From an uncultured Hormoscilla sp. (GTDB lineage Bacteria; Cyanobacteriota; Cyanobacteriia; Cyanobacteriales; Desertifilaceae), in contig OZ001293.3 in the NCBI GenBank assembly GCA_963921275.4, positions 1,408,001 to 1,472,000 of the forward strand: DNA of 64,000 bases. Reading direction: 5' to 3'. The notes under the pieces are model-generated. The model was not told the DNA's origin and made no database searches. It saw only the letters and a program-made list of their open reading frames with translations. How positions within the stretch are numbered: position 1 is the stretch's first letter; the number at the start of each line of letters is the position of its first letter. Below are positions 1-64,000 of this stretch, piece after piece. The translations under genes and the position numbers were made by a program.

Positions 1-70
1 CTTTTTGGATCTATGTTGTTCATGGCTTTCTCCTTTTGGGTTCTGGGGCGACTTTGGTTCTGAGGCGACC

Positions 71-205
71 CAATACTGTTCGGTTTAGTCAATCTCCCCC
101 TCTTGGGAGGGGGCTGGGGGGTGGGTTTGTAGGCATTGAGGCATGGTAAACCCACCCCTAACCCCTCCCAAGAGGGGAACCGAAATGTTTAACCGAACAG
201 TATTG
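71..205. mobile_element. MITE (135 bp) containing a REP-like hairpin; possibly Nezha-like
   Basis: 15-bp terminal inverted repeats CAATACTGTTCGGTT / AACCGAACAGTATTG; imperfect 10-bp flanking direct repeats TGAGGCGACC / TGGGGCAACC. Confidence 0.7.
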
Positions 206-275
206 TGGGGCAACCCATATGACCTTCTGCCGCCTCAATTGAGATCTATAATGGAGCTATTATCCTGGATGAACA

Positions 276-1328
276 ATGATAATAAATCCTGGATTATTGA
301 CTAATCGTCCAGAGTGCTTGGACGAACAGATCAATCAATGGGCAATGACGACTTCCGAAACGGCTTATCCCACCCCCAGCCCCCTGCCGCCACGGGATCC
401 CCTGGGCGAAGTGTTCCACATGCTGCGCCTGACCGGCACCCTGCACTGTCGGGCCGAGTTGACCGCACCATGGGGTCTTGATGTTCCTCAGATCGACGGG
501 TGCATGGTTCTCGAAATTGTCAATGCCGGTCGTTGCTGGATTGAGATAGAAGGGGAAGACCCATGGGAAGTGCGCGAAGGCAGCCTGATCCTGATGCCCC
601 ACGGAATAGCCCACACCCTACGCAGCGATCGGGAGGTGGTGGCTGAGCCTCTTTTTGATATCCCGGTGGAGAAGATTAGCGATCGCTACGAAATCATGCG
701 CCATGGTGGCGGCGGTGACTTCACCCAGATCACTGCTGGGGTTGTTCAGGTTGATCGCTCGGCTGTCGGCAATCTGTTGGACCTGTTCCCAAAAGTGTTG
801 CAGATTGATGCCTGGGATGACGAGAGTGGCTGGCTGCAAAGCACCCTCCGTTTCATTAGCCAAGAGGCTCGGGATTTGAAGCCGGGGGGAGAAACCATCA
901 TTACACGGCTCACGGATGTGCTGATTATTCAACTGATCCGCACGTGGGTGGACTCGGTATCTGGCGCAAACCAGGGTTGGCTCGCGGCTCTTCGGGACGA
1001 GCAAATCGGCCAAGCTCTGGTCTTAATGCATCAAGAGCCCCAGCATCCATGGACGGTAGCCTCACTGGCCCAGACGGTGAACCTGTCGCGCTCCGCATTC
1101 TCCGCCCGATTCACGGAACTGGTGGGCCAGCCAGCGATGAGCTACCTGACAGGATGGCGGATGCAGCTTGCCCACGATCTGATTCGTGAGACGACGTTAC
1201 CCCTTGGGGCGATCGCAGACCGGGTCGGGTATGACTCGGAAGCGGCATTTTCGAGAGCCTTCAAACGGATCTATGATGTCCCACCTGGGAGCAAACGAAG
1301 GATAAGCAAACCGTTAGGCCATATTTAA
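276..1328 (+). CDS. AraC family transcriptional regulator (N-terminal cupin, C-terminal HTH)
   Basis: PWTVASLAQTVNLSRSAFSARF and IADRVGYDSEAAFSRAFKR HTH motifs; true start may be downstream. Confidence 0.9.
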   Translation: MIINPGLLTNRPECLDEQINQWAMTTSETAYPTPSPLPPRDPLGEVFHMLRLTGTLHCRAELTAPWGLDVPQIDGCMVLEIVNAGRCWIEIEGEDPWEVREGSLILMPHGIAHTLRSDREVVAEPLFDIPVEKISDRYEIMRHGGGGDFTQITAGVVQVDRSAVGNLLDLFPKVLQIDAWDDESGWLQSTLRFISQEARDLKPGGETIITRLTDVLIIQLIRTWVDSVSGANQGWLAALRDEQIGQALVLMHQEPQHPWTVASLAQTVNLSRSAFSARFTELVGQPAMSYLTGWRMQLAHDLIRETTLPLGAIADRVGYDSEAAFSRAFKRIYDVPPGSKRRISKPLGHI

Positions 1329-1473
1329 CCAGCTAAAGACTTGACTGACGGTAAGAGTCAAGTCCAGATCAGGAAGAACCGGAATAACTTGCTCTCCACG
1401 ACACAACACGGGCTGTTGTTGAGGCAATAAGAGCAGCGTGCGCATCTTTTCGACTTTTTTGTGCTATTTTAAA

Positions 1474-1496
1474 TTGAGAATAATAATCATTCTCAA
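1474..1496. promoter_or_regulatory. Fur-family (Zur-like) operator palindrome upstream of metH
   Basis: TTGAGAAT-AATAATC-ATTCTCAA, 23-bp inverted repeat about 80 bp before the metH ATG. Confidence 0.6.
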
Positions 1497-1577
1497 AATC
1501 ACCCTCCTCAGCCTTCCAAGCTGACTGGCTTTGGGGGGTAAAAATAAAAAAGTTGCAGGAGAAGTCCGAGACCCACT

Positions 1578-6103
<4,526 letters not shown>

Positions 6104-6230
6104 ATCGATCGGCAATGGGGTCGCGTTGAAATCCAGGCGACCTCTAATTTTTCTTGATAATTGCTAGGCATCGGCATAGCTCCTTTAGCCTAAATTTCAA
6201 CTGGATTGGCTTTCAAAATAGAGGTCTCTA

Positions 6231-6701
6231 ATGAGTGAAACAAACGATGGATCGAATTGGCATCAAGATTTTATTGCCAGTAATTTGTTGGTCATTGGCT
6301 ATAATGCTTGGGCTGGTCATCTCAGTCAGAAGCGCGGCGCGATTGTTTGTAGCACAAATTCTCCAACAGTGGGGATTGGCGGAGAATCATTCAAAACCCA
6401 TTTTGTCGGACGTTCTCGCCTTGCGCCGTTCCTGAATACCTGGTTAGCGGCTCCTGACACTGCAATTTTGCCCCATCACTTTATGATTGCTCACATCTTG
6501 GAAGTTGTCGATAATTATTCTCCAACCACAGAGGTTGTATTGTTGCTGGAGTCTTTCGATCGAGCAACGTTCTTTTACTTGAAAAACCTACCCATTACAC
6601 CACCTCAATGCTACGAGCAAGTCCGTAAGACCTGGGATGAATTCCAGCCAGGAGTTAGTGCTTGGCAAGATGAACAACTTCCAACAATCTGTCAGAACTG
6701 A
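6231..6701 (+). CDS. hypothetical protein
   Basis: 156-aa ORF with GAGG RBS-like sequence; no motif recognised. Confidence 0.6.
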   Translation: MSETNDGSNWHQDFIASNLLVIGYNAWAGHLSQKRGAIVCSTNSPTVGIGGESFKTHFVGRSRLAPFLNTWLAAPDTAILPHHFMIAHILEVVDNYSPTTEVVLLLESFDRATFFYLKNLPITPPQCYEQVRKTWDEFQPGVSAWQDEQLPTICQN

Positions 6702-7228
6702 GATCTCGATAAACTGGGGCTGCCATTGGTCGTTAACCCCGCGAGTGCGATGCAATGTATGAATCCCGCCGCATGGAACTGCTCTTAAATCGCTGTATTC
6801 TTTACAAGCGCTCGATTTTATCTTTCAGACTTATTGACCATCCGAAGGCCCTCGCCCCGACGGTGCTCTCACCGGTCTGACTCAGAGCACATACCGGTCC
6901 AGAAGCTATAACAATCCCATCACCACCGGCAATCAGAGGAGTTTTTCTCGTCTTTTCACCGGCTACTTACCTCGGACCACCGGCATCAATGCTCTCTCCA
7001 ACGCCGAATTCGTGCGTTATTACCTACTAAAATCCTCGATCAAGCATGATTTCCGGCTCCGATCCAAGCCTCGCCAAGGGGTGTTCGCCGGCGATATCGC
7101 CAAGATTTACACCGCCTCGGGAACTTTTTTCGCTTTTTTTCAAAAAAAAATTATCGGTTCAAACCCTTACCCAGAAAGCATTTACGACTTTGCTCGCCAA
7201 AAAATTTTCCAAAAACTTGAAAAAGGGG

Positions 7229-7257
7229 TTGACACTGGGAAATATAGTTGTTAGATT
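7229..7257 (+). promoter_or_regulatory. sigma70-type rrn promoter
   Basis: TTGACA-N17-TAGATT with A-rich upstream region; boxA-like GAACCTAGAAAA near 7311. Confidence 0.8.
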
Positions 7258-7432
7258 AGAGAAGTGCCTGAAAGAGAGGTCGCACTGAAGCGGCGCTCCC
7301 AAGGCAGACCGAACCTAGAAAAGAAAATAGTTTGAAAGCTAAGAAGCTTAAGTACCTCGTCAAAGAAAATTAAGTTTCCGGGGAAACCTAGGAACTATAG
7401 TAAGTCAAAGAGCCGCAAACGGCGACGTGATG

Positions 7433-8921
<1,489 letters not shown>

Positions 8922-9044
8922 TGAGGGAGACCAACTTGCATCACACCTGTAGCAACAGTAGAATAGGGTGAGGAGGCAAGCAATCCCAGGTCGGTCGAGG
9001 TCAAAAACAGCATTAGCTTTCAAACTAGGTCAGGTTCGGTTCGG

Positions 9045-9118
9045 GGGCTATTAGCTCAGGTGGTCAGAGCGCACCCCTGATAAGGGTGAGGTCCCTGGTT
9101 CAAGTCCAGGATGGCCCA
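9045..9118 (+). tRNA. tRNA-Ile(GAT)
   Basis: cloverleaf GGGCTAT...ATGGCCCA, anticodon loop CTGATAA. Confidence 0.97.
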
Positions 9119-9173
9119 GCTGAAAAAGGAAAAAGGCAAAATTCAAAATTGGCAAATTTTGAATTGAAGAAGT

Positions 9174-9246
9174 GGGGGTATAGCTCAGTTGGTAGAGCGC
9201 TGCTTTTGCAAGGCAGAAGCCAGCGGTTCGAGTCCGCTTACCTCCA
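9174..9246 (+). tRNA. tRNA-Ala(TGC)
   Basis: acceptor GGGGGTA/TACCTCC, anticodon loop TTTGCAA. Confidence 0.97.
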
Positions 9247-9406
9247 CTAACATAGGACAGGGGATCCGCTCGTCCTCAGCAAAAGAATTCAGCAACTCAT
9301 ATGCGCGTGCTCGCGAGTGAGCCTGCTGGATGTACAATCCAGTACAGAACCTTGAAAACTGCATAGCAACAAGCCAGGTAGAGAAATCTATCACAGACAT
9401 AAGCGA

Positions 9407-12291
<2,885 letters not shown>

Positions 12292-12358
12292 GGTAAAAAT
12301 GTCAGATGTGGGTTGTTGCTATGCAGTCTTGAGGGTTCCGACAGACCCAAAAAAGCAT

Positions 12359-12475
12359 TCCTGGTGCTATGGCGCGGTGGAACCACGCCGAACCATCTCG
12401 AACTCGGAGGTGAAACATCGCAGCGGCGACGATACTCTCGGGGTGACCCGACGGGAAAATAGCTCGGTGCCAGGA
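12359..12475 (+). rRNA. rrf: 5S rRNA
   Basis: TCCTGG...CCAGGA terminal stem, CGAAC loop, position after 23S. Confidence 0.95.
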
Positions 12476-12635
12476 TAATTATTCAAAACAGCAATCAGCT
12501 CTCTTGCGTGTTTTCAGCAGGGGGGCTGTATTGCTTTTTAAAATTACGAACGGACAGGCGATCCGCCCGTCCTACGCAACTGACAACTGTTAAAATGAGT
12601 GACAAAGATGAAAAAATAGGAAAACTGTAGCTGCT

Positions 12636-13802
12636 ATGGGTCGTGTTGGGGTTTTACTACTAAATTTAGGGGGACCGGAGAAACTGGAGGACGTGGGTCC
12701 CTTTCTTTTCAATCTGTTCTCCGATCCGGAAATTATTCGCTTGCCGTTTCGCTGGTTGCAAAGGCCGCTGGCGTGGATGATTTCTACTATGCGAGCGAAA
12801 AAATCTCAGAAAAATTACCAGGAAATAGGTGGTGGCTCTCCCTTACGTAGAATAACAGAAGCGCAGGCGAAAGCGATCGAAGCATGTTTAGGGGTCAAAG
12901 GGGTAGAGGCAAATGTCTATGTGGGTATGCGTTACTGGCATCCTTTCACAGAGGAGGCGTTAGCCTCGATCAAGAGCGACCAGATTTCACAGCTAGTGAT
13001 TTTGCCATTGTATCCCCAATTCTCGATTAGCACCAGTGGTTCGAGCTTCCGATTGTTAGAAAAACTGTGGCAAGAGGACCCCACTCTGGAAAAGCAGATG
13101 GAATACACGGTTGTTACTTCCTGGTATCATCGTCCGGGTTACTTGCAAGCGATGGCGGATCTGATTGCTCGAGAACTCGATAGGTGCTCGCGACCTGATG
13201 AAGTGCATATTTTCTTTAGCGCCCACGGGGTGCCCCTGAGTTATGTTGAAGAGGCGGGAGACCCGTACCAGCAGGAGATCGAGGACTGCACTGCCCGGAT
13301 CGTGAAGACCCTGAATCGACCGAATGCTCATACCTTAGCATATCAGAGTCGGGTAGGACCAGTGGAATGGCTCCAACCCTATACAGAAGATGCGATCGTG
13401 GAATTGGGGTCTGAAGGGGTGAAAGATTTGCTAGTAGTTCCGATTAGCTTTGTATCAGAACATATCGAGACTTTACAGGAAATTGACATAGAGTATCGAG
13501 AGCTTGCTGAAGCATCGGGGATTGAAAACTTTCACCGGGTGCCAGCCCTGGATACCCATTCTGGGTTTATTAATGATTTAGCGGATCTAGTGGTAGAATC
13601 TCAAGAGAATCCTCCTGTGAAGCTATCCCAGGTAATGCATCCGAAGAAGAATGTAAAGATGTACCCGCAGGAGCGTTGGCAGTGGGGTATGACCACGGCG
13701 GCAGAAGTTTGGAATGGGCGTCTGGCGATGATTGGTTTTATCGCCCTGTTAGTGGAACTGATTAGTGGCAAAGGACTGCTGCATTTTGTGGGACTAATGT
13801 AA
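12636..13802 (+). CDS. hemH: ferrochelatase with C-terminal CAB/HLIP-like domain
   Basis: [43 protein letters not shown]. Confidence 0.96.
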
Positions 13803-14126
13803 TTAGGAATTTTGGAGTTGCAGAAGGGAGATCCAAAAAATAAATTACCCAATTTCTATCGCTGTACCAACTGGTGCATCTAGACTACTTAGAGGATTAT
13901 TTACTTGGACTTCCCCAAGGTCAGAATGTAGTTTGCCAATTGTTGAAACTGGAAAATGAAAAAGGTAAAAAATGTTTCATTAAACAATTAACTCAGAACA
14001 ATCAACCTTCCTCTGCCCATATTATCCCCTCCTTGTGCAACGCCGTAATTTTAAGGTAATGTGTTATGGGACAAGGATAGCACAAAAGCTTTAAGAGTCA
14101 CCAATCACATTTGGTCTAGTTAGGGA

Positions 14127-14729
14127 TTAATCGGGATTACGTTTGTGACAGCGCGGATCGCCCCGCTCGCCCCTACTACGCTGTTGTACGTACCACCGAT
14201 ACCAATCTTTAGAGCTGCGAATTGCTAGCCACAGCAGTAGTAGAGCTATTATCCCTCCTTGCTGGGGAGCATCAAAAGCAAAGAGGACTAGGGAAATGCA
14301 GAGGCCATCTTGGATCGGGATCGCCCAGGGGGGCAAACCCCTTAGTCGATAGAACCAGCCTGCTTGTACCAATTGCAGTACCAGGGCTAGCAGACCGCCC
14401 ACCAAACCAATAATCCCCATCAGCCAAGGGGTGGGGTCTTCTGTGGTTGCTTGGGCGATCGCCAAGCCCATGATCGCTCCCACGATCGGGCTAAACAAAA
14501 GCTGGATCAGAAGCAGTACACGTTGTCCCAACAGCCTTTTGGAAGCAAACAGCTCAAATAAGGACCAGCTGACTAGGAATCCCAGAACTATTTGTGGGTG
14601 GATGCTGGACAAAATCGGCACGCGGGACCAGAGACTATCCCCATGCAACAGACCAATTAACAACAGGGGCAGGGCGATTCTCATTCCTCCTGCTGCTGAG
14701 GCTGAGAGTGCGGCTAGAAGCTCAATCAT
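14127..14729 (-). CDS. DUF4126-like membrane protein
   Basis: hydrophobic 200-aa ORF beginning LSASAAGGMRIALPLL. Confidence 0.75.
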   Translation of the reverse strand: MIELLAALSASAAGGMRIALPLLLIGLLHGDSLWSRVPILSSIHPQIVLGFLVSWSLFELFASKRLLGQRVLLLIQLLFSPIVGAIMGLAIAQATTEDPTPWLMGIIGLVGGLLALVLQLVQAGWFYRLRGLPPWAIPIQDGLCISLVLFAFDAPQQGGIIALLLLWLAIRSSKDWYRWYVQQRSRGERGDPRCHKRNPD

Positions 14730-15073
14730 AGTGACAATTTAGCCTACTTGCTCGAGCAGCTATAGCTGCTAGCAGTAAGTTTGACATCAATCCTCCCATA
14801 GATTAATAAACAGTTTGAAGTCCAGGACTTCCTCTTCTATTATTACCGATCGCAGATTTGTGGTGACATATATTGTCTGTCCAACAGTTCCACCCCAGAC
14901 CCCGATCGCCATCCTTTCCTCAACTACATAACGGGTTATCTTAGATAATAACCTATTTTCATCTGAGTGAGATTATGCTTTAGGAAAAATTTATCATTAT
15001 GTTTTGCTGACAACAGTTGTAGCGACAAAATGTGATATAATAATTAAAATCTACTGCGAGCACCCTACTAGAT

Positions 15074-15907
15074 ATGTCCAGTCAGTCCCAAACCAAAATG
15101 CCGACGCCTGATGATGAAGCATTGAAAGCAATGAGACAACTGATTGAGGTAGTTGCCTCATTGCGATCGCCGGATGGGGGATGTCCCTGGGATTTAGCCC
15201 AAACGCCCCAAACACTGAAGCCTTACATTATTGAAGAAGCATATGAAGTCGTCCACGCGATCGAGAGTGGAGATAAAGATGCTATCTGTGAAGAATTGGG
15301 AGATTTACTTCTGCAAGTGGTACTGCAAGCTCAAATTGCTAGTGAGTACGGTCAATTTAGCATGAGTAAAATTGCCACGGGAATTGCTGAAAAGCTAATC
15401 AGACGACATCCTCATGTATTTGCAGATGTGCAAGTAAACAGTGTGGAGGAAGTCCGCCAAAACTGGGACGAAATTAAGGCAGTAGAAAAAGGTAAAACCG
15501 ATCCGAAGCATGAGTTGACCGATAAACTCAGTCGCTATGCTAGTACTCTCCCGCCGCTGATGGGGGCAATGAAAATGTCCAAAAAGGCGGCTGGTGCTGG
15601 TTTCGAGTGGGAGGATGTCAGGGGAGTGTGGGATAAGTTTGAGGAGGAATTGGCAGAATTGAAATACGCATTGAAACATGAGGATAAAGCGCGGCAACAA
15701 GCAGAGTTGGGAGATTTACTGTTTACTATAATCAATATTGCCCGTTGGCACGAATTAGATCCGTCAGCAGGTTTGCAGCTCACTAATCAGCGGTTTGTTG
15801 CTAGGTTGAGGAAGATGGAGGAGATAGCCTCACGCCCCCTTGATGATTACAGTCTGGAGGAGTTGGAAGAACTCTGGCAGCAGGCAAAAACTCAGCTAGC
15901 AGTGTAA
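15074..15907 (+). CDS. mazG: nucleoside triphosphate pyrophosphohydrolase MazG
   Basis: GCPWD, EEAYEV, EELGDLLLQV, KLIRRHPHVF. Confidence 0.93.
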   Translation: MSSQSQTKMPTPDDEALKAMRQLIEVVASLRSPDGGCPWDLAQTPQTLKPYIIEEAYEVVHAIESGDKDAICEELGDLLLQVVLQAQIASEYGQFSMSKIATGIAEKLIRRHPHVFADVQVNSVEEVRQNWDEIKAVEKGKTDPKHELTDKLSRYASTLPPLMGAMKMSKKAAGAGFEWEDVRGVWDKFEEELAELKYALKHEDKARQQAELGDLLFTIINIARWHELDPSAGLQLTNQRFVARLRKMEEIASRPLDDYSLEELEELWQQAKTQLAV

Positions 15908-15956
15908 TATCAGTTGTCAAAAAAATGTTATTAAAAGGATGAAGAATAAATAACTA

Positions 15957-16158
15957 GGGCTTGCTGAAAAAGGCTACAGGGCGAATCTAGACGCCACACA
16001 GCTTACTACACCGTCGGTCTATCACTCAGCTCCAAGCAGTAACCCCCCACCAAATGCTCCGATTTTGGGGACTCGGAAAGCAAAACCTTACACAAGGCAA
16101 GTAAAAAAAACGCCAAAACCCTTACCTAGTCTGATTTACAGCTTTCCTCAGCAAGCCC
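15957..16158. mobile_element. MITE (about 200 bp)
   Basis: terminal inverted repeats GGGCTTGCTGA / TCAGCAAGCCC flanked by TAACTA on both sides; TIR/TSD boundary ambiguous by 1-2 bp. Confidence 0.8.
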
Positions 16159-16257
16159 TAACTATCAATTTTCAATGAAATGGGATCGCGGCTGACTGTT
16201 GGAGAAGACAGTTTTTTTGCTAAAATTTGCTTGACAAGTATATTCAGATCTAGAACT

Positions 16258-17562
16258 ATGACAGCTACTCAAGTTGCTTCTCGTTCCCTAGTAGAAATTG
16301 CCCAGCTCACCCGACAAGCGGCCCGTAAACTGGCAGTCCTTTCTACGGCAGATAAGGATCGGGCGATCGAGGCGATCGCCCTGGCCCTAGAATCATCCGC
16401 CGCCGACATCATTGCTGCCAACGTCGCCGACTGCCAAGCTGCGGCAGCTATGGACTTTCCCAAACCCCTCTATAACCGGCTGAAACTGGACGAAACTAAA
16501 CTCAAAGCCAATATTGCTGGCGTGCGAGATGTCAAACGCCTAGCAGATCCAGTGGGTGTGGTGCAAATTCATCGCGAACTGGACAGGGGACTGATCCTGA
16601 AGCGGGTTACTTGTCCTCTGGGTGTCTTAGGGATTATTTTTGAAGCCCGTCCGGAAGCAGCAATTCAAATATCTTCCCTGGCAATTAAATCTGGTAATGG
16701 TGTTATTTTTAAAGGTGGTAAAGAAGCTACTCTCTCCTGTGAAGCAATAGTAAAAGCTATCCGTCAGGGATTAGCTCAAACAGCCGTTAACCCCGACGCA
16801 GTGCAACGGCTGACCACAAGATCGGAAACTCTGGAACTCTTGAAATTAGATGCATACGTTGACTTAATTATTCCCAGAGGTTCCAATTCATTCGTGCAGT
16901 TCGTGCAGGATAATACCCGTATTCCCGTACTAGGACATGCTGAGGGTATTTGTCACCTTTATGTAGATAGAGCGGCTGATATAAAAAAGGCTGTTGCTAT
17001 TACCGTCGATGCCAAAACTCAGTATCCAGCTGCTTGTAATGCGATGGAAACTCTCCTAGTTCACCAGGACATTGCCTCAGATTTTTTGCCCCTTGCAGCT
17101 AATGCTTTGCAAGCAGAACATGTTAAATTACTAGGAGACGATCGCACTTGCAATCTGCTCGACATTGCAGCAGCGACAGCAGCAGACTGGGCAACCGAAT
17201 ACAGCGATTCGATCCTCTCGATCAAAATTGTAGATTCTCTGGCAGAGGCAATTGACCACATCAATAGCTATGGTTCTAAGCATACCGATGCCATTGTCAC
17301 AGAAGACCAAGCTGCTGCTACGACCTTTGCCAATCAGGTTGATGCTGCTGGAGTATTTCATAACTGTTCTACTCGCTTCTCTGATGGCTTCCGCTACGGC
17401 TTTGGTGCAGAGGTGGGAATTAGCACCCAACAGATGCCTCCTCGCGGTCCTGTGGGGTTAGAAGGGCTAGTAACCTATAAATATCAGATCGCGGGTGACG
17501 GTCACATTGCTGCTACCTACACGGGGGCAAATGCTAAACCTTTTACCCATAAAGATTTGTGA
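16258..17562 (+). CDS. proA: gamma-glutamyl phosphate reductase
   Basis: [50 protein letters not shown]. Confidence 0.95.
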
Positions 17563-17715
17563 TTCGTAGGGTGGGCGCCGCCCACCGATATCGGATTATA
17601 TTATTTAAAATATTTGTGGTTCGCAGAGTAATTAGGATGGTGTCCACCGCCCACCGATATGGAATTATATCCTGAAAAAGATTTTAAATTCGTATGGCAT
17701 CGCCCACCGATGTAG

Positions 17716-18741
17716 TTGATGTCAAAACATAAGCGAAAAATTAAGTTAGCAAGTAAAAGGGCACTGGTAAGGCTAGTAATTCTCGGTATCACGATCTCGT
17801 TTATAGTAGGAGGAGTTTGGTTCGTAATGATTAAAATGCCAGGGAAAATCTACGCTGGCGAGTTGCCACCACTGACGCCACAGGAAAAACTGTTGCAAGA
17901 GCAACTGCGCGTCTATGTTACCCAAATTGGCAACTCAGAACACAACTATGTGTTCTACGACAAGCTATTGGAAACCACTGACTTTCTGTCAAGTGAGTTG
18001 GCAGCAGCTGGCTATGAGGTAAACCGCCAGAGATATGAAGTTAATAAACAATTATTTGAGAACCTGGAAGCGGAACTTCCGGGCACGGATAAAGCTGATG
18101 AAATTATTGTTATTGGCGCTCATTATGACTCGGTAGTCGGGTCTCCAGGGGCTAATGATAACGGTACAGGGGCGGCGGCGGTATTGGCGCTGGCGAGGGC
18201 GTTTAGGCAGAAATCCACTTCCCGGACCCTGCGGTTTGTGGAGTTTGTGAATGAGGAACCGCTTTTTTTCTGGACGGAAAATATGGGCAGTCTGGTTTAT
18301 GCTAAAGGATGCCGCGACTCGGGAGACAATATTGTCGCTATGTTCAGCCTAGAAACGATGGGTTACTTCTCCGACGCGCCGGGAAGCCAAGCATACCCAT
18401 TTCCCTTAAACCTCACCTATCCCTTGACGGGAAATTTTATCGCTTTTGTCGGTAATATGGCTTCTGGTAAGCTGCTGCGCAATGCGATCGGAGCTTTCCG
18501 CCGCCATACCCAGTTTCCCTCTGAGGGTGCGGTTCTCCCTAATGCGCTTCCTGGTGTTGGCTAGTCAGACCACTGGTCGTTTTGGCAACAAGGTTATCCT
18601 GCTATCATGGTGACAGATACCGCTCCTTTCCGCTATCCTTACTACCATACCCTAGAAGATACCCCCGATCGGGTAGATTATGCTAGACTAGCACGAGTGG
18701 TGGCTGGTCTAGAGCGGGTCATCGCTGAACTAGGGTCTTAA
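17716..18741 (+). pseudogene. M28 family peptidase with premature stop
   Basis: GAHYDS, GANDNGTG, NEE; TAG at 18562-18564 and the frame continues SDHWSFWQQGYPA to TAA at 18741. Confidence 0.85.
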
Positions 18742-19001
18742 TTTTTTCCAGCAGTAGAGAGGTGAGCTTCAGGGACGACATGAGCCCTCAAAAGCTTACT
18801 AGATAAGGCTTTGAGGCCAATAGGTTCGAACAAGATACAGTCGCATCAGTACCATCCTTTCATTTTCATGAAGCTCAAACCCTTATAACTACGTCGTCTG
18901 TCTGCCCAAAACAGCATGTATCTTGTTGAAGCTTATGGGCTGAAATTCTTACGCTCGTATGGATTTCAGCAGGCATGTCGCCCCCCCAGGAGAGGTGAGA
19001 A

Positions 19002-20160
19002 GTGTTTACTGAGCGTGTCTGTCAAAAATTTTCGTTGCTTCCAGGATTTCTCGATCGACTCCCTGGAGCGGGTAAACTTGATTGCTGGCAAAAAAAATGC
19101 GGGCAAGACGACGCTGCTAGAAGCCATATTTTTGCTGACAGCTGGAACAAATCCAGGTATCGTGGTGACACTGGCAGCTGGGCGTAGTGTCGAAAGGTTT
19201 AACTCATCAGCAGCGACGGAGTGGGTGCATCTCACTTTCCCACGGGCGAAGCCTTTGGATAGTAAAGTTGTCTATCTATGACTTAGATTGTCGTCCAAAG
19301 GCTTCGCCCCTACAGATATATTCGCAAATATGAGATGCACCCGACGGAGTTGCTATTCGCGCCTTTGTTCTCAAACTTTGATAATCAGAATCCTATTAAG
19401 ATCGGCAGCTTACAGATAAATGGCGATCGCCATTTAGTAGAATTATAGAGCGTTACCAGGAAATCGACCTGGTTGGTAGTTGAGGAGGGGATGAATTACA
19501 AGGTCGGAAATAACAATCATATCGAGGATTGCAACTTAAGTATACAAGTACATCTGGGAAAATTTTGTTAAGCAATATCTGGCAGGACGCGGAAGGGATA
19601 AAGGTCGAACAGCTGTCAAAAAAACCACCGTCAATTCCAGCATCATTTATAGCTGCTCGTGGGGCTCCAGCATCGGCAGCAGCACAATTAAGTTGCTTAG
19701 AAGTGGAAAAAGAGGAATATCATATTGTGGAAAGCTTAAGGATTGTCGAACCAAGACTCCAGCGGTTAACTACTGGATTGGTTGCAGGTATACCTGTAAT
19801 CTATGGCGATCTAGGTTTAGAACGGTTGCTGCCCTTGTCGATAATGGGAGAGGGATTGCAGCGCCTGACTTATACTGGCGATCGCGAGGCAGGAAAATGT
19901 TATAGTGTTAGTAGACGAAATCGACAATGGTTTCCAGGGCTCGATAATGGAAAAAATTTGGTATGCTATAGGTAAGGCTGCGCGTAAATTTGATACCCAA
20001 GTGATAGCAAAAACCCACAGCTACGAATGCATTCAAGCTGCTCATCAAGCTTTTACGGAAAGCGAAAATATGATTTTAGGTATCATCGATTTGGATCGTC
20101 TAGACGATTTTTATCGCGCTGTCACCTACGATAGGGAAGATTTGGAAGTTGCCATGAATA
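19002..20160 (+). pseudogene. AAA/ABC-type ATPase (AAA_15/AAA_21-like), fragmented
   Basis: KNFRCF, Walker A GKKNAGKT, MGEGLQR signature, Walker B VDEIDNG; MITE insertion and several frameshifts; ends approximate. Confidence 0.8.
19223..19342. mobile_element. MITE (120 bp) carrying a REP hairpin, inserted in the ATPase gene
   Basis: TIR GGGTGCATCTCA / TGAGATGCACCC; perfect 8-bp TSD GACGGAGT; removal restores AATELLFAPLF frame. Confidence 0.9.
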
Positions 20161-20598
20161 CTGAATTTGCGGCCCTTTTAAGACACATGCAAATAGAGGA
20201 TATTCAAGTTAAAATTACTGAGGGAGTAGATAAGTTAAAAGCATTTGTGAAGCCCTTATGTAAATCTAGGAATTTTCTAAGAGGAAAATCCCTAGTAATA
20301 GTCCGGGATGCCGACGATAATACGGCTAATAGATTTACCAGCGTTTGTAATAGAGAAATGTAAATGTAGCGGTTATCTGGGCAAATTTGCCAGTTCCCAA
20401 GGAACAGATAAGGCCGACAGGCGATCGACCGCAAGTAAGCGTTCAATTCTGCCAGATACCACAAGTCCAGGAACGTTAGAAACGCTGTGCTTGCGAACGG
20501 TTAGCGAAGACTCCGTGATGAGTTGTATCGAGGAATATTTCGACTGCGTGCAGCAACGGGTGGCCAAACCGCCCAAAAGTAAGGATATGGATAAAGCT

Positions 20599-22297
20599 GT
20601 GCGATGAGTTCTAGCCTAACGTGTAAACACGGAACGCTAGCCTAGGAAACTAGGAACTCTGGTATTCATGGGGGTTAAATTCCCGTGCGATGAGTTCCAG
20701 CCTAACGTAGTCATATACGGAACGCTGGCCTAGGAAACTAGGAACTCTGGTAATCATGGGGGTTTAATTCCCCCTCCCCAGGTACAGGGGTAACCGCGTG
20801 AGGTGCTGCGAAGTAACATCATCGTGGTGCCAAGCGAGGACTCAAATGTAGGATAACTGGCAGCCCAAGCCGGTGACTCTGCTAGGAAAGATGTCCATGG
20901 CTAGAACAAGCGAACCTATGTAAACCTCGTTAAACCCAACCAGCGAAATAAGGCTTAATGCGCTGGAACAAAAGTTAATGCAGTTAGTGTTAATTAGGGA
21001 ATTGGCTAACATTGTACCCAAATAACTGCCGGGGAAAAGTAGGGGCCTAAAGGCATCGTGAAATGATACCAGGGAACGAAGTAACCTCAGCGAGGCTGTC
21101 CATTGGACAAGTTAGATGTAAAGCGCAAGCCCGCCGGGGAGGGATGTCCTAAGAAGCCAATGCCCAGGGTAATGCCTGTGGATATGCAGACGTAGGACGG
21201 ATATGGTAAGAAGCCTTGGGGAAAAGTAGCCGATCATGTCATAAACTCAAGGAGCAATCCTGAAGGATGAATGATGGACTAAAATCCTAGCCGGGTAAAA
21301 TTCAGTACCCCGAGTAAAAGTTAATGGGGAACATGTTAGCAAAGAGCGGCTAGTGTGGTTGGCTGGTTATCTCCCGCGAACCTTCCGGCGCTCGGTACTA
21401 TAACGGTCTGTTGACTGACCATAAGGGGCAAAATTTCATGGGGCAAGGGACAACGGGGGTAACCCCTAGTAATTCTGCTAATGACAAGAGCTTACCAACC
21501 AGTAGCCGTGTGCGATGAAAGTCGCTCTTCAGGTTCCGAAAGGGAGGGTTGGGAAGTGATTCCCAGCTCGACCCCGACCTCTCCCCAGGTACGGGGGGTC
21601 GAGGGTACTACCGGTCCTCACTGCTGCGGAATAACATCACCGTGGTGGCGAGCGAGGACTTAAATGTAGGATAGCTGGTAGCCTAAACTGGTGACTCCGC
21701 GCTTGTTAGACGCTCATGGTTAGAACAGGCAAATCTATGCAAGCCTCGTAAACATAAACCGGCGAAATAAGGCTATATGCGCCGGACCAAAATGGTGACG
21801 TAGTTAGTACTAACGGTAGCGATTCGTCTTTTTCGTACTCAGATAACTACCGGGGTATAGTAGGAACCTAAAAGCGTCGCCCTCCGGATACTAGGGAACG
21901 AAGTAACCTCTCGTGAGCTGTCCAATAGGACCAGTCAGATGTGAAGCGCAAGCCACGGGTGGGAAAGATGGCCTCAGAAGCTAATGCCCAGGGTAATGTC
22001 TGTGGATAGGCTGACGTCGGTCGGTGATAGTAGGAAGTCTCGGGCAAAAGTAGCTCTAAGTATGTTATAAGCCCGTCGCTGATGTGATAGCGAAAACTAG
22101 TCGGTGATTGAGGAATAAATTACTGGTAAAACACCAACCAGTAAAGGAGTCAAATCGCGTGAGACAAGGGACAACGGGAGTAATCCAAAAGTTACCGGCC
22201 ATTGACAACGGGCCTACTACCCAGTAGCCGGATGCGGTAAAGAGAGTCCGGTTCCGAACGGGAGGGTACCGAAGCGATTCCTAGGGAGACCCCTAAT
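20599..22297 (+). mobile_element. ORF-less group IIB intron I2a, outer member of a twintron (804 nt without the inner intron)
   Basis: 5' GTGCGATGAG; end GACCCCTAAT; removal gives in-frame GCT|AAA GTG; D5 degenerate (GCGGTAAAGAGAGTCCGG). Confidence 0.92.
20685..21579 (+). mobile_element. ORF-less group IIB intron I2b (895 nt), nested in domain I of I2a
   Basis: second GTGCGATGAG 86 nt into I2a; D5/D6 ending CTCGACCCCGACC; removal restores the family motif AATTCCC|TCTCCCCAGG. Confidence 0.93.
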
Positions 22298-22448
22298 AAA
22301 GTGAAGGTGTTTTTGGCTTCAAGAGAGGATCCGACATTACTGCTGGGACAAGCGGCTCAGCGTAAATACTGGAATTGGGATCGCCCAGCCCTCTCTCCAG
22401 TAAAATAATTTATACAAGCACTATAGATGAAAATCGAGTTAAAGTATC

Positions 22449-22545
22449 GTGGATGGCATTCATATGACAGGTATTAGCTGTTATGGTTACACAGGTCTAT
22501 TGCCGGAAGAACGGATGCTGGGATAATGGTTTGAGGTAGACTCTA
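22449..22545 (+). pseudogene. degenerate 5' duplicate of folB
   Basis: near-copy of the first ~95 nt of the adjacent folB with an in-frame TAA. Confidence 0.7.
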
Positions 22546-22579
22546 CCACATTAGAGATTAAGTCTGGAGTCAAAAGCTG

Positions 22580-22969
22580 ATGGATTGTATTCACGTGACA
22601 GGCATTCGCTGCTATGGTTACACCGGTCTATTCCCAGAAGAGCAGGTCCTGGGACAATGGTTTGAAGTAGACTTGACCTTATGGTTGGATTTGTCTCCAG
22701 CTGGTGAAAGTGACGCGATCGCAGATACGATAGATTACGGCAAAGCAGTGGAGACGGTAAAGCAGTTGGTGAAGACATCCAAATTTGCTTTGATAGAACG
22801 GTTGGCAAAGGCGATCGCAGATGCTATCATAGAAATGGAGGCACATCCGGACCAGCAGATCCGTCTAGAGCAAGTAAAAGTCCGCTTAACTAAAGTATCG
22901 CCCCCGATACCGGACTTTGGCGGTCACGTCAGTATTGAACTGACAAGGGTAAATCCGAAATTGTCCTAA
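22580..22969 (+). CDS. folB: dihydroneopterin aldolase
   Basis: YGYTGLFPEEQVLGQWFEVD, DTIDY, LIERLA. Confidence 0.93.
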   Translation: MDCIHVTGIRCYGYTGLFPEEQVLGQWFEVDLTLWLDLSPAGESDAIADTIDYGKAVETVKQLVKTSKFALIERLAKAIADAIIEMEAHPDQQIRLEQVKVRLTKVSPPIPDFGGHVSIELTRVNPKLS

Positions 22970-23184
22970 AGTACCCAAGGCTTTGCTACAAGGGGGATTG
23001 AACCTCCTCCGGTCTGCACGATGGTGAGAAAAGCCGCAAGTGGTAGTACGGTTGCACCCACTTGACTGGAAAGGTTTAGTTGTTAGATTAAGTGTACATG
23101 GTTAACCACCTAAAAGGTGCAACTGCAACTACAATAGACCAAGGGCGGCTTCAACCAGAACGGTAGGAGACCGCTGCCGCAAAA

Positions 23185-23559
23185 ATGTATGGAGTTACTA
23201 AGATGAACAACCAAGGAGATCGCAACCCAGAATTCTTTGAAAGCGAGGCTGAGTCCAACAATAACAACAATAACATACTATGGCAGTATGTCCAGTCTCT
23301 CAGTCCAGAAACGGTGGCGCAGCTGTCAAAACCGACATCTCAAGAAGTTTTTCAGGTGATGGAGCACAATATTGTTGGCTTGCTAGGTCACTTGCCTTCA
23401 GAACACTTCGGTGTAACGGTGACTACAAATCGTGAAAACCTAGGTAGATTATTAGCTTCGGCGATGATGAGTGGGTACTTTATACGTAATGCAGAGCAGC
23501 GCCTGACTTTTGAAAAGTCTTTGCAAATGGCCCCGACTAATACTCCTGAAAATGAATAG
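23185..23559 (+). CDS. DUF760 domain protein
   Basis: LWQYVQSLSPE, NIVGLLG, ENLGRLLASAMMSGYFIRNAEQR. Confidence 0.85.
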   Translation: MYGVTKMNNQGDRNPEFFESEAESNNNNNNILWQYVQSLSPETVAQLSKPTSQEVFQVMEHNIVGLLGHLPSEHFGVTVTTNRENLGRLLASAMMSGYFIRNAEQRLTFEKSLQMAPTNTPENE

Positions 23560-23898
23560 GTAGCCAGTTGTCAAACTCGCCGAGGTAGAGTCTCGGCAGA
23601 CTAAACTAAAGTCTGCCGACTTTATCATTTGTAAGTTGTTAGTGTTCAGTTGTAAGTTGTGATATCAAGTCTGGATGATTAACCATAATAAAAAAGATAT
23701 CTTGGCCTTGGTTGAGTAGAGCTAAGTGCGAAACCCAAGTTTGAAGTGCGCATAGCGCTACAGGGATTACGAAGGTTGGGTTTCGTGCCTCTAACCAACC
23801 TACGGGTGATGAAATTTTATGGATGGGTATTAATCGGACAATGATATTAGTGGTCAGTTGTAAGTTGTCAATTTTGAATTGTAAATTGTGAATTGTGA

Positions 23899-24348
23899 AT
23901 GGGTGACACTTCTTCTTCTCTGCCTCATAAGTCGATCGGGGTTGCTGCGATCTGGAACGCTGATGAACAAATTCTGATCGATCGGCGACGTCAGTCAGGG
24001 TCGCTGGGAGGTCTTTGGGAGTTCCCAGGTGGTAAACTGGATGCGGGTGAAACATTCCCAGAATGCATTAAACGAGAAATATTAGAAGAGTTGGCAATCG
24101 AAATTGAAGTGGGCGATCGCCTAATTACCATCGACCACAGTTACAGGGACTTCCACGTCACCCTAAATGTATATCACTGTCGTCACATTAGCGGGGTTCC
24201 TCAGACAATCGAATGCGATGAGGTTCGCTGGATAACCTTAGATGAAATTGACCAGTTTACTTTTCCGGAGGCCAATTTGCAGATTATTGATGCCCTACGG
24301 GAATATGTTAGGAAGAGAGAGAATGGAGAATTGAGAATGGAGAATTGA
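23899..24348 (+). CDS. mutT: 8-oxo-dGTP diphosphatase (Nudix)
   Basis: WEFPGGKLDAGETFPECIKREILEEL Nudix box; FPEAN. Confidence 0.88.
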   Translation: MGDTSSSLPHKSIGVAAIWNADEQILIDRRRQSGSLGGLWEFPGGKLDAGETFPECIKREILEELAIEIEVGDRLITIDHSYRDFHVTLNVYHCRHISGVPQTIECDEVRWITLDEIDQFTFPEANLQIIDALREYVRKRENGELRMEN

Positions 24349-24441
24349 GAATTGAGCAATTAAAAATTATGATATAATACTTCGTAAGTTTCGACAGATT
24401 TTTTCTTGCCTTTAACTGTGACGGTGCCAAGCTTGTTAAAT

Positions 24442-25674
24442 TTAAATATATCTTTGGTGACATGGTAAACGGACTGGGAACAGAGAAGCAGTATAGTCCA
24501 AGTGCTGGGACGAACCAATATTATCAACAACTATTTCGCCAGCACTAATGCCAATCCCTGTGGCAAAATTATCCCTAATCCAAGGGACTGCGATTGTGGC
24601 AATTCGTCGCTGCATGTCAATGGCCGCCGCGATCGCCCTTTTTTCTTGTTCTACAAGTGGGTAGGGAGCGCCAAACATAGCTACAATCATATCGCCGACG
24701 AATTTATTCACCGTGCCTTGGTGACTGAAAATCACTGATACCATCTGGGTAAAATATTCATTCAAGTACATCACTATCTTTTCAGGGGCTAATTCTTCTG
24801 GTAGGGTTGAGAGAAATTGCTCCTTTTTCGGAGATCGCTGCTTGCACGACTTGGGGAGACAGATATCTTTCTAGATTACTCTTAATCCGTTCTTCCCGTA
24901 ATTTATTTTCATGCAACAGCGCGTTCTCTATCGCTGCTGCTGCTTGTGATCTCAGTGCCGTGAATAGTTTCAAATCCTGATACTCAACGGGGTTGGTACT
25001 GCTAATATTAATTACACCAATCATTCCTGACTGGATTGTTAAAGGCGCACAGATCGGTGAATGAATCATATTTTCTCCCTGCTGGATATATCGGGGGTCC
25101 GACTGCACATCATTCACTATTTCTGCTTTGCCCTCCTGCAATACGTGACCGGCTATCCTTTCACCTGATCGCATCAATATTTTCTGCCTGTATTCTTTCC
25201 CCCAGGCCGCAATTATCTCAAGTGTTTTTATTTCCTCATTCAGCAAGATTACTGAAGCACTTGTTGCCTTGATCGGTTTTATGACTTCATCAAGCACTAT
25301 TTTGTTACTTCCTTAACTCCCAGACAGCTAGCTATTTTGCCCGAAATGTCGTACAAACAATTTATTTCTTCATACTTTTCTAACGCATCTGTTGCCAGAA
25401 TCTTTTTTTCATACTCTTTGCTAGCAATGTAACCGAGCATCTCAGCTACAGAAGCTGCTTGAGTACCTCCCACTACCCAGCCAATTACTTCCGAAGCTGC
25501 CTTTACAGCATATCTATTTGAGTGGAAATGACTGCGATCTCCTATAAGGATAGCGCCCTCGGCATCCTGAATAGCAATATTTCCATCTAAAGCAGCGATC
25601 GTGCCCTTAACAACTGAAGCCAGACCCTGCTTGGTCATCAGCTTCTTGAAATTGATGGAAACCATGATGCCCAC
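24442..25674 (-). pseudogene. GAF plus class III adenylate/guanylate cyclase, fragmented
   Basis: three consecutive ORFs in different frames; NLERYLSPQV, KFVGD, FGAP, GIGISAG; C-terminus truncated. Confidence 0.85.
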
Positions 25675-25815
25675 CTCTACTAACTACATGGTATCATAGC
25701 ATTTATACTACATATCCGCCGCTCCCGCAGAGATTAACATATTTGCTATTATCAGCTCTTCTCATATCCGGGATTATTCGTCTAGTCACAACTGACCGCT
25801 AACAACCGCTGACAA

Positions 25816-26610
25816 CTAACCACTAACAGCGATCTCAACCGTTCGCTCTGCCACTTTCATCTCCAGAGTATGAGAATAGTCTTTGAGTTGTTCGTACAGC
25901 AGCGCATTTTTGATCGCCGCCGCTGCTGGTGTTGTTAGCGCCGCGAACATTTTCAAATCCTCTGCTGTATAATTTACAGGGTAGGTGTTGCTGATTTTAA
26001 TTACGCCAATGGTTTCGTTCCCGATTGTCGTACAAATCAGCGAACTGATCTCGTTTTCTCCCTCCTGGATATATCTGGAATCTGACAGGTGGCCAGCTAT
26101 TCCCTCACCCGGTCGAATTACTATTTTCTGGTTGGACTCTGCACCCCGTGCCGCGATCGCCTCCATGGCTCCTGTTTTCTCATTCAGCAACATTACAAAA
26201 ACTTGGGTGGCATTAATCAGTTTCTTCGTTTCCGAAATTACCAATTCCGTCACTGACTGAATTCCCTTACAACTAGCTATTAACCTTGCAAATTCGTACA
26301 AAAAGTTAATCTCTTCGTACTTACTTAAGGTCTCCTGAGCCAAAGTCTTTTTCTCTAGCTCGGTTTTGGCTATATAACTGAGCATCTCGGCCAGAAAAAC
26401 TGCCCGAGCAGATCCTGTTACCCAGCCAATTACTTCCGATGCTGCGGAGATCGGATACTTTGGTGAGACCAACTGACTGTCCGTACCTAACAGAATCATA
26501 CCCTTGGCATCCCGAATAGTGATATTCTCATCTAAAGCAGAGATCGCACCGGAGACCACTGACGTTACATCCTTCTTGGAAATCAGCTTCTTGAGATTTA
26601 TTTTAACCAT
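25816..26610 (-). pseudogene. GAF sensor, N-terminal paralogue of the downstream gene, probably truncated
   Basis: same N-terminus pattern (VKINLKKL...VIGWV); ends just after LEMKVAERT linker with no output domain. Confidence 0.65.
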
Positions 26611-26631
26611 ATACTTGTTTATCTATTAATC

Positions 26632-28449
26632 ATTAGGGGTCGAGCTGGAAATCGCTTTCCAACCCTCCCGTTCGGAACCGTGCATGCGACTTTCACCGCA
26701 CACGGCTACTGGGTATCAGGCCCAAATCATGGGTAGATAACTTTTGGATTACTCCCGTTGTCCCTTACTACTTGTATGTTTGCCCCTTTCCTGGTTAGTT
26801 ACCAGTGATTCATTCCTCGATCCGATGGCTCGCTTGCGCTATTGTTGCGAACGGGCTTATGACGTTTTAAGGCTACTTATACCAGTAGTTTCCTGATATC
26901 ACCGACCGACGTCAGCATATCCACAGGCATTACCCTGGGCATTAGCTTCTTAGGCCATCTCTCCCACTCGTGGCATACGCTTCACATCTGACTGGTCCTA
27001 TTGGACAGCTCACGAGGGGTTACTTCGTTCCCTGATATCATTTCACGAGGCTTTTAGGTCTCTCCTGTATACCGGCAGTCCTGAGCGGGTACGATATTAA
27101 TGAGTAAATAACATTAACTCAAGTTGCGACCTATAAAAATTGGATACAAAAAGCTATGATAAAGAGAATTATTTTCAACTCTAATCCCTTAGATGTAACA
27201 GCATGAATTGACTTGGGAAACAAATTGGTGATTCGACTAAAACAGGTTTCAACTTGTTTTCTTGTTACTTTTTGTATATATTCAAAACAAGAATATTCTT
27301 TTCTTTTTGAGTTCTTTTTTCGCAAAGGTTTTAACATTATACTTGACGACTCTTTTAGTAAATCCTCTAATTGATAATCATTATAAGCTTTATCTCCATA
27401 AACTATTGAATTTGATGGTAAGTCAAAGCCAAAAGATTGCAAAACTTTAACATCATTATAACTACCAGGATCTAGATAAAATTCTATTGGCTTTCCATTT
27501 TTGTTTACCAACATATGAACTCTTAATCCATAAAAATAACGTTTTTTACTGGCAATATACCCTCGATATTCTTCCTTGTTATAAATTTGGCATCTATCAA
27601 TCCTAATATTATCACATACTGGCACCGGGAAACTATCAAGAATATATTCTTGACCCGGATTGAGCTCTTTAAATGTTTGAGCTATAACTTGGAAGAAAAA
27701 CATCTAAATTGGTTCGTCAATATTGTGTAATCGACGATTGAACCTACTTTTACTTAACAGATTTTTTATATACTTGTGTTGGACCATAAATTGACAAGAG
27801 CGATCGTGGTGTCCTCCGAAAAAATATGCAGCAACTAATCCGACTGTCATCACTTCGGCATTGTTCATTTTTACTTGTGGATCTTCTTTTATATTTAACG
27901 CTTTTAGTAGCTCGTCACAAAGAACAAAAATTGTTGTAATCATATCTTCCATCATCTACATCCCCCAGCAATTAACTATTATTTTAGTACATTATAACCT
28001 ATAAACAGCCAACCCGCCGTCTAGCACAAAAAAAATATAATTTTGTATCAAAAGCTACGAAATATCCCAAATATCTGTAAAGTCTAAGTGGGTAATTCAT
28101 ATTTTTTTTAATAGGTCGCAACTTAGGTTAACATTAATACGCGAACTGCTTTCCCTTTTGGGCCAGCGTAATCAGCATTTTCGCTGGATGGTGTTGACGA
28201 TACTTACAGAGATTTGCTTGTTCTAACCATGAGCCTCTTTCCTAGCGGAGTCGCTGGCCTAGGCTGCCAGCTATCCTACATTTAAGTCCTCGCTCAGCAC
28301 CACGGCGATGTGCTCCGCAGCACCTCCGACCGGTGTCACCCCCGCACCTGGGGGAAGGGAATTTAACCCCTATGATGATCAGAGTTATCTGGCAAATGAA
28401 ACCAGACCAGACTTTCGCCATTGCTGGCTTACGCCCGAACGAATCGCAC
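26632..28449 (-). mobile_element. ORF-less group IIB intron I3 (798 nt without the IS), intergenic, interrupted by IS982
   Basis: minus-strand GTGCGATTCG start at 28449, canonical D5, end CTCGACCCCTAAT at 26632. Confidence 0.92.
27117..28128 (-). mobile_element. IS982 family element, transposase with one in-frame stop
   Basis: 18-bp IRs ACTCAAGTTGCGACCTAT / ACCTAAGTTGCGACCTAT; 8-bp TSD TAACATTA; DSFPVPVC, YFYG, GDKAY, RKQVET; ORFs 27704-27955 and 27131-27703 in the same frame. Confidence 0.92.
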
Positions 28450-28532
28450 AAATACTCTACACCCCCTTGGGCGCAATTACACCAGCTGCAACGTCAGCTG
28501 TAAGTTGTTATTTGCTTTGTCCGTATAGCCTG

Positions 28533-31249
28533 TCAGCACCATCGGTTATAGCAGCTCAAAACTCTCTGGAGTTCCGCTGATCGCTCCTGGGCCTGAACGA
28601 GTAATTTTCCTTGTTGTAGGGCTACTCCCAGCTGCAGGGCAATTTTGCTAGCAAACTCAATTTCTCTGGACTGCCATTGGCGCGGTGCCGAACATTGGTG
28701 AATGCACAGCAGGCACCAAAGCTCATTCCCTTTTAATAAAGGTATAACTAGGTTGGCTCTGTGCGATTCGTTCCGGTATAAGCCAGTATGGTGAAAATCG
28801 GGTCTGGTTCCATTAGCCAGATAACTCTGGTAATCATGGGGGTTAAATTCCCCTCCCCCAGGTGCGGGGGTGACACCGGTCGGAGGTGCTGCGGAGCCAC
28901 ATCACCGTGGTGCTAAGCGAGGACTCAAATGAGGATAGCTGGCAGCCTAAGCTGGCAACTCCACTAGGAAAGAGGCTCATGGTCAGAACAAACAAATCTC
29001 CGTAAGTATCGTTACATAGAACCAGCGAAAAGGCTGATTGCGCTGGCCCAAAAGGGAAAGCAGTTCGCGTATCAATGCTGTGGCCTCATTGATATCGTAC
29101 CCGCTCAGGACTGCCGGTATAGAGGAGAGACCTAAAAGCCTCGCGAAATGATACCAGGGAACGAAGTAACCCTTCGTGTGCTGTCCTAAAGGACCAGTCA
29201 GATGTGAAGCGCAAGCCGCGAGTGGGAAAGATGGCCTAAGAAGCAAATGCCCGGAGTAACGCCTGGGATATGCAGACGTCGGTCGGTGATAGTTGGAAGT
29301 CTTGGGTAAAAGTAGCCCTAAATATGCCTACAGCTCGGGGGAAACCTGTCAGAGATGGATAAGCTCAAGGGGCCAAATCTCATGAGACGAGGGACAACGG
29401 GAGTAATCCCGAAGTTACCTACCAGTGACAAGGACCAACTACCCAGTAGCCGTGTGCGGTGAAAGTCGCATGCACGGTTCCGAACGGGAGGGTTGTCCCG
29501 CGAGGGACAGCTCGACCCCTAATCACCTGAAAACGTGCGAGGATAGCAATATGGCAATCGCTCAGCCGAGCGTCATATATGTCATTGACTGCAAAAAAAT
29601 GACCGCGCTGAGATCTTTGTGCATACTCTTCTCCAAAGCAGTGGTCCTCTACCTTTGCCGCCAGTGCCGAGTCAAACTCTGGCAGCACATCTTCTGAGAC
29701 AATGGAGCCCTCATTCCAGCCCGAGTCTGGCGCGAAGCGAAATACAGCGACTCGATCGGCGTTCAGTAGTTTACGGACTTCTGTCGCTGCGGTTTGGAAA
29801 ATGCGGTCCAGGTTTAAAGTACGGCGAATTTTCTCGATCACCTCTGCTAAAGCTCTCTCCCGCTGAGCTTCTCTGGCTAACTCTTCTGCTCGTTGTCGCA
29901 ATTGAGAATACAGAGCCGTTTCCAGTTCCTCTTTTCGCTGCTCTGTCTGGGCTAGTAATTCCGCTTGTCGGACTGCCACTCCTAGTTGAGCGCTAATTTG
30001 AACTAGTGAAGTTTACCTCGACTTTTTCCCAATGGCGGGGTCCGGAATTTTGAAAAGCTGCTAGCAGTCCCCAGAGCTTTTGACCTTGATAAATCGCCAC
30101 AATGGCATAAGCTCTCCCTTTATAACTTTCTAGGGCCTGAATGTAGCAGGTAGAAAAGCCTGCCTCGTAAATATCATCGCAGACCCGGAACACCTCACCC
30201 CGACTGAAGGAACCTCCTTCAGTCTCTTGCAAGTAGGTATCTGCTATGGGAGAGTTTGCCAAATTTTTCAGGCTACATTCGCTGATGTTCTGGCACAGTT
30301 CTGGATGTTCCAACTGCTCCTGCATGAGAGAAGTCCATCCCGAAGCTACTGACTCCACAACGAATTGGCCACTCCAGTCTGGATGAAAGCGATAGATCGC
30401 CACCCGATCGGCTTTCAGCAGTTGCCTAGCTTCTTCTACCGTTGTCTTGAAAATGATATTGATATCGAGAGACCTGCGAATTTTATCAATGATGGTGGCC
30501 ACTGCTTTTTCTCGTTCTACTGCTTGGGCCACTGCTATTGCCAGTTCCTCTGCATGTCTCCGTTGCCGCGCTAAAGCCTCCGCTTGCTGTACGGCCACAC
30601 CCAAATGACCGGCAATTTGGCCGACAAACTCAATTTCTTTCTCTTGCCATTTGCGGGGCCCCGAACATTGGTGAACCGTCAGCAACCCCCAGAGCATGGG
30701 TGCTGTCCCCACCGCCGTTCCTTTGAGCAGCGGCATCACTAGGTTGGCCCTAAATCCCAACCCTGCTAGGATTGACTTCATGCAATCTTGCATTTCTATT
30801 TCATCGAAGTCGTCAACTACCCAACACCTACCCCGCTGATAATAGATGCCGTACTCTCCTGCAAAACAGCGGTCGCGGATCTTCAGTCCCATAATTGAGT
30901 TATAAGGGGGCCGCACGTCCTCCGAGACAAATTCACCCTCCTCCCAGCTAGAGTCTGGCTCGAACCGATATATTCCTACCCGATCGGCCTCCAGCAGTTG
31001 GCGAACCTCACGGGCTGTTGATTGAAAGATTGTCTCTAGATCCAGGGACTCGCGGATTTTGGCAATTACCGCGAACAGGGCTTTTTGCTGGGCCAGTTCC
31101 AGAATTTGCGGCGATAACTCTGTCTCTAGATATATGACTCTTTTCTTTAGTTCTGATACTTCTTGCTGGAGCGACTCGTAAATGGAAGTTTCTATGGTGA
31201 GATAATTGTCAGAGAACAGATAGGACAAAGCACGCCTTAATTTTTTCAT
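28533..31249 (-). pseudogene. multi-GAF (cyanobacteriochrome-like) sensor, disrupted
   Basis: three GAF repeats (DRCF, DTYL, DHCF...DCH motifs); frameshift near 29990; antisense intron; no output domain remains. Confidence 0.85.
28761..29523 (+). mobile_element. ORF-less group IIB intron I4 (763 nt), antisense to its host gene
   Basis: GTGCGATTCG start, canonical D5, end CTCGACCCCTAAT; removal restores minus-strand ARFQV|RANLVIP with no duplication. Confidence 0.95.
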
Positions 31250-31466
31250 TTTTCTTCTTATGGTAAGTTTTTGGGTTACGCATTATCTTAATCCTAACAT
31301 ATCCGCCTCATAGATGTCAATACACCTCCGCTCTGATGCGGTCTATCTCCTCTGCCGGTGGCGAACAGGGGTCACCAATGTTACCCTCGTTACCAGAAAC
31401 GAGTAAGGTGTATTTGTAGCATAAATATGATCTGATACTATTTCTCAAGATATATTATCGTGTGAG

Positions 31467-31922
31467 ATGACGATTCCAGAGTTTGATGAGAATGGTAACC
31501 TGCCACCAGGAGTACATTGGACTGAATGGTCCGAATTTCAAGAGCGATTTGGTACTACACGGAAACGACAACGCATGATAGAAGGGCTCGCTCAAGCAAT
31601 GGAGGAATTAAAAGCCGCTGAAGGTCGAACCATCTATATCAATGGTAGCTTTGTTACTAGCGAACCTAATCCTAATGATTTTGATGCCTGTTGGGACAGA
31701 GACGATGTCGATCTAGAATACCTCAGGACTAATGCTCCCACTTTACTTAACTTGACTGACAAGCGTGCCGCACAGAAAGCTAAGTACAAAGGAGCTTTTT
31801 CCTTCCGATCAGCCAGTAGATAATTATGGTACAATATCGATAGACTTTTTCCAGCGCGACAGATTGCAAAACAAAAAGGGTATTATCGCCATAGACTTCG
31901 TGAGGTGGTCACAATGATCAAG
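31467..31922 (+). pseudogene. DUF6932-like nucleotidyltransferase-fold protein, frameshifted
   Basis: IPEFDENGNLPPG, INGSFVT, PNDFD; frame break near 31795 before the KGIIAIDL C-terminus. Confidence 0.65.
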
Positions 31923-32405
31923 AACGAGCTAGAGTACGAAGTAACCAAAGAGCACAAGCATAATTTTGAGCAAGCATTGGCAGTATTGGAACGAGATGAA
32001 GAAAAAAAGAAAAAAGAGCCGATCGTGTGGCAACTGCATCTGGATGGCGTCGAAAGTATGCTGTCAGAATTCGCGGAAGAGATCGCCGAATATGAAATGC
32101 TCACAGCTCACGATCGCAAAACTCCATTGGTGCTGAAACTAGATGACCCGAACTATCTGCCGCAGATTCTGATTAAAGCCAGCATGGGTGCTAAACTGAG
32201 TCAAAAAGAACTAGCGGATTTATCTGGACTGACAGAAGAGCAAATTTGCGAATATGAAGCTAAAGATTATCACACGGCGAGCGTTCTTGACCTGTTTGCG
32301 GTTATCGATGCCCTGGAACTGAAAATCAAAACATGTGAGTTTTTAGTGCCATTAGATACTCTCAGGAGAGAAAGCCCGCCAGGGATTTTAACCCCTGCGG
32401 GGTAA
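31905..32405 (+). CDS. XRE-family HTH protein (antitoxin-like partner)
   Basis: MIKNELEY N-terminus; LSQKELADLSGLTEEQICEYE HTH. Confidence 0.75.
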   Translation: MVTMIKNELEYEVTKEHKHNFEQALAVLERDEEKKKKEPIVWQLHLDGVESMLSEFAEEIAEYEMLTAHDRKTPLVLKLDDPNYLPQILIKASMGAKLSQKELADLSGLTEEQICEYEAKDYHTASVLDLFAVIDALELKIKTCEFLVPLDTLRRESPPGILTPAG

Positions 32406-32528
32406 CGAGACAAAAGATGCCCAGAAACCCGGCAACTTCGGCGAAACCGGGTTTCTCAACTTTCACAACTGATTTGGAATTGCTATAGTTGCGCAAACCG
32501 CGCGGTTTGCGCAACTACAAACCTAAAA

Positions 32529-33168
32529 TTAGGTAATGAGTTTGCAGATCGCTTTGAATACTTGCAGCAACTGAATTGCCCGTTCTGAGTACATCAGATG
32601 CAATTCTGGCATTAGCTGATAAGTTGGGGAATTTCCTTGCCGGATCTGGACGAACAGATATTGCAGTCCATTTGTTACCAGTCCCCAAACTGATGGTTGC
32701 CGTTTCAGGCTATTATAAGCATAAGTCAGCAATTGAGGCAACCCCTGACGCACTTCCACTCCACTTTCCTTGGCTTCTATAAGCAGCAGCCAAAACGGCA
32801 CCTCATTTGTAGTTGCCTTGTTGACTGTCGCAATATCAAAGCGCCCAGTGATGACTTTATCTTCATCTTCAATGGCAATATTATCGATCCCTTCTTCCAC
32901 CTTGATTTCGATCGGGTAGCGATAAAAGCCAGCCAGCCGTAATAAGGGCAAGACCGCGCTCGCCTTCACTTGTCCTTCTGAGGCTTTGTCTTCTGCTAGG
33001 TAGGGACGAAAGTTATTGCGAATTTGCACCAGTTCCTGCTTTTCCCACTCGGTTACTGACTCCAGAGATAAAAAAATATGTGAAAGAGACATCATCAATT
33101 TGTTTGATAAACTTCAGACGAAGATAAACATCTTTGAGAGTTAGCTTGCTTGCTTTCAGAGTTATCAT
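32529..33168 (-). pseudogene. type I restriction HsdR N-terminal-like (PD-(D/E)xK) protein, frameshifted
   Basis: GRFD...LIEAK, QLLTY, GLVTNG; start at 33168 is out of frame with the body. Confidence 0.7.
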
Positions 33169-35581
33169 TGCTTTGACCTTAAATCAAGATATCTGATAAT
33201 TATATTCTAATTCATCAGGTGGGCAATGCCCACCCTACGCAGATTTTTATCGGAGTAAGGAACCTACGGATGCATTGTCAAGTCTAATGATTGCACTAAC
33301 TTCCAGAGAACTCGATATAATTGCAAAGGCTCCTCTTTACCTTTAACTCGAACAGGAGATAGTTTTTCCAGAGGTATATTATGAGTATCGATCTTATCCA
33401 AAGTGATTTAATTGAGCAGAATATTACCAGAATCTGCAGCGCTACAAATGCGACTAGCAATATTGATAGTATCGCCAATTGTGGCATATTGAATCAGTTT
33501 CTACGAGCCAATGTTTCCCGCTGCTACTTTGCCAGTATTGATGCCAATGTGGATGTGAAGTGGTTGCTTGTTATGGGCAGCCCGATCGCGATTCATCTGG
33601 CGCACCGCCCATTGCATCTCGATCGCGGCTTGCACGGCTCGCTGGGCGTCATCTGGCTTCTGGCAAGGCGCACCCCAAACGGCGAGCAAGGCATCCCCAA
33701 TATATTTTTCTAAAGTGCCTTCGTAGGGAAAGACTATTTCCTCGACTATCACTTGGAAATATTCGTTGAGCAGCTCAATTCCTTGACGCGGTTCCATGAC
33801 GGAGGACATTTTTGTGAAGCCGCTAATGTCGGAAAACAAAGCTGTGACTTCCGGATCGACAATTTCTGACAACTTGCCTTCTTCTCTGATCTTTTGACTG
33901 ACAGCTGTCGGGAAGAAACGTTCCAGTTTATCCCGGACGATCGCCTCCGCTTGCATCTGTTGATATAGTTGGGCGTGGTTAAGGGCGATCGCGGCTTGGT
34001 TAGCAAGGGCAGTCAGAAACTCCGCATCTTCGTCAACATAGATATTGGACATGGATAAGTTATCAACGTATAACACCCCAATCACTTCCTCTCGCGGTTT
34101 CAGAGGTACGCAGATCGAGGCATGAATATTTGGGAATAAAATCGACTGGGAACCTTGAAACCGATCGTCCGCGCAAGCATCGGAAGTGATGATCGCATCC
34201 CCTTGCTCGCGCACCGTATTGGTAATCTTTCTGCTGTAGAACTTATGGTCCGTTGGCACTCCCGATCGGGAGTTGACTGCCTTGCATTCCAGCTTTCCGG
34301 TTGCTGCTCCTGCTTTTCCCACTCGGTTACTGACTCCAGAGATAAAAAAATATGTGAAAGAGACATCATCAATTTGTTTGATAAACTTCAGACGAAGATA
34401 AACATCTTTGAGAGTTAGCTTGCTTGCTTTCAGAGTTATCATTGCTTTGACCTTAAATCAAGATATCTGATAATTATATTCTAATTCATCAGGTGGGCAA
34501 TGCCCACCCTACGCAGATTTTTATCGGAGTAAGGAACCTACGGATGCATTGTCAAGTCTAATGATTGCACTAACTTCCAGAGAACTCGATATAATTGCAA
34601 AGGCTCCTCTTTACCTTTAACTCGAACAGGAGATAGTTTTTCCAGAGGTATATTATGAGTATCGATCTTGTCCAAAGTGATTTAGTTGAGCAGAATATTA
34701 CCAGAATCTGCAGCGCTACAAATGCGACTAGCAATATTGATAGTATCGCCAATTGTGGCATATTGAATCAGTTTCTACGAGCCAATGTTTCCCGCTGCTA
34801 CTTTGCCAGTATTGATGCCAATGTGGATGTGAAGTGGTTGCTTGTTATGGGCAGCCCGATCGCGATTCATCTGGCGCACCGCCCATTGCATCTCGATCGC
34901 GGCTTGCACGGCTCGCTGGGCGTCATCTGGCTTCTGGCAAGGCGCACCCCAAACGGCGAGCAAGGCATCCCCAATATATTTTTCTAAAGTGCCTTCGTAG
35001 GGAAAGACTATTTCCTCGACTATCACTTGGAAATATTCGTTGAGCAGCTCAATTCCTTGACGCGGTTCCATGACGGAGGACATTTTTGTGAAGCCGCTAA
35101 TGTCGGAAAACAAAGCTGTGACTTCCGGATCGACAATTTCTGACAACTTGCCTTCTTCTCTGATCTTTTGACTGACAGCTGTCGGGAAGAAACGTTCCAG
35201 TTTATCCCGGACGATCGCCTCCGCTTGCATCTGTTGATATAGTTGGGCGTGGTTAAGGGCGATCGCGGCTTGGTTAGCAAGGGCAGTCAGAAACTCCGCA
35301 TCTTCGTCAACATAGATATTGGACATGGATAAGTTATCAACGTATAACACCCCAATCACTTCCTCTCGCGGTTTCAGAGGTACGCAGATCGAGGCATGAA
35401 TATTTGGGAATAAAATCGACTGGGAACCTTGAAACCGATCGTCCGCGCAAGCATCGGAAGTGATGATCGCATCCCCTTGCTCGCGCACCGTATTGGTAAT
35501 CTTTCTGCTGTAGAACTTATGGTCCGTTGGCACTCCCGATCGGGAGTTGACTGCCTTGCATTCCAGCTTTCCGGTTGCTGC
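33034..35581. repeat. tandem direct duplication of 1274 bp (33034-34307 / 34308-35581)
   Basis: identical ORF set offset by 1274; junction GGTTGCTGC|TCCTGCT; at least two substitutions between copies. Confidence 0.93.
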
Positions 35582-36150
35582 ATTCACCAGCAAGATTGCT
35601 GCCCGGTCTACATTCATAATCTCTAACAGCAGGTTGAGAATTTTCTTTAGCAGTTTGTCAGGTTTCTCCGGAGAGGACAGCTGCTTGCTCACTAAGAGTA
35701 AAATTTGCAGCTTGTCTACCACCCGCTGGTTGCGATCTTGCTCCCTCAGCTTCAGCAATGAGCCCTCTACGGATTTATCCTTATCCAGCAATTCGGACAT
35801 CCCCGTGCTAGTTTGATTAGTGGAGAATTGCTTGAAAATAGTTCGCGGAACCGATCGATCCTCTTGACGCTTTGGCCCGGTTTTCTGGAGAAATTGGAAG
35901 TTCACATGTCCGCAAGGAACTTTGAACTTTGTCCCCGTCTTCCAGTTGGCATTCCTCAATTTCTACCTCGTTGACATAGGTGTGATTGCGGCTTTCCAGA
36001 TCCTTGACGATCGTCACCCCATCTGAGTCGATCTCGATCTATGCGTGCTTACAGGACAAACTCCTATGGGGCACAATGATATTGTTGTCCAGAGCACGTC
36101 TAGTTTATCCCCCGATTTAATTCATAAACTGTTTCCGTTTTCATTTATGC
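34570..36150 (-). pseudogene. FHA-GAF-adenylate/guanylate cyclase (CyaD-like), disrupted
   Basis: FHA remnant DLESRNHTYVN; LFSDISGFT, KYIGD, WGAP, IGINTG; TAG after GNIGS; 5' frameshifts; ends approximate. Confidence 0.8.
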
Positions 36151-36466
36151 TTGCTATATAACTCAACTTGCAACAAGATCAACATACTACCTTCCCGAGA
36201 TATTTTTTGGCAAAAATTGCGACTCAAATGACGTATCACTGGTTACGTCATGGGTACGCGGTCACTTTTTTGACTTATTATACCTCCATTTCGGCAAAAT
36301 GTTCGAGTAGCAGTCTGTGAATAAAAATGTAGCCGCCGCCTACTTTTTGCAAAAATATCAGCTGGGTTGCATAGTCGAGAAAACGGGCATAATTACAGGG
36401 AGTATATCGATTGCCATATAGGATAACGCGCATTATTACATGTTAAATGCAGGCGATACCCGCAGG

Positions 36467-36796
36467 CTAAAATATGCCCAGAACTATGCCAGCAATTACT
36501 CCCGAAAGAATGGGTATCCCTAGGATCATTTTAGCCAGTATCCCCCAAGTTATTCCTGCCATTACCCTCAAGATTGCCGCATAGCCGACTGCCAAATTTC
36601 TTGATTCTGGGGTACTGGTGCCAATCACTCCTCCCTTCACGGAACGAATTAGAGCAACAATCAAGCCAGCATCTAGTCCTGCTAGTCCAGCCGGGATCAG
36701 AGCCATTATCCTCACCACAGGCATCTGATAGATTAAACTCAAAATTACCCAACTAGCTAGCCCAAATACAACTCCAGCTATTAAACCGATGCGCAA
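36467..36796 (-). pseudogene. hydrophobic membrane-protein fragment
   Basis: Gly/Leu-rich helices, no clear start. Confidence 0.35.
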
Positions 36797-36969
36797 AGGG
36801 AAGAATAGGTGGCTCTTCGGTACTTGGTTTGCTAAACTATCAGATAAACACTCCTTTGCATTGAACTAAAATTGTTACATATTAAGAGCAAAACTCTTGC
36901 CTTTACTTGTAGCAGTTTTTATGCTTTAATAAAATTACCGAAAGATTGAAAATTGAGGTAAAAATAATC

Positions 36970-37610
36970 ATGGCTTATAATGGACAACTAAAACTACTAA
37001 CATATTTTCTTAATATCCCGGATCAGTCACTCATTTCATACAGAAACCATCTCTAGGAATAATCCTCACCGTAGCTAGTTTAAATTCTGAAGCAGCTTGC
37101 CCTCACTGTCATAAACTTCATCAAAATCATTCAGATATCATCAAATATTTACCTATGAGTGGTCAAGAGGTTTATTTACAAGTAAACAAGTAAATAGGCG
37201 ACGTGAAAATTGCTTAAAAACTTTTAGTGAGTCTTGGGTTTTTGCGAACCAAAACGCAACGCTCATGAATTGCCTCCGATATCTTGAGTCAAGTAAAACA
37301 GAGTAATATTAAAAGCGTTGCGGAAAATCCAGGGGTAAGTGAATCGTAAATATTAACTATGTTAAAGGATTTTAAAAAAGAGTTAGTATCCCAAAAACCT
37401 CAATAATTAAAAAGATTTGAATTGATGAAATTAGCATGAGAAAAGGACAGGGCAATTACTGTGCAGTTTTAGTATATTTAGACACCAGTCAACTTTTAGC
37501 TTTAGTCCCAGACAGAACCCAAGAAGCTATTGAAAAAGTGTTGATGGATTGGGGAATAGAGGTAAGATCAGGCATAGAAGAGGTTAGTATTGATTTATGG
37601 CGTCCTTATG
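36970..37610 (+). mobile_element. ISL3 family transposase remnant
   Basis: CPHC zinc-finger remnant, IDEISMRKGQGNYCAVL, VSIDLW; many stops; ends approximate. Confidence 0.75.
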
Positions 37611-37611
37611 C

Positions 37612-38620
37612 TCTCAGTGGCAGATTGTCTGGTTGTTAGCCAAAGGAAACAAGAGTTCCCTTCGTGGCGGAAGTCACTGGCTACGGCTTGCAATGGATTC
37701 GAGTTATCGCCCTTCGATATCTCTTGTCGTGCTCTTGTCCCAGGGGACTCGGCACGCAAGAGATATCGCCGCTTCAATGAAGGGGTTGTCGTTGCTATCG
37801 GAGATAGTCGTCATCGTAATCCGGGAGCCAAACCCTTGCAGCAAGCTCAATTAGTGCAAGCATTAGAGGGACCTGCTCGAGTCGGGGGGAAATGGAATGG
37901 TCCCTTCGTGGCCGCTTGGATGAGTGAGCTGCTTGGTCGTCCAGTGGCCCCGCAACAGGGGTGGGAATACCTCAAGGGCTTGGATTATAGCATAAAAGTT
38001 CCCCGTCCAGCTCATACTCAAGCGGACGAGCTTGAACTTCAACAGTGGAAAAAAAAATTGCCACAACAATTCATAGAATTAGAAGCCTCCGTCGGAGGTA
38101 CACCGATACGAGTCTGGGCAATGGACTCCCACCGAGTCGGACTTAAACCATTGGTGCGCCGAGATTGGTTTCCTTGGTGGGATCTCCCGATTGCCCCGGT
38201 ATACTGGCGATTTGAATGGTGCTGGGTCTACAGCTTTATCTTCCCGAGTACTGGAGAGAGTGAATGGTGGGTATAAAACCTTTGTCGATACAGAAATCAT
38301 GAGCCGAATTCTAGCGGCCTTTGCTGAGGCTACCGGCATTGATGAGCAGCACCCGGCCTTGTTGATTTTATGACCTTGCCCGGGTGGCATACAACAGAGA
38401 AACTCTCCATTCCACGCGGTTTATTCTTAGAGTTCTTACCCGCTTACTCTCCCGAGTTACAACCGGCTCTGGCCCATTCTAGATGAAGCCATTATGAATC
38501 GTGTATTTGACTCTCTCGGAGAACTGGAAGAGACAATCTGTGAGCGCTGTCGTCAGCTCATTAAACAGCCTCAAATCCTTCATGCATTCACTCAATTATA
38601 CTGGTGGCCGCAACTAGCTA
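37612..38620 (+). mobile_element. IS630 family transposase remnant
   Basis: GWEYLKGLDYSIKVPRP, VWAMDSHRVGLKP, FLPAYSPELQP; stops and a hairpin insertion; ends approximate. Confidence 0.8.
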
Positions 38621-38649
38621 CAAGCAATGTCTAATCAAGCAGATTCCAT

Positions 38650-39000
38650 ATGATAGATTGGCTTCTAGAAAGAAGTATTGCGGCTGTCCGGGGGAACGAT
38701 CGCGGATATATTTGCAAATAGCATTAGTGGCAATTGTTACCATGTTTTGCCCCGCCGCATCCCCCGTAGTAAACTGAAACTCTAGATAGACATAATTGCC
38801 TTCTACGGTAAGGCGCATATCAATTAATTTACCGTGGCGGGTAGTAGCTTCCGCTTGGCGCTGGAATTCTCCCTGTTGGGCGATCGCCCATGTCAGAAAT
38901 TGTCCAACTTCTTGGAGGTTCTTGAAGGCCAACCCCGGCACAGGACTGACCCCTTCATTAAGTAAAATAGCACTACAGACTTCACTGATTAACTGGGCAC
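38650..39000 (-). pseudogene. HMG-CoA reductase internal fragment
   Basis: TTRHGKL and FTTGDAAGQNMVT motif, EANLS; both ends missing. Confidence 0.8.
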
Positions 39001-39054
39001 CCGATGTCCCTTGACAGGGGTGTAAAAATAGAATATCACCCCTAGGGACATCGC

Positions 39055-39500
39055 CTGGAGAAAGAGGTCCCAAAAGTGATATAAATATTTGGCGAGAAAG
39101 AAAAGATGTTTTTCATCTATAACAGAAATTTGCAGGAGATAAAGCTGATATTGGAGAAGGTCAAATTAAGAGCCCTCATAAAAAGCCCAAAAAACAAGAA
39201 TTAATCGCAAAAAAAAAAGAAGAAAATTATTGATTTTCTTCCCTAATAATTTTTGTGAAACACGTAATTAGATTGGTCAAAATATTCCTATCGCGCAGGC
39301 GTAGCCGTGTGCCATTAGCCATGTTGCTAGTGAAAGATTTACTTTGAGTTCTGACAAATATGACTCAGTAATTTCCACAAGAGTTGGGCTGGTTAGATTG
39401 CGAATTGGTGCGTTGATTTTAGAAGTAGTATATCTGGGTGATGGCGCTGAAAATTTTGAGGTTAACCAATACCATGCAATGGAAGCGCAATGTTTACAGG
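39055..39500 (+). mobile_element. IS5-like (DDE_Tnp_4) transposase remnant
   Basis: GPKSDINI, GDKA, PHKKPK, GLVRLRIG segments with stops. Confidence 0.65.
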
Positions 39501-39514
39501 AACTCTATCAAACC

Positions 39515-39782
39515 CCGATGTTGTCGTATGAGTAACATATGTGAGCAAGTGAGGTACATACTTGAAACCCAAGACTGGTAAGGATTTCAGTTTTTGGAGA
39601 GGTCTAATCCATATTCCGAAACGCTCTGATATGGCGGTAAGTTCTACCGTGTCAGTCTGTGGAGTAGGCAAACCCTCTAGTCGTCAGGCTAGAGCTACGA
39701 CGAAGCAGAAAGTAAGCGCCAAAACTACCTATGTACAGCTAAGTCTAGACTTTGGCAGTTTTGGGTAGGTATTACGGAGCGG
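39515..39782 (+). mobile_element. IS607/IS200-IS605-type remnant: tnpB 3' end and right end
   Basis: AVSSTVSVCG...KQKV resembles TnpB C-termini, followed by GTAGGTATTACGGAGCGG. Confidence 0.55.
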
Positions 39783-39994
39783 TTTAGCCCCTAGCTTGCC
39801 AGACAGTTATCCAAGAGATCCCGATCACAACAACTCTTTGAGATAATCGCTAGCATGACGATAGTCAGTTGACATTTTCTTCTCCTTTGTCCGTGACGTG
39901 GGGCACCGCAGGGGGGAGTCTCGCCTGCCGTAGGACTTGTCCCGCCTGTCCGTGATATGTCAACATTAAACTGGATATGAGAACTTAAAGAAAG

Positions 39995-40909
39995 ATGTTG
40001 CCTCAGCCACCGGAAACTCAACCCTGGTACTCTAAAATTGGCGCTCAACGCGATTGTATCTGGCGCGGTTGGCAAATTCGCTATACTTATATCCGTTCTG
40101 GCGCTGATAGGACACCCTTGGTTTTCCTGCATGGTTTTGGGTCTGCGATCGGTCAATGGCGCTACAACTTACAGCCCCTGAGTGAAGATCGTACTGTCTA
40201 TGGGCTGGACTTGCTGGGGTTTGGCGCTTCCCAAAAAGCACCTGCTGAGTACGGAGTTGAACTATGGATGGCCCAAGTGTATGACTTCTGGCGCAGTTTT
40301 ATTCAAACCCCGATCGTCCTCGTAGGCCACTCCCTTGGCGGTGCAGTAGCCCTAGCAGCTGCGGCCAGTTACCCAGAAATGGTGCAGGGTTTGGTATTGC
40401 TGACCGTGCCACCTTCTGTACAAGAAAGATCCTCTTCCAAATTACAAGCCTTAGGCGCGTCTATGGAAACAGCTTTCGCTTCTCCCTTGCTGTTGCGATC
40501 GCTTTTTCCCCTCTTCCGGCGTCCGGAAGTAATTCGCAAGGGTCTCAAGCTTGCCTATGCTAACAAAGAAATGGTGACCGAAGAATTAGTCGCCCTATTT
40601 GCCGACCCACCCCGAGACAGAGGGGCCGCAGGAGTATTGTGCCGACTGTTCCGAGCGAAAAACCGACGAGACTATACACCTAACGTAAAGGTAACGCTAC
40701 CGCAACTAGAAATGCCGATTCTGATGTTGTGGGGAAAACAAGACCGAGTGATTCCCCTAGACTGGGGACGTAAGTTAGCACCACTTAACCCCAAATTAGA
40801 GTTTGTCGAGATTGAAAATGCAGGTCATTGCGCTTACGATGAATGTCCCGATATAGTCAATCAGAAAATTATCACTTGGCTAAAATCTCATCTCATGCCC
40901 CCTCTTTAA
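39995..40909 (+). CDS. alpha/beta fold hydrolase
   Basis: HGFG, DLLGFG, GHSLG, GHCAYDE. Confidence 0.9.
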   Translation: MLPQPPETQPWYSKIGAQRDCIWRGWQIRYTYIRSGADRTPLVFLHGFGSAIGQWRYNLQPLSEDRTVYGLDLLGFGASQKAPAEYGVELWMAQVYDFWRSFIQTPIVLVGHSLGGAVALAAAASYPEMVQGLVLLTVPPSVQERSSSKLQALGASMETAFASPLLLRSLFPLFRRPEVIRKGLKLAYANKEMVTEELVALFADPPRDRGAAGVLCRLFRAKNRRDYTPNVKVTLPQLEMPILMLWGKQDRVIPLDWGRKLAPLNPKLEFVEIENAGHCAYDECPDIVNQKIITWLKSHLMPPL

Positions 40910-40950
40910 GAACCGTTTGTAGTAAGGACTAAAGTCCTTACCGCTGATGT

Positions 40951-41598
40951 TTATGTCCCTTGCACTTGAGCTAAAAACCAGATGCCGACTCCAGTATTAT
41001 CCATTTGGCGCGATCGCTGTAAACCCTCCGCCAACAGGGCCATTTGAAATCCGGGTAATACCTGAGATTCTGTAGTCCGTTGACTGCCACCAGCGGCGAG
41101 CATTTTAAATGCGATAATCTCTGCTTGCTTGACATCTACTACCCAGTATTCTGCTACTTTTATTTCTTCGTATATTATTCCTTTTCGACCCCGATCGTCA
41201 ACCAGAGAACTGTCGGCAATCTCTATCGCTAAGTCTGGGGGTGGGTTGCTATCTAGATATACTACGGAACTTCCTTTGGGAGCTAATTTTACTCGATCGG
41301 CAATATAGTAAGAAGCATCTGGTTGACATTTTCTGACACCTAGAAGACGGTAGCTACAGTTTACCAATAGTCTCATCGGCAAAGCTTTGGCTATGCCAAA
41401 TAGCTTGACTAATATGACAATAATCCCATTATCATCTGAGTGGTTGGCTCCGACTGGTGACATTTCAATCTGATATTGTCTGTTGTGATAGTAGCACTTG
41501 GCTTTTTCATAGGCGGGGGAGGCAATAGCTTGGATGTATTCTTCCCAGCTAGCTGCTACCCAGGTATCAGTTGGCAGTTGGGTTTGTAAGAAGCTCAT
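40951..41598 (-). CDS. Uma2 family endonuclease-fold protein
   Basis: QPDASYY, PDLAIEIADSS, EYWVVD. Confidence 0.85.
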   Translation of the reverse strand: MSFLQTQLPTDTWVAASWEEYIQAIASPAYEKAKCYYHNRQYQIEMSPVGANHSDDNGIIVILVKLFGIAKALPMRLLVNCSYRLLGVRKCQPDASYYIADRVKLAPKGSSVVYLDSNPPPDLAIEIADSSLVDDRGRKGIIYEEIKVAEYWVVDVKQAEIIAFKMLAAGGSQRTTESQVLPGFQMALLAEGLQRSRQMDNTGVGIWFLAQVQGT

Positions 41599-42069
41599 AA
41601 GCAATTCAAAATTCCAAATTTTGAAACCAATTTTTAAAAAAGCTCTAAGCTTTTCTAGCGCTACGCACGCTACGCTACTTCGTAAGGGGTGCAAATTCAA
41701 TGCACAACAGCTTACCTTGATTATAGCGTTTTTCAAGCTGATGAGGTACAGCATTTCAATCCCCCCAACCCCCCTTTGAAAGCTATGCCTTACTCACATA
41801 TTTCTTAACAATTGTAGCAACAGTCACGATTGGCAAATATGAGTCTATTGTTTTTTCAATAAAACCTATATATTATCAATAAGCCCGCCATTGAATTGGA
41901 TATCTGGTGAAGAGTCAGCTCCTTTTTTGTTTGAGCACAAGTGTTTTGAGTAATTGTACCAGTTCACCACAAGAAATTCTTCTATAAAGTTGTGAACTGG
42001 CACGGTTCATTCAGTTCTACTTCCGGCGCTCAATTGTCAGATAAGGGCCGGACTATTGACGACCGTCCG

Positions 42070-42189
42070 GGCGAGAGAGCGAATTTACACTTATGGAGTT
42101 AAACATACTTTTTCATATTTTGGGACAGAGGCGAGAGAGCGAATTTACACTTATGGAGTTAAACATACTTTTTCATATTTTGGGACAGA
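42070..42189. repeat. 60-bp tandem duplication inside the IS4 3' region
   Basis: two identical 60-bp units bounded by GGCGA microhomology. Confidence 0.85.
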
Positions 42190-43598
42190 GGCGAATCTAG
42201 AGAATCGCTTGAGCTAGAATTCAAGTATCAGCTATGTCATGCAAGCGTCGTAACCCTTGCCAAATAGTTTTCACCCCTGGTTCACCATCCCGTTTTCGTC
42301 CTAAAAAACCACCTAATTTAGCAATCCAATGAATACAAGTCTTTATTGTTGGCGTCGCCTCTAGTGGTGTCGAAGTTTTATTTATCGTGCAGTAAAGAGC
42401 TTGCTACTCATGGGTTTCTAAAATACTATCTGCTGGGGCCTCCGGGTTGTAACGAGCTTCATAAGTAAGCCACAATAATCGCCATGCCACGATTGTATAA
42501 GTGGCTAAAGCCCTTTCAATGCGATCTGTTGTTTCTAGTTGTAGTTGTTCTTTTCGACAACCACTTTTTAGGACATAATGATAACGTTCAATTAACCAAC
42601 GATAGCTATACCAACGCAGGCACCACGTCATCAAAGCCAGTAATCGTCAGCGTCGTTAACAACAACCAGCTAACCCGGTCAACTCCAGAAGGTGGATGCT
42701 CTTCTTCTGCCAGAATTACTTGTATTTTAATTGGCTTTAATGATTTGTAGTGAATATGTGTTTTGGGTGGTTGAATCTCTACCGAAGTGCTACCCAGGGT
42801 TAAGGTTGCTTCGCGAGCCTTTCTCTCGGGATTTTTTGATAATTCTATCGTCACAACTGCTACGGGAGAAACTTTGTAGATAGCTGATTCTAATTTCTCT
42901 ACTTCCTCTGAATCAACTGATTTTACAGAACGGTTCTGATAAGCGCGAATTAGAAGCATGCTCTGAATTCTCAGAGCGAGGCAAGGCCAAAAAATCATAA
43001 ATATCTGCCTCCCGATCCGCCACTGTCACCACTGTAACATCTGATGGTATCACTGCTTCCGTTGCCGATAGCGAGTCCAGCCACCGCTGGCTTTCTTTAT
43101 CTTTTGTTTCTATGAATCTGTCGAGAATGCTTCTTGCCAATATCAGAAATATCCCGTGCCCTGCTGATTTAACACTCAAGGGCGGTACTCCTGTCCCACT
43201 GGTACAAAAAACCGAGTGAACTTTTAGTTCTCGACTGGTTCTACAATTCCATTTGCCCCATTCCTTTTTTACTGGGATGGTGCGTAAAATTTAGTTCGGT
43301 GGTGTCCTGAATTGCTAAAATCGTTTCATGTTGTTTGACTCGGGAGAGCGTACTTTGTTGGTGGCAATCGCGAATCGCTTCCGCTTGAATCTGTGGATTT
43401 GCCCAAAAGTCATTTGTGCTTGGGTCCCTGCCCAATCTCCACAAGCTTGTGGTACCGTAGCATTGGGTTGTTCTGCTAAATCTGATACAATTTTTACCAG
43501 TATGAATGTGGCGACGGCGATCGCCCAAATCAGCAGATTTTAGTTCTTCTGCGGCCCAAGACTTTATATTTTTCTGTCCATGGATAATTTTTGCTCTT

Positions 43599-44497
43599 GG
43601 TTGGGGTCGAGCTGGTACTCGCGTACTAACCCTCCCTTTCGGAACCTGAAGAGCGACTTTCACCGCACACGGCTACTGGTTGGTAAGCCCTTGTCACGAG
43701 TAGGATTACTAAGGGTTACCCCTATTGTCCCTTATTCCCTGAAATTTTGCCCCTTCATGGTCAGTCAATGGACTATTCTTTGTACCTAACTCCGGAAGGT
43801 TCGCGGGGGATAACTAGAAACCACTACAACCGCTCTTTACTAACATTTTACCGTATCTTGGGGCTCTACATTTTTACCCGGTTAGGATTTTAATCCATCA
43901 TCACTACCTAGGATTCCTCCTGATCTAGCACGTTCAGAGGGCTACTACCTCCGAGAACTTCTTACCATATCCGTCCTACGTCTGCATATCCTAAGCATTA
44001 CCCCAGGCATTTGCTTCTTAGGACATCCCTCCCCACGTGACCATTCGCTTCACATCTAACTTGTCCAAACTGGACAGAATCACGGGAGTTACTTCGTTCC
44101 CTGGTATCATTTCACGAGGCTTTTAGGTTTCTCCTATATACCGGCAGTTATTTCGAGTACGATATCAATGAAGCACAAACATTGACACGCTAACTGCTTC
44201 CCTTTTGGGCCAGCGTTACAGCCCTTTTCGCTGGTTTGTATTCACGATACTTACAGAGATTCGCTTGTTCTAACCATGAGCCTCTTTCCTAGCGGAGTCG
44301 CTCCTTTGGGCTAGGTGCTATCCTTCATTTAAGTCCTCGCTTGGCACCACGGCGATGTGGCTCCGCAGCACCTCCGACCGGTGTCACCCCCGTACCTGGG
44401 GGAGGGGAATTTAACCCCCATGATTACCAGAGTTATCTGGCAAATGAAACCAGATCAGACTTTCACCATTACTGGTTTACGTCAGAACGAATCGCAC
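43599..44497 (-). mobile_element. ORF-less group IIB intron I5 (899 nt) in the IS4 leader
   Basis: minus-strand GTGCGATTCG at 44497; D5 variant; end CTCGACCCCAACC. Confidence 0.92.
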
Positions 44498-45057
44498 CGT
44501 GATCTCTACAATATTAGCAACGCCGGAAGCAAGAGTCGTTTTATTTAATCATTATTTTACTTTTTAGCACTGGCGAGGGTTCCGACAGCGCGTAGCGCAT
44601 TTCGTATCGGACTATATATTAACTTAGTGGAAGTATATTGTTAACTTTTTTGAAGCAATTGTACTCAAATCAAGACGGTGTAAGGATTTCAGATTGTTAA
44701 GAAATATGTGAGTAAAGCATAGCTTTGAAAGGGGGGCTATTCTTTCGTCCCCTTTCAAAGGGGGATTTAGGGGGATTTTTCTGTACCTCACTAGGATGAA
44801 AACCGCTATATAGGTCAGAGATAATGTCCGCACCCGATCTGCCTGAGAGCAACAGGGTGGCCCGCCAAGAAACTTATGGACTACCGGTAGTGGCACATAG
44901 CAAGGACTAAAGTCCTTACTACAAACCGTCGCCAATGTTTAAGTTTTGTTAATTTTTCTTTTATTCACCCCGAAAGTAGGAGAAACTGTAAATATGGATA
45001 CAGAACAAAGTTATGAGAGGGTGAAATGGACCGCTATTGGACAAGAGGTGATTCATC

Positions 45058-45471
45058 ATGAAATTGTCTTATCGTGGTATCTACTACCAAGATGAGCCGA
45101 TCGCAAGGGAGATGAGCGAGGAGGTTCCTGGTGAGTACCGGGGTCAAGATTGCCAATTATGGCGCTATCCCAGGCACGTGCCGGTACAAAAAAAGCAAGG
45201 GCCGATCGATCTGAAATGTCGCGGTATTGCTTATAGCACCCACCAAACGGCGGAACCTGAGTTTGCCGCTCTCAATGTTAAACCGGTAGTGAGTGAAAGA
45301 GATACTCTCATGTCAACAGCAAAATCCCGTCACAGCGTCAAGCAAGAAGTCGCCAAAGTGCATCGCGCCAATATTCTCGAAAATCTGGAACATCGGTTAC
45401 AGGTTGCCAGATCCAGAGGGGACCAAGAGTTGGTCCGTCAGCTGGAGAAGGAAAAAGAACAAATTTCTTAA
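45058..45471 (+). CDS. DUF4278 family protein
   Basis: MKLSYRGI, YRG repeats, NLEHRLQVARSRGDQELVRQLE. Confidence 0.8.
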   Translation: MKLSYRGIYYQDEPIAREMSEEVPGEYRGQDCQLWRYPRHVPVQKKQGPIDLKCRGIAYSTHQTAEPEFAALNVKPVVSERDTLMSTAKSRHSVKQEVAKVHRANILENLEHRLQVARSRGDQELVRQLEKEKEQIS

Positions 45472-45789
45472 CCCATCCAGGGTGAACTATTTGACTGGTT
45501 CCCAGCCTCAGACTGGAAACGACGGTGGGAGCATCTCAATGCAAGAATTAAGAAACCCGGTTTTTCCTATACGCAGTGCCGCACGTTGCGCGTAAGGCAC
45601 GTTGCGCAGGCGCTAAAAACCGGGTTTCTGGGTCGGGCGCAGCCGGGTCGGGCGCAGCCGGGGCACTGGTGAATTGGTTGTTTTCTCTGGTGCGGGTTCC
45701 GACGGCAGCGGTGGATCTGCCCCTTCTTCAGACTACAAACGGTCCTTACTACAAACGGCAAGGACTAAAGTCCTTACTACAAACGGCAG

Positions 45790-46235
45790 CGAGTTTGTCT
45801 TGGATGGGACTGACTGCAACCAGGTTCTAGAACAGGTGCTGAGCAATTTACTAGGGGCGATCGCCTCTAGTAATGCTATAATCACCTATGAAAATCTGCC
45901 CACAGTCATGGCCAATGAATGGCAACTAGCACAGCTATTCCCAAACCTAATTGCCAATGGGATTAAATATAGCCGCCCCGAATCAGCGCGAAGGAGTGAA
46001 TATTTCCGTAGAAATGAGAGACAAATTAAGTGAATGGCTGGCATTCATGATAATGGCATTGGCATAGAATCAGAACATTTTGAAAGCATCTTTGATATTT
46101 TCCAACCTCTGCACAATGCCGAGGAATATTCAGGCACTGGGATTGGTTTAGCCATCTGTAAGAAGATTGTTGAGGCTCACCAGCATCTGGGTATAATCTG
46201 AGTTGGGTGTCTGCACTAGCTTTTACTTTACTATT
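45790..46235 (+). pseudogene. histidine kinase HATPase fragment
   Basis: [32 protein letters not shown] across broken frames. Confidence 0.75.
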
Positions 46236-46316
46236 CCTGAGTCATGTTTGTAGACAGTTTACTTGACTATTAGATCGTAAAAAATCTGCTATTTTCCAGT
46301 TATAACGGAGTATAAA

Positions 46317-46954
46317 ATGCTAGTAGAAGTCAAACAAGTAACCGTACCGCCAGGACAGCGAGTGCTGCTCAAAGATATCAGCTGGCAAGAGTTTGAAGCA
46401 ATTTTAGAGGATTTAGGAGAACATCGCGGATCTAGAGTCGCTTATGATAACGGCACCTTGGAAATCATGACACCATTACCTGAACACGAAAGCGGAAAAT
46501 AAATTATTGGCGACTTAGTAAAAGCCCTTTTGGAAGAACTAGACATTGAATTTTGGTGTCTAGGTTCTACAACTTTCAAAAATCAATTGATGCAGCAAGG
46601 TATAGAACCGGACAACTGTTTTTACATTTAAAATGAGGCAGCAGTACGCGGCAAGGATCGCTTAGACTTGACAAAAGACCCCCCACCAGATTTGGCTTTA
46701 GAAATTGACGTGACTTCTCGTACCCATCCCAGTATATACGAGAAATTGGGAGTCTCAGAACTTTGGCGCTTCGAGAAAGGGAAGTTGAAAATTAATGTGC
46801 TGCAAAAAGGTCAGTATGTAGAATCAGATATTAGCCCTCATTTCTGAATTTGCCAGTAAAATAGGTGATACCGCAATACCTCAATCAGTGTAAGATTCAG
46901 GGAAGGAATAAGACGATGAAAGCTTTTCGCGCTTGGGTGAGAGCACAAATTTAA
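46317..46954 (+). pseudogene. Uma2 family protein with several stops
   Basis: ISWQEFE, GTLEIMTPLPEHE, IEPDNCFY, PPDLALEID; TAA at 46500. Confidence 0.85.
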
Positions 46955-47005
46955 GCGCGGGTTTACAGGGGTTTAGGAAGGCGATAAAAACCGCACCAAG
47001 TCCCT

Positions 47006-47515
47006 TTAATTGCTCTCAGGTAAATCTGACGGAAGATAAGACAAACTTGCCCCTTTGCCCACCTTGAGGACCATCCGATCCGGTGTGAATAACTCGTAGT
47101 ATGGTAAATCGGAATCATCCTGTTCATTTGGGAAAAGCTTTAATTGACAACCATTGCTGAATTCTACAGTCAAACCTAGTTCTGTGCTGATTTCAAAAGC
47201 AGTTATCCTAGTTCCCTCTATCACATGAATTTCGTCTCGCATTTCTGGTAAAGACTGGGAACTGAAAATCATTTCTCCCTTGCACTCTAGCTGCCATTCT
47301 GTTATCATAGTTCCTAATATCCAGGATCCTTTCTCTTTACCCACCATAGATTTTTGCGAGTAAGGAATTCTGGCTCCAGCATGAAGCACTAGCTCATCTC
47401 CATAACTCATTCTTGCTCTCCAGCAAGTTTCCCCCACAATCAATTGTGTTATCTCTTTCACTCCCTCTAAATCATTAAATCTTGTTCTTCTCTGGACTTT
47501 AACTGGTATACTCAT
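47006..47515 (-). CDS. hypothetical protein
   Basis: 169-aa ORF; no motif recognised. Confidence 0.6.
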   Translation of the reverse strand: MSIPVKVQRRTRFNDLEGVKEITQLIVGETCWRARMSYGDELVLHAGARIPYSQKSMVGKEKGSWILGTMITEWQLECKGEMIFSSQSLPEMRDEIHVIEGTRITAFEISTELGLTVEFSNGCQLKLFPNEQDDSDLPYYELFTPDRMVLKVGKGASLSYLPSDLPESN

Positions 47516-47764
47516 TACTTGCCAATCCTAAAAAAATCCTTGCCTTTTGTCGTAGTTCTTGGTATGTAAAGTCCCCCCGTTCATTCTTGGTTCCTCTATT
47601 CCCAGTAGCTTTCTCATCCTCCAAGAACTCTCCAAATTCTCTTCTTTCTTCTGATCTCATGTCAAATTCTTTAGCAATGTTATTAACTTGCTTGATATCT
47701 TCCTTACTAACTGTCCTGCCTCCTCAATACTTCAATACCATTATTATCATACCAGAGCAGCACT

Positions 47765-47876
47765 GTCGCAACCGGCAATCGCTGTGCCGCAGCCAGCAAC
47801 CATTGTGTCGCAACCGGCAATCGCTGTGCCGCAGCCAGCAACCATTGTGTCGCAACCGGCAACCGCTGGGCCGCAT
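47765..47876. repeat. tandem repeat, 21-bp subunit with 42-bp higher-order unit
   Basis: TGTCGCAACCGGCAATCGCTG alternating with TGCCGCAGCCAGCAACCATTG. Confidence 0.85.
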
Positions 47877-48007
47877 TGAGCAAAGCTAGAGTACCAGGGA
47901 GCATCGATGACGCAAGCAAATATATCTGTAGGGGCGGGCGAAGCACTCTGGCAGTATATCTAGGAATAACATGATAAGCGGTTTGACAGAATGCTAGCGA
48001 GGTTGGA

Positions 48008-48081
48008 ACCTCTCGGTTGACGTTTTAAACCTCTCGGTTGACGTTTAAGCCTCTCGGTTGACGTTTTAAGCCTCCCGGTTG
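48008..48081. repeat. about 21-bp tandem repeat, 3.5 copies
   Basis: CCTCTCGGTTGACGTTTTAA units. Confidence 0.85.
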
Positions 48082-48241
48082 GCCCCCAGGGCTGTTGCAT
48101 TCTTCCCGGCCACCCACGCGAGGATGGTTTCATTAGTTTAGTTTCCGCAGAATTTTGCCCAAATCCTGGGTCAGTTGATCGAGATATGAGTTACAATAAG
48201 CGATCGCAAGCCCAATCCTGGTATTATAGTTGGAGGTGTGA

Positions 48242-48541
48242 TTGTCAAAGTTTATATTGAAGGTTCTCTGGCTGGACTCGAACGTCGCCATTGCTGTAGA
48301 TCAAGTGGTGGGCAAGGGGCTTAGCCCTTTGACAAAGTACTTTTTCTGGCCCCGGAACGATGCCTGGGAAGAGCTGAAAAATGAGCTGGAGGCCAAAAAC
48401 TGGATCGCCGAGACCGATCGCATTGCCTTGCTCAATCAAGCCACAGAAGTGATTAACTACTGGCAAGAAGAAGGTAGAAAGTGTCCCATGTCTGAAGCGA
48501 TGGGTAAATTTCCAGAGGTTGCTTTTACTGGTAGCAGTTAG
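48242..48541 (+). CDS. ycf65: 30S ribosomal protein PSRP-3 (Ycf65)
   Basis: [30 protein letters not shown]. Confidence 0.92.
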
Positions 48542-48568
48542 ACTTTAAGCCTACTTCCCCCGATCGCA

Positions 48569-48598
48569 AGACTCCTCCGACAAGCTGTGGAGGAGTCT
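48569..48598. terminator. hairpin between convergent ycf65 and atpC
   Basis: AGACTCCTCC...GGAGGAGTCT. Confidence 0.5.
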
Positions 48599-48644
48599 AA
48601 GTTTCTGTATGTACTGACCAGCGCCCGTCATGCATAACGCAGGC

Positions 48645-49061
48645 TTAGATTTGCACCATGCCACCAGCAGCTTGGTAACGAGCCCGGGCCCGCTTCAGGG
48701 CCTGAGTCGCCTGAATTTTATCTTGACGGTCTTCGCCAGCGTCAGCCGCCCTCAGGCGCTCTTCCGCTTCCGAGTAAGCAATGCGAGCCTCTTCTTTATC
48801 TATGCTATCGCCTCCCTCGGCTCCATTCACCAAAATGGTCACCTCATTGTTGTCCACTTCCGCAAACCCACCCATGAGGGCGATCGGCACCCATTCCTTT
48901 TCTGGGCGCACTTGCATCACACCAGTATCGAGAGCCGTTAACAGGGGAGCATGATTAGAGAGGATCCCCAGTTGACCAGTGATACTAGGTAAAATTACTT
49001 CCTGAGCTGTCGAATCCCAGACCGTTTTGTCTGGAGCTATTACCCGAACGGTTAAAGTCAT
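48645..49061 (-). CDS. atpC: ATP synthase F1 epsilon subunit
   Basis: [29 protein letters not shown]. Confidence 0.95.
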
Positions 49062-49105
49062 TCGTCCTTTGTCCTTTGTTAATAATCCCATCCTTCGATC
49101 CCATC

Positions 49106-49261
49106 GTTCGTAGTAAGCACTTTAGTCCTTACGCGAGGGAAGCACTAAAGTGCTTACTACAAACCCAAGGGAAGCACTTTAGTGCTTACTACAAACCCAA
49201 AGGAAGCACTAAAGTGCTTACTACAAACCCGAGGGAAGCACTTTAGTGCTTACTACAAACC
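49106..49261. repeat. tandem REP cluster, 32-bp unit x4 plus an inverted half unit
   Basis: AAGCACT-(AA/TT)-AGTGCTTACTACAAACC with AGCACT at 49141, 49173, 49205, 49237. Confidence 0.88.
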
Positions 49262-49262
49262 A

Positions 49263-50729
<1,467 letters not shown>

Positions 50730-50980
50730 TCAGTTATTAGGTGACTGGCGGACAGTCTTAATTTATGCTTAAATTGCCATCTTTCAGATTATCACCGAAA
50801 AGGATCGACTCAGACTTTTTTCCTCTCAATGTCACCTGTCCCTGGGCCGTTGGCCGTTCGATCCTGGTGTGTTTAGGGTTTGAGTGGTGGGCGGTGCTTT
50901 AGAGTTTGAGTGGTGGGCGGTGCCTGGTGGGCAGTGCCCTACAGGTATAATCGCGGTAAATGCAGCTGCCTACCATCTGA

Positions 50981-52321
50981 TTGAGCATGAGAGTAGTCTC
51001 ACGTACTTCAAACAATCTGCGTCAACCGCCCCCCCTATTTACCAAGCCCTCCTGGATGTTCTGGAGTTCCTTGTTGATCTTGACTACCCTATTATCGGCA
51101 TCGATGGGAGCATTTGTAGCATTGCTTGTTCCCGACAGCCTGACCAGTATTCCTCGGACGGTGTCGGGCCGATCACTCGGACATCTGTGGCGTCACGGCT
51201 TTCAATACCGATTAACCCGACCCGTGCATATCTTAATTATGGGCATCGATCGGGTGCCTGGGACAAGAGAAAATTCTCCGGAGAGCTTTTCTGGCCGCAG
51301 CGACACCCTGCTGGTGCTGCGAGTCGATCCTAACGATAATTCTCTGAGCATGCTTTCTCTGCCCCGAGACACCCAGGTGTACGTCCCGGCCCTGGGTTGG
51401 CAGAAGCTTTCTCATGTTAATCCTTTAGGTGGTCCAGATTTAACTGTCAAGGCAGTCAGTAACACTCTTAACGACCTGCCCATTGACCGCTATATCCGAG
51501 TTAGCACCGGTGCCTTTCGGGAGTTGGTGGATCTGGTGGATGGGGTGGAGGTGTTTGTCGATCGCCCGATGTATTATGTGGACTACACCCAGGGGTTAAA
51601 AATCGATCTGCTACCCGGATGGCAAACCCTGAATGGCAAGCAGGCGTCCGATTTTGCCCGCTTCCGCGCCGATGAGTTAGGGGATATCGGCAGGGTGCAG
51701 CGCCAGCAAGCTGTCATCAAAGCTTTGCGCCAGCGTCTGAACAGTCCTTCTGTGTTGCCCCGTTTGCCCCAAGTGATTCGGGTCGTGCACAAGCATATCG
51801 ATACTAATATTAGTTCCCAAGAAATACGAGCGCTAGTGAGTCTCGCTTTGCAAATCGAACCAGAGCATTTTAAGCAGGTAATGCTGCCCGGTCGTTATAG
51901 TTATCCCGGAGAGTTCCCTACTAGCTACTGGGTGCTCGACCCCAGAGGGCGCGATCGGGTGTTGCGGGAATATTTCCACATGTACTGGATGGGCAATGCT
52001 TGGAGTGACTATTCCGGTACTAGCGTCTCCACCGGGCGATCGCCTAAATCTCTGAGGATTGCGATTCAAAACGCTACAGGCCAACCCAACATAGCCCGTC
52101 AACTAGCCCAGGAGCTGCAAAAACAGGGTTTTTATAATTTGTACTTAGTTTCCGATTGGTCAGTGGAGGTACTTTATACCCAGATTATCGTGCAAAAAGG
52201 TGACCTAGTAGGAGCAAAATACCTGAAAAGAGTTTTAGACAAGGGTAAAATTGAAGCCAGTTCAACAGGACATGTCTACTCAGACTTAACAATTAGGATC
52301 GGTAAAGACTGGCTCAAATAA
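50981..52321 (+). CDS. LCP (LytR-CpsA-Psr) family protein with LytR C-terminal domain
   Basis: GRSDT, SLPRDT, RFR, GDIGRVQRQQ, DLTIRIGKD. Confidence 0.9.
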   Translation: MSMRVVSRTSNNLRQPPPLFTKPSWMFWSSLLILTTLLSASMGAFVALLVPDSLTSIPRTVSGRSLGHLWRHGFQYRLTRPVHILIMGIDRVPGTRENSPESFSGRSDTLLVLRVDPNDNSLSMLSLPRDTQVYVPALGWQKLSHVNPLGGPDLTVKAVSNTLNDLPIDRYIRVSTGAFRELVDLVDGVEVFVDRPMYYVDYTQGLKIDLLPGWQTLNGKQASDFARFRADELGDIGRVQRQQAVIKALRQRLNSPSVLPRLPQVIRVVHKHIDTNISSQEIRALVSLALQIEPEHFKQVMLPGRYSYPGEFPTSYWVLDPRGRDRVLREYFHMYWMGNAWSDYSGTSVSTGRSPKSLRIAIQNATGQPNIARQLAQELQKQGFYNLYLVSDWSVEVLYTQIIVQKGDLVGAKYLKRVLDKGKIEASSTGHVYSDLTIRIGKDWLK

Positions 52322-52407
52322 TACTATTTTCTCGTTATCTCATCTACAAAGAGCGGCGAATCTCATCGGCTCGGTCCTCTGTGCAGCCGTATAGGTCATA
52401 AAATCTA

Positions 52408-54549
52408 GTGGTATGTCAAGTAAATAATGACGGATAAGGGAAGAGAACAAAGAGTGAGAAACTATGCCAGCCAAACGATATATAGTTTCCCTAATAGAAG
52501 AAGAACGCCAAAGTCTAGAAAAGCTAACTACAACAGGAAAAGCTGCGGCGAGGAAAATTAATCAGGTCGGGGTCGAGCTGTCCCTCGCGGGACAATCCTC
52601 CCATTCGGAACCTGAAGAGCGACTTTCACCGCACACGGCTACTGGTTGGTAAACCCTTGTCACGGGTAGGATTACTAGGGATTACTCCCGTTGTCCCTTG
52701 CCCTATGAAATATAGCCCCTTTATGGTCAGTCATGAACTAGTTGAGTACCTAACTCCGGAAGGTTTACGGGGGAGAACTAGAAAACCACTATGACCGTTC
52801 TTTACTAACAGGTGCCCGTATGGGGCCTCTAAATTTTTTACCCGGTTAGGATTTCAGTCCATCATTACTACCTAGTGTTGCCACTGGTTAAGCACGTTTA
52901 GAGGGCTACTATCTCCTAGAGCTTTTTACCATATCCGTCCTACGTCTGCATATCCACAGGCATTACCCCGGGCATTAGCTTCTTAGGACCTCCCTCCCCA
53001 CGCGGGCATGCGCTAGGCGCTGCGCGCACACTACGCGGACGCACATCTGACTTGTCCATCTGGACAGCACCGCTCTTGTCCGGAACGTTCCCTGGTATCA
53101 TTTCACGAGGCTTTTAGGTCTCCCCTATACACCGGCAGTCATTTCGGGTACGATATCAGTGACGTGCAACCACTGATACGCGGACTGCGTGCGCATTTTG
53201 CACCAAGCGTGTCAGCCTCTTTTCGCTTGTTTAAGATGACGATGCTTACAGGGATTCGCTTGCTCTAACCATGAGCCTCTTTCCGATCGCGCAGCGTGGC
53301 GCAGCCATGCGGCGTCGGTCTCTGGGCTGAGACCTTATCCTACATTTGTCCTCGGGAGGCACCACGGTAATGTTACTCCGCAGCACCTCACGCGGTCACC
53401 CCCGTACCTGGGGGAAGGGGAATTGAACCCCCATGATGACCAGAGTTGCTGGTATTAACCAGCCCGGCGATCGCCATATTTCAGACTTACGCCAAAACGA
53501 TTCGCACTGCTCGCATCTTACTTAAAGCCGATATTAATCAAACCGATGGAGGGTGGACAGATAGTGAAATTAGCCAAGCTTTGAACATTAGTACCAGAAC
53601 CATTGAAAGAGTTCGACAAAGGTTTGTAGAAGAGGGTTTAGAAAAAGCAATAACCCCCCGTCCCCACCCCTCATCTCAGTTACGGCGTATCGATGGAGAA
53701 GTCGAAGCTCATTTAATTGCATTAGCTTGCAGCCAAGCACCGACTGGGTATAGTCGTTGGACTTTATGACTCCTCGCTGATCAAATGGTAGCTTTAGGAT
53801 ATGTAGAAAGCCTTTCCCATGAAACGGTACGACAGGTATTAAAAAAAAACGAAATTAAACCTTGGTTTCAGGAATGTTGGATAATTACACCTCAAGAAAG
53901 TGCTGAATTTGTCTGTCAGATGGAAGAAGTTTTAGACCTGTACACCCGTGCTTATGATTCAGATTACCCTTTGGTTTGTTTTGATGAATGTTCCAAACAG
54001 TTAATTTCAGAAACGAGAACCCCCATTCCAGCAGAACCTGGGAAACCGGAACGTTTTGACTACGAATATCAGCGAAAGGGAGTCTGTAATCTGTTCATGT
54101 TTTTTGAACCTTTAACCACGGCACGTAGAAGTAACTGACCAACGGACTTCTTACGACTATGCTCACCAGATGAAGTATTTGGTTGATGAATGTTTTCCTC
54201 AAGCGAGGAAGATTCTCGTCGTTCAAGATCATCTTAATACTCATGTGAAAGCTTCTCTATACAAAGCCTTTAGCCCATCGGTAGCTCGTAGAATTCTGGA
54301 TAAGTTAGAATTTCATTACACTCCTAAACATGGCAGTTGGTTGAATATGGCGGAAATCGAGTTAAGTGTCTTACGCCGACAGTGTTTAGACCGAAGGATT
54401 TCCGAGAAGGAGTTTTTAAAAGAAGAAATAGCGGCTTGGGAAAAGCGTAGAAATGAAACCGCTTCGGTTGTAGATTGGCAATTTACCACCGAAGCAGCTC
54501 GAATTAAATTGAAGCAATTATATCCGTCAATTCAATTTTGACAAATCAC
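52408..54549 (+). mobile_element. IS630 family element, inactivated, containing antisense intron I6
   Basis: IRs GTGGTATGTCAA / GTGATTTGTCAA flanked by TA; A9 slippery run at 53841; CFDE, QDHLNTH, TPKHGSWLNMAE; TGA at 53767. Confidence 0.9.
52565..53507 (-). mobile_element. ORF-less group IIB intron I6 (943 nt)
   Basis: minus-strand GTGCGAATCG at 53507; end CTCGACCCCGACC; removal restores AAT CA|T GCT CGC (KINHARILL). Confidence 0.95.
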
Positions 54550-54759
54550 TAGTATACACCCTCACCGAGTGCGAGTGGTGGGGATAAATGGGCTATTCCT
54601 GGAAGGAATAGCCTTTATCCTTATTTGGGTGCAGACGCGGTGGGCCAGAAAAAAATAACCACGCTTCGATGCACTCGGGGCGCTTGATGTCCCCCGGACG
54701 CACGGCGAAACCCGGGGGACATCATACTCGCACTACCCCTCGCGCATCGACGATTGATT

Positions 54760-55110
54760 TTGGTAAGTGGTAAGTGGTAAGTGGTAAGTGGTTAGCGAGA
54801 CTTTGGGAAAAAATAGGCGTCAATGAGCCTCAAACCCTTTCACAGAGCTACTTTTAGGTCGCGATGTCTGAGGGGTTTTCGCCATGCGTCCCGAAGACAT
54901 CGGAAGGTCTCAATCTCCGTAGGCTCAGGGTTTGCTGCCATTTAATACCCTTCGACGTAAAACCCCCCACTCCGTAAGGGTTTGAGCAGTTTTTGGCCTG
55001 AGAAAATTGCTCTTGTCCCGTTAGTGGTTAGTGGTTAGTGGACAAAGAACAACTGACAACGAACAACTGACAACCCACAACTGACAACGAACAACGAACA
55101 ACTGACTACT
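54760..55110. repeat. STRR-type short tandem repeats
   Basis: (GGTAAGT)n near 54762-54792; (TTAGTGG)n and ACAACTG/ACAACGA arrays near 55021-55107. Confidence 0.75.
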
Positions 55111-55651
55111 GACAGTGGTTAGTGCAATAGCGCTGTAGCAGTGTAGTTAAGAACTCTGATGCGGTAGTCCGTTGAGCATTGCCGTCGGGGAGTTGCCACC
55201 AACCTGATACAGTATCGGGCTCACGCCACAATTCCAAATGTGCCACTGGGGGGTTAGCATAGAAACTATCTTCTCCCGTTCCCAGTAACCTGGAACTCCA
55301 GTGGGTAAAATAATCGTGACTGAGTCGATGGATAGGGAAATTGCCCAACAGCGGTACACCCCAACCATCCAGAGCAAAAAACGCTTTTACCTTACCTCCC
55401 CACATCTGCCATTGCCAAGCTGCGCCTATTGCCCCAACTACTCCAGCGCTAAAGCAGATCGAGATGATGGCCTCGCTCTCACGCCCAGGTTCTCCTATAT
55501 TATCCCTCAAAAACTGCCAAACCTGAACTGCCGAGACCGGGGAGTAACCCGATGCTGGAAAAATCATAGCAGGCGCAGATAATTCTAAGACTTGGAGAAA
55601 GCTTTCCGTTAGGGCGCGATCGTGAATTCCCGGACAAATAATTATCTTCAT
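55106..55651 (-). CDS. conserved hypothetical protein (alpha/beta hydrolase-like)
   Basis: CPGIH, FSAGVVG, DGWGVP, SHDYFTHWSS. Confidence 0.7.
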   Translation of the reverse strand: MKIIICPGIHDRALTESFLQVLELSAPAMIFPASGYSPVSAVQVWQFLRDNIGEPGRESEAIISICFSAGVVGAIGAAWQWQMWGGKVKAFFALDGWGVPLLGNFPIHRLSHDYFTHWSSRLLGTGEDSFYANPPVAHLELWREPDTVSGWWQLPDGNAQRTTASEFLTTLLQRYCTNHCQ

Positions 55652-55727
55652 GTGGAAATTGCTAATTGCTTATACGAAGTGCGCGTAGCGCTATTGCTAA
55701 TTGCCATGAACGATTAACCATTAACTA

Positions 55728-56487
55728 TTAACCATTAACCATTAACGCTTGACCACCGTCAATTACCAACTCAGCACCAGTCATGAACTTTGATTCATCA
55801 GAGGCAAGGAAAACCACAGCATAGGCAATGTCCGAAGGTTCCCTCCAAACACCCAAAGGTATTTTAGCCCGAACTGGCTCTTCTCGAAGTTGCCGATCCT
55901 CCCCTTCACCCAAAAAACCATCCCAGATCGGAGTTAGTATTGGTCCGGGTAGAATGCAGTTACAGCGAATATTATAACTTGCTTGAGCGCAATAGAGAGC
56001 AACGGACTTAGAATAATGACACAGGCTAGCTTTACTCGCGCCATAAGCTATAGTTCCCGGCGTAGGAGTAATGCCTGCCAGATTCGATGCACTCTGCGCG
56101 CGCGGTTGAGCACTGCTTAATGTGCTCTGCGCGCGCTACTCGCACTGCGCGGAGCACATTAATCGCACATCGAAGACACATTCACGATCTCCCCTCCTCC
56201 AGTATCCTTCATCATGCCGATAGCATATTGGCAACCCAGGAACACCCCTTCCATATTCACCTGCATCACCTGACGCCATAGTTCCAAAGTAGCATTTTCT
56301 GGATTTTGTGGTCCCGGAATGCCAGTAATTCCGGTACGTCCCTGCCAAAGCGATCGCGACCGTCCCGATCGGAGCGATCTGATACCAGCACTTGCGCACC
56401 TTCGCTAGAAAGCATTATCGCCGTCGCCCTGCCAATTCCCGAAGCCCCTCCTGTTACCAAAGCCACCTTACCTTCAACTCGTCCCAT
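55728..56487 (-). pseudogene. short-chain dehydrogenase/reductase, fragmented
   Basis: VTGGASGIG, IVNVSS, YGASK, FMTGAELVIDGG; deletions plus 86-nt nested hairpin insertion. Confidence 0.85.
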
Positions 56488-56508
56488 TATCCTTTCCTCT
56501 CATCCCAA

Positions 56509-58435
56509 TTATTTGACTTTTGTTTGCCGAATCGGAATTTCAATTTGAAACACAGCCCCTCGGCCTGCTATAGATATACATTGCAGCTGGCCCTGATGTT
56601 TTTGCACCACTATTTGGTAACTTACATACAGGCCCAAACCGGTGCTTTTCCCCACAGGTTTGGTCGTAAAAAACGGGTCAAATATCCGGCTTTGGGCTTC
56701 AGCACTCATTCCCGGACCATTATCAGCTATTTCTATGATAACGCGGTCTTGTTCTAAATATTGAGTTCTAATTCCTATTGTCCTTTTTTCGCGGTCATTG
56801 TACTTTAGACAAGAGGACTCTAAAGCATCAATAGCATTAACTATAATATTCATAAACACCTGATTCAGGTGACCCGGATAGCATTGCACCAAAGGCAGCT
56901 GGCCAAATTCCTTAATCACGGAAATATCGCCACATTTGTTAGCGTGCAAGCGGTTTTGCAAGATTAATAAGGTACTTTCAATTCCTTCATGAATATCAAC
57001 CCACTTCATCTGGGCTTCATCCAGACGGGAAAAGTTGCGCAAAGACAGAACAATCTGGCGGATGCGCTCCGTTCCCCCTTGCATCGATTCCATAATTTTG
57101 GCGAGATCCTCCTGAAGGAACTCCAAGTCATTCTCCTCTAGGTATTCTGCAATTATAGCACTTGGTTGGGGTATATTCCTGTTGATATAGTTCTACCAGT
57201 TGGAGCAACTCTCTGGCATATTTATTAACATAGGGGAGGTTACCGTGGATAAAATTAACAGGATTATTAATTTCATGAGCAACCCCAGCAACTAGCTGAC
57301 CCAGAGAAGACATTTTTTCCGACTGAATCAGTTGAGCTTGGGTATTTTGCAATTGGCGCACTGTCAGCTCCAGCTGGCGAGCTTTTTCTCGTTCTCGCGC
57401 TTCACTTAAAAACAGCGTCTCTTCAGTCAGCTTGCGCTCTGTGATATCTGTATGGGAGCCAACCATTCGCACTGGGGTTCCCTGTTCGTCCCAGACTGCT
57501 TGTCCCCGTAAGAGCACCCATTTGTAATTGCCATCTTTGCAGCGCAGGCGATACTCTGCCGCATAATAGGGAGTAGTCCGCTCTAGGTGGTCTCGCAGGG
57601 AGTCGATCACCCAACCTCGATCCTCGGGATGTATGCGGCTTTCCCATTCATCGAAATGGTTCGCAAACTCCCAGTCTCCATAGCCTAGCATTTCCTGCCA
57701 GCAGGAGGAGAAAAAGACTTGATTAGTTTTGATATTCCAGTCCCAAACGCCATCGCGATCGCCCTGGAAGACTAACTGGGCGACTACTCGGGCGACTACT
57801 CGGGCGGCTACTTGCCAGGGTTCTTCACTTTCTTTTAATTCCCTTACTGTCTGCTTTAATTGGGCGGTGCGCTGCTCAACGCTGATATCGGTGCCAATGG
57901 AGAGGATACCCGTGAAGCTTCCTGACTCATCCATCAGAGCTTTATGCCACCAACCAATCCAAACCTGTTCGGCATTCTGACGGATATGTTCATTTTCATG
58001 GTACTTTTGGGAGGATTCTAAGATATCAGAGAGCATGGTTGCCAGGTCATTACCAGACAGATCGGTTTGTGGGAAAATTGTGCCAATTACATTTTTACCG
58101 ATGATTTCTTCCGACGAATAGCCAAAGAAGCTTTGGGCGTACTCATTCAAGAAAGTAATATTTCTCTGGGTATCCAGGCGCAAAATAATGCTATGAGCAT
58201 TTTCCACCAATTCCCGATACTTATCTTCTACAGCGAGGCGCAATTGCACTGGGTAGTAGATAAACACCAGTACCCCAGTCAACAGGGCCAGCAGGCCGCT
58301 AGCAGTTTTCAGCCAAAATGTTAATGGTGCATGGGATAAGCACTGTTGTTCTGAGCCGGACAGCACCCATACACCGGCAATAACTAGCACTACTGCTGAC
58401 AGCGCTGTCAAGTAAGGCGTCCATCTCAATTTCAC
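56509..58435 (-). pseudogene. PAS-domain sensor histidine kinase, frameshifted near 57140
   Basis: two PAS domains, AHEINNP H-box in the first ORF, HATPase (DNGPG, FDPFFTTK) in the second. Confidence 0.85.
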
Positions 58436-58624
58436 GATCGTCGGTAGATTTTTTGACCCTATCAGCTACTTTAGTTTACATACCTTGGGGACCGGTCTGC
58501 GATCGCAGACCAGTCCCATCTCCAGTGACAAATACCCCCCTAGGGGTATGCTACTCTAGGATAGGCAATGCACCGGAGCATCCGGTGCATTGTCAGAGTA
58601 AATTATCCAATAGAGGATGACATT

Positions 58625-59821
58625 GTGGTTGCTACAGCAGAACAACAGCAAGTAGTCTCGCCCAACTCACAGCCAGGCAGCGATTGCGCTGCGCGCACGC
58701 TACGCGAACGGGTTGCCGTGCTGCTGATGGGCTATGGTGAGGTGGAAAGCTACGATGATTTTGCCAATTATAACGAACAAGCCTTAAATCTGCTCACGGC
58801 CAAGTTTGCCCCAGTTCCCACCTGGATCTATCCCCCCCTAGCCAAGCTACTGGCCATGTTTGACTTGCATGAGTGGAATCACCGGCATGGTAACTTTATT
58901 TCGCCCCACAATGCAATTTTTGAGCGGCAGCGGGCGGGCATTGAAGGGCATCTTCAGTCCAAATGGGGAGAAAAGGTGCAACTCTTCAAAGCATTCAACT
59001 TCTGCGCCCCCTTTCTCCCCGCACAGGTTTTAGCAGAAATCAAAACCCAAGGATTTGACAAGCTGCTGATTTATCCCCTGCTGGTTGTGGATTCCATCTT
59101 CACCAGTGGCATTGCCGTCGAACAGGTAAATAATGCCCTGGCCCAGTTGACAGACTCCGGCCTAGAACATTGGGTCAAAAGACAGCGTTACATTCCCTCA
59201 TTTTACAACGAACCGGACTACATTAACCTGCTGGCCCAGCTAGTTTCCGAGAAAATCGATCGGGAACTGGCAGTTGCCCACTTGCCATCGCAAACAGGTA
59301 TAGTATTGATGAATCATGGCTGTCCGCACAAGGCCAAAGGATTCACTTCTGGGATTACTGAAAGTCAGGTACTCTACGATTTAGTCCGAGAACAGCTGAT
59401 TTATAAGTATCCGCTGATTTCGATCGGTTGGCTCAACCACGATACACCTTTAATTGAATGGACGCAACCGAATGTGAAGTTAGCGGCGGAAAACTTAATC
59501 CAACTGGGGGCGACAGCGGTTGTGTTTATGCCCATTGGTTTTGCCACAGAGAACCACGAAACCTTGCTGGATGTGGACCACATTATACATGCCTTGCAGC
59601 ACCAGCATCGGGAGGTTAAGTACGTGCAGATGGAATGCGTTAACGACCATCCCGAGTTTTTGCGGATGGCAGCAGAGTGGGCAAATCCCCAGATTGAGGC
59701 ATTATTATCAGAAAATGCCTTGGCTGTCAATCCGCAATTAGCAGCAGCAGGAAATGGTCACCACCATCATCATCACCACGACCATGACCATCATCATCAC
59801 GACCATGACCATCATCATTAG
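58625..59821 (+). CDS. second ferrochelatase-like (class II chelatase) protein with His-rich tail
   Basis: LLMGYGE, MNHG, PIGFATENHETLLD; C-terminal poly-His/Asp; 8-aa insertion near the N-terminus. Confidence 0.8.
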   Translation: MVATAEQQQVVSPNSQPGSDCAARTLRERVAVLLMGYGEVESYDDFANYNEQALNLLTAKFAPVPTWIYPPLAKLLAMFDLHEWNHRHGNFISPHNAIFERQRAGIEGHLQSKWGEKVQLFKAFNFCAPFLPAQVLAEIKTQGFDKLLIYPLLVVDSIFTSGIAVEQVNNALAQLTDSGLEHWVKRQRYIPSFYNEPDYINLLAQLVSEKIDRELAVAHLPSQTGIVLMNHGCPHKAKGFTSGITESQVLYDLVREQLIYKYPLISIGWLNHDTPLIEWTQPNVKLAAENLIQLGATAVVFMPIGFATENHETLLDVDHIIHALQHQHREVKYVQMECVNDHPEFLRMAAEWANPQIEALLSENALAVNPQLAAAGNGHHHHHHHDHDHHHHDHDHHH

Positions 59822-59882
59822 GGTACTCGTGGTATAATAAGCAGTAGGGTGGGCATCGCCCACCTTCGCAATTAGCTATAAT

Positions 59883-60131
59883 TTGCAATTTGAGAGTTAT
59901 AATTATCAACTGTTGCAGCGGATCACGATCGATCAGAATATCTGCCACGGCAAACCCTGCATCCGGGGAATGCGCTATCCAGTAGAATGTATCCTGGAAT
60001 TGCTCTCGTCTGGCATGAGTATCGATGAAATTATCTCCGACTACGATGATTTGGAACGGGATGACATTCTCGCCGTTTTGCTGTTTGCCACTAGGCTGAC
60101 TCAAGTAAAAAGCATCTACAAAGTAGTATAA
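59883..60131 (+). CDS. DUF433 antitoxin-like protein
   Basis: ITIDQNICHGKPCIRGMR...DI motif. Confidence 0.8.
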   Translation: MQFESYNYQLLQRITIDQNICHGKPCIRGMRYPVECILELLSSGMSIDEIISDYDDLERDDILAVLLFATRLTQVKSIYKVV

Positions 60132-60483
60132 TGAAGTTTTTGATAGATGCACAGTTGCCAGTCGGTCTAGCCCGTCCGCTGCAATTGACTGGTTATGATA
60201 CGATTCACACCAAATATTTACTCTTGCAAAACCAAACTACCGATGTAGAAATTAACGCTATATAAATCCAGAGAAACTGAATTTTATCTCCAAATACAGA
60301 GATTTTTTTGAGTCGTTTATGATTTGCCAAGAACCAGATATGCTGTTGTTATTGACTACAGGCAAGATCGATAACATAGAACTGGTAGAGTTATTTATAA
60401 ATAACATACCACGGTTAGTTGAACTGTTCCAAGAATATTCGTTTATAGAAATGAATCGCAGTACAATTATCGTTCATCAGTAG
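60131..60483 (+). pseudogene. DUF5615 PIN-like toxin, disrupted
   Basis: MKFLIDAQLP...GYDTIH start, then internal stop and frameshift. Confidence 0.75.
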
Positions 60484-60599
60484 GTCGCTCGCTGTCTGGA
60501 CTGGATGGCGCAAATGCTTTGGCATCACATAGGCGATCGTAATGATTAATAGTTAGTCGCAATTGACAATTCGTAATAAACAATTCGCAAAGGGGGACG

Positions 60600-60960
60600 G
60601 TGACTCGCAAACGGTTAATTATCGTTCCGGGGGATGGGAGTAGACCAGCACGGACAAGACCCGACGGTGGCAGCAGCAAGGGCGGTAAGCAATGCTATTG
60701 CTCATAATGCCTTGCCTGGGGTTTGGGAAGTGGCCAGTTTAAGTCACCCCGATCGCATGATTGTGGAAGTGCTCTTGTTCCTTTCCGGGAACTAGTGCGG
60801 TCAGCAGAAGTGCTGGAAGTCCTGCCGCAATGGTGCGCAAAACCATCGCAGTCGAGTCTGGGGGTATGGTAGTTCGGTCGAGCAATTCCCGAACTCAATG
60901 ATAAAAATGACGAAAAGTTAATCGCGGTTGCAGCTGTTACCGTTATAGTGGATAATGAGG
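60600..60960 (+). pseudogene. Lin0512-like protein, fragmented
   Basis: TRKRLII, AAARAVSNAIAHNALPG, LIAVAAVTV segments in different frames. Confidence 0.65.
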
Positions 60961-60991
60961 ATACATAGCATTTAACAGCAGGAGGATCGTA

Positions 60992-61465
60992 ATGGTTCAA
61001 GAAGTATGGCAACAACCGGAAATCATTACTTGGAGTCAGCTGCTACTGGACAGCTACGAGAAGCTGCTAGGACATCAACTGATAGAAAGGAAGGGCAATG
61101 CCCAAGCACAGGCACAAGCACTCTTCTTTGCTCCCTTAGTAGTAGCATCTCATGGGACAGAAGCAGATCCTATATTAAATTATAGCAACCAAAAAGCTCT
61201 CGATCTCTGGGAGATGACATGGGATAATTTTACCAAAACCCCATCCAGGATGACTGCGGAACCGGTGAACAGAGAAGATCGTAAAAAAATGCTCGCCCAG
61301 GCAGCTAAACAAGGGTTTCTTGATAATTATCGGGGAGTGCGGATTACTAGTACAGGAAAACGTTTCCTAATTGAAAAAGCAATAGTATGGAATTTATTTG
61401 AGGAGCGAGATCGGCCCTGTGATCAAGGGGCTACTTTCTCGAAATGGTATTTCTTAAATGACTAA
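60992..61465 (+). CDS. MEKHLA domain protein
   Basis: SHGTEADPILNY, PSRMTAE, YRGVRITSTGKRF. Confidence 0.88.
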   Translation: MVQEVWQQPEIITWSQLLLDSYEKLLGHQLIERKGNAQAQAQALFFAPLVVASHGTEADPILNYSNQKALDLWEMTWDNFTKTPSRMTAEPVNREDRKKMLAQAAKQGFLDNYRGVRITSTGKRFLIEKAIVWNLFEERDRPCDQGATFSKWYFLND

Positions 61466-61513
61466 AAACAGCTTGGAGAAGTTGTGAAGGTTGAAATTGC
61501 CGGAGATGAACAA

Positions 61514-62340
61514 ATGAAAGATAAGAAGAACAAAGTTGCAGTGGTAACAGGTGAGAGTTCGGGCATAGGCAGATCGACCAAGCTTTTGCCGAGAAAGGGG
61601 CAAAAGTAGTTATTGCCAGTCGCAGGGTGAAGGAGAGTGAAGAAACGGTACAATTGGTGCAAGAGGCGGGGAGTGAAGCGATTTTTGTCCAAACTGATGT
61701 CAGTCAGGCGAATGAAGTGGAAAATTTAATTAGTCAGGCAGTAGAAACCTATGGTCGCATTGATTACGCTTTCAATAATGCTTGAGGGAAAACGAAGTTC
61801 AATCATTGAACAAAGTGAGTCGGACTGGAATGAAGTGATCGATATAAATCTTAAGAATACTTGGTTATCGATGAAATATCAAATAGCTGTGTCTCCTGGG
61901 TAGTGCGATTAGCGCTCCCAGGAGACACAGCAGTAGATGCTTTCGATGTCTGAGGGATGCAACGCAGGCAACCCCTCAGACATCGAAGCAGGGTCAAGGG
62001 GCGATAGTTAATAATATTTCCAGCACTGATAGGATCTCGTGTTTCTTGCATTTATGGTGCTAGCAAACATGGTGCGATCGGGTTGACAAAAAGCCTTGCC
62101 ATAGAGTATGCTAATGCGGGCATTAGAATTAATGCTGTCTGTCCTGCTGGCATAGACACAGATATGTTTGATCGTCTGTGGGGCAGTAATAAAGCTGAGT
62201 TGGCAGCTAAACATCCGATCGGACGTATTGGCACGAAGAAGTGGATAAGGCAGTAGTATGGTTGTGTTCTGATGCAGCTAGCTTTATAACTGGTCATTCC
62301 CTGGTGATTGACGGTGTTTTTACTATACAGTAGAAAAGAG
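61514..62340 (+). pseudogene. short-chain dehydrogenase/reductase, fragmented
   Basis: [30 protein letters not shown]; two hairpin insertions. Confidence 0.8.
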
Positions 62341-62364
62341 GATAAAAGAGGTCGATCGCCTGTT

Positions 62365-62720
62365 ATGAGTGAGAAACAAACTGGAACCACCGATATGGTT
62401 GGTCCCCTTAGAGTCACGAGATTGCACGGGAAGCGATCGAATCGTGGATGCCGGTTTGGGAATGGTTTTATCACTACTATTTTCGGGTGAAAAGCTCAGG
62501 TTGGCATTACATCCCCACTGAGTCAAGGGTTTTGTTCGTGGGTTCCCATAATGGGGGACTAGCGGCTCCCGATATAGTCATATGATGTATGATTTGTTCC
62601 GTCGCTTTGGTACGTCTCGTCCAGTCTACGGTTTGCTGCACTCCCATGTTTGGAAGGTTTATCAACCACTCTCTAAGTTAGCGGCCCAGATCGGGGCAAT
62701 TATGGCCCATCCGAGGTTAT
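62365..62720 (+). pseudogene. lysophospholipid/glycerol acyltransferase 5' fragment
   Basis: WFYHYYFRV, VGSHNGGLAAPD (HxxxxD-like), MMYD..RRFG; frameshifts, truncated. Confidence 0.65.
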
Positions 62721-62983
62721 TCGACCTAGATCGCGAAGTATTTCCCATTCAGGTTCATGTCAAATATCGCAAAGACACTTCCTCCTGATACATCTGTAAT
62801 TTGGTACAAGGCGCTTCTGCCCGATCGCTAAAGCGTGCCACGATTGCGCTGACGGTGTCTCCTGGGTAGTACGAATAGTGCTCCCAGGAGACGCCGAGCA
62901 CCGACAGGCTACCGGTCCTACGCGAACGAACGGGCAAGCGCTTTAGCTCTTATCTTACTACAAACGGGGGTTATACCTTAACC

Positions 62984-63319
62984 CTAATCACCTTGCTGAC
63001 CGAATAAATGGTCCAAGATGCGCCGATTTTCCACCTGCAATCCTCGAATCTCCAGTTGAATATCTCGAATCTCCTGTTTGATTTCTCGGATATCCTGTTT
63101 TGCATCTTGGATCTCAGAAACAATTACCTCAAAATTGCGCTGAAATTGGTTAGCTGTCTCGATCAGGCTACTGACTGCTAGCCTCATATCAATGAGCGCC
63201 GTTGTATTCTTCTCGATCTGCTGGCTGTTTGCCTCGATCTGCTGGCTGTTTGCCTCAAGGATTGCCTCTATCCTGTCCAACCGGTTTTCTATCTTGTCCC
63301 AGTTTTGTTCCTTGGTCAT
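62984..63319 (-). CDS. coiled-coil hypothetical protein
   Basis: heptad pattern, ENRRILDHL C-terminus, 21-bp internal duplication (EANSQQI). Confidence 0.65.
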   Translation of the reverse strand: MTKEQNWDKIENRLDRIEAILEANSQQIEANSQQIEKNTTALIDMRLAVSSLIETANQFQRNFEVIVSEIQDAKQDIREIKQEIRDIQLEIRGLQVENRRILDHLFGQQGD

Positions 63320-64000
63320 CTCCTTATTCCTCCACGATCGCTTTTCTTGATTCTACCTCAATCGCTGCTATCATCAGTTGAGCAAACCTTTTTCCTGAAC
63401 CCACCCTATTATTAGCTTTCATCAAGAAACACTGTTTATTTTTTGTCAATGTCTGGATTTTTGCGATCGCCTCACCATCGACACGGTTTCTGAGAAATGG
63501 GTGCATCTCCTAGAAGTAAATATACAATAAAGTGACAGGGGTTTTCCGGCGAGCGCCCACATTTATATACCACCCTATGGTTTTGTCTATTAATTTCTTC
63601 GATGTGCTCTGCACACGCTACTGCGCATGGCACAGCGCTGCAACGTTGCTCTTTTTATCTTTGCTCTTCAATGATATTCTTTTATTTATATAGTTTGATG
63701 ATTTATATAATTTTGATGATTTTGTAAAAAATTAAAAAAATGCCAAAATTTATGTTATGCTTAAGTTCTGGCTTGTTAGGCTATTCAGTCTATTTATGTA
63801 GGGATGCAATGGTTCGGAATCTTTACATTTATGGTGGGGATTGTTATCGCTAAGTAACTTGGGGGCGATTTGGGTGAGTGGAGAGCAGCAGGTAATAAAG
63901 GCGATCGCACTATCGGATAATGGTTGCGTAGTAACTTTGTGAGTGATAATGGATTGAAAAAAAATGCACAATTACAGTATTTCGATGTCCCCTGGGAGCA

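Follow-up and report, generated by a model that had tools for sequence, protein, structure and literature searches.

A group II intron lineage that probably parasitises its sibling introns through a conserved domain-I hairpin

The twintron at 20599-22297 of the window (the whole stretch of 64,000 nt that was analysed) is real. The inner intron, I2b, lies 86 nt into domain I of the outer intron, I2a, as the first-pass annotation had proposed, and the coordinates given there for both introns and for the guide sites all match the sequence. The anatomy of the pair, the complementarity between guide and target, and the recurrence of near-identical inner copies at the homologous site of diverged hosts are direct observations. 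From these we consider it likely, at a probability of about 0.85, that I2b is a copy of a mobile intron lineage that parasitises kin introns via a hairpin in their domain I. The parts of the twintron and the starts of the nested relatives are listed in Table 1.

Table 1. Parts of the twintron in the window, and starts of the nested inner introns on contig C1 of the genome
Feature	Position	Strand	Remarks
5′ exon, remnant of a DUF3226-family gene	20166..20598	+	Pfam DUF3226 below cut-off (E 1e-5)
Outer intron I2a, 5′ segment, 86 nt, GTGCG start	20599..20684	+	Aligns with the 5′ ends of siblings without an insertion
Target site in I2a: IBS2 GGGTT (20672-20676), spacer AA, IBS1 ATTCCC (20679-20684)	20672..20684	+	
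Inner intron I2b, 895 nt, ORF-less, GTGCG start	20685..21579	+	
I2b's own target hairpin GGGTTTAATTCCC, C at +1 (20773), unoccupied	20760..20773	+	
α of I2b, GGTACA	20781..20786	+	Pairs with α′ TGTACC, 21013-21018
EBS2 of I2b, AACCC	20933..20937	+	Covariation
EBS1 of I2b, GGGAAT	20997..21002	+	Covariation
EBS3 of I2b, A, partner T21580	21037	+	Covariation
Domain V of I2b, AGC triad, two lower-helix mismatches (...GTCGCTCTTCAGGTT variant)	21504..21535	+	
Outer intron I2a, 3′ segment, 718 nt, opens with the +1 T	21580..22297	+	
Domain V of I2a, distal helix shortened; domain VI altered	about 22226-22253	+	
3′ exon, C-terminal part of the DUF3226 homologue, early stop 22406-22408	22298..22423	+	
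Nested inner starts, C1	371227, 1387525, 1428685 (window I2b), 1540347, 2265897, 4515295, 4581308		
Nested inner starts, C1, continued	4584358, 5193398, 5243199, 5893755, 6223456, 6622111		

The boundaries of both introns were fixed by comparison with relatives. The outer boundaries are exact: when 20598 was joined to 22298, the similarity to a DUF3226 homologue (P0001) was extended in frame and in register. Siblings without an insertion align with both parts of I2a through the junction and read ATTCCC/TCTCCCC at the empty site (the slash marks the insertion point). The inner intron ends in ...CCCCGACC at 21579, which makes the T at 21580 the +1 base. Its final pyrimidine is intronic; it tracked subfamily-specific intron positions and was only ever C or T. 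An inner 3′ end at ...GAC, which would place a C at +1, was rejected by covariation and by the empty-site comparison. Short-read DNA contigs (four runs, three samples, one study) broke inside the repeats and none bridged the twintron; loose contig ends reading ATTCCC/TCTCCCC were rejected as an empty-site allele at this locus and derive from sibling introns.

The introns of the I2b lineage are IIB-like group II introns that lack an ORF, have an EBS3 and begin with GUGCGAU. No ORF longer than 89 aa was found inside I2b. Both introns of the pair begin with GTGCG (at 20599 and 20685), in agreement with the GUGYG consensus, as do 378 of the 394 intron 5′ ends detected genome-wide. With its 5′ exon, I2b forms 6/6 EBS1-IBS1 and 5/5 EBS2-IBS2 pairs, and the EBS3-IBS3 pair of A21037 with T21580 is a IIB trait. 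The α-α′ pairing is present as well, with compensating changes between subfamilies in aligned slices that were judged by eye and carry no statistic. The family consensus ...CTCGACCCCGACY provides a candidate domain VI branch-point A 8 nt before the last base. The Rfam model RF00029 gave no match at E≤1 to domain V/VI of either I2b or I2a; an AGC triad can be seen by eye in domain V of both. The genome, which rRNA and intron type indicate to be cyanobacterial, has a heavy intron load: paired ORF-less copies number at least 358 and account for 4.6% of the DNA, and there are 75 maturase-domain (PF08388) matches. This load is well above the maxima given in two published accounts, 101 in a survey (PMC8919778) and 'at least 150' (PMC2853384), and makes the genome a good system for intron proliferation and decay.

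The guide elements were placed by covariation with the flanking exons. One site was taken per EBS type, which gave 49 distinct types from about 320 genomic copies, and 1000 flank shuffles served as the null for pairing; EBS extraction was right-anchored, and the loop length differs by 1 nt among copies. Guide-exon pairing was far above chance. EBS1-IBS1 averaged 5.27 of 6 pairs over the 49 types (shuffles: mean 2.75, maximum 3.27), and EBS2-IBS2 averaged 4.12 of 6 in the annotated register (shuffles: mean 2.37, maximum 2.98), compared to 2.14 and 1.94 in the neighbouring registers. EBS3 formed a Watson-Crick pair with the +1 base in 42 of the 49 types (shuffles: mean 0.42, maximum 0.61 as a fraction). 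GGGAAT, AAACCC and A21037 thus sit on the family positions of EBS1, EBS2 and EBS3, as had been claimed from the window alone, but the length assigned to EBS2 has to be revised. A20932, the first A of AAACCC, is an A in 49/49 types and pairs with exon position -8 in only 9/49, and so is an invariant unpaired loop base rather than part of the guide. EBS2 is therefore 5 nt long (AACCC:GGGTT). With this correction, the contrast drawn earlier between a 5/6 match of EBS2 at the I2a site and a 12/12 match of EBS1 plus EBS2 at I2b's own site vanishes, and for the guide the two sites differ only at +1.

The hairpin that contains the target lies about 75-90 nt into domain I and is common to nearly all group II introns of the genome. 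It is shared by ORF-less and IEP-encoding siblings (about 330-375 copies), and the lineage itself carries it. The site forms the 3′ part of a 5-bp stem with a 7-nt loop, directly 5′ of the α hairpin, and the targeted positions lie 74-93 nt from the host 5′ end. As the annotation had noted for ATTCCC, the site is present throughout the window, where all seven paired introns carry GGGTTnnATTCCC at 74-81 nt. The same 13-mer occurs 375 times in the genome, and 351 of these occurrences have the canonical position relative to a detected intron 5′ end. Of the remaining 24, about 10 appear to be outside introns, just one of them with a T at +1. The target is almost confined to introns.

Members of the lineage were collected from every genomic match to its EBS1 context (12 matches) and from every ATTCC[CT]/GTGCG junction (27 matches). 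This yielded 14 copies with a 5′ junction, 13 of which are nested at the homologous domain-I hairpin of sibling introns, where they follow GGGTTA[AG][AG]TTCCC at 86-93 nt from the start of the host group II intron. The fourteenth copy (C1:5978581) is ectopic and lies in non-intron DNA at a look-alike site, GGGCAAGATTCCT followed by G. Relatives with the same EBS sequences are thus nested at the same site and not mostly at unrelated ones; the guide positions together with this nesting support the earlier proposal of a lineage specialised to home into sibling introns. A filled and an empty site can be compared directly, as the host at C1:6622023 reads GTTCCC/inner/TCTCCCCAGGCGCGGGGG and the sequence of its empty relative at C1:1143255 is ATTCCCTCTCCCCAGGCGCGGGGG. 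The same site is occupied at C1:5258757 and 1809083 by a second lineage, which has diverged from the first (EBS1 GAGAAT, EBS2 AAACC, EBS3 A). Six copies, at least 99.3% alike, represent a 994-nt master form, and the RF00029 gathering score was reached by the 994-nt copy, by its host at C1:1540259 and by the ectopic copy (47.9-48 bits), which shows that intact examples are present.

Occupancy is low: of the perfect T sites, roughly 150 in number, only about 8-13 are filled, and none of the 79 counted sites of the type GGGTTAGATTCCC followed by T is occupied, which suggests that homing is inefficient, recent or otherwise restricted. Neither the lineage nor its junction was found in four other species of the genus, and the one match to its EBS1 context in metagenome contigs did not read as an intron, so all support comes from one genome.

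The insertions could have arisen as follows. Excised intron RNA would be bound in trans by a reverse transcriptase/maturase from a protein-encoding intron of the same genome; the candidates are the 75 matches to the maturase domain (GIIM), and the host at C1:6622023 encodes a 592-aa protein with RVT_N, RVT_1, GIIM and HNH domains. The RNA would then reverse-splice into the DNA of a sibling intron after ...GGGTTnnATTCCC, preferably where a T stands at +1. Copying of the inserted intron into DNA would complete the twintron and leave domain I of the host ribozyme split. Mobilisation in trans, reverse splicing into DNA rather than RNA, the order of splicing and any current activity are inferences.

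A shared insertion site could also reflect common descent, if a single ancestral twintron had multiplied as a whole, through composite retromobility or segmental duplication. Composite mobility is among the routes considered by Mohr et al. (PMC2882425), and two pairs of loci have the expected appearance. The I2a-type host occurs only twice (C1:1428599 and 1387439), with different 5′ flanks and both times with an inner intron, and the inner copy at C1:1387525 matches the first 177 nt of I2b, so composite spread or duplication may account for this pair. The neighbouring hosts at C1:4581401 and 4584451 share 99.4% identity, but they hold different inner forms, one of 754 nt and the other of 994 nt plus an IS. 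Across the lineage, hosts and inner introns do not diverge together. The hosts belong to at least four 5′-end types, and among the seven twintrons with both ends resolved host identity is 62-84% in 19 of the 21 pairs (96.7% and 99.4% in the other two), compared to 96-100% for the first 400 nt of the inner introns when six pairs with an IS-carrying copy (87.6-90%) are left out. One copy is moreover found at a look-alike site outside any intron. The incongruence between host and inner sequences argues against amplification as the general cause, and we consider it very improbable in that role.

Entry at the RNA level would differ from the proposed route in that the intron would reverse-splice into a host transcript or lariat, and the composite would then be copied and integrated. 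Reverse splicing of group II introns into RNA is established chemistry, and the two loci of the occupied I2a pair fit composite mobility. The sense orientation of all 15 insertions agrees with RNA-level entry, but it is required by both routes. Hosts with a degenerate domain V or located in pseudogenes are nevertheless occupied, and the ectopic copy sits in non-intron DNA. The sequence does not separate the two routes, and on balance we regard entry through RNA as unlikely, although less so than amplification. The preferred reading remains independent reverse splicing into the DNA of sibling introns.

The +1 base correlates with occupancy. In the window, the annotation had pointed to a C at +1 in I2b's own hairpin and a T in I1, I2a and I3, and this was confirmed, with T in three introns (1762, 20599 and, on the minus strand, 28449) and C in four. 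Genome-wide, all eight occupied sites with a clean 3′ junction have a T at +1. Among the perfect sites that are unoccupied, 137 have a T and 205 a C; clean insertions were therefore seen in 8 of 145 T sites and in none of the 205 C sites, including 0/13 sites of I2b's own type (GGGTTTAATTCCC followed by C). One nested copy (C1:5193398) has a C after a junction that looks disturbed. Fisher p-values for the association ranged from 0.0008 to 0.02 and are overstated because sites within subfamilies are not independent.

The suggestion that the +1 base limits self-insertion consequently holds as a correlation (8/8 T, 0/205 C), but the C is not specific to the parasite, since most members of the family as a whole have a C there. 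Self-immunity as a by-product is thus at least as plausible as adaptation. A stronger version, in which the C in I2b's own hairpin is an evolved self-immunity and the T/C variation among hosts reflects a polymorphism for resistance in an arms race within the genome, would agree with the empty C sites, with the prevalent EBS3 pairing at +1, and with the structure, since the +1 base is in the stem and the hairpin accommodates either C (as G-C) or T (as G.U). However, C is also the commonest base in the introns of congeners that are without the lineage and is thus probably older than the parasite, and two large subfamilies that expanded recently contribute most of the counts. We find evolved immunity doubtful.

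The copy in the window is an old or damaged example and not obviously active: I2b is a mosaic, domain V/VI is degenerate in both introns and the interrupted gene is a pseudogene. The twintron may never splice, given that the domain V/VI regions went unrecognised by Rfam. The host gene is a frameshifted DUF3226 pseudogene: the remnant in the 5′ exon is read in three frames with two frameshifts between about 20351 and 20446, and tblastn with P0001 recovered it in three pieces in frames 2, 1 and 3. Within I2b, positions 1-410 are 100% identical to three copies of the 994-nt master, and positions 411-895 are unique, with the nearest relative at about 80-81%. For this copy only, such a mosaic could mean that an older resident inner intron, or the inner portion of a composite, was partly overwritten through recombination or gene conversion with the 994-nt master, instead of a fresh insertion having taken place. 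The abrupt switch after 410 nt of perfect identity is what overwriting would leave behind, and the 754/757-nt forms also switch partner, at about position 402. Recombination between inner and outer introns has left other traces. The copy at C1:1387525 passes from inner position 177 directly into the homologous position of the host, and the one at C1:4515295 switches from inner position ~704 to host position ~327. On the other hand, a chimeric RNA could equally have homed on its own, with all guides of the lineage lying within the first 353 nt, and a donor for the 3′ half of I2b was not found. Overwriting is a serious possibility for the window copy, yet we lean against it.

Cases of introns homing to a conserved site within another intron have been published for Thermosynechococcus (PMC2882425) and Methanosarcina (PMC4424553), and the bacterial and archaeal targets described in these two papers are domain IV or an intron ORF. 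In Thermosynechococcus elongatus, ORF-less F3 introns (TeI3a-e, i) lie inside F1 introns (TeI4a-e) (Mohr, Ghanem & Lambowitz 2010, PMC2882425). As here, a cyanobacterium holds an expanded family of related introns, and near-identical ORF-less inner introns sit at one conserved site of diverged hosts with good EBS/IBS pairing. Those authors also inferred independent recent insertions from identical inner introns in diverged hosts, and resident IEPs mobilise the introns in trans, as would be expected for the present lineage. Mobility was demonstrated experimentally there, whereas the present lineage is known from sequence alone. The nested group II introns of Methanosarcina acetivorans (Dai & Zimmerly 2003, as described in Zimmerly & Semper 2015, PMC4424553) are likewise flanked by sequence without a functional host gene. 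Insertions there are offset by deletions through homologous recombination between copies, a parallel to the recombinants at C1:1387525 and 4515295. That system is archaeal, it homes into intron ORFs according to the title of Dai & Zimmerly 2003, and its arrays are up to five deep, whereas the present lineage is mostly single level at a ribozyme hairpin. The domain-I target also sets the lineage apart from both systems.

Nesting within domain I has been reported in individual cases. The Tery_4732 twintron of Trichodesmium erythraeum (Tr.e.I7/I8; Pfreundt & Hess 2015, PMC4649490) is likewise cyanobacterial and in a protein-coding gene, with the inner intron within host domain I, and its host intron shares the 5′ consensus GUGCGAUUC and EBS3. 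Sequential splicing was shown for that twintron. It is a single case rather than a lineage, and both introns carry IEP ORFs; the published description places the insertion adjacent to θ, which may or may not be the homologous hairpin. In Lycopodiaceae mitochondria, cox1i1149g2 was described as 'hypermobile' and self-invading, and 'zombie' twintrons were described in the same paper (Zumkeller, Gerke & Knoop 2020, PMC7049729). There too a family member is inserted in a relative, once in host domain I (sdh3i349g2), and inner introns that have decayed remain in place as dead insertions, which may also be the case for I2b. These introns are organellar; the insertions are few, fall at different sites, mostly in domain IV, and show no recurrent conserved target. 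A lineage that targets a conserved domain-I hairpin was not found in the titles and abstracts returned by a full-text literature search, and one may still be in print. What is new here is a target inside a ribozyme core common to about 330-375 siblings, together with the +1 polymorphism.

Homing of introns into introns has been used to explain how group II introns multiply without killing their host, as each new copy is a new harmless landing site. As practically all family members carry the domain-I target, new landing sites accumulate whenever any part of the family expands and not with a single subfamily alone. Each insertion also breaks the host ribozyme, which makes the inner intron a true parasite of the outer one. 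The correlation of one stem position with occupancy offers a natural and testable case of EBS3/IBS3 discrimination in vivo. More speculatively, the ORF-less lineage could be an obligate hyperparasite of its own superfamily, with the +1 base acting as a resistance or susceptibility allele in an intragenomic arms race between ribozymes; we hold this tentatively and think it rather less likely than the overwriting of I2b, if somewhat less doubtful than evolved immunity. If it were true, the hyperparasite would be aiming at a T-arm-like core hairpin that is under selection in several hundred siblings, and escape would be hard for the hosts. The +1 base would be the only free position, and it would also shield the parasite from itself. 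Splitting of domain I would silence the host intron until the parasite has spliced out, and the arms race would have arisen only in the one member of the genus with hundreds of target copies.

As a separate observation, the junction pattern GGGTTNNATTCCCGTGCG was considered as a twintron signal in genome contigs and was rejected. It matched at least 117 loci, including many from non-cyanobacterial phyla, and 66 of the 117 listed matches lie inside ARAGORN-called tRNA genes, where they cover the T arm and the acceptor strand.

To assess the guide sites of the intron family, 196 unique sequences out of 319 simple copies were aligned, and variable loops were conspicuous amid conserved stems. Pairing was then tested on one site per distinct EBS2/EBS1/EBS3 combination (n=49), with 1000 flank shuffles as the control. 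EBS1 and IBS1 formed 5.27 of 6 pairs (shuffles: mean 2.75, maximum 3.27). EBS2 and IBS2 formed 4.12 of 6 pairs in the register of the first-pass annotation (mean 2.37, maximum 2.98), versus 2.14 and 1.94 in the neighbouring registers, and EBS3 was Watson-Crick complementary to +1, the first base after the insertion point, at 42 of 49 sites (mean 0.42, maximum 0.61). The GGGAAT (20997-21002), AAACCC (20932-20937) and A21037 that had been proposed as the guides of the inner intron, I2b, occupy exactly these covarying EBS1, EBS2 and EBS3 positions. In the per-position table the first A of this EBS2 was invariant (49/49) and paired in just 9/49, so the guide is AACCC. The earlier view that the site in the outer intron, I2a, and I2b's own site match the guides unequally did not hold, as both match 11/11; the sole difference, as had been noted, is the +1 base.

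The target of I2b was predicted from an alignment fold to be a hairpin with 4-5 G-C pairs and a loop of 7 nt (GGGGG-UUNRAUU-CCCC). Another hairpin comes next, and its loop covaries with the sequence directly 3′ of the EBS1 stem (GGUACG with CGUACU, AGUGUG with CGCACU, GGUACA with UGUACC, GAUGCA with UGUAUC), which marks the α-α′ pairing, so that the target is the small hairpin directly 5′ of α. We take this hairpin to be stem-loop IA, going by IIB introns in general. The host domain I is split by the insertion because the insertion point lies within the 3′ strand of the hairpin.

The genome was searched for the EBS1 context of the lineage, ORF-less introns sharing the guides of I2b, and for every [AG]TTCC[CT]/GTGCG junction (a slash marks the junction). 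The context was found in 12 places and the junction in 27, and the lineage 5′ end continued in 14 of the 27. In agreement with the suggestion that same-EBS relatives are nested at the same position, 13 of the 14 followed GGGTTA[AG][AG]TTCCC in another group II intron, 86-93 nt from its 5′ end. The remaining copy, at C1:5978581, lies in non-intron DNA at a look-alike site (GGGCAAGATTCCT/G), as would be expected from occasional retrotransposition. At least four types of 5′ end were seen among the hosts, one of which encodes an intact protein of 592 aa with RVT_N, RVT_1, GIIM and HNH domains. This host has two domain V/VI matches in succession at its end (54.4 and 47.4 bits). In pairwise comparisons of the seven twintrons resolved at both ends, the hosts were 62-84% identical in 19 of 21 pairs, whereas the first 400 nt of the inner introns were 96-100% identical (a copy interrupted by an insertion sequence, IS, was left aside). 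Mohr et al. (PMC2882425) argued in the same way from near-identical inner introns in diverged hosts to independent recent insertions. A 994-nt form of the lineage was present in six copies, at least 99.3% identical over their full length, and reached the gathering score of the Rfam domain V/VI model. A different, diverged inner intron (EBS1 GAGAAT, EBS2 AAACC, EBS3 A) was found at the same hairpin at C1:5258757 and C1:1809083, one copy carrying an IS and the other truncated; therefore, the specificity is not limited to one recent burst. At one 3′ junction of this second type, five host bases (TTCCC) were present on both sides.

Coordinates of introns and associated features (bare numbers, window; C1, genome contig)
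Feature	Coordinates	Remarks
Outer intron I2a	20599-22297	
Inner intron I2b	20685-21579	
Interrupted gene	20166-20598 and 22298-22423	DUF3226-family homologue
Exons in phase	20302-20598 and 22298-22408	5′ exon ORF and 3′ exon
Target hairpin	20670-20688	siblings at about 70-90 nt
Tandem domain V/VI matches	L120 3879-3955 and 3993-4071 (G000 C1:6625801-6625993)	L120, stretch holding the protein-encoding host
Second nested type	C1:5258667-5261150; C1:1808990-1809200	5′ GTGCGATTCGTTCCGACG...; hosts of own type
871-nt intron in 871-nt intron	C1:1325884-1327625; 4741852-4743593; 5180205-5181946; 6029574-6031315; 6410256-6411996	1741-1742 nt each
IS-interrupted introns	26632-28449 (- strand); C1:4582349-4584358; C1:5258757 onward	
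Intron apparently within tRNA gene	C1:4993854-4994687 (- strand)	834 nt
Intron within lineage copy	C1:5193398-5195332	927 nt, antisense
Second I2a+I2b-type pair	C1:1387439-1388000	inner C1:1387525

The nested GTGCG starts were read directly in the sequence, and the outer boundaries were fixed independently by the exons, which are in phase and when joined give an ungapped alignment to a DUF3226 protein of 211 aa (...MLKA/QVHTFLASRP... versus ...MDKA/KVKVFLASRE...). Two frameshifts and a premature stop make the interrupted gene a pseudogene, and the twintron thus lies in a former protein-coding gene; a twintron in a protein-coding gene was called unique among bacteria in a Trichodesmium paper of 2015 (PMC4649490). 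An inner 3′ end one base earlier (...GAC) was ruled out by base identity, EBS3 pairing and empty sibling sites. The base after ...GAC is exclusively C or T, varying with subfamily-specific intron positions; the candidate EBS3 column is complementary to the base after that C/T in 95% of 87 unique sites, and siblings without the insertion read ATTCCC/TCTCCCC across the target site. Therefore, the +1 base of I2b is the T at 21580, as first annotated.

Perfect sites that were unoccupied, counted at detected 5′ ends, had T at +1 in 137 cases and C in 205, and about one-tenth of the T sites were filled. The proposed preference for T was borne out by all eight nested copies whose 3′ junction is clean, but the copy at C1:5193398 is followed by C, and the host sequence at this junction is shorter than at a relative's. 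Fisher tests of T versus C occupancy gave p values from 0.0008 (8 versus 0) to 0.02 (6 independent events versus 1), which are optimistic because of subfamily structure. C is the commonest +1 state in the family and also predominates among the congeners' sites listed; thus, the pattern fits EBS3 discrimination, by which +1 could limit self-insertion as had been suggested, but is not evidence for evolved self-immunity.

The lineage EBS1 context and junction were absent, with up to two mismatches allowed, from genomes of four other species of the genus (93-97% complete, some fragmented), where the best matches to the first 410 nt were about 80% identical. The exact 19-letter hairpin pattern occurred 327 times in this genome versus 1, 10, 12 and 22 times in the four. 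Scans of public genome collections and metagenome contigs gave no informative lineage or junction match elsewhere. The junction pattern matched tRNA genes in many phyla because the target hairpin resembles a T arm, and tRNA genes made up 66 of the at least 117 loci listed from public genome contigs. The hairpin is shaped like a T arm in its 5-bp G-C stem and 7-nt UUNRAUU loop (UUAAAUU, UUAGAUU, UUCAAUU, UUUAAUU), which we regard as a resemblance only. In this genome GGGTTCGATTCCC also occurs in two tRNA genes, each with G as the +1 base and neither occupied. One family intron apparently lies within a tRNA gene; its 5′ flank resembles the D arm and anticodon stem, and its 3′ flank ends in GGTTCGAACCC.

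Three settings are established in which group II introns home into conserved sites within others of their class (PMC2882425, PMC4424553, PMC7049729): T. elongatus, where F3 introns enter domain IV of F1 introns; M. acetivorans, with its nested arrays; and plant mitochondria, where an intron invades itself. Trichodesmium has a single cyanobacterial twintron with the insertion in domain I (PMC4649490). In the parts of the literature searched, we found no lineage targeting a conserved domain I core hairpin common to a whole family, and this targeting appears to be the new element. The genome holds the nested anatomy, guide-target complementarity, recurrent occupation of one site, intact relatives of I2b and resident genes for intron-encoded proteins. 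By analogy with the established retrohoming pathway (PMC2882425), the lineage would be mobilised in trans, with reverse splicing into DNA and cDNA synthesis.

BLAST and nhmmer with the twintron as query gave hundreds of related elements in the 7.03-Mb genome. Profile models built from the 90 nt at the 5′ end and the 111 nt at the 3′ end detected 394 5′ ends and 442 3′ ends, which were assembled by stack pairing into 358 introns, seven of them in the window. Most were 750-950 nt and ORF-less, and together they occupy 325,857 bp (4.6% of the genome); the biggest subfamilies were 871 nt (137 copies) and 835 nt (68 copies), and there were 75 maturase-domain matches. This load is extreme, the published maxima found in the literature searched being 101 (PMC8919778) and 'at least 150' (PMC2853384).

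In the window, Rfam recognised an rRNA operon and the domain V/VI of group II introns three times, but not at the twintron itself at E≤1, where domain V of I2b has two lower-helix mismatches and that of I2a is shortened. The I2b variant (...GTCGCTCTTCAGGTT, 21504-21535) is common to the 927-nt and 943-nt subfamilies genome-wide, and copies with it are not detected by Rfam. These subfamilies are multi-copy and near-identical, and their EBS/IBS matches are good (one example is the 927-nt form, 14 of its copies); therefore, the variant may leave mobility intact. The first 410 nt of I2b, including all three guides, are 100% identical to the 994-nt form, and beyond them no relative above about 81% was found in the genome; 754/757-nt forms switch partners near position 402. 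The second I2a+I2b-type pair lies 41 kb upstream and differs in its 5′ flank. It is derived by deletion, inner position 177 being fused to the homologous host position, and its 3′ side is truncated. A comparable inner/outer recombinant was found at C1:4515295, and decay via recombination between nested relatives, as described in Methanosarcina (PMC4424553), is visible at both loci.

At five loci or more, the commonest intron (871 nt) was nested within a second 871-nt copy, where it follows ...CCTATTAAGTCT at offset 767-768. The whole is exactly two units long, and either self-invasion or spread of a composite could account for it. One IS of about 1 kb (ends ...CTAAGTTGCGACCTAT and ATAGGTCGCAACTT...) interrupts three introns, with the EBS1 stem-loop hit in two, and in the window intron it is surrounded by a 9-bp duplication (TTAATGTTA). 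The antisense 927-nt intron, from another subfamily, lies after GGGGGTTTAATG within the target hairpin of the lineage copy itself, giving three nesting levels at one locus.
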